Part shown: piece by piece, positions 1 to 64,000 of the stretch
Position numbering within the stretch: position 1 is the first letter of the stretch
Layout of the letters: every line of letters starts with the position of its first letter
Assembly (NCBI GenBank): GCA_964016885.1
Contig: OZ024757.1
Location: forward strand, 4,774,001 to 4,838,000
Direction of reading: 5' to 3'
DNA length: 64,000 bases
From: Eledone cirrhosa
Lineage: Eukaryota
Made by a program: the position numbers and the translations under genes
Notes under the pieces: model-generated
The model's database searches: none
What the model saw: the letters and a program-made list of their open reading frames with translations, nothing else
What the model was told of the DNA's origin: nothing

Positions 1-226
1 AATAACAGGCGGTGTATATATATATAAACATGTTAGTTAGGTGTGTAGCTACAGTAACAGGCGGTATATATATATACACATGTTAGGTGTGTATATATAT
101 ATGTTAGGTGTGTAGCTACAGTAACAGGCGGTGTGTACATATATATATATGTTAGGTGTGTAGCTACAGTAACAGGCGGTGTGTACATATATATATGTTA
201 GGTGTGTAGCTACAGTAACAGGCGGT
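1..226. repeat. ~46-48 bp minisatellite (GTTAGGTGTGTAGCTACAGTAACAGGCGGTGTGTACATATATA)
   Basis: 4-5 near-identical units with variable TA spacer. Confidence 0.85.
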
Positions 227-478
227 ATGCTCCACAAAGCACTCAATACTGTTACGAGGTCCATCTCATGTTCTCCACAGTTAAGGCTACTGTAGAGTGT
301 AAATAGATTAAGTAGAATCCAAGTCAGTGTTGCAGCATATTGATGCTGAAGCAATTATAATGTAATGATTCTACTCTCTCTCTCTCTTCTATATATATAT
401 TGGGACCCGAGAGTAGATGTCCATTAGTGGAGACTCCGTTATATCTGTAATGTATCTTTTGATTTTTATTATTTCCAG

Positions 479-632
479 GCCCTTCATCAAATAAAACAGG
501 GCCAAATCTGTTCTGTGGAACTTTCCAAAAAATGTGTCCAGCGAGCCAAAAGTTTGCGGGAGTTGAATATATTCATCACAGAATGTTATACCAATACCGA
601 CCACCAGGGAGAGCCACAGACACTTCATGATG
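479..632 (+). CDS. QRSL1: Glutamyl-tRNA(Gln) amidotransferase subunit A, mitochondrial; internal exon (N-terminal region)
   Basis: ttccag acceptor and gt donor; translates ALHQIKQGQICSVELSKKCVQRAKSLRELNIFITE..., resembling the GatA N-terminus; 154 nt with a phase-1 end that joins the next exon (G+AA=Glu). Confidence 0.8.
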
Positions 633-902
633 GTATTAATAAAACAGGTAAATTTGTTTGATACACATAACCACTGCATGGCAGCTTAACTGACTTGTAA
701 CTTGGCTACAGGTTCACCAACAGTATGACAGGGAAATTTGGTAAATAGAACCTGTCAACAATACCCTTGTATGTGTGTGTGTATATATATATATGTATAT
801 AAAGAATTCAAAGTTTGAAAGCCACAAAAATACAGGTTTAGACAGAGAATTATTAAATTGTAAGAAACAGAGCTTGTTTTTTTACCTTAATTTATTCAGA
901 TG

Positions 903-941
903 TCCTGATATTTCGAGATAAATATCTCTTCTTCCAAGGAA
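903..941 (-). ncRNA. Degenerate minimal hammerhead-like motif 3' of the Penelope-like ORF
   Basis: Minus strand reads TCCT-TGGAAGA-A-GAGATA-TT-TATCTC-GAAA-TATC-AGGA: stems I and II and GAAA present, CUGANGA core has two mismatches. Confidence 0.4.
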
Positions 942-1349
942 AATAAAGGAACTACTCCAGTGTCCGATGTGGCTTGCTATACCATTCTGACTGGAAGTGG
1001 TTTATTATTATTTTTTTCTAACCTCTTTTGTTTTAAAAACTAAGGTCTGGACAAGTCAAAGGGCACAGAGTTGTTTCCCTTTAAATCCGCTTAGACGCAT
1101 ATATATTAATACACACTGACACACAAGTACATGCATACATGTGTGTGCGTAAGCACACACGTAAATATGTAAACGCGCATCGGTAGAATTGTGTAAATAT
1201 ATGAATGCATATACACGATTTCTCCCGGATGGATAATGTGGTCGTAAGCAGGCCTATGTGTGCCCTTATGTGTAGTCTAGTAGCCTTCTATTCTTTTACC
1301 TGTTTCAGCCATCCGGCTGAGGCCATGCTGGGGCACCATTGTGTGCTTA

Positions 1350-2790
1350 GTTCTAGTCTATTACAGTTTTACAGGTGTGTTCTGGCTATGATTAATGCTT
1401 CCTTAATTCTGAGATTACCGAGGTTTCTTTCTTTTGTTTCAACCTTGACTGTTATTTTTTTGTGGTGATTTTGCATTTCTCTAAGTGTTTCTTGAAAGAG
1501 GAAGTGTTAGTGTTAATGTGTTCCTTAATCCTGATGTGTTGGTGTCTGGTGGTGCCACCTATATAGAAGTTGTCACATTTATCACACTGAACTCTATACA
1601 TGACATATCCTTGATGGCATATGTCTGTGTTATTGATGGGGCAGTTGGCCAGCGTGCAGCATCTGTTGTGTTCTCTAGGGCGTCTCCTAGATAGTTGTCC
1701 GCGTAGTGAGGGCCCCGAGTGAGCTAGCTGTAAGTCTAATCCTTCTCTTCGGATGACTCTGAGATTGGCTGTTGTGTCATCACTGAAATGTGGGAGCTTC
1801 AGGAAGCAGGGCTTGGTGGAGTTCATGCTTCGAATTTGGCGTTTCCTATTTCTAACGCGGTTCACGGTGGATGTCGGGTAACCGTTTAGCTTAAGTACTT
1901 CCAAGAAGTGTGTGTTGTGTGTGTCTCGGTCTTCTGTGATGCTGCATTTATTCAAGATAAGTGTCAGTTCACTCCTTATGTATCTGGACTTGGCACCAAG
2001 GGGGAGAGCCGATTTGAAATGGACAAACAGGTCCCTGCTGGTGGCTTTTCTGTAGAAGCTGGTGTGGATGCTTGCTTCTTCCGTTACCCTGAATTGGAAA
2101 TCTAGCAGGGAGAGGGATCCATTGTCATCTGGGTGTTCCATGCTGAACCTTATGTTAACGTCGATGCTGGAGAATGTTGTGTATATTTTGTCTGCTTCTT
2201 CACGGGATGGTGTAAGGATGAGTATGTTATCTTCATATCGGGTGAAGAAGGCATCGGAGTGGCAGGTGTTGAGGGCCCAACTTTCCAGATGCTTTATATA
2301 AGTGATGGCCAGCAGGCCTGATAGGCAGGGTCCCATAGTTATATAAGAGGTGGCCAGCTGGCCTGATAGGCTGGGTCCCATAGGTAGTCTTGTTGTCTGT
2401 CTGTATGTGTGATGGTGGAAGGTGAAGTATTATCCACTGGGATAGTTAGGAGCTGGTGTATGTCTGCCAGATTGAGGCCATAGTAGTAAATGTTCTCAGA
2501 GACTATACAGTCAGTCAATCGCAGCGGTGGAAGTGCATCAGAGCTTCTGTTCATTATAGTTCTCCAGACCATAACAGACAGGCTGTCCATGGGAACTTCT
2601 GTGCTAATGACCTGGTATGCCTGAGCTGGGCTGTGGAGTGGGCTCCAGCTGGCCTACAAAATGGCTCAAATAGGTTGTATTTATGACCTCTGCTGGCTAT
2701 TGGTGCCAATGGTCAGTATGCCTGAGCTGGACAGTGATGTGAGCTCCTTCTGGCCTCCAAAATGGCTCAAATAAGTTGTATTTATCACCC
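1350..2790 (-). mobile_element. Decayed Penelope-like retroelement (RT + GIY-YIG endonuclease)
   Basis: MGPSLSG (RT motif B'), RYEDN (mutated YxDD), SLLDF, YRK, Cys linker, VMYRVQC...FYIGGTTR...RIKEH GIY-YIG; frameshifted. Confidence 0.85.
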
Positions 2791-3272
2791 CTGCTAAACT
2801 CGCTCCCATGTATCCCCATCAAGGTACTGGTTCCACTGAATTGGGTTGGGTGTGAAAGCGAGAGCTTGGTGCTATAACCAATGCAATGGTTGGATTACAC
2901 TGTCCTAAACTGCAGATACTTGCAGCTGGGCACCTCTTGTGAGACAAATCACCTGAAGAAACTGCATTGAAATGAACTTACACCGTAAATTCCTTCACTG
3001 AATCTAGCTCAACCCACCTCGAGTGAACTACCGCCATAACCCACCCCAGGTGGACTGCCACCACAGGTACAAGTAATTAAGTGTGGAGGAGTTAGACAGC
3101 AGTTGTGAGAGCTGATCTGAAGCTGACATGGGATATGATGAAGGATGACAAGAAGTGGAGGAATGTTATTTGACTGGAAGTGTAGTTTATTGGTCCTTGA
3201 GGGATTAGAATGCTTAATGTAAAGGGCCATAACTTTGCAAAACATTTTGTCTGATGCTCTAACGACTCTGAC

Positions 3273-3430
3273 AATAATAATAATGATTCCTGCTATAGGC
3301 ACAAGGCCAGCAATTTAGGGAGAGGGGAAATTCGATTAAATCGATCTCCAGTGCATTACTGGTACTTTATGTTATCGACCACGTAAGGATGAAAGGCAAA
3401 GTTAACCTTGGTGGGATTTGAACTCCTGAG
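3273..3430 (-). mobile_element. tRNA-derived SINE fragment (family 1; further copies ~4422-4660, ~30800-31000, ~46520-46720)
   Basis: GAGTTCAAATCC B-box followed by CTTTGCCTTTCATCC...GTCGATAA...AGTACCAG core and a (TTA)n tail. Confidence 0.7.
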
Positions 3431-3559
3431 TTTGAATAAGGATAAGATGGAAAAAGTTTAGGGAACTACTCCCACAGTTGACAACAAAAGGTTTCTCCCT
3501 ATGTACATTTTTCCCCCCAAGCCCCTCCAACCTCCCCAGTATCCACTGTGTTGTGTTGG

Positions 3560-3810
3560 TAAAACAGTAAAGGTGCCCAGTCCACTGTAAAGTGATCATG
3601 TAGGTGTTACGACAAAAAGCACCCAGCACATACTGTCAATGTGGTTGGCATTAGGAAAGGCATCCAGCCATAGAAAACCAGCCAAGCCAGAAACTCTCCT
3701 ATATGACTGAGATACGGTCACCCAACCCAACTTGCCTGTAAATGGGACAGACTCATCTAACCCATGCTAGCGTGGAAGATAGACGTTAATTGACGATGAT
3801 GATGATGTAC
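3560..3810 (+). mobile_element. RTE-tailed SINE body (family 2; further copies ~5550-5870 -, ~8110-8380, ~8403-8620 -, ~14995-15350 -)
   Basis: AAAAAGCACCCAG...TTAGGAA(A/G)GGCATCCAGC...CCATGCTAGCGTGGAA...GACGTTAA...(GAT)n tail recurring in many copies. Confidence 0.75.
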
Positions 3811-3877
3811 AAAAGGATGACTGTATGACGTCTGTGTGAAGTGTGATCCTGTGAGGTAGTGAAACATGGGCAGTGAC

Positions 3878-4421
3878 TATATTTTTTTATCCCATTAGTA
3901 AAATAAGTTGGATTACTTTGAATAAATAATGAATGACTATTACATAATTTATCCACTAAATTTGTGGCTGTTGGTTAAATATATTTTATTGTCCATTTAA
4001 AGACTCACTTCTTTAAAATTTTCAAATGTCAACACTTCCGGTTAGCGATCGCTTAAATAAACATTCATATATTTCCATCACTAATTTTCTCCTAATGCAG
4101 TTTATATATAATATCGTCTTTGGATTACGTTACTGATTACATAAGACAGTGTAACATAGACTTCGTTCAATTTCTGTGTATTATATATTGTCAATTACGA
4201 TTTTATTTGATGTATCATATCTACATGTATATATACTTGCGTATAATATCAATATACACACTACACGTGTATCATATCTACATGTATATATACTTGCGTA
4301 TAATATCAATATACACACTACACATGTATCATATCTACATGTATATATACTTGCTTATAATATCAATATACACACTACACATGCTAGCAGAAAACCACCC
4401 GAAAGGTGGTTTTTCTGCTAG
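3878..4421 (+). mobile_element. Non-autonomous Helitron-like element with internal 57-bp x3 repeat
   Basis: Ends in hairpin CTAGCAGAAAACCACC-CGAAA-GGTGGTTTTTCTGCTAG then T; a second copy lies in reverse at 59541-59870. Confidence 0.6.
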
Positions 4422-4680
4422 TAATAATAATAATAATGGTTTCTGATTTAGGCTCAAGGCCAGTAATTTTAGGGGGAAGAGGGAAAAGTCAACTAAATTG
4501 ACCCAGTGCGTTACTGGTACTTTTTATCAACCCCATAATGAAGACAAAACTAACCTCGGCAGGATTTAAACTCAGAATGTGAAGGGCTGTAATTCTATGC
4601 CACGACACATGTTGTTCAACGCTCTACCGACTCCTGCCAAACTTCCACCCTTAATAATAATAACGTCTTTCTTGTTTCAG

Positions 4681-4885
4681 AAATGAGCGGCTGCAGCCCT
4701 CCGTTACTTCAAGGTCTGCCATTTGCTGTTAAAGATAACTTCAATACTAAAGATGTCCGTACGACATGTGCCTCTGCAATGTTACGCAACTATGTAGCGC
4801 CTTATAATGCCACAGTAGTAGACAAGTTGTTACAACATGGTGCCACACTTCTGGGAAAGACAAATATGGATGAGTTTGCCATGGG
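4681..4885 (+). CDS. QRSL1: GatA amidase exon
   Basis: tttcag/gtaagt boundaries; [12 protein letters not shown]...[13 protein letters not shown] amidase motif with catalytic Lys. Confidence 0.95.
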
Positions 4886-4889
4886 GTAA

Positions 4890-5106
4890 GTAATGGTGGT
4901 GGTGGTGGAATGATGGTATAGTGGTGGTGATATGGTGGTGGCAGTGGTGTGGTGATATGGAGTGGTGGTGGTGTTATGGTGGTATGGTGGTGGTAGTGTG
5001 GTAATGGTGGTATGATGGTATGGTGGTGGTGTGGTGATGGTGTAGTGGTGTGATGATGGTGGTATTGTGGTGGTGATGATGTTAATAGTAATAATGGTGA
5101 TGATGG
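4890..5106. repeat. (GGT)n/(GAT)n degenerate microsatellite
   Basis: Direct inspection. Confidence 0.9.
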
Positions 5107-6053
5107 TAAAAGATTGGACCAAGGTTTGTCCCTGGTCTCTCCAATTTGTGATATTGTTAACCCTTTCAATACCAATCCAAGCCCTTCTTACTCTTGTTGG
5201 AGGAACCCTCGCTGGTTGACCTCCACTGCTTTTGGTTTGGGCCATGTCTTCAGGGGTTAGCTAATTATGGGTGGTTGAGGCTGTTTAACCCATAATTGGG
5301 GTTGTAGGCATTTGACTCTGAGTTCTTTCGCTCTTTAACAGCTCTTGTTTTTTGTGCTGTTGGGGTTCCACTTATCCTCCTCACCAGATCAGGGTCTTGT
5401 GGGGGGAGCTGGTTTAGTTGCTGACCACTCGACCGTGAAGCAGGTTGTACTGGGTTATTTGATACAGCAGCAAGCGGAAGCCTGGCCTGACCTCACCTGT
5501 CCAAAATTTTCTGTTTTAATGAAACAAAACCATCCATTTAGATGGTTCTTCTTCATCATCACCATTTGACATCCATTTTCCACATGAGCATATGTTAGAT
5601 GAGTTGTCCTGCTGTGAGACAATTCAGGTCAGATGACTTGCTCATACAGAACTGATTTTGGCTTGGTTTTTATGGCTTGATGCCCTTCCTAATGCCAACC
5701 ATATTTACAGTGAGTACTGGGTGCTTTTTTGTCACGTCACTTGCATGACCACTTTACAGTGTGGACTGGGTGCCTTGTATTGTTGCACTGTAACGACCAC
5801 TTTACAGTGTGGATGGGTGCCTTGTATTGTTGCACTAATGACCACTTTACAGTGTGGACTGGGTGCTTTCAACAAAATGTTATATAAGCGTTATTGTTGT
5901 GTTACAAAATCATCTTGAATTAAATTGAATAGTTTTAGTAAATCCCTCCAAATTCTTCATTGGTCAATGAAACTCAGTATTTTAGCAGAAATATGGTAAT
6001 AGAAGGGTCAAATTGCATTCCTTGGTTTACTAATTGTGATGTTTGTAATCCAG

Positions 6054-6380
6054 GGTTGGCAGCATTGATGGCTATTTTGGGCCTGTGAGGAATCCTTGGA
6101 AATATCCATTTGACCACACCAATATCAAACATTCAGACACTGACCAACACAAAGCAAATTTAGAGAGTAACAAACCTGTTTACTCGACCCTCACAGGAAA
6201 CAAGGGAGTGGACAATTGGTCAGGGATCCATCAAGGAAAATATAGAAACCAGCAGACAGACACCAACTTGTTGGACCATCATAATCGACACAAGCAAGGG
6301 TTAGACGATGTTGATTGGTTTATTACTGGAGGAAGTTCCGGTGGGAGTGCTGCAGCTGTGGCTTCAGGAGTTGCATTTGG
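6054..6380 (+). CDS. QRSL1: GatA amidase exon
   Basis: atccag/gtaaga boundaries; VGSIDGYFGPVRNPW...DWFITGGSSGGSAAAVASG amidase signature; phase compatible. Confidence 0.95.
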
Positions 6381-6699
6381 GTAAGATGTTGTTTTGTTTT
6401 TGTTTCTTATTGTCTGTTGTACTATGTTCATTTCAGCCCTGGTCAAAGTCTGGTCAGTTTCTAACAAACATCTGTACACACCTCTACATGTTGTTATTGT
6501 CGTTGTTTAGCCCAAGGTCAGACCTGGTCTAGCTGACCTATGATCAGTAGTGTACTCTACCTAATAAATATATACAATAAAATCTCACACAAATAATATA
6601 GTTGAAAATCTTTCATTAATTGTGGAGTTGTTTAGAAAGGTGAAAACAACAAACAAAGAGGAGATAACTCCAACAAGATCAGTATTTAAAAGCTTTTTC

Positions 6700-7120
6700 T
6701 CCTTACGAGGATCGTGAAGGCAGAGTCCTCAGACACACCTTCCAGCAGGTCCTGTCAGAAACAAACAACCATCTCCAACTGATCCAGCTGGATTCCCAAA
6801 TGAGACCAACCAAACTCATGGAAGTTATCCAACCATCTTGTTCAGGGTCTACCCCTGGGTCTCTTGCCGATTGCTTTTACCCATAAAATCTGTCCAGTGA
6901 TTCTTTCCTGAGACATTCTAACCACATGCCCATAGTATCAGAGCTGTGATCTCTCAATTCAGAGAATTAGCAGCTCTACCTTCGGAAAAACCCCATTTCA
7001 CCCACTTGTATTCGCGATCGTATTCTTTTGATCATTACCCAAGATTCATGACCGTAGGTAAGGGTTGACACGAATACCGAATGAGAGTGAGTTTGGCTTT
7101 TACGCCTACCTTTCTTCTTC
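6700..7120 (-). mobile_element. RTE-like LINE 3' fragment
   Basis: Minus strand gives GHVVRMSQERITGQIL...GKRPRGRP-RW; same family as 60580-60870. Confidence 0.65.
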
Positions 7121-7250
7121 TGATTACTGAATATTGAAACATTTGAAAGTATTTAAAAGCAATTGAGGATATCAACAGACATGTTTCAGCCCTATTAGAT
7201 CTCCTCAGCTGACTAGACAATTCTTCTTTCTCTATTTCCTCTTAAAACAG

Positions 7251-7426
7251 GGCTCTTGGTTCAGACACAGGGGGTTCTACAAGAAACCCCGCAGCCCACT
7301 GTGGAGTTGTTGGTCTAAAGCCAACCTACGGACGTTTATCAAGGCATGGACTCATCCCTCTTGTCAATTCTTTAGATGTTCCGGGCATTTTGGCTAAAAC
7401 AGTCGATGACGCTGCCTTTATATTCA
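7251..7426 (+). CDS. QRSL1: GatA amidase exon
   Basis: aacag/gtgagt boundaries; [55 protein letters not shown] (catalytic Ser region). Confidence 0.95.
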
Positions 7427-9137
7427 GTGAGTATCTCACAGTCTCTTATCTGGGGTTGATGGAGGGCAAGGAACTCATGAAGGGGTCAAGGGATCAAGGA
7501 ACTCATGAGTAATATATATAGAGAGTGTGTGGTGCAGAGATCGGGGAGACCACTAATCACGGGAGTACTCAATGCATGGGGACTTGCAGAGTGGGTAGAG
7601 ATATGAGACCCATTATATCACTCAACAAAGCTAAATGAACAATAAACTTAATTTATACAAATTTAAATGATATACAAATAACCTTCTGCATATATCTAGT
7701 ATCAGCAACTAGTACCATGTACATATATCTAGTATCAGCAACTAGTATCATGTACATAATACTAGTTGTTTCTCAACTAGTATTATGAAGAAGGTTTTTT
7801 GATATTGTTTATATATATATGTATATCGAGATATTTGGCGCCACAGTAATACAGAAGACCCGCGTTCCCTATGTGCAAAGTTAACCTACAGTCAGTAGAC
7901 CCCTCCAAACCAAACATACACCCTAATCCACTACCCCTACTCCACCCTTCCACTCCCACCAACACCACCCTTTCTCTATAAAGTTATGTTGGTATCACAA
8001 CATCCAGTCCAAACTAATGAGGTCGTCTAGGTGTCACGACAGAAAAAAAGAGGGAGAGAAAAAGGGAAAAAAAGAAAAGGTAGGGAAATAACAAAAAAAT
8101 AAAACAGTCATCATCATCATTATCATCGTTTTACGTCCGTTCTTCCACGCTAGCCTGGGTTAGACGGGTTGTCCTGTTGTGGGCAGTGTCCAGTCGGCTG
8201 ACCTTGTCTTGCTCATATGGGAAGTAAATGTCGCTGGTGTTAGAAACGGCATCCAACCGTAGAAAACCTGCCAGATAGTCCTATACGAGTGAGACACAGT
8301 CACCCGACCAATCTTACCTCAAATGGGACAATTCCCGTCTAACCCATGCTAGCGTGGAAGATACATTAAATGATGAGGATATATATATATATATATATAT
8401 ATATCATCATCATCATCATCATTGTTTGATGACCATTTTCCACTCTAGCATGGGTTAGACGGGAATTGTGCCATTAAAGGAGGGCAGGTCAAGTCAGGTG
8501 ACCGTATCTTGTTCATATAGAAATGTTTCTGGCTTGGTCTCTACAGCTAGATGCCCTTCCTAATGCAAACCACATTTACAGTGTGGACTGGGTGCTTTTT
8601 TTGTGTTACCAACATGACTTAACAGTGTAAGGGTGGTGCGGACAGAGGTGTATGGAAGGGTGTATGGTGCTTAAGAGGTGCCTACTGCACATGTGTATAA
8701 TGCTATGTTGGAGCAACAATACTAGCATTGTTTTAATTTTAGCCTGGCCAGCTCCGTATACAAATGAGTTTCATCAGTTCATATACTTAAGCGAAAAATA
8801 TAGAATAGTTTAGCTTACTTTTGTCTCAGCGGAAACTAGATGGATATGCAGCCATGACAACTGCAAACAAGTGAGAAACAACATGGATGAGTGTCTGTGG
8901 TCATAACACTAAAATCTTCATAGCAGAATTCTATCAAATGTTTTTCAAAAACACCCTGTATGTTCTACGTACACAAATATATTCTACTCAATAAAATAAT
9001 GCACAAATTTTCAATGTATATTGGAGAAGTAAATAATATACCACTAAAACAGTCCACCCTGATAGGTTTTTAAGGAGAGGTTTCAATGAGAAGGATGAGT
9101 TTAGTGAAGTGAAAGTAGCTTCTCAGGCTGAATTGTA

Positions 9138-9720
9138 TTATGTCTGAGATTTCCATGCTCCGTAATTCAGAACTTGCTTCGTAAGAAGGCGAGAGACTGC
9201 ACTGAATCCTCTCTTAACCAGATATGATGTTGGAAAGGCAATGAAGAACAATTTGACATTCTTCCAAAGCTCTCGATAGCAGCCACGGATAGCATTATGA
9301 AGCCGAAATTCTTGATAACCCTTACAGAATTTAGACTTCAATTCAATGTCATTTTGAAGAGTTATCAGTTCCTCTTCTCTCTCCACTCCTTGTCAATGAA
9401 GGGGTAAACAATCTATTCAAGGACTCAAATAGCAAACTGATCATGAAATCATCACTCCATATCTTCATTCAGTGAGGTGAGGTGGGAGAAAAAGACAAGC
9501 AGATCCTCATCTGGAAATTTTCCATTCTTTTCAAAAGCAGACGAGCAAGGAAACTGGAAAAGCTTGCTGCGTCCAATGTTGCACTTATACATAAGTTTAG
9601 CTTGAAATGTTGAGATGGTTGACTTCACTTGGAGGAGATTAACTCCATCTCCTTGCAGCAGCTTATTCACTTTATTGAATTGAGTGAATAAGTCAGACAA
9701 TTACGCGATATCCTTCTTTA
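9138..9720 (-). mobile_element. hAT (Buster/Charlie, SCAND3/FAM200-like) transposase C-terminal relic
   Basis: DLFTQFNKVNKLLQG...FQFP and LFFIAFPTSYLVKRGFSAV (hAT dimerisation-domain motif); interrupted frames. Confidence 0.8.
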
Positions 9721-10082
9721 TGCTTTTAATAGTTTTTTGCCTAATTCTACTTTTAAGTTGAGCCAATTTATCCAACTTCATATGCAGATAAGGCTAATCA
9801 GCCCACCTACACAGGCGGAAACACTATATATTTTCACCTGTTTCAAATTCTAGCAGACATCAAGGGAAATCATTGATTGTCTTGATGAGTGCCAGAGCTT
9901 GAAATACATACAGAGTTATCACCCGCTACTTCTGCTGGAATCCGCTAGATGGTGCTGGGCTTTCAAAATGTGTATTTATCAAGCATACCGTACATCTTTA
10001 GATATATGAAATTAACATATATGTATGTATACAGCTGTGGCAGATATAAATTTTAATATATATATATATATATGATTGTCAG

Positions 10083-10195
10083 ATATATTACGAGGTGTTG
10101 ACGTAAAGGACTCTACTACAGTGACTGACAAATTGCAGCCCCTCTCCATTGATGACCATCCCTCCATGGCTGGGATAACAGTGGGCATTCCTAAG
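10083..10195 (+). CDS. QRSL1: GatA amidase exon (last one visible)
   Basis: gtcag/gtaggt boundaries; ILRGVDVKDSTTV...ITVGIPK matches the GatA DxxDSTT...IGIPK segment; phase compatible. Confidence 0.9.
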
Positions 10196-10235
10196 GTAGG
10201 TGACCTCTTCATTTTATCTCTTTGTCATTTTGTGC

Positions 10236-10541
10236 ACCTCCCCTACCAACATTACCACATCTCCCCTACTAACCACACCACCCCTACCAACATTACCACA
10301 CTCCCCTACCAACATTACCACACTCCCCTACCAACCACAACTCCCCTACCAACCACACCCTCTACAAACCACACCTCCCCTACTAACCACACCTCATCCA
10401 CCAACCACACCGCCCCTACCAACCACACCACCCTTGCCAACATTACCCACCACCCCTACCAACCAACCTCCCACTACCAACCACACCACCCCTACCAACC
10501 ACACCTCCCCTACCAACCACACCTCCCCTACCAACCACACC
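10236..10541. repeat. Degenerate ~21-bp C-rich repeat (CCCCTACCAACCACACCT)
   Basis: Direct inspection. Confidence 0.8.
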
Positions 10542-10589
<48 letters not shown>

Positions 10590-10591
<2 letters not shown>

Positions 10592-13500
10592 CATCATCAT
10601 CATCATCATTTTACATCCGCTTTTCCCTGCTTGCAAGGGTGGGACGGGTCTTATTCAGCACAGCATCTCTCCACTCGTCACGGTCCTTCGTCATCTCCAC
10701 CGTGAGCTTCAATGATCTGAGGTCTGTTCTCACCACCTCCGCCCATGTTTTTCGTGGTCTACCTCTACCACGTCTTCCTTCAACTGGCATTTCCTGGCAC
10801 TTCTTCACCCATCGGTCATCCTCCATGCGCATCACATGTCCATACCACCTCAGTCTCCTCTCCCGTACACTACATTCTATCCCTCTCAGACAGTTTCTCT
10901 CTCAACATATTTATGCTGGGTCATTCACGCACATTACACTGCACATCCAACGGAGCATGCTTGTCTCATTTCTCTCCAGCCGTCGCATATCCTCTGCAGT
11001 TGCTGCCCATGTCTCACTACCATGCAGCATCGCGCTCCTCACACAGGCATCATACAACCGGCCTTTCGTACGCAAGGAGAAACCCTTCTTCGTCAACAGA
11101 GGAAGCTGCTCCCTGAACTTCTTCCAACCCGTCCTTATTCTAGATACTATGGCCTCGGAACACCCTCCTCCCATGCTAATCTGATCTCCTAGGTACCTGA
11201 AGCTATCCACCACTTCTATAGCGCCCTCCTGCATTTGAAAAATGTGTCTATCAATGCGACTTCTACTGTCTAATTTCCCTGTACATCTACTGCATACATA
11301 TTTCTCCCTACCTGTTAGTTTGCCTGCTATCCCGCTACATCTCTTGTGTACCCAGGATCTGCATTGTGTGCATTTTATAGAATTTATGCCAGTTCCTTTT
11401 CTGCATATCGAACATGGCCATTTCCCTGACGGAATCAAGGTTTTGTCCTCTTTTCTACTCATCAACACTTTTGTCTTAGCTAGATTCACTCTCAGTCCTC
11501 TTGCTTCCAACTGCTGTTTCAATAGCCAGAATTTATTCTCTAGCTCCTCTACTGATTCTGCTATAAGAACCAGATCGTCAGCATAGAGAAGTTCCCATGG
11601 ACAGCCAGTCTTAAACTCCTCTGTTATTGCTTGGAGGACTATAATGAACAAGAGCGGGCTGAGGACCGAACCCTGATGTACTCCTACTTGTATCTGGAAT
11701 TCCTCACTAAACTCCATTCCTACCCTGACTTTACTGATAGTACCTCTGTACAAAGTTTGCACTGTCCTCACAAGCCATTCCTCAACACCTAGCTTCCTTA
11801 GGGACCACCAGATGACAGATCGGGGTACCCTATCAAAGGCCTTCTCTAGGTCAACAAAGGCTAAGTATAGTGGCTTATTCTTCTCTAAGAACCTCTCTTG
11901 CAATTGTCTCACCAAGAAGAGGGCATCTGTTGTACTCTTCCCAGGCACAAAACCAAACTGCATCTTATCTAGTTTGACCCTTTCTCTAATTAGTTGTGCT
12001 AAAATCCTTTCTGCCACTTTCATAACCTGATCTATCAGTTTTATACCCCTATAATTGCTCCTCTCCAGAGCATCCCCTTTACCTTTGTAGCAATTTATGA
12101 GAATACTGCTGCACCAGTCTTTGGGTATGACACCAGCATATATAGCCTGATTGATGATGCGTGCAACCAGTTTAGTGCCTACGTCCCCTGATGCCTTCAG
12201 CATCTCAGCAACTATTCCCGATGGTCCGGCAGCCTTACCATTTTTTATTTCCCTAATCGCCTCTTGGACCCTATATTCGCCAATCTCAATAGCTGGTCCC
12301 CCTGTCGGATCTACCAAGGGTAATTTCTCTCTCTCCCATTTGTTCTCCACATTCATCAGTCTCTCATAATGACATTTCCAGGCCTCCTTTTTCTGATCAT
12401 TCGTGACACTAAGTACACCGGCATCATCCCAGACACATTTATCTCCAACAACATCCTGATTTGCATTGACACACTGCCTTGCAATGTGGAACACCGCACG
12501 CCTCTGATCTTGCCGTCGCAGAACATTGGCAAACCTGCTACTCTCTGCCTCTCTGCGTGCTAAGTACACCTGACGTCTAGCTTCTCTCTTAGTGGCTGTA
12601 TATTCTTCCCTACTCCCACCCTTTTTCCAAGCCTTCCATGCTAGTCTTTTGTCTCTAATAGCCTTATCTATTGTGCTGTTCCACCACCAGGTCACTCTCT
12701 GTCTGGTTGGAGCTCTGCTCCAGCGACAAGTTTCATCAGTAGCCTGCAGCAAGTTGCCGCGTAAGAAATTCCAGTTATTATCTATGTCATACGTCTCTAA
12801 ATCGTCTTCTTTTTCGTCATATACATCTTGAAGGGCTTTCCTAAATTTGTATTTTAGCTTCCAGACCTTTCTTCTCCACACCTTCCTATATGTCTCATTC
12901 CATCTCTTGCTTACTGAGATATCACTAACAACTAACCTATGCCGTGGGGTACATTCTTCCCCAGGGTATGCCTTGGTATTAGACACTATCTGCCTGTCCC
13001 GTTGCCTAACTAGTAAGAAGTCAATCTGGCTTATGTGCTCACCAGATTTGTAGGCTATTAGGTGATTGGCAGGTTTCTGGAAGTTTGTGTTGCAAATAGT
13101 CAATGTACCTGCATCACAAAATTGAAGAAGTCCCACTCCTTCTTCATTTCTTGAACCGTAACCGTGGCCACCATGTACCCCACTGTAACCTTCCTGGAGC
13201 TGTCCAACATGGCCATTGAAGTCTCCTGCTAGCATAACGATGTCTCTGTCCTCTGTCATTGCGGCAAAAGTTGCTCATAAAAGCAGTCTTTCTCATCTTT
13301 GCCTAGGCCTGCTTGGGGAGCATAGGCCGAGATGATTGTCAGTAGTCTCCTACCTACAACTAATCTAAGGTTATTTATTCGATTACTAACTCGAACTACC
13401 TCTATTGTCTTATTGATCCATTTCTCAGCCAGGAAAATGCCTACTCCCCCTAACCCATCATCCTTACCTACCCAGAATAGCTTATAGCTAAGACGTTTGC

Positions 13501-13850
13501 CTACGACTAGTCTCGCAGAGGCACCTCTCCATCTCACCTCTTGCACGCAGCACACATCCACCTGCCTTCTCTCCAGCATCTCCGCTATTTCAGCAGATCT
13601 ACCTCTGAGAGTGCCAACATTAAGTGTTGCAACTCTGAGATGCGACGTCTTCATATTTTGTTGTTGTTCCTATTTGTTGCTGTGCTGATAAGCGTTTTGG
13701 CATTGATACACTGGTTGGATGCCCTTCCTAACACCAGCGCCACTTTACAGCATGGACTGGGTGCTTTTATTTGTGCCACCAGTACTAGAGAGGATGTCTT
13801 ACTAGACTCAAGGGCCCTCTCTACCCCTCCACTTTTCAGCATGGTCATTA
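10590..13850 (-). mobile_element. Near full-length RTE-clade LINE (APE + RT with PHD-like Cys insert), frameshifted
   Basis: APE motifs TLNVGTL, QEVRW, SAYAPQ, GDFNGHVG, HRLVV; RT motifs QFGF, DLEKAFD, GVHQGSVLSP, LYADD; RGRPRKTW C-terminus; (GAT)n tail; ORF split near 13258 and 10930. Confidence 0.95.
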
Positions 13851-13879
13851 AAAAAAAAAATATATATATATATATATCG

Positions 13880-14095
13880 ACAGTCGATCGACTTTCGTCA
13901 AATCGGACCGAGGGAACAATGTTTCCGTTGGTCTTTCCAATTGCTAATACTATCTATCGGTCGCAACTCCAGGTAGAAGGAGCAACGTGAAATAAAGTGT
14001 CTTGCTCTAGGACATAACGCATCACCTGGTTCAGGAATCGAACTCACAACCTTACGATTGCGAATCCAATTCTCTAACCACTCAGCCACACGACT
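13880..14095 (-). mobile_element. tRNA-derived SINE
   Basis: TGGCTGAGTGG A-box, GAGTTCGATTCC B-box, then GAGCAAGACACTTTATTTCAC core. Confidence 0.8.
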
Positions 14096-14097
14096 TC

Positions 14098-14994
<897 letters not shown>

Positions 14995-15494
14995 TCATCA
15001 TCATCATCATCATCAGGTTTAGCGTCCGTGTTCCACGCTTGCATGGGTTTGGACGGGGGTTTTCCCACTTGAGGCAAGAGTGGTTGTCTTGCTCGCATAG
15101 GACTGTCTGGCGGGTTTTCTACAGTTGGATGCCCTTCCTAACACCAACCACATTTACAGTGTGGGGCTGGGAGGTTTTTACCGTGTTGCCTACACGGCCA
15201 CATTACAGCGTGGACTGTCTGGCGGGTTTTCTACAGCTGGATGCCCTTCCTAACGCCAACGACATTTACAGTGTGGGGCTGGGAGGTTTTTACCGTGTTG
15301 CCTACACGGCCACATTTACAGCGTGGACTGTGTGTTTTTTGTCGTGACACCTACACGATCTCATTTGTTTCGGCCTGGATGTTGTGGGACCAACATAACT
15401 TTACATTGAAAGGGGCGGTGTGGGTGGGGTGGAGGTGGTGGGACGGGGGTGTGTTTTGATAGAGATGCCTACTGACTGTAGTAGGTTTTTACTT

Positions 15495-15917
15495 TGTATT
15501 TAGGTAAGGCGGGTCTTCTCTATTACTGAGTACCGCCAAAGGTCTCGGTCCAGTGACATTGTCTTGGAGAGGTGTAAGCGTGTGAGGTCGGAATTTATCA
15601 GCTCGTCCCATGTTTTTCTGGGTCTGCCTACTCCGTGGCTACCGTCTATCTTTATTGCCCTGCACTTTGTTATACAGCTGTCGTCTTTCATGCGCATCAC
15701 GTGACCGTACCAACGTAGCCTTCTCTCGAGTAAACAACATCTGATCCCTCTTATTTCTAATTTTTTCCTTAGTTCGTTTATGCTTTGCCGTTCACGTATA
15801 TTACTATTGCACATCCAGCGGAGCATGCAAGCTTCGTTCCTCTCTAGTCTGCGTATATCCTCTGCACACAATGCCCAGGTCTCACTGCCATGCAGCATTA
15901 CTGTTCGTATGCAGGCA
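15495..15917 (-). mobile_element. RTE LINE 3' part, cut by the assembly gap
   Basis: MLHGSETWAL...RRLRWYGHVMRM...GRPRKTW. Confidence 0.9.
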
Positions 15918-16117
15918 NNNNNNNNNNNNNNNNNNNNNNNNNNNNNNNNNNNNNNNNNNNNNNNNNNNNNNNNNNNNNNNNNNNNNNNNNNNNNNNNNNN
16001 NNNNNNNNNNNNNNNNNNNNNNNNNNNNNNNNNNNNNNNNNNNNNNNNNNNNNNNNNNNNNNNNNNNNNNNNNNNNNNNNNNNNNNNNNNNNNNNNNNNN
16101 NNNNNNNNNNNNNNNNN
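15918..16117. other. Assembly gap (200 N)
   Basis: Run of N. Confidence 1.
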
Positions 16118-28250
<12,133 letters not shown>

Positions 28251-28419
28251 ATCCTTCCTCTTACAAATCTAAACTTATTTTCCACCAATATCAAATGTGA
28301 ATACTTGGCAGTTTGATAGACTCCAAATATTGCTGGCCATTTTTACAATTCTATTTTCATTCGAAATTAAAATCTTTCTCTGATCTATTCTTGACGTTTT
28401 GAATTAATTTTAAATCTAT

Positions 28420-28740
28420 GCCAGAAATTTCAGCATTGGTTTGTCAACACCAACATTCCCTGCTATAGTGTGTGTAATTATTACATAAGGTAATTTCTTG
28501 TCTGCTATGTTAAATCTTAGTGGCCTACACCAACATTCCCCGTTGTAGTGTGTCATTAAGGGACCCTCTATTACATAAGGTAATGTCTTCTCTGCTATGA
28601 TGAAATTTAGAGCCCTACACCAACATTCCCTGTTGTAGTGTGTAATTGGAGGGCCCTCTATCATCTGAGGTAATGCTGTGAGTTTCTAGTCTCAGAAATT
28701 TTAGAGGGTAACACAAACATTCTCTGTTATAGTAATTGAA
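28420..28740. repeat. Degenerate ~80-94 bp repeat 3' of ZNF arrays (also ~42975-43330, ~58660-58730, ~59205-59470)
   Basis: Recurring CACCAACATTCCCTGTTGTAGTGTGTAATT...GGGCCCTCT...GAGGTAAT. Confidence 0.7.
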
Positions 28741-28944
28741 GGAGTAGTTTTACCTGTTTTCCTTTTTCTTTCTGACTCCCTTTTTTTTATTGATTTCATT
28801 GTTTTGTAAACAATTTATTAATTTTTCATAATTAATTTTGTACATAGTATTTATGTCCTAAATTTCATTCTATTTGAATATAATAAAAGAATTATATTTA
28901 AGGAATTTATCAAGTCTGTATCTTCAATTTTTTGTTATTTTGCC

Positions 28945-30019
28945 ATCTAAATCTCTGTTATTAACACCATATGTAATGATATAATCTTGTAAGTAGTTTT
29001 AATACATCTAACACCCATCAAAATCTCTGTTATTAACACCACATGTAATGATATCATCTTGTAAGTAGTTTTAATACATCTAACAGCCATCTAAATCTCT
29101 GTTATTAACACCATATGTAATGATACCATCTTGTAAATAGTTTTAATACATCTAACACCCATCTAAATGTCTGTTATTAACACCATATGTAATGATACCA
29201 TCTTGTAAGTAGTTTTAATACATCTAACATCCATCTAGATCTCTGTTATTAACACCATATGTAATGATACCATCTTGTAAGTAGTTTTAATACATCTAAC
29301 ACCCATCTAAATCTCTGTTATTAACACTATGTAATGATACCATCTTGTAAGTAGTTTTAATACATCTAACACCCATCTCAATCTCTGTTATTAATACTAT
29401 ATATAATGATATCATCTTGTAAGTAGTTTTAATACATCTAACACCTATCTAAATCTCTGTTATTAACACCATATGTAATGATACCATCTTGTCAGTCGTT
29501 TTAATACATCTAACACCCATCTCAATCTCTGTTATTAATACTATATGTAATGATACCATCTTGTAAGTAGTTTTAATACATCTAACAACCATCTAAATCT
29601 CTGCTATTAACACCATATGTAATGATATCATCTTGTAAGTAGTTTTAATACATCTAACAACCATCTAAATCTCTGTTATTAACACCATATGTAATGATAT
29701 CATCTTGTAAGTAGTTTTAATACATCTAACACCCATCTAAATCTCTGTTATTAACACTATATATAATGATATCATCTTGTAAGTAGTTTTAATACATCTA
29801 ACACCTATCTAAATCTCTGTTATTAACACCATATGTAATGATATCATCTTGTAAGTAGTTTTAATACATCTAACACCCATCTAAATCTCTGTTATTAACA
29901 CTATATATAATGATATCATCTTGTAAGTAGTTTTAATACATCTAACACCTATCTAAATCTCTGTTATTAACACCATATGTAATGATATCATCTTGTAAGT
30001 AGTTTTAATACATCTAACA
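28945..30019. repeat. 72-bp minisatellite, array 1
   Basis: Unit CATCTAAATCTCTGTTATTAACACCATATGTAATGATATCATCTTGTAAGTAGTTTTAATACATCTAACACC, ~15 copies. Confidence 0.95.
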
Positions 30020-31177
30020 CAAACACTTCAATATTGTTTAAAATCATTGAAATTCTATCACTCTTCGTATATTTTACAACTGAAATTTAGAAATTTGACA
30101 ATATCCTGGTTATAGGGCCACTAACTTTGGTGGTATCATTGTTTCCCTAAAGTAACAAGAAAAATGAAAACTTAGTCACAAAATATCACAAACTGTTGAA
30201 GTATTAGTTGTTTGTTGTTGAACTTGTAGTAATGGAGATTTCTGGCGTTCTTGGTCCCTATACCACCTCCCTACTAACTGTTATCAGGGTGGAGTTAGCC
30301 ACCCACAGGAGTGTCTTGTTAAACTATAGTGGTGGAGACAATTGTCAGACTTGGTCCCTATACCAGCTCCCTACTAACTGTTATCAGGGTGGAGTTAGCC
30401 ACACACAGGAGTGTCTTGTTAAACTATAGTGGTGGAGACAATTGTCAGACTTGGTCCCTATACCAGCTCCCTACTAACTCTTATCAGGGGGGAGTTGTCC
30501 ACACACAGGAGAAAGCCCCACAGGTTTTAAAAGCTATTTCAACACATCTCACTTGCTGTCCTCCAGGGTAACCCCCTTTCACCATTCTGTCCTCTCCTGG
30601 GACCACAAGTAAGCTGGTATCTAATATTCTCCATGCCAGAGAGAATTCTCCCACACTGTCCAGGTTTGTATCATTGGGGGTAGTGATGGTATAGTTTACT
30701 GATTGTTGTTAGTCACAGTCAATTATAAGATATGTTTCAAGAAATACGAAGCAACAAATATTATTTGCTAAAACTAATTAAATCTCTATTGATTTGTAAA
30801 TTAGGCTCAAGAGCAGCAGATTTAGGAGAAGAGCAAAGTTGATTAAATCAACCCCAATACATAACTGGTAATATATTTTATCAACTCTAGAATGTTGAAA
30901 TAATTATTTTACCTTGGCAGGATTTGAACTGGGAATGTTAAGAACCAGAACAAATACTGCAATAATATTTTATCTGGTGCTCTACCAATTCTGCCATTCT
31001 ACCATCTTTGTTTAAATCTATATTAAAGTAAATGTAGAATATGTCCATCTACCATTTGAAATTCTACTGAGATAGGCCCAGAACAACACAGTAGTGTTTC
31101 AATAGAACACATACACACAAACATTTTCTTCACTGTAATATCAATTCTCAACTTTTAAATATACTTCAAGAATTACT

Positions 31178-31575
31178 ATGGAGGACGTTAAACAGTTGGA
31201 CATTTCTAACACAGCTGTTTTTACCAATATAGATACAGTTACACAGTCATACAGTAGTGAGAAACTTCTATCTAGTGAAACATGTACTGAACATGGATCA
31301 TTACACTGAAATATTCCTGAATATAGTTGTGAGATTTGTAGGAAAACTTTCTCATCAAAAGATGTATCTATACACAAACACATACATATTAAAGACAAAC
31401 ACCATCACTGTGAAATATGTGGGAAATCTTTCACTGAAAAAACTAAATTTTTTAGACCTTCATGTAGTCACACAGAAGTAAAACCCTGTCACTGTGAAAT
31501 ATGTGGGAAATATTTTGCTTCCAACAGTAATTTAACTGTATACAAAAGAACACATACTGGACAAAAACCCTATTA
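31178..31575 (+). pseudogene. C2H2 ZNF 5' stub (MEDVKQLDISNT...) with premature stop, truncated by a LINE
   Basis: Same N-terminus as 46897 and 56632; in-frame TGA near 31306. Confidence 0.85.
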
Positions 31576-34420
31576 TTCTCAATTCAGAGGAGTAGCAGGT
31601 CTACCTTAAGCAACTCTATGAGGCATGCACTCTATTTAATAACATTATTCCAAGGACCCTATTTCGTCCACTTGTATTTGTGATCATATTCTTTCAGCCA
31701 TCACTTGTGGACATGGCCCTGAAATACTTGAACTTCTCCACTTGCTTCAGTGGAACTCCATTCACATGTAGAGTGCAGGGTGCAGGCTTCCTTGAGAGGA
31801 TGAGTGTCTCAATTTTCACAGCACTGATTTTCAATCAAGCCATGAACACACAAACATGGATGACTTGTCCACCACTGAAGAGACCACCAAAGATATATAG
31901 CTGCTAAGGAGTGGCAATGCTGCAGGAGTTGAAGGAATTCTACATAAGATGTTGAAACATGGGAGCCCAGCATTAGATGTGAAACTCCACAAGATCTCTG
32001 TAGTTCAATCACCATCACCCTTTACAAGAACAAAGAGGCAAAGTCAGAGTACTCAAATTACTGGGGGGGGGGGGTATTCTGTTCTCTGTCATGAGAAAAA
32101 TCCCTGCTAAGATGCTGTTGAACCAGATGGTACCTACCATTGCAGAATAACACCTCCCAGAGAGTCAGTGTAGCTACAAAGACAACAACAACACCATAGA
32201 CATCACAATAACACCTCCCAGAGAGTCAGTGTAGATATAAAGTCAACAACAACACCTCCCAGTTAGTCAGTCTAGCTACAGAGTCAACAACAACACCACA
32301 GACATCACAATAACACCTCCCAGAGAGTCAGTGTAGCTACAAAGTCAACAACACCATAGACATCACAATAACACCTCCCAGAGAGTCAGTGTAGATACAA
32401 AGTCAACAACAACACCACAGACATCACAATAATACCTCCCAGAGAGTCAGTGTAGCTACAGAGTCAACAACAACACCATAAACATCACAATAACACCTCC
32501 CAGAGAGTCAATGTAGCTACAGAGTCAACAACAACACCATAGACATTACAATAATACCTCCCAGAGAGTTAGTGTAGCTACAAAGTCAACAATAACACCT
32601 CCCAGAGAGTCAGTGTAGCTACAAAGTCAACAACAACACCATAGACATCACAATAACACCTCCCAGAGAGTCAGTGTAGCTACAGAGTCAACAACAACGC
32701 CATAGACATCACAATAACACCTCCCAGAGTGTCAGTGTAGCTACAGAATCAACAACAACACCACATACATCACAATAACACCTCCCAGAGAGTCAGTGTA
32801 GCTACAATGTCAACAACAACACCACATACATCACAATAACACCTCCCAGAGAGTCAGTGTAGCTACAAAGTCAACAGCAACACCACAGACATCACAATAA
32901 CACCTCCCAGAGAGTCAGTGTAGCTACAAAGTCAACAACAACATCATAGACATCACAATAACACGTCCCAGAGAGTCAGTGTAGCTACAAAGTCAACAAC
33001 AACAACACCACAGACATCACAATAACACCTCCCAGAGAGTCAGTCTAGCTACAGAGTCAACAATAACACCTCCCAGAGAGTCAGTCTAGCTACAAAGTCA
33101 ACAACAACACCATAGACATCACAATAACACCTCCCAGAGAGTCAGTGTAGCTACAAAGTCAACAACAACACCATAGACATCACAATAACACCTCCCAGAG
33201 AGTCAGTGTAGCTACAAAGTCAACAACAACACCATAGACAAGGTGTTCATTCTCAGGCAGCTTCAAGAGAAGTGCTGAGAGCAAAATAAAGGGCTGTATG
33301 TGGTGTTTATTGATTTTACTATAGCATTCAATATAGTGAGCAGATCATGGAATTTCTAATTTGTTCCCTGAAGTTGCTGAACATCGTCATCCAGCTACAG
33401 GAAGGCCAGTGTTGTCAGGTCAGACTCAACAGTGACTTCTCAGAACCCTTCCCAAACATCAACTGTGTGTCCTGGGTTGTGTCCTAGCACCGACTCTCTT
33501 TAGTATGATGTTCAAGCAGGTCACAGAAGATGTTGATACCATCTTGCCTGCAGTCTGTTTAATCTTCCTCAACTACAGGCCCACATGAAAGTCCCTGGAG
33601 CAACAGATCTGAGACCTTTTCTTTGCAGACGATGCTGCTCTTGTTGGCCTCACATAAAGAGTCTTGCAACACATCACTTCCTGCTTTACAGAAGCTGCCC
33701 AACTCTTTGGGATGTCAGCTTAAAGAAGATAGATGTACTCCACCAGCCTACACTTCAGGAAGAGTACATCCATCCATATACCAATTGGTGAGACAACTGA
33801 AAAATGGTCCACCTGTTCACCAACCTGGGGTGCACCTTCACGTCACATCTCAAGATCGACAGGTAACAGACTGGCAAAGGTGAGCAGTGCATTTGGCAGA
33901 CTGTACAAACCTGTGTAGAATAATAAACACCTGAAGAAGGGTACCAAGATCAGAGTGTACAGAACCATAGTCCTTCCCATCTTCCTATATGGCTTAGAGT
34001 TGTGGGTCACTTAACATCAACACCTTCGTCTCCTTGAGTGCAACACCAAGGTGGGCAGGGTACATCTCCTGGATGAAGGATCTGCCCAGGATCATGCTCT
34101 ATGGTGAACTCTCCACTGATCATTGTGAAAGGGGGCCAACACATCGACCATCACTGGTGGTCCACCCTAGCTGAAACATGGGACGCCTGGTGTCTCACCA
34201 ACAACCATGCTGTCTGTTCCTTGAAAAACACCCACAGGGCCACCCTTGAGGAGAAGAGACCTAGGAGGAAGAACCACAACACTAAGTTATCAAACCCTTC
34301 TCCAGACCTTCATCTGTGGCTGTGCCATGCCTGTCCTACATAGGCCTGACCAGCCACAAGCAGGCCTTCAATCAACGTAGAACAACTCCTTCTTCACCTT
34401 TGTTCTCGAAGCCAAGCCAT
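31576..34420 (+). mobile_element. Decayed RTE (BovB-like) LINE preceded by a short inverted RTE fragment, with an internal 61-bp VNTR
   Basis: HLPESQC...TIDKVFILRQLQEKC*EQNKGLYVVFIDF, GCVLAPTLF, FADDAAL motifs. Confidence 0.85.
32146..33240. repeat. 61-bp minisatellite inside the RTE RT, array 1
   Basis: Unit AATAACACCTCCCAGAGAGTCAGTGTAGCTACAAAGTCAACAACAACACCATAGACATCAC, plus 40-bp short variants. Confidence 0.95.
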
Positions 34421-34580
34421 GATAAATTTTATTGAGTTACAGATGGAGATATAAATATATATACAAACAATTAACACTACCAGGGGAGACAACCTCACCA
34501 TGGCATAATTCAAGTCCCAGATTAGTATGATCGAGTAGGCATATATTTAAATATTGGAAATTGTTTTAGCTGTACCCATC

Positions 34581-34620
<40 letters not shown>

Positions 34621-34625
<5 letters not shown>

Positions 34626-34791
34626 AGTATGTATGTATACGTACATACATATATGTATACAGACGTACAGTAGCATGTATATATGTGTGCCTGATACGTG
34701 CATATATATATGTGTGCCTGTATGTATATATATACATGGTACTGTACGTCTGTATACATATATGTATGTACGTATACATACATACTTACAT
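34621..34791. repeat. Foldback: ~52-63 bp inverted arms inside a (TA)n tract
   Basis: ATGTAAGTATG...GACGTACAGTA at 34621 is the reverse complement of 34740-34791. Confidence 0.85.
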
Positions 34792-34845
34792 TTAAGTAAT
34801 TGCCGTACTAAGAGTGAGAAATGAAATTTCGTTTCATTCTATTCC

Positions 34846-34999
<154 letters not shown>

Positions 35000-35075
35000 A
35001 TAAAGAAAAAAAGATGAAATCGAAAATGCAACTGGAGTTTTATTTAAAAAAAATATATATATATTTATTTGGTTC

Positions 35076-35111
35076 CTTTACCGATTTCGCAGTTCTTCTG
35101 CTTTTCAAAAG
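35076..35111 (-). ncRNA. Minimal type-I hammerhead-like motif, U3-A8 core, weak stem I (family Z, copy A)
   Basis: CTT-TTGAAAA-GCAG-AAGAA-CTGC-GAAA-TCGG-TA-AAG. Confidence 0.55.
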
Positions 35112-35379
35112 TAGAGTTGAGATGGAGGGTTGTGGTTTTTCTCACATCGTTTAGTCATATATATATTTAAAGGTTAAACAAGGTTCAATGAATAAATCAA
35201 TGAATAAAGTTTTACAATAGATTAGAAGCACTCCACAGTATGGGTTTTCCGGAGTTATTAATATTAATTCAAAATATTAACATATATATATATATGACTA
35301 AACGACTCAATGTCTTCCTCCAGTGTTTTAAACTTGAGAATATGGGCGATGTTTATTTAGAGTTAGGGGCTTATATACA

Positions 35380-35472
<93 letters not shown>

Positions 35473-35489
35473 GTATTTATATATATGTA

Positions 35490-35573
<84 letters not shown>

Positions 35574-35629
35574 ATTTAAAAAATAATGAATAAAACAATG
35601 AAACAGTTCCTTATATTAAACAAAAAAAG

Positions 35630-35782
35630 TTCATTATTTAACGATCGTTTCTAGGACATATATGTGTTAGAATTGGCATGCATATTCAACAGATCTATGT
35701 ACAAAATTATACAAAATTATACAAACTATCAAATATAATATACATACCAACACATACATATGCCGTCTTCAGAAATAATGAA
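35630..35782 (-). ncRNA. Type-I hammerhead ribozyme in the 3' pLTR, with a long stem II
   Basis: TTCATTATTT-CTGAAGA-[~115 nt closed by GGCATATG../..CATATATGTCC]-GAAA-CGATCG-TT-AAATAATGAA: 10-bp stem I, palindromic stem III. Confidence 0.8.
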
Positions 35783-36099
35783 ATATATTTATTGATAACA
35801 ACAATTCAAAATTACAGGTCTGTTTGGGAACAGAGTTCAAATTGACCAATGAAATACACAAAAATATATCAAGAAAATACAGTTAGGTGTGTGTATATAT
35901 GTAAGTAACTTCGTTCACAGATATGCATAAAAATATATGTTCACATGCATACGCATGTCGAAAAAATGTATGTAAATACAAAAATTCAGGGCTAATGTCT
36001 CTGTATGTTTATAATTTACAGATAAAATACACATACGTATATAAACATATATACATTCATATATACACACATATACATACATTCACACACACACCCGCA

Positions 36100-37230
<1,131 letters not shown>

Positions 37231-37399
37231 ACAAATAATTATAGGGGGGGGATTAAAATTATTAGTGGGAAATAGTAAATATAGGTTTCAAGGAACATAG
37301 AATATTAATCTGCATTTAGATCATAATATGTGTTTACATAGTAGTTTCAGTATTAGGAAATGTAAGAAAGAAGGCAAAATTATGCATTTTAATATAAGT

Positions 37400-38300
37400 A
37401 GACTATTAATTATAGGTTAACTAAATTAAAAATAGTTAATATATTGATTTCTAAGGTGTATACTACTTAGGTTTATAATATTTGAAGCGGAATTTTGAAG
37501 TTAAACAGTAGTAGAGTATTAATTATAGCATAACTAAATTAAAAATATTAACATTATGGTATCAACATTAGGAAATGAATTTAGTAATAGGGAAAACCAA
37601 ATCAAGTATTTCATCGGTAGTAGAATATAAATTATAGGTTAACTAAATTAAAAATTATATATTAATTTCTATATTATATGTTAATTAGGTTTATAATAAT
37701 TAAAGCAGATTTTGTATTTTATCTATAGTAGAATATAATTATAGGTTAACAAAAATTAAAATTAATATATATATATATATATTTAATTGTAAAGAATATA
37801 TTAATTAGGTATATATTTAAAAATTTATCTCAGTTTATGATTACATGATATTCTGCAATCCATCTGTATTAGAATTTTAATTTTAAGCTAATTAAATTAA
37901 AATTATAGGTTAACTAAATTAAAATTAATTTATAAATAAATTTCTAAATTGTACATTAATTAGGTTTATAATATTAAAAATATTTCTCTGTTATTGATTA
38001 CACGATATTTTGTTATATTTCATCTGTAAAGGAATTTTAATAAAAGGTTAAATAAACTAAAATTAATCTATAAATTAATTTACAAAGTATATATTAATTA
38101 TGTTAATAATATTTAAAAGTTTTTCACAATTTATGATTACACAATATTTTATAATCTCATCTGTAGTAGAATTTTAATTAAATTAAATTTATAGGTTAAC
38201 TACATTTAAATTAAATTATATATTAATTTCTAAAATATATATTATTAATTAGGTTTATAATATTTAAATGTTTTTCTCAGTTTATGATTACACGATATAA
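37400..38300 (-). repeat. ~7 diverged 107-164 bp tandem units in the PLE 3' UTR, overlapping the ORF end
   Basis: ATAGGTTAACTAAATTAAA-like motif near 37410, 37523, 37633, 37740, 37904, 38042 and 38191. Confidence 0.75.
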
Positions 38301-40679
38301 TTAATTCCTGTCGCTTATTTAATAGGATATCCTTAGATTTCATTATTTCAAATAGTTCTTGGGAACATAATCTACATTCATTTCTATTATTTTGATAAGG
38401 GGTGGCTCTTTTGAGCACACTCCACGTCATATCATATTCTATATTCTTATTTCTATAACTATTAATTTTTTCTGCTAGAGATGTTGTATTAGCCAGTGCG
38501 GCATTTTTAAAACTATGTTTGTGGGTATTAAACCTTACCTTAAAATTGTTAGAAGTAGCTCTTATATATGAGCAAATAGAATCTTTAGTTTTAACATTAC
38601 ATTTATAAACTATGTTGTTAACAAAACAATTTCCTTTTAATGGGCAGTTTGCTTTGTTTCTACAGTTACAACCTTTCATTAATTCTGTATTTGAGGAGAT
38701 ATTATGGTTAGTTTGATGTATTGGTGGTATACTTATGGTATTTTTACATTTATATGCATTATAGGCACTTATATTTTGTTTTATGTTTTTGGTTGTTGAG
38801 TATGAGAATTTAACTGTTGACCTATTTAAGATTTGATGGTATTTGTGGTTTGGCGGGAAGTTTTTCTCTAGGATATAAACATTTTTTTTAGCAATATTAT
38901 CCTTAATTTGTAAATTAAATGGAGCATTATACCAAGTAACTCGTCTATTACGGTTTCTATGTTGTTTATTATTTTTATAGGTTGTATCGTGATGTTTACT
39001 AGGAGGATTAATGTTAATGACCTCACCACGCACATTTTTAGTTAGATTTATTGATTTAGGTGTTTTATCTTGTTTATTAGGAGTTTTATTATTAACATTT
39101 ATTAGAGTTGTATGATGAGTAGTTTTTTGAGAGTTACTATACTTTATATTAGAGGAGTTGTTGGTATTTTGGGGTATAGTGTGGGTGGCATTTAGGTGTG
39201 TACTTTTCATTTGGTGTTTGTTGGTAATATTAGGTTGTATGTTTATAGTATTTTTAGTAGAAGGTATATATTCTAATCTATTTTTGTGGCCACTTCTATC
39301 TAGAGCTTCGTTATAGAAGGTCGCATTTTTATCAAATACATCTTGGTTAGACGAAAGGTTAGAAATTCTAAGTGATATATTATATGCAAGGTTTTTAAGG
39401 ATAGATTTAGGGTGATTAGATTGTGAGTGTATGTAGTGTAAGTTTTGGTTGGGTTTATGGTAAGGTTGGTAGATATCCGTAGCTAAGTCTAAAGTTATAT
39501 CTAGGAAATTAACTACTTTACTTGTGTTTTCAAAAGTAATATCAAGACTATAATAGTCTTTAAGGAAAGTTCTAATAAGCTTTTTGTTTTTTTCTATTTC
39601 TGAGAGGCTAAGGTTGTTGGAAAGAAGAAGACAGTCATCACGATATAAACCACCTTTAAGGTGGGGAAAGGAAGCATTTATGTTGAAAAGAAGAAAGAGG
39701 CCCACAAGATCAGTAATTTGGGCAGAATCGCTTGAGCCCATAGTAATATCAAATAGATTACTATATGTGTTTCTGGTCCAGTATTCATTCTGAAATTCAA
39801 TAAGTGTTAGTCTAGCATGTGTAATAATATTAATGTCATCCAAAGTTAAGTTAGATCTATTTTTAGCAAATATCAAAGCTTTGTTCAGGAGTATAGGTGA
39901 TATAGAAGAATAGTAATTATCTATATCAAATTGTAGAAATGAAGCAGAAGATTTACATCTAATATTTTTAAACCAGTTAATTACCTGGGAAGTGTTTTCC
40001 CAGAGTGGTAAATTAACATGTTTTCTTATTTGTGGGATGACTCTATCCAAAATGTTTTTGCTAATTATTCCAATATCAGATTTGGAGGGACATATAAGTC
40101 TTATAGAAGGATTTGAGTTAAAGTTTGATTTATGATCCTTCAGGTTGAAGTGTGGTCTTTTCAATGCCAAAGGTTCAGTTCTATCTTCAATGTTTAGTTT
40201 TTTTACTATGTTGTGTGTTTTGTTGTTGATGTTGGTGAGTGACGCATTATTAGATTTTTTATAATTTTTCCTGAGTTCTTTATATATGAACTCATTATAA
40301 TCTTCAATATCCATGTGATACAAGTTTCCAGTTTTGTCCGAGTGGACATGGATTTTTTTAGACTTTTTAGGTCCAATAGGGTAGAATCAAGGTCCTTTTG
40401 AAAGACAGATTTATACTTCTTAAATTTGAGGTGTTTAATTAAATTAAAAAGGTCTTTCTCAAAGTCTTCAAGTAGAGAGTTGTGTGGTGGATTCTTGTAA
40501 GTATTGAAATCATACATATATTTCCTATCTGCATATTTAGATTTTTTATCGAAGTGGTAGGCCCTCCATCTAACTCTTCTGATAAATTGGTTAGTTTTCT
40601 GTATCATAAGGAGTAAGAAGTCATCCTTAGAAGGTATTGGTATATTCTTTAAAGAGGTTCCCAAGTATTGTTTTTCCAT
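38245..40679 (-). CDS. Naiad-type PLE protein (RT + Zn-linker + GIY-YIG), one frameshift near 40355
   Basis: SLKNIPIPS, RVRWRA, SDKTGNLY (DKT variant of DKG), QFDIDNYYSSI, MGSSDSA, GLYRDDCL, VNFLD, CNCx5Cx5C, IVYK...YIR, CRLC, LNKRQE, CNH. Confidence 0.88.
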
Positions 40680-41029
40680 TGTGATATGGATAATGGACAA
40701 TAGAAAGAGCTCAACTAAATGTATATGGGGTTATAAAATCATACATATATATGTATATACATAAATATAAAATTAACACACACATACAGTACAAAAATAC
40801 GAATATTTCCGTGAAAATAGGAGCAAAATTATGTAGATAAATCTACCAAGAGTTTACGGTAGTGTCCAATCCGTATGAAGAACTCAATGTAATCCGGATA
40901 TCATGGAAAGAAGAGATGCATTCAAAAATCACTTTCGGTGAAAGATAAACGGAATACAGAGTCAAGATAAAGTATTAAAAAAATAATGAATAAAACAATG
41001 AAACAGTTCCTTATATTAAACAAAAAAAG

Positions 41030-41182
41030 TTCATTATTTAACGATCGTTTCTAGGACATATATGTGTTAGAATTGGCATGCATATTCAACAGATCTATGT
41101 ACAAAATTATACAAAATTATACAAACTATCAAATATAATATACATACCAACACATACATATGCCGTCTTCAGAAATAATGAA
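41030..41182 (-). ncRNA. Type-I hammerhead ribozyme in the 5' pLTR (identical to 35630-35782)
   Basis: Same sequence offset by exactly 5400 bp. Confidence 0.8.
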
Positions 41183-41496
41183 ATATATTTATTGATAATA
41201 ACAACAATTCAAAATTACAGGTCTGTTTGGGAACAGAGTTCAAATTGACCAATGAAATACACAAAAATATATCAAGAAAATACAGTTAGGTGTGTGTATA
41301 TATGTAAGTAACTTCGTTCACAGATATGCATAAAAATATATGTTCACATGCATACGCATGTCGAAAAAATGTATGTAAATACAAAAATTCAGGGCTAATG
41401 TCTCTGTATGTTTATAATCTACAGATAAAATACACATACGTATATAAACATATATACATTCATATATACACACATATACATACATTCACACACACA

Positions 41497-42981
<1,485 letters not shown>

Positions 42982-43536
42982 TAGTGTGTAATTAAGGGAC
43001 CCTCTATCACCTGAGGTATTTTATTTTCATTTGAAATTAAAATCTTTCTCTGATCTATTCTTGACTTTTTGAATTAATTTTAAATCTATGCCAGAAATTT
43101 CAGCCTTGGTTTGTCAACACTAACATTTCCTGCTATAGTGTGTGTAATTAAGGGACCTCTATCATCTAAGGTATTGCCTTCTAGGGCTATGTTGAATTTT
43201 AGAGGCCTACACCAACATTCCCTGTTGTAGTGTGTAATTGGAGGGCCCTCTGTCACATGAGGTATTGCTGTGAGTGTCCAGTCTCAGAAATTTTAGAGGG
43301 TAACACCAACATTCTCTGTTACAGTAATTGAAGGAGTAGTTTTACCTGTTTTTCTTTTTCTTTCTGACTCCCTTTTTTTTTTATTGATTTCATTGTTTTG
43401 TAAACAATTTATTAATTTTTCATAATTAATTTTATAAATTCTATTTATGTCCTAAATTTCATTCTATTTGATGTTAATAAAAGAATTATATTTAAGGAAT
43501 TTATCAAGTCTGTAATTTCAACATTTTGTTATTTTG

Positions 43537-45930
43537 CCATCTAAATCTCTGTTATTAACACCATATGTAATGATATCATCTTGTAAATAGTTTTAATACA
43601 TCTAACACCCATCTAAATCTGTTATTAACACCATATGTAATGATATCATCTTGTAAGTAGTATTAATACATCTAACACCATCTAAATCTCTGTTATTAAC
43701 ACCATATGTAATGATATCTTGTAAGTAGTTTTAATACATCTAACACCCATCTAAATCTCTGTTATTAACACCATATGTAATGATATCATCTTGTTAATAG
43801 TTTTAATACATCTAACACCCATCTAAATCTGTTATTAACACCATATGTAATGATATCATCTTGTAAGTAGTTTTAATACATCTAACACCCATCTAAATCT
43901 CTGTTATTAACACCATATGTAATGATATAATCTTGTAAGTAGTTTTAGTGCATCTAACACCCATCTAAATCTCTGTTATTAACACCATATGTAATGATAT
44001 CATGTAAGTAGTTTTAATACATCTAACACCCATCTAAATCTCTGTTATTAACACCATATGTAATGATATCATGTAAGTAGTTTTAATACATCTAACATCC
44101 ATCTAAATCTCTGTTATTAACACCATATGTAATGATATCTTGTAAGTAGTCTTAATACATCTAACACCCATCTAAATCTCAGTTATTAACACCATATGTA
44201 ATGATATCATCTTGTAAATAGTTTTAATACATCTAACACCCATCTAAATCTGTTATTAACACCATATGTAATGATATCATCTTGTAAGTAGTTTTAATAC
44301 ATCATACACTCATCTAAATTTCTGTTATTAATACCATATGCAATGATATCATCTTGTGAGTAGTTTTAATACATCTAACACCCATCTAAATCTCTGTTAT
44401 TAACACCATATGTAATGATATCATCTTGTAAGTAGTTTTAATACATCATACACTCATCTAAATTTCTGTTATTAATACCATATGCAATGATATCATCTTG
44501 TGAGTAGTTTTAATACATCTAATACCCATCTAAATCTCTGTTATTAACACCATATATAAGGATATCAACATGTAAGTAGTTTTAATACATCTAACACCCA
44601 TCTAAATCTCTGTTATTAACACCTTATGTAATGATATCTTGTAAGTAGTCTTAATACATCTAACACCCATCTAAATCTCTGTTATTAACACCATATGTAA
44701 TGATATCATCTTGTAAATAGTTTTAATACATCTAACACCCATCTAAATCTGTTATTAACACCATATGTAATGATATCATCTTGTAAGTAGTTTTAATACA
44801 TCATACACTCATCTAAATTTCTGTTATTAATACCATATGCAATGATATCATCTTGTGAGTAGTTTTAATACATCTAACACCCATCTAAATCTCTGTTATT
44901 AACACCATATGTAATGATATCATCTTGTAAGTAGTTTTAATACATCATACACTCATCTAAATTTCTGTTATTAATACCATATGCAATGATATCATCTTGT
45001 GAGTAGTTTTAATACATCTAATACCCATCTAAATCTCTGTTATTAACACCATATATAAGGATATCAACTTGTAAGTAGTTTTAATATATCTAACACCCAT
45101 CTAAATCTCTGTTATTAACACCTTATGTAATGATATCATCTTGTAAGTAGTTTTAATACATCTGTAGTGGTTGTGTGTGTATAATGGTGAAATATTGATA
45201 AGGCATGTCTATGCCGGAAAAATGAACAAGTAGGTGAATGGATTCATTATAAAAATAATTTATTTCACTGGAACTTAATTTGTGGTTATGTACACATCAT
45301 GCTTTACTACATACAAAAATGTTAATGTTGACAACTGCTACGAGCTGTTAGAAAATAGAACCAGGATACATTTGTGGAACTGGTGTGTTAGAATGAATAT
45401 GTTTGTGTGAGTGTGTGTGTGTAGTTCATCTGACACAGTAGGTCTCTCTGTGTGGTGTCAGACCAGCTTTCTGTCCTGGGTTTCCCTTGACTCTCATATA
45501 TATAATGTTGCGATGGCTAGAATGATAGACATACCGCAACAGGGTTTCTACGTCCTTCGGTCAATTTGACTTTGGCTTGACCTAGCTGAGGTCGTAGGTC
45601 AAAGAGAGGCGATCAATCACTTTTTGACAGGACAAAGAAAAAACCTTTCTTTGGCGCCTGTCGTCGTGATTTTGAACAGCGAGAATTCTTAGATTCGGTT
45701 TTGAATCTAGGCTTGGAGAAGGAAGTGTTATTTGTTACACATCTAACACCCATCTAAATCTCTGTTATTAACACCAAATGTAATGATATCAACTTGTAAG
45801 TAGTTTTAATACATCTAACACCCATCTAAATCTCTGTTATTAACACCATATGTAATGATATCACCTTGTAAGTAGTTTTAATACATCTCACACCCATCTA
45901 AATCTGTTATTCACACCATATGTAATGATA
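43537..45930. repeat. 72-bp minisatellite, array 2 (interrupted by a solo LTR)
   Basis: Same unit as 28945-30019. Confidence 0.95.
45163..45739. mobile_element. 577-bp solo LTR (Ty3/gypsy-like)
   Basis: TGTA...TACA termini, 4-bp target duplication CATC (45159-45162 and 45740-45743), clean insertion into a satellite unit. Confidence 0.8.
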
Positions 45931-46896
45931 TTTTAGAAGAAGTTAGTTATGTAGAGATATTTAGAAGAGGTTGTTTAGTAGAAAAATGAAAATTTAGTCA
46001 CAAAATATCACAAACTGTTGAAGTAGTTGTTTGTTGTTGAACTTGTAGTAATGGAGATTTCTGGCATTCTTGGTTCCTATACCACCTCCCTACTAACTGT
46101 TATCAGGGTGGAGTTAGCTACACACAGGAGTGTCTTGTTAAACTATAGTGGTGGAGACAATTGTCAGACTTGGTCCCTAAACTACCTCCCTACTAACTCT
46201 TATCAGGGTGGAGTTGTCCACACACAGGAGAAAGCCCCACAAGTTTTAAAAGCTATTTCAACACATCTCACTTGCTGTCCTCCAGGGTAACCCCCTTTCA
46301 CCATTCTGTCCTCTCCTGGGACCACAAGGTAGCTGGTACCTAATGTTCTCCATGCCTGAGAGAATTCTCCCAAACTGTCCAGGTTTGTATCATTGGGGGT
46401 AGTGATGGTATAGTTTACTGATTGTTGTTAGTCACAGTCAATTATAAGAAATGTTTCAAGAAATATGAAGCAACAAATATCATTTGCTAAAACTAGTTAA
46501 ATCTCTGTTGATTTGTAAATTAGGCTCAAGAGCAGCAGATTTAGGAGAGGAGAAAAGTTGATTAAACCAACCCCAATACATGACTGGTAATATATTTTAT
46601 CAACTCTAGAATGTTGAAATAATTATTTGACCTTGGCAGGATTTGAGCTGGGAATGTTAAGAACCAGAACAAATACTGCAATAATATTTTATCTGGTGCT
46701 CTACCAATTCTGCCATTCTACCATCTTTGTTTAAATCTATATTAAAGTAAATGTAGAATATGTCCATCTACCATTTGAAATTCTACTGAGATAGGCCCAG
46801 AACAACACAGTAGTGTTTCAATAGAACACATACACACAAACATTTTCTTCACTGTAATATCAATTCTCAACTTTTAAATATACTTCAAGAATTACT

Positions 46897-47215
46897 ATGG
46901 AGGACGTTAAACAGTTGGACATTTCTAACACAGCTGTTTTTACCAATATAGATACAGTTACACAGTCATACAGTGGTAAGAAACTTCTATCTAGTGAAAC
47001 ATGTACTGAACATGGATCATTACACAGAAATATTCCTGAATATAGCTGGGAGATTTGTAGGAAAACTTTCGCATCAGAAGATGAAGTATCTACACACAAA
47101 CACATACATATTAAAGACAAACCCTGTCACTGTGAAATATGTGGGAAATATTTTGCTTCCAACAGTAATTTAACTGTATACAAAAGAACACATACTGGAC
47201 AAAAACCCTATTACT
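46897..47215 (+). pseudogene. C2H2 ZNF 5' stub, copy B
   Basis: MEDVKQLDISNT... plus two degenerate fingers running into LINE sequence; paralogous to 31178-31575. Confidence 0.85.
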
Positions 47216-50200
47216 CTCAATTCAGAGAAGTAGCGGGTCTACCTTAAGAAACTCTATGAGGCATGCACTCTATTTAATAACATTATTCCAAGGACCCTAT
47301 TTCGGCCACTTGTATTTGTGATCATATTCTTTCAGCCATCACTTGTAGACATGGCCCTGAAATACTTGAATTTCTCCACTTGCTTCAGTGGAACTCCATT
47401 CACATGTAGAGTGCAGGGTGCAGGCTTCCTTGGGAGGATGAGTGTCTCAATTTTCACAGCACTGATTTTCAATCAAGCCATGAACACACAAACATGGATG
47501 ACTTGTCCACCACTGAAGAGACCACCAAAGCTATATAGCTGCTAAGGAGTGGCAATGCTGCAGGAGTTGAAGGAATTCTACATAAGATGTTGAAACATGG
47601 GAGCCCAGCATTACATGTGAAACTCCACAAGATCTCTGTAGTGCAATCACCATCACCCTTTACAAGAACAAAGAGGCAAAGTCAGAGTACACAAATTACT
47701 GGGGGGTTATTCTGTTCTCTGTCATGAGAAATATCCCTGCTAAGATGCTGTTGAACCAGATGGTACCTACCATTGCAGAATAACACCTCCCAGAGAGTCA
47801 GTGTAGCTACAAAGACAACAACAACACCATAGACATCACAATAACACCTCCCAGAGAGTTAGTATAGCTACAGAATCAACAACAACACCATAGACATCAC
47901 AATAACACCTCCCAGAGAGTCAGTGTAGCTACAAAGTCAACAACAACACCTCCCAGTGAGTCAGTCTAGCTACAGAGTAAACAACAACACCACACACATC
48001 ACAACAACACCTCCCAGAGAGTCAGTGTAGCTACAAAGTCAACAACAACACCATAGACATCACAATAACACCTCCCAGGGAGTCAGTGTAGCTACAGAGT
48101 CAACAACAACACCATAGACATCACAATAACACCTCCCAGAGAGTCAGTGTAGCTACAGAGTCAACAACAACACCATAGACATCACAATAACACCTCCCAG
48201 AGAGTCAGTGTAGCTACAAAGTCAACAACAACACCAGAGACATCACAATAATACCTCCCAGAGAGTCAGTGTAGCTACAAAGTCAACAATAACACCTCCC
48301 AGAGAGTCAGTCTAGCTACAAAGTCAACAACAACACCATAGACATCACAATAACACCTCCCGGGGAGTCAGTGTAGCTACAGAGTCAACAACAACACCAT
48401 AGACATCACAATAACACCTCCCAGAGAGTCAGTGTAGATATAAAGTCAACAACAACACCACAGACATCACAATAACACCTCCCAGAGAGTCAGTGTAGCT
48501 ACAAGGTCAACAACAACACCATAGACATCACAATAACACCTCCCAGAGAGTCAGTGTAGCTACAAAGTCAACAACAACACCAGAGACATCACAATAATAC
48601 CTCCCAGAGAGTTAGTGTAGCTACAAAGTCAACAATAACACCTCCCAGAGAGTCAGTGTAGCTACAAAGTCAACAACAACACCACAGACATCACAATAAC
48701 ACCTCCCAGAGAGTCAGTCTAGCTACAAAGACAACTACACCACCATAGACATCACAATAACACCTCCCAGAGAGTCAGTGTAGCTACAGAGTCAACAACA
48801 ACACCATAGACATCACAATAACACCTCCCAGAGTGTCAGTGTAGCTACAGAGTCAACAACAACACCACAGACATCACAATAACACCTCCCAGAGAGTCAG
48901 TCTAGCTACAAAGACAACTACACCACCATAGACATCACAATAACACCTCCCAGAGAGTCAGTGTAGCTACAAAGTCAACAACAACATCATAGACATCACA
49001 ATAACACCTCCAAGAGAGTCAGTGTGGCTACAAAGTCAACAACAACACCATAGACATCACAATAACACCTCCCAGATAGTCAGTGTAGCTACAAAGTCAA
49101 CAACAACATCATAGACATCACAATAACACCTCCCAGATAGTCAGTGTAGCTACAAAGTCAACAACAACATCATAGACATCACAATAACACCTCCTAGAGA
49201 GTCAGTGTAGCTACAAAGTCAACAGCAACACCACAGACATCACAATAACAGCTCCCAGAGAGTCAGTGTGGCTACAAAGTCAACAACAACACCATAGACA
49301 TCACAATAACACCTCCCAGAGAGTCAGTATAGCTACAAAGTCAACAACAACATCATAGACATCACAATAACACCTCCCAGAGAGTCAGTGTAGCTACAGA
49401 GTCAACAACAACACCATAGACATCACAATAACACCTCCCAGAGTGTCAGTGTAGCTACAGAGTCAACAACAACACCATAGACATCACAATAACACCTCCC
49501 AGAGAGTCAGTCTAGCTACAAAGACAACTACACCACCATAGACATCACAATAACACCTCCCAGAGAGTCAGTGTAGCTACAGAGTCAACAACAACACCAT
49601 AGACATCACAATAACACCTCCCAGAGTGTCAGTGTAGCTACAGAGTCAACAACAACACCACAGACATCACAATAACACCTCCCAGAGAGTCAGTCTAGCT
49701 ACAAAGACAACTACACCACCATAGACATCACAATAACACCTCCCAGATAGTCAGTGTAGCTACAAAGTCAACAACAACATCATAGACATCACAATAACAC
49801 CTCCAAGAGAGTCAGTGTGGCTACAAAGTCAACAACAACACCATAGACATCACAATAACACCTCCCAGAGAGTCAGTGTAGCTACAAAGTCAACAACAAC
49901 ATCATAGACATCACAATAACACCTCCCAGATAGTCAGTGTAGCTACAAAGTCAACAACAACATCATAGACATCACAATAACACCTCCTAGAGAGTCAGTG
50001 TAGCTACAAAGTCAACAGCAACACCACAGACATCACAATAACAGCTCCCAGAGAGTCAGTGTGGCTACAAAGTCAACAACAACACCATAGACATCACAAT
50101 AACACCTCCCAGAGAGTCAGTGTAGCTACAAAGTCAACAACAACATCATAGACATCACAATAACACCTCCCAGAGAGTCAGTGTAGCTACAAAGTCAACA

Positions 50201-51825
50201 GCAACACCACAGACATCACAATAACACCTCCCAGAGAGTCAGTGTAGCTACAAAGTCAACAATAACACCTCCCAGAGAGTCAGTCTAGCTACAGAGTCAA
50301 CAATAACACCTCCCAGAGAGTCAGTGTAGCTACAAAGTCAACAACAACACCACAGACATCACAATAATACCTCCCAGAGAGTCAGTGTAGCTACAAAGTC
50401 AACAGCAACACCACAGACATCACAATAACTCCTCCCAGAGAGTCAGTGTAGCTACAAAGTCAACAACAACACCACAGACATCACAATAACACCTCCCAGA
50501 GAGTCAGTGTAGCTACAAAGTCAACAACAACACCACAGACATCACAATAACACCTCCCAAAGAGCCAGTGTAGTTACAAAGTCAACAACAACACCATAGA
50601 CAAGGTGTTCATTCTCAGGCAGCTTCAAGAGAAGTGCTGAGAGCAAAATAAAGGGCTGTATGTGGTGTTTATTGATTTTACTATAGCATTCAATATAGTG
50701 AGCAGATCATGGAATGACTCATTTGTTCCCTGAAGTTCCTGAACATCGTCATCCAGCTACAGGAAGGCTAGTGTGGTCAGGTCAGACTCATCAGTGACCT
50801 CCCAGAACCCTTCCCAAACATCAACTGTGTGTAGAAGGGTTGTGTCCTAGCACCAACTCTCTTTAGCATGATGTTCAAGTAGGTCACAGAAGATGTTGAT
50901 ACCATCTTGCCTGCAGCCTGTTTAATCTTCCTCAACTACAGGCCCACATGAAAGTCCCTGGAGCAACAGATCTGAGACTGTTTCTTTGCAGACGATGCTG
51001 CTCTTGTTGGCCTCACAGAAAGAGTCTTGCAACACATCACTTCCTGCTTCACAGAAGCTGCCCAACTCTTTAAGATGTCAGCTTAAAGAAGATAGATGTA
51101 CTCCACCAGCCTACACTTCAGGAAGAGTACATCCCTCCATATACCAATTGGTGAGACTTAGGTGAAAAATGGTCCACCTGTTCACCAACCTGGGGTGCAC
51201 CATCACGTCACATCTCAAGATCGACAGGTAACAGACTGGCAAAGGTGAGCAGTGCATTTGGCAGACTGTACAAACCTGTGTAGAATAATAAACACCCGAA
51301 GAAGGCTACCAAGATCAGAGTGTACAGAACCATAGTCCTTCCCATCTTCCTATATGGCTTAGAGTTGTGGGTCACTTAACATCACCATCTTCGTCTCCTT
51401 GAGTGCAAAACCAAGCTGGGCAGGGTACATCCCCTGGATGAAGGATCTGCCCAGGATCATGCTCTATGGTGAACTCTCCACTGGTCATTGTGACAGGGGG
51501 CCACCAAGAAGCAATACAAGGACTGTTTGAAAGAATTCCTTGTCACATCGACCATCACTGGTGGTCCACCCTAGCTGAGACATGGGACGCCTGGTGTCTC
51601 ACCAACAACCATGCTGTCTGCTCCTTGAAAAACACCCACAGGGCCACCCTCGAGGACAAGAGACCTAGGAGGAAGAACCACAACACTAAGTTATCAAACC
51701 CTTCTCCAGACCTTCATGTGTGGCTGTGCCATGCCTGTCCTACATAGGCCTGACCAGCCACAAGCAGGCCTGCAATCAACGAAGAACAACTCCTTCTTAA
51801 TCTTTGTTCTCGAAGCCAAGCCATG
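47216..51825 (+). mobile_element. Decayed RTE LINE, copy B, with an expanded 61-bp VNTR
   Basis: Near-identical to 31576-34420. Confidence 0.85.
47779..50601. repeat. 61-bp minisatellite, array 2 (~46 units)
   Basis: Same unit as 32146-33240. Confidence 0.95.
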
Positions 51826-51987
51826 TTAAATTTTATGGAGTTACAGATGGAGATATAAATATATATACAAACAATTAACACTACCAGGGGAGACAACCTC
51901 ACCATGGCATAATTCAAGTCCCAGATTAGTATGATCGAGTAGGCATATATTTAAATATTGGAAATTGTTTTAGCTGCACCCATCTAG

Positions 51988-52050
<63 letters not shown>

Positions 52051-52281
52051 GAAACACACAGATACATGCGGACACACACATATATACATGAATGCATCCG
52101 CACCCAACTGTGAGTTAAGGGTGCCAACTTCACCGATGCTGCTCAATGAATGACTGGGACAGACCAATTCAGTTTGAACCAGACTGAACCAGTATCAGAG
52201 TTAAAAATACATTATGAAGAGAGAAGAAACATTTAGATATAATTAGTAATAAAATGTATCATACCTAAACTGTTCCTAAAT

Positions 52282-52369
52282 TCCTCGACTACGTAGTTTC
52301 GTGGCATAAACAAAAACAATATATCAAAGATATAGAGTCCTTGCGAGGTCTGCCGACTTATCAAGAGGA
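52282..52369 (-). ncRNA. Type-I hammerhead, U3-A8 variant (X copy 1)
   Basis: TCCTC-TTGATAA-GTCGGCA...TGCCAC-GAAA-CTACGTAG-TC-GAGGA; GUC cleavage triplet. Confidence 0.82.
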
Positions 52370-52872
52370 TACCTCATTTTACTAGTCTCAAGAACGCGTC
52401 TACACGACGTGAGAAAGAATCCCAAAAGGCGGAGGGGGAGATAGTCACGCGATATAACGGTCGAGAAACAGAGCTAAGCCTCTTATAACCACGAAGAAAA
52501 TACCACGGAGGCGGAGGGGGTATTCATATCGAGGCCGTAGAAGAGGTAGTGAAGAAGGCGAGAAGTATGAGTAATGGAAGCTTTCCAGTTGTCCCCACAC
52601 TTCAAAGATTGCTCGACCAGAGGGAGTTATTAATATATTTAGAAACACACAGATACATGCGGACACACACATATATACATGAATGCATCCGCACCCAACT
52701 GTGAGTTAAGGGTGCCAACTTCACCGATGTTGCTCAATGAATGACTGGGACAGACCAATTCAGTTTGAACCAGACTGAACCAGTATCAGAGTTAAAAATA
52801 CATTATGAAGAGAGAAGAAACATTTAGATATAATTAGTAATAAAATGTATCATACCTAAACTGTTCCTAAAT

Positions 52873-52960
52873 TCCTCGACTACGTAGTTTCGTGGCATAA
52901 ACAAAAACAATATATCAAAGATATAGAGTCCTTGCGAGGTCTGCCGACTTATCAAGAGGA
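52873..52960 (-). ncRNA. Type-I hammerhead, U3-A8 variant (X copy 2)
   Basis: Identical motif 591 bp away. Confidence 0.82.
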
Positions 52961-53002
52961 TACCTCATTTTACTAGTCTCTTGAGACTAGTAAAATGAGG
53001 TA

Positions 53003-53090
53003 TCCTCTTGATAAGTCGGCAGACCTCGCAAGGACTCTATATCTTTGATATATTGTTTTTGTTTATGCCACGAAACTACGTAGTCGAGGA
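53003..53090 (+). ncRNA. Type-I hammerhead, U3-A8 variant (X inverted copy)
   Basis: Identical motif on the plus strand. Confidence 0.82.
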
Positions 53091-53156
53091 ATTTAGGAAC
53101 AGTTTAGGTATGATACATTTTATTACTAATTATATCTTAATGTTTCTTCTCTCTTC

Positions 53157-53306
<150 letters not shown>

Positions 53307-53379
53307 AAGAAAAAAAGATGAAATCGAAAATGCAACTGGAGTTTTATTTTAAAAAAATATATATATATTTATTTGGTTC

Positions 53380-53415
53380 CTTTACCGGTTTCGCAGTTCT
53401 TATGCTTTTCAAAAG
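53380..53415 (-). ncRNA. Minimal hammerhead-like motif, U3-A8 core (family Z, copy B)
   Basis: CTT-TTGAAAA-GCA-TAAGAAC-TGC-GAAA-CCGG-TA-AAG. Confidence 0.55.
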
Positions 53416-53992
53416 TGGTTTTTCTCACATCGCTTAGTCATATATATATTTAAAGGTTAAACAAGGTTCAATAAATAAATCATTGAATAAAGTTTTACAA
53501 TAGATTAGAAGCACTCCACAGTATTGGTTTTCCGGAGTTATTAATAATAATTCAAAATATTAACATATATATATATATGACTAAACGACTCAATGTCTTC
53601 CTCCAGTGTTTTAAACTGGAGAATATGGGCGATTTTTATTTAGAGTTAGGGGCCTTATACAGACATATATGTATATGTATATATATATATGTATATATAT
53701 ATAAAAACAAATAACGAAACGAAATTAAATTTCGTTTCATTTGTAACTCACTTTTGTATGACTGACGCTTAAACAATTAAGTTAAAAATGTACATCCACA
53801 TATGTATACTGAAATACTAGTATGCATATGAATACACACACGTATACATATGTAGATGTACCGAGTTTTTCACTGGTCACTTTACTGTGAGTGTCCAGCT
53901 ATTCTGTATGTAAACACACAGACAAACCGGTTTTTAGAGTCATACTGGTTTTTGAGGAAACACCTTTCCTCTATTCTCCAGAAAGCCAGACA

Positions 53993-54045
53993 AGGAATAT
54001 TGAACTAGTTTCGATGTTGTTACATCTCATCAGCAATATTTACCT
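53993..54045 (-). ncRNA. Canonical minimal type-I hammerhead (Y copy 1)
   Basis: AATATTG-CTGATGA-GATGT-AACA-ACATC-GAAA-CTAG-TT-CAATATT. Confidence 0.9.
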
Positions 54046-54458
54046 ATCTTCCGGCCTCTCTAGAGAATCGTAAAAGCACATATCGTTATATGCTTTTTCT
54101 ATGAAAATTAGTAGTGGGCAGACTAATTTGCATAGAGCGTGAGTACGTACCGGTTCAACGGAGACGATAAAAACAAATAACGAAACGAAATTAAATTTCG
54201 TTTCATTTGTAACTCACTTTTGTATGACTGACGCTTAAACAATTAAGTTAAAAATGTACATCCACATATGTATACTGAAATACTAGTATGCATATGAATA
54301 CACACACGTATACATATGTAGATGTACCGAGTTTTTCACTGGTCACTTTACTGTGAGTGTCCAGCTATTCTGTATGTAAACACACAGACAAACCGGTTTT
54401 TAGAGTCATACTGGTTTTTGAGGAAACACCTTTCCTCTATTCTCCAGAAAGCCAGACA

Positions 54459-54511
54459 AGGAATATTGAACTAGTTTCGATGTTGTTACATCTCATCAGC
54501 AATATTTACCT
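54459..54511 (-). ncRNA. Canonical minimal type-I hammerhead (Y copy 2)
   Basis: Identical motif, +466 bp. Confidence 0.9.
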
Positions 54512-54861
54512 ATCTTCCGGCCTCTCTAGAGAATCGTAAAAGCACATATCGTTATATGCTTTTTCTATGAAAATTAGTAGTGGGCAGACTAATTTGCATA
54601 GAGCGTGATTTCAGTATACATATGTATTTCAGTATACATATGTGGATGTACATTTTTAACTTAATTGTTTAAGCGTCAGTCATACAAAAGTGAGTTACAA
54701 ATGAAACGAAATTTAATTTCGTTTCGTTATTTGTTTTTATCGTCTCCGTTGAACCGGTACGTACTCACGCTCTATGCAAATTAGTCTGCCCACTACTAAT
54801 TTTCATAGAAAAAGCATATAACGATATGTGCTTTTACGATTCTCTAGAGAGGCCGGAAGAT

Positions 54862-54914
54862 AGGTAAATATTGCTGATGAGATGTAACAACATCGAAACT
54901 AGTTCAATATTCCT
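54862..54914 (+). ncRNA. Canonical minimal type-I hammerhead (Y copy 3)
   Basis: CTGATGA at 54874-54880, GAAA at 54895-54898, 7-bp stem I, 5-bp stem II, palindromic stem III. Confidence 0.9.
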
Positions 54915-55327
54915 TGTCTGGCTTTCTGGAGAATAGAGGAAAGGTGTTTCCTCAAAAACCAGTATGACTCTAAAAACCGGTTTGTCTGTGTGTTTACATA
55001 CAGAATAGCTGGACACTCACAGTAAAGTGACCAGTGAAAAACTCGGTACATCTACATATGTATACGTGTGTGTATTCATATGCATACTAGTATTTCAGTA
55101 TACATATGTGGATGTACATTTTTAACTTAATTGTTTAAGCGTCAGTCATACAAAAGTGAGTTACAAATGAAACGAAATTTAATTTCGTTTCGTTATTTGT
55201 TTTTATCGTCTCCGTTGAACCGGTACGTACTCACGCTCTATGCAAATTAGTCTGCCCACTACTAATTTTCATAGAAAAAGCATATAACGATATGTGCTTT
55301 TACGATTCTCTAGAGAGGCCGGAAGAT

Positions 55328-55380
55328 AGGTAAATATTGCTGATGAGATGTAACAACATCGAAACTAGTTCAATATTCCT
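55328..55380 (+). ncRNA. Canonical minimal type-I hammerhead (Y copy 4)
   Basis: Identical motif, +466 bp. Confidence 0.9.
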
Positions 55381-55615
55381 TGTCTGGCTTTCTGGAGAAT
55401 AGAGGAAAGGTGTTTCCTCAAAAACCAGTATGACTCTAAAAACCGGTTTGTCTGTGTGTTTACATACAGAATAGCTGGACACTCACAGTAAAGTGACCAG
55501 TGAAAAACTCGGTACATCTACATATGTATACGTGTGTGTATTCATATGCATACTAGTATTTCAGTATACATATGTGGATGTACATTTTTAACTTAATTAT
55601 ATATATATATATGTA

Positions 55616-55662
<47 letters not shown>

Positions 55663-56631
55663 GTGTGTTTGTGTGTGTGACTAAATCGCAGAACATCGTC
55701 TTTGTTGCCGTAAGACAGTAGAGAATGATATTTGGCTGCTATTTCTACCACGTCAAGCTACTAGGTAAGAGTCTCTCTGCGGGTAGTCAACTGTTTCTAT
55801 GGTGGTAGGTAGGGAAGTAGCCCTAGGCCCAATACACCGGAAGTCCCTACTGCCAAGGGCACGACCGCAAACCTGTCGAGTTACGAAATGTGTAATTCCT
55901 TTACTTTAAGACTTTAGAGTGTGTGTTGGCTGCTATTTCTACCAGGTCAAGTAACCAGGTAGGAGACTCTCTCGTTGATACGTAATAAATATTTCACTGA
56001 GTAATGCTGCTTGTTTTACCATGGGTTCGATACAATTGATGGAGTGAATTGATATAACTGAAGGTCTGGCTGAAGGTATTAAATTATGTCAGGGACTTTT
56101 AACGCATGACACCGGTGTTATTTATGATCAGGGAAACATTGTCAACGGCACCAGGTACCTGCTATCTTAATTATAACCTTAATTAATCTAATTATATCTT
56201 GTATAGCAATTATCTCATGTTAAGGTGAAAGTTAATATTCTGTAGATAACATAGAGTGAGCTCCATGTTCCAGGGTAGGTGTTCCATCTCCTACATGATT
56301 AAATATTTCATTTCATGAGAAACTACGCTACATCGTGAATTGGTTGTTCCACATTTTACAGGACAGTGAGAAATAGGTTTAAATCACCAACATCTGAACA
56401 ATTAGCTTTTCTGGTCTTTCTTGACTTTACACTTTCACTTGAAATATAAAGTACGTATTATTTGTATTGTTACCACAGCAGATATTGTGTACTTTTCTAC
56501 ACTCCGTGGTGAACAATCATTTATTAAGACACAAATACACACACATTCTCTCTCTTACACTTTCTTATACCGACATCAGTCTTACACAGTCATATATCTT
56601 CAGAACTTCGAAGAATTCTTCAATAATTACG

Positions 56632-57539
56632 ATGGAGGACGTTAAACACTTGGACATTTCTACCACACCTGTTTCTACCAATATAGATACAGTTACAGAG
56701 ACATACAGTGGTGAGAAACTTTACCTAGTGAAACATGTACTGAACAAGGATCATTATACAGAAATATTCCTGAATATAGCTGTGAGATTTGTAGGAAAAC
56801 TTTCTCACCAGAAGATGAATTATCTACACATAAAAGAACACACACTAAAGATAAACCCTATCACTGTCAAATATGTGAGAAATCTTTCACTTCGAAATCA
56901 GATCTTGTTAGATATATACGTACTCACACTGGAGTAAAACGTTTCCACTGCGAAATATGTGGGAAAGCTTTTGCTGAACATTTTAGTGTTGTACTTCATA
57001 AAAGAACACACACTGGAGAGAAACCCTATCATAGTGAAATATGTGGGAAATCTTTTGTGACAAACATTTATTTAACTGCACATATAAGAACACACACTGG
57101 AGAGAAACCATATCATTGTGAAATATGTGGGAAATCTTTTGTATACAACAGTAATTTCAATGCACATAAAAGAACACACAGTAGAGAAAAGCATTATGAT
57201 TGTGAAATATGTGGGAAATCTTTCTTTCAGAATGCTAGTCTCATTAACCATAGATATAACCACACTGGAATAAAGCCCTTCCATTGTGAAATATGTGAGA
57301 AATCTTTTGTCAGGGGCGATGACTTGATTAGACATAAGCGAACTCACACTGGAGAGAAACCCTTTTACTGTGAAATATGTGGGAAGTATTTCGTACAAAG
57401 TGGTAATTTGATTGTGCATAAAAGATCACATACTGGTGAAAGACCTTACCACTGTGAAATATGTGGGAAATCTTTTATTAGGAATAGTAACTTAAATAAA
57501 CACAAACAAACACACACAAGAGGGAAACATTTTAACTAA
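56632..57539 (+). pseudogene. C2H2 ZNF gene, 9 fingers, single 1-nt frameshift near 56721
   Basis: MEDVKHLDIS... N-terminus; AAA CTT TA CCT AGT versus AAA CTT CTA TCT AGT in paralogs; frame then open to 57539; two fingers lack a Zn ligand. Confidence 0.85.
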
Positions 57540-57684
57540 CTCTTCCTCTTACAAATCTAAACTGATTGTCATGAAGTAACTCTTAGAAGTTCCACAGACT
57601 CGGAAAGTTGCTTGTCATTTTTTAAATGATACACTTAGAAATAAATTTCTGTTCATATCCTAATCTTTTGCCATGAGTTGTGAC

Positions 57685-57995
57685 ATGACTAAACACAGAA
57701 CAAGCACTGGAGAAAAACCCTATCACTGTACCAATGTAGGAAATCTTTTGGCTGTAATGGTGAATTGACTAAACACAGAAGAGCACAAACTGGAGAGAAA
57801 CCCTTCCACTGTGAAATATATGGGAAATCTTTCTCTGAAAATTTTAGTGTTGTAGTTCACAAAAGAACACACTGGAGAGAAACCTTTCAAATGTGAAATA
57901 TGTGGGAAAACTTCGTCACTAAAAGTAACTTAAATAAACACAAAAGAACACACTGGAGGGAAACGTTTTAACTGTGAAACATGAGACACCTTCCT
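57685..57995 (+). pseudogene. Degenerate C2H2 fingers downstream of the stop
   Basis: TGEKP...CEICGK remnants with frameshifts. Confidence 0.75.
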
Positions 57996-58071
57996 CTTAC
58001 AAATATAAACCTATTGTCCATCAATATCTTGAGGGAACCCTTAGTAGTTTTACAAACTCCAAATATTGCTT

Positions 58072-58326
58072 GTCATCATCATACGTCCGTTTTTCTCTGC
58101 TTGCAAGGGTGGGACAGGTCCTATTCAGCACAGCATCTCTCCACTTGTCACGGTCCTTCGTCATCTCCTCCATGAGCTTCAGTGATCTGAGGTCTGCTCA
58201 CACCACCTCCGCCCATGTTTTTCATGGTCTTCCTTCTACTGCAATTTCTTGGCACTTCTTTACCCCACGATCATCCTCTATGCGCATCACATGTCCATAC
58301 CATCTCAGTCTTCTCTCCCGCACACA
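58072..58326 (-). mobile_element. RTE LINE 3' fragment (same family as 10590-13850)
   Basis: High similarity to 10600-10870. Confidence 0.85.
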
Positions 58327-59540
58327 ATAACTTATCCCTTGTCATTTTAAAATATATTTTTAGCTGGAATTAATTTCTTGTTCATATCTACTCCTTGTCT
58401 TCTTGAAGTCATTTTTAATCTATGCAAAATATTTCATCAGTCTTTTGCCAACACCAACATTCCCTGCTTTTGCTATCTGCGGGGTGCAGCCCCAGCATCG
58501 CCTTAAATCCAAAGCCCCCTTTGTGTGGCTGTAGAGTCCTTGCTTTTCCTTTCCTTTCTGTTTTTGAATACTTGTGTTTTTCTAATTATTATATAGCCAT
58601 TCATATAGTTACTAATTAATTAAATTTTGCAAATTTCTTTAAAATTAAAATTGATATACTTCCCTGGTGGAGTGTGTAATTAAGGGACCCTCTATCTCCT
58701 GATAATGCTGTGTTTTGTCTGTCAGAAATTTCAGATTATGCCATATCTTGTATCAGAAATTTGTAGCAAGCAATGGCACTATTCCATAGCTGTGGAATCA
58801 TTTGGCCGTACTTTGTCACTCGCCAGTCCTTAGACTTGGTGGTGTAGGAATACCAAAAGTTGACATCGGCACAACAGTTGCTTCGCACTTCTTTTGACTT
58901 CTACCTATAAGTTGCAGATTTTCGTGGACACAAGAAGTCAATAATTACGTTCCTGGTCGATACTAACAAGATGGAGCTCTTAACAAGGAACTTTGGCCCT
59001 CTCGGCAAGGGGCCCAACAACAACACACTTTGTTTTCATTCAATTTAATCATTTGGTATGCTAACAGCTTTCCCCTCTTTTAGTGCTTGTATTATTGTAT
59101 CGGGAGAAAATAAACCTTTGTTATTTCTTCACTGTGCTTTCTGATTTGATCCTTCCACGTGGACTAAAACATAAACACGCAGCCTATAAATCTCTATATA
59201 TATCTTCATTCCCTGATGTAGTATGTTATTAGGGACCTTCTTTGACACGAGGTAATGTTGTATCTTCTCTTTTCTCAGAAATTTTAGGGGGCAACACCAA
59301 CATTAACAGCTGTAGCATGTAATTGAGGGACCTCTCATTTGAGGTAATATCTTGTTTCCTCTTGTCTGAGAAATTTTAAGGGGTAACATCAACATTCCCT
59401 TATGTGGTGTGTAATTGAGGGCCTGTCTCTCACCTCATGTAATACCATGTCCCCTAGAAATTTCACTGGGAAACTGTCTTTTTATTGATTTGTTTGTTTT
59501 TTGTAAATTCTTTACTAGTTTTTCATTATTCATTATGTAA

Positions 59541-59870
59541 ACTAGCAGAAAACCACCCCAGGGTGGCTTTCTACTAGCATGTGTAGTGTGTATATTGATA
59601 TTATATGCAATATAAACTTTATCATATAACAATGCAAATATATGAATGTTTATATAAGTGATGTGATATTTGGTCCGTTATATCATAACAAGAAGTATTG
59701 ACATTTGACAATTGTAAAAGAAGTGAATCTTAAAATAAGCCATCACAATTATATATAAGAATATTTATGTTTAATCAACAACTACGAAATGTATTACATA
59801 AATTATGTAATAATCATTCATTATTTATTCAAAGTAATCCAACTTATTTTACTAATGGGATAAAAATATA
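59541..59870 (-). mobile_element. Helitron-like non-autonomous element, copy 2
   Basis: Reverse-complement similarity to both ends of 3878-4421, including the terminal hairpin and CTAG. Confidence 0.6.
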
Positions 59871-60109
59871 TTCAGGACACAGTCCCACACTCCTCCCTTT
59901 ATTGTATTATGATTGTATTTCTATCAGTGATGATACCCTAAATATGCGTCAGAGGAACCCTATTTCTGCTTCTATTCTTTTGGTCATTACACAAAATTCA
60001 TGTCCATAATTCAGGGTTGGCAGAATACCAAATTTAAGATAGTGAGATTGACTTACACCTACTTCCCTTACTTTGATTAACAAATGCTGAATCTAGTGCA
60101 TTACTACAC

Positions 60110-60870
60110 CAGCCCCTGCAATTCTTACACTTAATTCAGCCACCTCCCTCCTCCCTTCATCAACTTGTGAATACAGCCTCAAGACTCTTGAACTTCTCTG
60201 CCTGCTTCAGTAGATCTCCACTCACATGTAGAGAGGTAAAGTATTTCAGTCATCAATTGACTGATTTTCATTTCTGCCATGCAGTAGTTGGCAGCAAACC
60301 TATCAAGTGCATGTTGGAGATTACCTTCTCACTAGATAGCTACTATAATGACATCCAGACATTCTAAACAACTGATCCTACATCCACCAGTCTTCATACC
60401 AATTCCAGCCCAGTTGCACATGTCAATCTTATCCATGAAGATTATGAACAGGGGAGGTGACAGCATACATCCTTGGCAGAGTGTGACACCCTCATTGAAA
60501 GTTTTCGACTTAGAAATGTTTGCGGTAACATTACTTGATATAATTCATAGCTTGGAGGTGAGAGATTCCAAGGAGAGGTGCTAATTCTCAGAAATGAGAG
60601 ATCACAACTCTGATATTATGGTGATGTGGTCACAATGTCTCAGGAAATAATCACTGGGCAGATTTTACAGGCAAAACCAACTGGCAGGAACCCCAGGGGT
60701 AGACCCTGAGCAAGATGGATGGATAATATTCATGAGCATGATTTGTTTTGCTTAGGGATCCAGCCAGATCAGATGAAGACAGTTGATTGTGACAGTACCT
60801 GCTGGAAGGCATGCTTGAGGACTCTGTCACCATGACCATCCTTGGAATAAGTGGACGAAGGAGAAATATT
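60110..60870. mobile_element. RTE-like LINE relic with an inverted 5' part
   Basis: Minus-strand QGCMLSPPLFIIFMD RT segment (~60110-60510) next to a plus-strand 3' end (GRNPRGRP, ~60580-60870). Confidence 0.65.
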
Positions 60871-60944
60871 CATATCAGAATTGAAAATAGTTACATTTGA
60901 GAAGAATTTGTCAAGTCTGTGACATCAACTTTTCATTATTTTCC

Positions 60945-61710
60945 CATCTAAATCTCTGTTATTAACACTATATGTAATGATATCATCTTGTAAGTAGTTT
61001 TAATACATCTAACACCCATCTAAATCTCTGTTATTAACACCATATGTAATGATATCATCTTGTAAGTAGTTTTAATACATCTAACACCCATCTAAATCTC
61101 TGTTATTAACACTATATGTAATGATATCATCTTGTAAGTAGTTTTAATACATCTAACACCCATCTAAATCTCTGTTATTAACACCATATGTAATGATATC
61201 ATCTTGTAAGTAGTTTTAATACATCTAACACCCATCTAAATCTCTGTTATTAACACCATATGTAATGATATCATCTTGTAAGTAGTTTTAATACATCTAA
61301 CACCCATCTAAATCTCTGTTATTAACACCATATGTAATGATATCATCTTGTAAGTAGTTTTAATACATCTAACACCCATCTAAATCTCTGTTATTAACAC
61401 CATATGTAATGATATCATCTTGTAAGTAGTTTTAATACATCTAACACCCATCTAAATCTCTGTTATTAACACCATATGTAATGATATCATCTTGTAAGTA
61501 GTTTTAATACATCTAACACCCATCTAAATCTCTGTTATTAACACCATATGTAATGATATCATCTTGTTAGTAGTTTTAATACATCTAACACCCATCTAAA
61601 TCTCTGTTATTAACACCATATGTAATGATATCATCTTGTAAGTAGTTTTAATACATCTGACACCCATCTAAATCTGTTATTCACACCATATGTAATGATA
61701 TTTTAGAAGA
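60945..61710. repeat. 72-bp minisatellite, array 3 (very homogeneous)
   Basis: Same unit, ~10.5 copies. Confidence 0.95.
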
Positions 61711-62256
61711 AGTTAGTTATGTAGAGATATTTAGAAGAGGTTGTTTAGTAGATGTTTGTTCTTTGGGAATTATCACTTTAGCAAATAGTATATATTTGTT
61801 GGTTACAGGCTGGACTCCATGTAACATAATATAATTAACAACAATGTAGCAAGCAGTGACACTATTTTATCACTGCGGAGTAATTTAGTCGTGTTTTGTC
61901 ACTCACCAGCTGTTAGGGTTGGTGGCGTATGGATACAAAAGATGACTTCCACCCAGCAGTTGCTTCACACCTTTTTTCAGTTCTAGGTAGCAGTTGCTCT
62001 TTACATTTTGTTGACACCAGCAACTTACAAATGTCTTTCCCAGTCAAGACACCATCTTTCAAAACTACACCCCAGTTGTGTTTTGGAGTTGTCTAGCAGC
62101 TCGTAATGGCTTCCCTACTCCTGTCACTTTGCTCTCTAACAATGAGAGTAGTTTCATTATACAATAGTTTCATTATTGGTTCCAAAGTACTTGCCATTAA
62201 GAGATTTGCTATTACATGTATTGCTATTACAGTATTAATTTTGTCATCACTGGTGG

Positions 62257-62690
62257 CTCACCTTACTGAGGTGTCAGGTGATGTCTGTGAGGATACCTGG
62301 TTATTTCAGTACCTTAGCCTCACCTTACTGAGGTGTCAGGTGAGGGTACCTGGTTATTTCAGTGCCTTAGCCTCACCTTACTGAGGTGTCAGGTGAGGGT
62401 ATCTGGTTATTTCAGTACCTTAGCCTCACCTCACTGAGGCTTCAGGTGAGGTTACCTGGTTATTCCAGTACCTTAGCCTCACCTTACTGAGGTGTCAGGT
62501 GAGGGTACCTGATTATTTCACTACCTTAGCCTCACCTTACTGAGGTGTCAGGTGAGGTTACCTGGTTATTTCAGTACCTTAGCCTCACCTTACTGAGGTG
62601 TCAGGTGAGGGTACCTGGTTATTTCACTACCTTAGCCTCACCTTACTGGGGTGTCAGGTGAGGGTACCTGGTTATTTCACTACCTTAGCC
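62257..62690. repeat. 53-bp minisatellite with two hairpins per unit
   Basis: CCTCACCT-TACTGAGGTGTC-AGGTGAGG and GGTAC-CTGGTTATTTCA-GTACC, ~8 units. Confidence 0.9.
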
Positions 62691-62929
62691 ATGCCATAAC
62701 CCGTGGTAATGTTGCCAGTGTGTTGGCTTGCCTCAAAGTGTGGTGTTAACCCCTAAGGTGTGAGGTGCAGCTAATTGTCACACCTGGTGGTGAATTTCCC
62801 CTCTCCTCCTTTTTTCTTTCCTTTATCATTATTGTTCAATAAATTATATTATTATATTTTTATACACGGCTTAGACATTATATTTGTAATGTTTTTCTAA
62901 AAGAATTGCGAGCAATTTATAATGTTTTT

Positions 62930-63201
62930 TACACATCTGTAATGTTATTTATATATATATATATATATATACAACATATCTGTAATGTTATTTATGTATA
63001 TATATATATTTATACAACATATCTGTAATGTTATTTATATATATATATATATACAACATATCTGTAATGTTATTTATGTATATATATATACAACATATCT
63101 GTAATGTTATTTATGTATATATATATATATACAACATATCTGTAATGTTATTTATGTATATATATATATATATATATATACAACATATCTTTAATGTTAT
63201 T

Positions 63202-63262
<61 letters not shown>

Positions 63263-64000
63263 CACATCTGTAATGTTATTTATGTATATAGATATATAGA
63301 TATATAACATATCTGTAATGTTATTTATGTGTATATATATATATATACAACATATCTGTAATGTTATTTATGTATATATATATATACAACATATCTGTAA
63401 TGTTATTTATGTATATATATATATATAACATATCTGTAATGTTATTGATATATATATATATATACAACATATCTGTAATGTTGGCTTAGTGGTTAGAGCA
63501 TTGGCCTTGCAATCGAAAGGTTGTGAGTTCAATTCTCAGACCAGGTGATGTGTTGTTTCCTTGTGCAAGACACTTTTTCTCACATTGCTCCAGTTTACTC
63601 AGCTGTAGAAATGAGATGATAGGGACTGGGGTCCATATCATTCCACTGCAAAGTGGTCGTGGAGGTGCCACGGCAAAAAAGCACCCAGCCCACACTGTAA
63701 ATGAGGTTGGTGTTAGGAAGGGCATCCAACTGTAGAGATCAAGCCAGAATCAGTTTCCGTCCCACCCTTGCAAGCAGGGAAAAGCGGACGTAAAATGAAA
63801 TGATGAAATGATGATGATATAACATATCTGTAATGTTATTTATGTATATATATATATATATATATAACATATCTGTAATGTTATTTATATATATATATAT
63901 AACATATCTGTAATGTTATTTATATATATATATATAACATATCTGTAATGTTATTTATATATATATATATAACATATCTGTAATGTTATTTATGTATATA
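62930..64000. repeat. Compound repeat AACATATCTGTAATGTTATTTATG + variable (TA)n
   Basis: ~20 units, interrupted by a SINE. Confidence 0.9.
63482..63818 (+). mobile_element. tRNA-derived SINE with RTE-derived tail
   Basis: TGGCTTAGTGG A-box, GAGTTCAATTC B-box; tail CCGTCCCACCCTTGCAAGCAGGGAAAAGCGGACGTAAAATGA matches the RTE 3' end at ~10605-10650. Confidence 0.88.

Follow-up and report, generated by a model that had tools for sequence, protein, structure and literature searches.

The window analysed here is a stretch of 64,000 nucleotides of Eledone cirrhosa DNA (contig OZ024757.1, positions 4,774,001 to 4,838,000 of the forward strand). At positions 53701–55598 it contains two back-to-back arms with four type I hammerhead motifs, placed inside a (TA)n tract that is read directly from the sequence on the left (53665–53700) and on the right (55599–55653). 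The 3′ ends of both arms adjoin (TA)n in this copy. The period of 466 is exact over 53701–54608 on the minus strand and over 54624–55598 on the plus strand, with zero mismatches among the copies. The base that follows the predicted cleavage site (window 54905) was taken as unit position 1. In this numbering, the left arm (908 bp, 1.95 units) comprises unit positions 327–466, 1–466 and 1–302, its 3′ end lying at the distal fixed site (302); the right arm (975 bp, 2.09 units) comprises 186–466, 1–466 and 1–228, and its 3′ end lies at the proximal fixed site (228–233). The first-pass annotation, made from the sequence alone, had described four identical 466-bp units, two on each strand, with the ribozyme strands facing outward into (TA)n flanks. 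The period, the identity, the two hammerheads per strand, the orientation and the flanks were all found as described, but the arms are permuted multimers and not whole units.

The 5′–5′ joint of the arms (54608–54643, plus strand) contains unit 188–205 twice, with one base shared with the left arm. This is the 18-bp duplication noted earlier at the inversion point; it likely results from slippage during copying and not from duplication of the target. The segment between the two fixed ends, hereafter the tail (unit 229–302; 53701–53774 on the minus strand; 70–74 nt), is terminal on one arm only and contains the hairpin GAAACGAAATT. One complete cleavage-to-cleavage monomer of 466 nt, the predicted circular RNA, occupies 54905–55370 of the plus strand. 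The longest ATG ORF within the element has 50 aa and lies on the antisense strand, in agreement with the earlier statement that no credible ORF is present. An ORF encoding RT and GIY-YIG is absent from the element at 53701–55598, and therefore it is not an autonomous member of the Penelope-like group. The GC content of the unit is approximately 35%, which is below the 50% expected of non-LTR retrozymes. The hairpin-rich character of the unit was borne out by folding, since the 466-nt sequence folds far better than its shuffled versions (z −11.6 as a linear molecule; z −12.2, from 40 shuffles, as a circular one). As both flanks consist of (TA)n, a target-site duplication is unreadable at this locus and at the other loci of the family.

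The CTGATGA cores are located at 54874 and 55340 on the plus strand and at 54499 and 54033 on the minus strand. The corresponding type I hammerheads occupy 54863–54913 (predicted cleavage after 54904, at GUU) and 55329–55379 (after 55370) on the plus strand, as well as 54460–54510 (between 54469 and 54468) and 53994–54044 (between 54003 and 54002) on the minus strand. Helix I consists of 7 bp, a 2-nt bulge and a long extension, and helix II of 5 bp; in the circular fold prediction, both pair with a probability of 0.63–1.0. Helix III is the weak palindrome ACUAGU, for which no pairing is predicted in the monomer. According to the Rfam comparison, the best ribozyme match of all four copies is Hammerhead_HH9 (RF02275; 36.5 bits, E 9.1e-7, model positions 1–77). 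This score is below the gathering threshold of 52, and no hammerhead family reached gathering in the window or in four other loci. The cleavage triplet is GUU in the window copy, and among the family junctions GUU is found in 249 of 402 and GUC in 142 of 402; GUU is a slower cleavage triplet. The earlier assignment to type I was upheld, with two corrections, the GUU triplet and the weakness of the palindromic stem III. Hammerheads with a weak palindromic helix III are described as working in dimers (PMC4209133; PMC7229834). The helix III found here matches that described for axolotl HHR_Amex1 (one pair and a palindromic tetraloop), which is active as a dimer, and only one of nine tested Xenopus retrozyme dimers is described as cleaved (10.64898/2026.07.22.740005).

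Conservation of the core among genomic copies, on which the earlier reading depended, was observed in approximately 110 loci: variability in the core is 0.7–0.9% compared with 4–5% in most other parts of the unit. In about half of these loci one pair of helix II is swapped from A-U to U-A, and compensatory changes are present in helices I and II. When the sister family described below is included, two-sided changes are found at 6 of 16 stem pairs, and 93% of cells pair versus 35–49% with slid partners, in a set of 18 sequences from two families that represents few independent events. Judging from these comparisons, constraint on the ribozyme core extends across subfamilies.

Family size and paired 3′ ends

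Genome counts (3.0 Gb) were made with sequence patterns. There are 921 exact copies of a 45-nt motif of the window and 9,585 matches of the 20-nt ribozyme-junction motif; at unit 302, 6,007 internal read-throughs and 2,014 exact joins to (TA)n were counted. The family has at least 2,014 insertion ends in the genome. In a gapped-pattern count, the 357 forward matches are usable, and the minus-strand count is inflated by the variable gap. The copies are 88–100% identical to the window unit, subfamilies diverge by up to approximately 12%, and arrays can be shorter than one unit, the largest having about 31 and at least 70. The element had been called recently inserted, which is true of the window copy but not of the family as a whole.

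A sister family with units of approximately 420–540 bp and weak sequence likeness to the 466-bp family gave 24,671 motif matches. It has the GUA triplet and U-U at the base of helix II (L040:1570–2150; L253–L282), and paired ends were seen in two loci read. A short two-armed copy of this family, lacking the ribozyme, lies at window 34624–34848. Together, the two families contain more than 34,000 hammerhead motifs missed by Rfam gathering scores. In addition, ATGCAAAT is present at window 55240–55247 and 54774–54781 (unit 336–343); it is intact in 265 of 291 copies and occurs in part of the sister family. As the octamer of snRNA promoters, it is a lead for a putative internal promoter in the unit. 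Sequencing runs X4–X20, labelled as 17 different organisms, contain near-identical sequence, some at low depth; for these matches, related species, trace DNA and transfer are indistinguishable.

Arm ends were analysed in 128 stretches, a sample of about 130 of the more than 2,000 insertions and nearly all from one contig. L158 (a duplicate of L157), L177 (anchor unresolved), 11 short loci (either duplicates or superseded by longer fetches) and off-site hits shorter than 40 bp were dropped. Among the 220 arms, 112 end at unit 300–302, 101 at 223–234 and only 7 elsewhere, and TA follows 210 of the 220 ends, most loci having been chosen by one TA-joined end. Since most stretches were picked by one end, the partner end serves as the test. 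Of 87 inverted pairs, 81 combine a distal with a proximal end, none uses the same site twice, and 6 have one off-site end. As for the single arms, 41 were scored (5 of 46 were skipped), and in 15 of them a short second arm was recognised, in every case belonging to the opposite end class. In loci chosen by internal motifs, 16 of 17 and 16 of 19 ends lie at the fixed sites and the (TA)n target bias is seen as well; 11 such loci added five more mixed pairs, one of them completed by L062. At L283, one proximal end adjoins (CAT)n.

These data change the reading of the two outer ends at 53701 and 55598. They had been taken as arbitrary points of a circle, whereas they belong to two fixed sites used family-wide (213 of 220 arm ends). 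The accompanying proposal, priming at both sides of a cut, agrees well with the one-of-each use of the sites in the 81 pairs. The fixed sites are approximately 70 nt apart (unit 228–233 and 302), and neither poly(A) nor a LINE-like 3′ tail is present at the arm ends. An extension at one end only, together with two fixed 3′ ends, is the “tail” signature of Penelope elements. The 5′ ends are scattered throughout the unit and slightly enriched at unit 1–22 (19 versus 9.5 expected, an interval chosen post hoc). A 5′-end pile-up exactly at the cleavage site proved to be an alignment boundary effect; after refinement, 4 ends lie at unit 1–5 versus 2.1 expected. The arms mostly abut within a few bases, and their 5′–5′ joining involves little or no homology.

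Penelope-like elements and known systems

The genome contains 10,596 GIY-YIG candidates, the long frames of which carry RT, GIY-YIG and the Neptune CxxC linker. Neptune-type long-frame elements have hammerhead variants with palindromic helix III, and their ends lie in (TA)n. All three inverted autonomous elements studied (L135, L138 and L147, encoding RT, GIY-YIG and the Neptune CxxC linker) have a long end paired with a short one, and their tails, read by eye, measure approximately 40–62 nt. In one inverted autonomous insertion, the arms are 99.7% alike over 3.3 kb. A blastn search with the unit against 50 GIY-YIG loci (of the 10,596 candidates) found no homologous terminal repeat; the hits were nested family copies, the sister family and low-complexity sequence. 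The unit tail resembles one Neptune tail in reverse, but not significantly so; across 16 tests, the best value was 10 of 300 shuffles. As a separate observation, the hammerheads in the Neptune terminal repeats of L133, L138, L139, L149 and L127 have U3-A8 in place of C3-G8, and some have GCAA for GAAA. At L135:1775–5062, a Neptune-type frame is open throughout and encodes a candidate protein of about 1,025 aa, counted from the earliest plausible Met.

Penelope-like elements are described as having partial tandems, inverted 5′-truncated copies, a tail of 30–40 bp often at one end and a (TA)n bias (PMC8557442). The family shares with Neptune-clade elements the 5′-truncated partial tandems, the inverted 5′-truncated arm, the one-end tail, the (TA)n bias and a palindromic-helix-III hammerhead upstream of the 3′ end (PMC8557442; PMC4209133). 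Unlike these elements, it has no ORF, and its helix I is extended and carries a conserved bulge, whereas theirs is described as a minimal hammerhead; the tail of 70–74 nt is also longer than the described 30–40 nt and than those of the autonomous elements of the same genome. In its insertion ends, the 466-bp family seemingly behaves like a non-autonomous Neptune element. The closest experimental counterpart is Poseidon from Anolis, for which in vitro work describes two internal RT starts that bound a stem-loop tail, cutting and extension of both target strands, and an AT-rich target (PMC11167929). Unprocessed RNA is described there as the main substrate and the ribozyme as dispensable; in our family, the template looks monomer-derived. 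In the same work the start site did not differ between strands, whereas a strict one-of-each use is found here.

With animal non-LTR retrozymes (PMC7229834; 10.64898/2026.07.22.740005) the repeats have in common non-coding, low-GC tandem units with one type I hammerhead each, a self-paired predicted circle, thousands of copies and the presence of Penelope-like elements in the same genome. The unit of 466 nt is just above the range of 150–450 given in PMC7229834 and within the range of 51–972 given in 10.64898/2026.07.22.740005. On these features, the 466-bp repeats are considered a new family of non-LTR retrozymes. The spread of animal retrozymes has been hypothesised to proceed by copying of the circle by an autonomous RT, with Penelope-like elements as a candidate (PMC7229834), and the Penelope link has been described from co-occurrence and the phylogeny of terminal repeats (10.64898/2026.07.22.740005). 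In the present family, the link is an insertion signature, and no homologous autonomous repeat was found in the 50 loci compared. Fixed RT starts, the tail, inverted arms and (TA)n targeting, all seen here, are not reported in the available text of these two sources, and no report of fixed paired ends, tails or paired arms in retrozymes was found in the literature, mostly outside subscription journals. Thousands of junctions of this family show the insertion signature of Penelope elements, and its unit variants allow a test of circular versus linear templates. It also sharpens the Penelope mechanism, because two strands appear to use two start sites as a strict pair and to share one template sequence. 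With both young Neptune elements and a 466-nt RNA that has two defined starts, the genome provides a compact in vitro system.

Template and proposed mechanism

Comparison of arms within and between loci showed that in 56 of 67 pairs no other arm is closer than the partner arm, with a median difference of 0.26% versus 3.08%; one site is arm-specific (L214). In 76 of 81 pairs the distal arm extends past the proximal start, which indicates that both arms copy the same template sequence in an overlapping manner. L1 twin priming likewise involves two primers, one RNA and an inverted 5′–5′ joint, but its two copies derive from different stretches of a linear RNA, whereas the arms analysed here copy the same sequence. 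Classical twin priming with non-overlapping arms is ruled out by this overlap. The cleavage site is crossed by 174 of 220 arms, and of 402 unit junctions 391 are exact, none has an insertion and two have one-base deletions, so the template was either circular or an uncleaved multimer. The same junctions disfavour template jumping from one cleaved linear monomer to another.

The two remaining templates were compared using unit variants, with a mask over unit positions 1, 2, 104–112, 129–139, 211–221, 465 and 466 as well as the arm ends. In 54 loci with 20,768 paired sites, 7 in-register shared variants were found against 145 private differences, whereas about 72 would be expected if the sources were as mixed as the present arrays. 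In addition, the units are identical within 12 of 53 multi-unit loci, although these loci differ from one another at 4–49 sites; internally uniform arrays of up to 10 blocks each have their own fixed haplotype. The scarcity of in-register variants and the uniform arrays point to a bottleneck of one unit followed by multimerisation, and a circle would give both directly. These variant patterns favour a circular monomer over a linear read-through transcript as the template. The circular template proposed in the first-pass annotation is therefore probably correct, although its original argument from the end positions is lost, the ends being fixed. The 7 in-register variants, clearest in L164 and L202, mean that a mixed multimeric template or a template switch is needed in some insertions, and the arm-specific site of L214 likewise counts against the circular monomer; very young source arrays, gene conversion or assembly polishing could partly account for the homogeneity. 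Cyclic contigs of 495–496 nt in runs X6 and X7 were discarded as evidence for circles because a collapsed tandem repeat gives the same result. The long arrays of L190, L209 and L187 contain alternating or period-4 unit variants, corresponding to higher-order repeats or multimeric templates.

Taken together, the element is probably a non-LTR retrozyme inserted by a Penelope-type (Neptune) RT/GIY-YIG protein that copied the predicted 466-nt circle from both cut strands; for the family, mobilisation by Penelope-type double target priming is likely. By analogy with known retrozymes, a multimeric transcript would self-cleave via paired hammerheads and be ligated into a circle. The protein would then cut both strands of a (TA)n tract, the target for which the bias is directly observed. 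One 3′ end may prime at unit 302 and the other at 228–233, with 1–5 nt of TA-like pairing, as the fixed ends and their one-of-each pairing suggest. Both copies would run upstream on one template, each passing the start of the other as well as the cleavage site; their median length is approximately 550 nt, and some make many rounds; the shared haplotype and the crossing are seen in the arms, and a single circular molecule with strand displacement would account for them. Finally, the 5′ ends of the unfinished copies would be joined to each other, and the joints read show little homology or none. Later, some long arrays may have expanded at the DNA level, to which their periodic variants point. 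A more specific version, which we rate slightly below an even chance, has a dimer of the Penelope-type protein holding one circular ribozyme RNA by its 70-nt tail, with two reverse transcriptions starting from fixed sites, one per cut strand, and both going round that circle by strand displacement. If so, the family would document, in the genome, target-primed reverse transcription by rolling circle on an RNA circle that the element makes itself, and the strict pairing of the two sites would account for the tail and inverted arms seen in Penelope elements generally.

The same double priming could also have used a linear multimer that was left uncleaved after transcription from homogeneous, very young arrays; the ribozyme and any circle would then be side products. 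The frequent crossing of the cleavage site with only a mild enrichment of stops near it (19 versus 9.5 at unit 1–22), the existence of a few in-register variants and the described activity of unprocessed RNA as a substrate (PMC11167929) are in line with this template. We nevertheless consider it unlikely, given that in-register variants reach about a tenth of expectation, that uniform arrays with their own haplotypes would need a one-unit bottleneck followed by renewed multimerisation, and that the ribozyme core is constrained across subfamilies.

Copying of the RNA into spontaneous (TA)n breaks, or by a non-Penelope RT, without GIY-YIG cutting, appears very improbable. A partner with a homologous repeat was indeed not found among the 50 GIY-YIG loci, target duplications are unreadable in TA repeats, and the proximal end at L283 entered (CAT)n. 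However, strict one-of-each use of two sites is unexpected for break repair and is common to autonomous Neptune elements of the same genome, and the ends lack poly(A) or a LINE-like 3′ tail.

Still less credence is given to a spread at the DNA level, by rolling circle or unequal crossover, in which the repeat would be a satellite or a Helitron-like DNA element and the ribozyme a relic. Arrays with about 31 and with at least 70 units, the periodic variants of L209 and L190, which are typical of unequal crossover, and the local amplification from a terminal repeat discussed in 10.64898/2026.07.22.740005 would suit it. This process accounts for the growth of some arrays but not for insertion, and it is opposed by the strand polarity (fixed 3′ and scattered 5′ ends on the ribozyme strand), the outward arms, the dispersal to more than 2,000 sites and the conserved core. 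Helitron-like elements have fixed 5′ and 3′ termini with a 3′ CTRR; in the 466-bp family the 5′ ends are scattered and the 3′ ends are T-rich. Finally, a fold-back read chimera or assembly error has a negligible chance of explaining the inversion: the joint 54608/54624 is absent among the joints listed from short-read contigs, but the two arms differ in their 5′ and 3′ ends and in their flanks and so do not mirror each other, the plan is common to 87 loci, and 14 other strand-flip joints in short-read contigs of two runs show that the back-to-back plan is not a long-read chimera. The inversion reported earlier is thus real. Short-read contigs also show TA after unit 302.

Neighbouring features

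Three Penelope-type insertions are nested in the TA region at 52–55.6 kb of the window. A second element built on the plan of the 466-bp copy lies at 52046–53165; its unit has 590 bp, of which 1.6 units lie on one strand, and it has a 187-bp inverted arm and (TA)n on both sides. A motif scan detected no standard hammerhead core in this element, and 99% copies of it are present in L056 and L128. Non-coding pieces at 53301–53665 and 34997–35383, of a kind very common in the fetched loci, share their last 115 bp with an autonomous Neptune family. These 115 bp comprise a hammerhead variant with a UUGAAAA core and the proximal end.

Other features of the window were also recorded. Positions 16118–27871 are occupied by an 11.7-kb satellite with a 16-bp unit, extreme strand skew and telomere-like composition. 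Tandem C2H2 zinc-finger coding stretches lie at 41705–42972 and 56715–57528 within larger duplicated blocks that carry 61- and 72-bp minisatellites. A tRNA-like match at 63480–63541 (30.9 bits, just over gathering) is possibly the head of a SINE.
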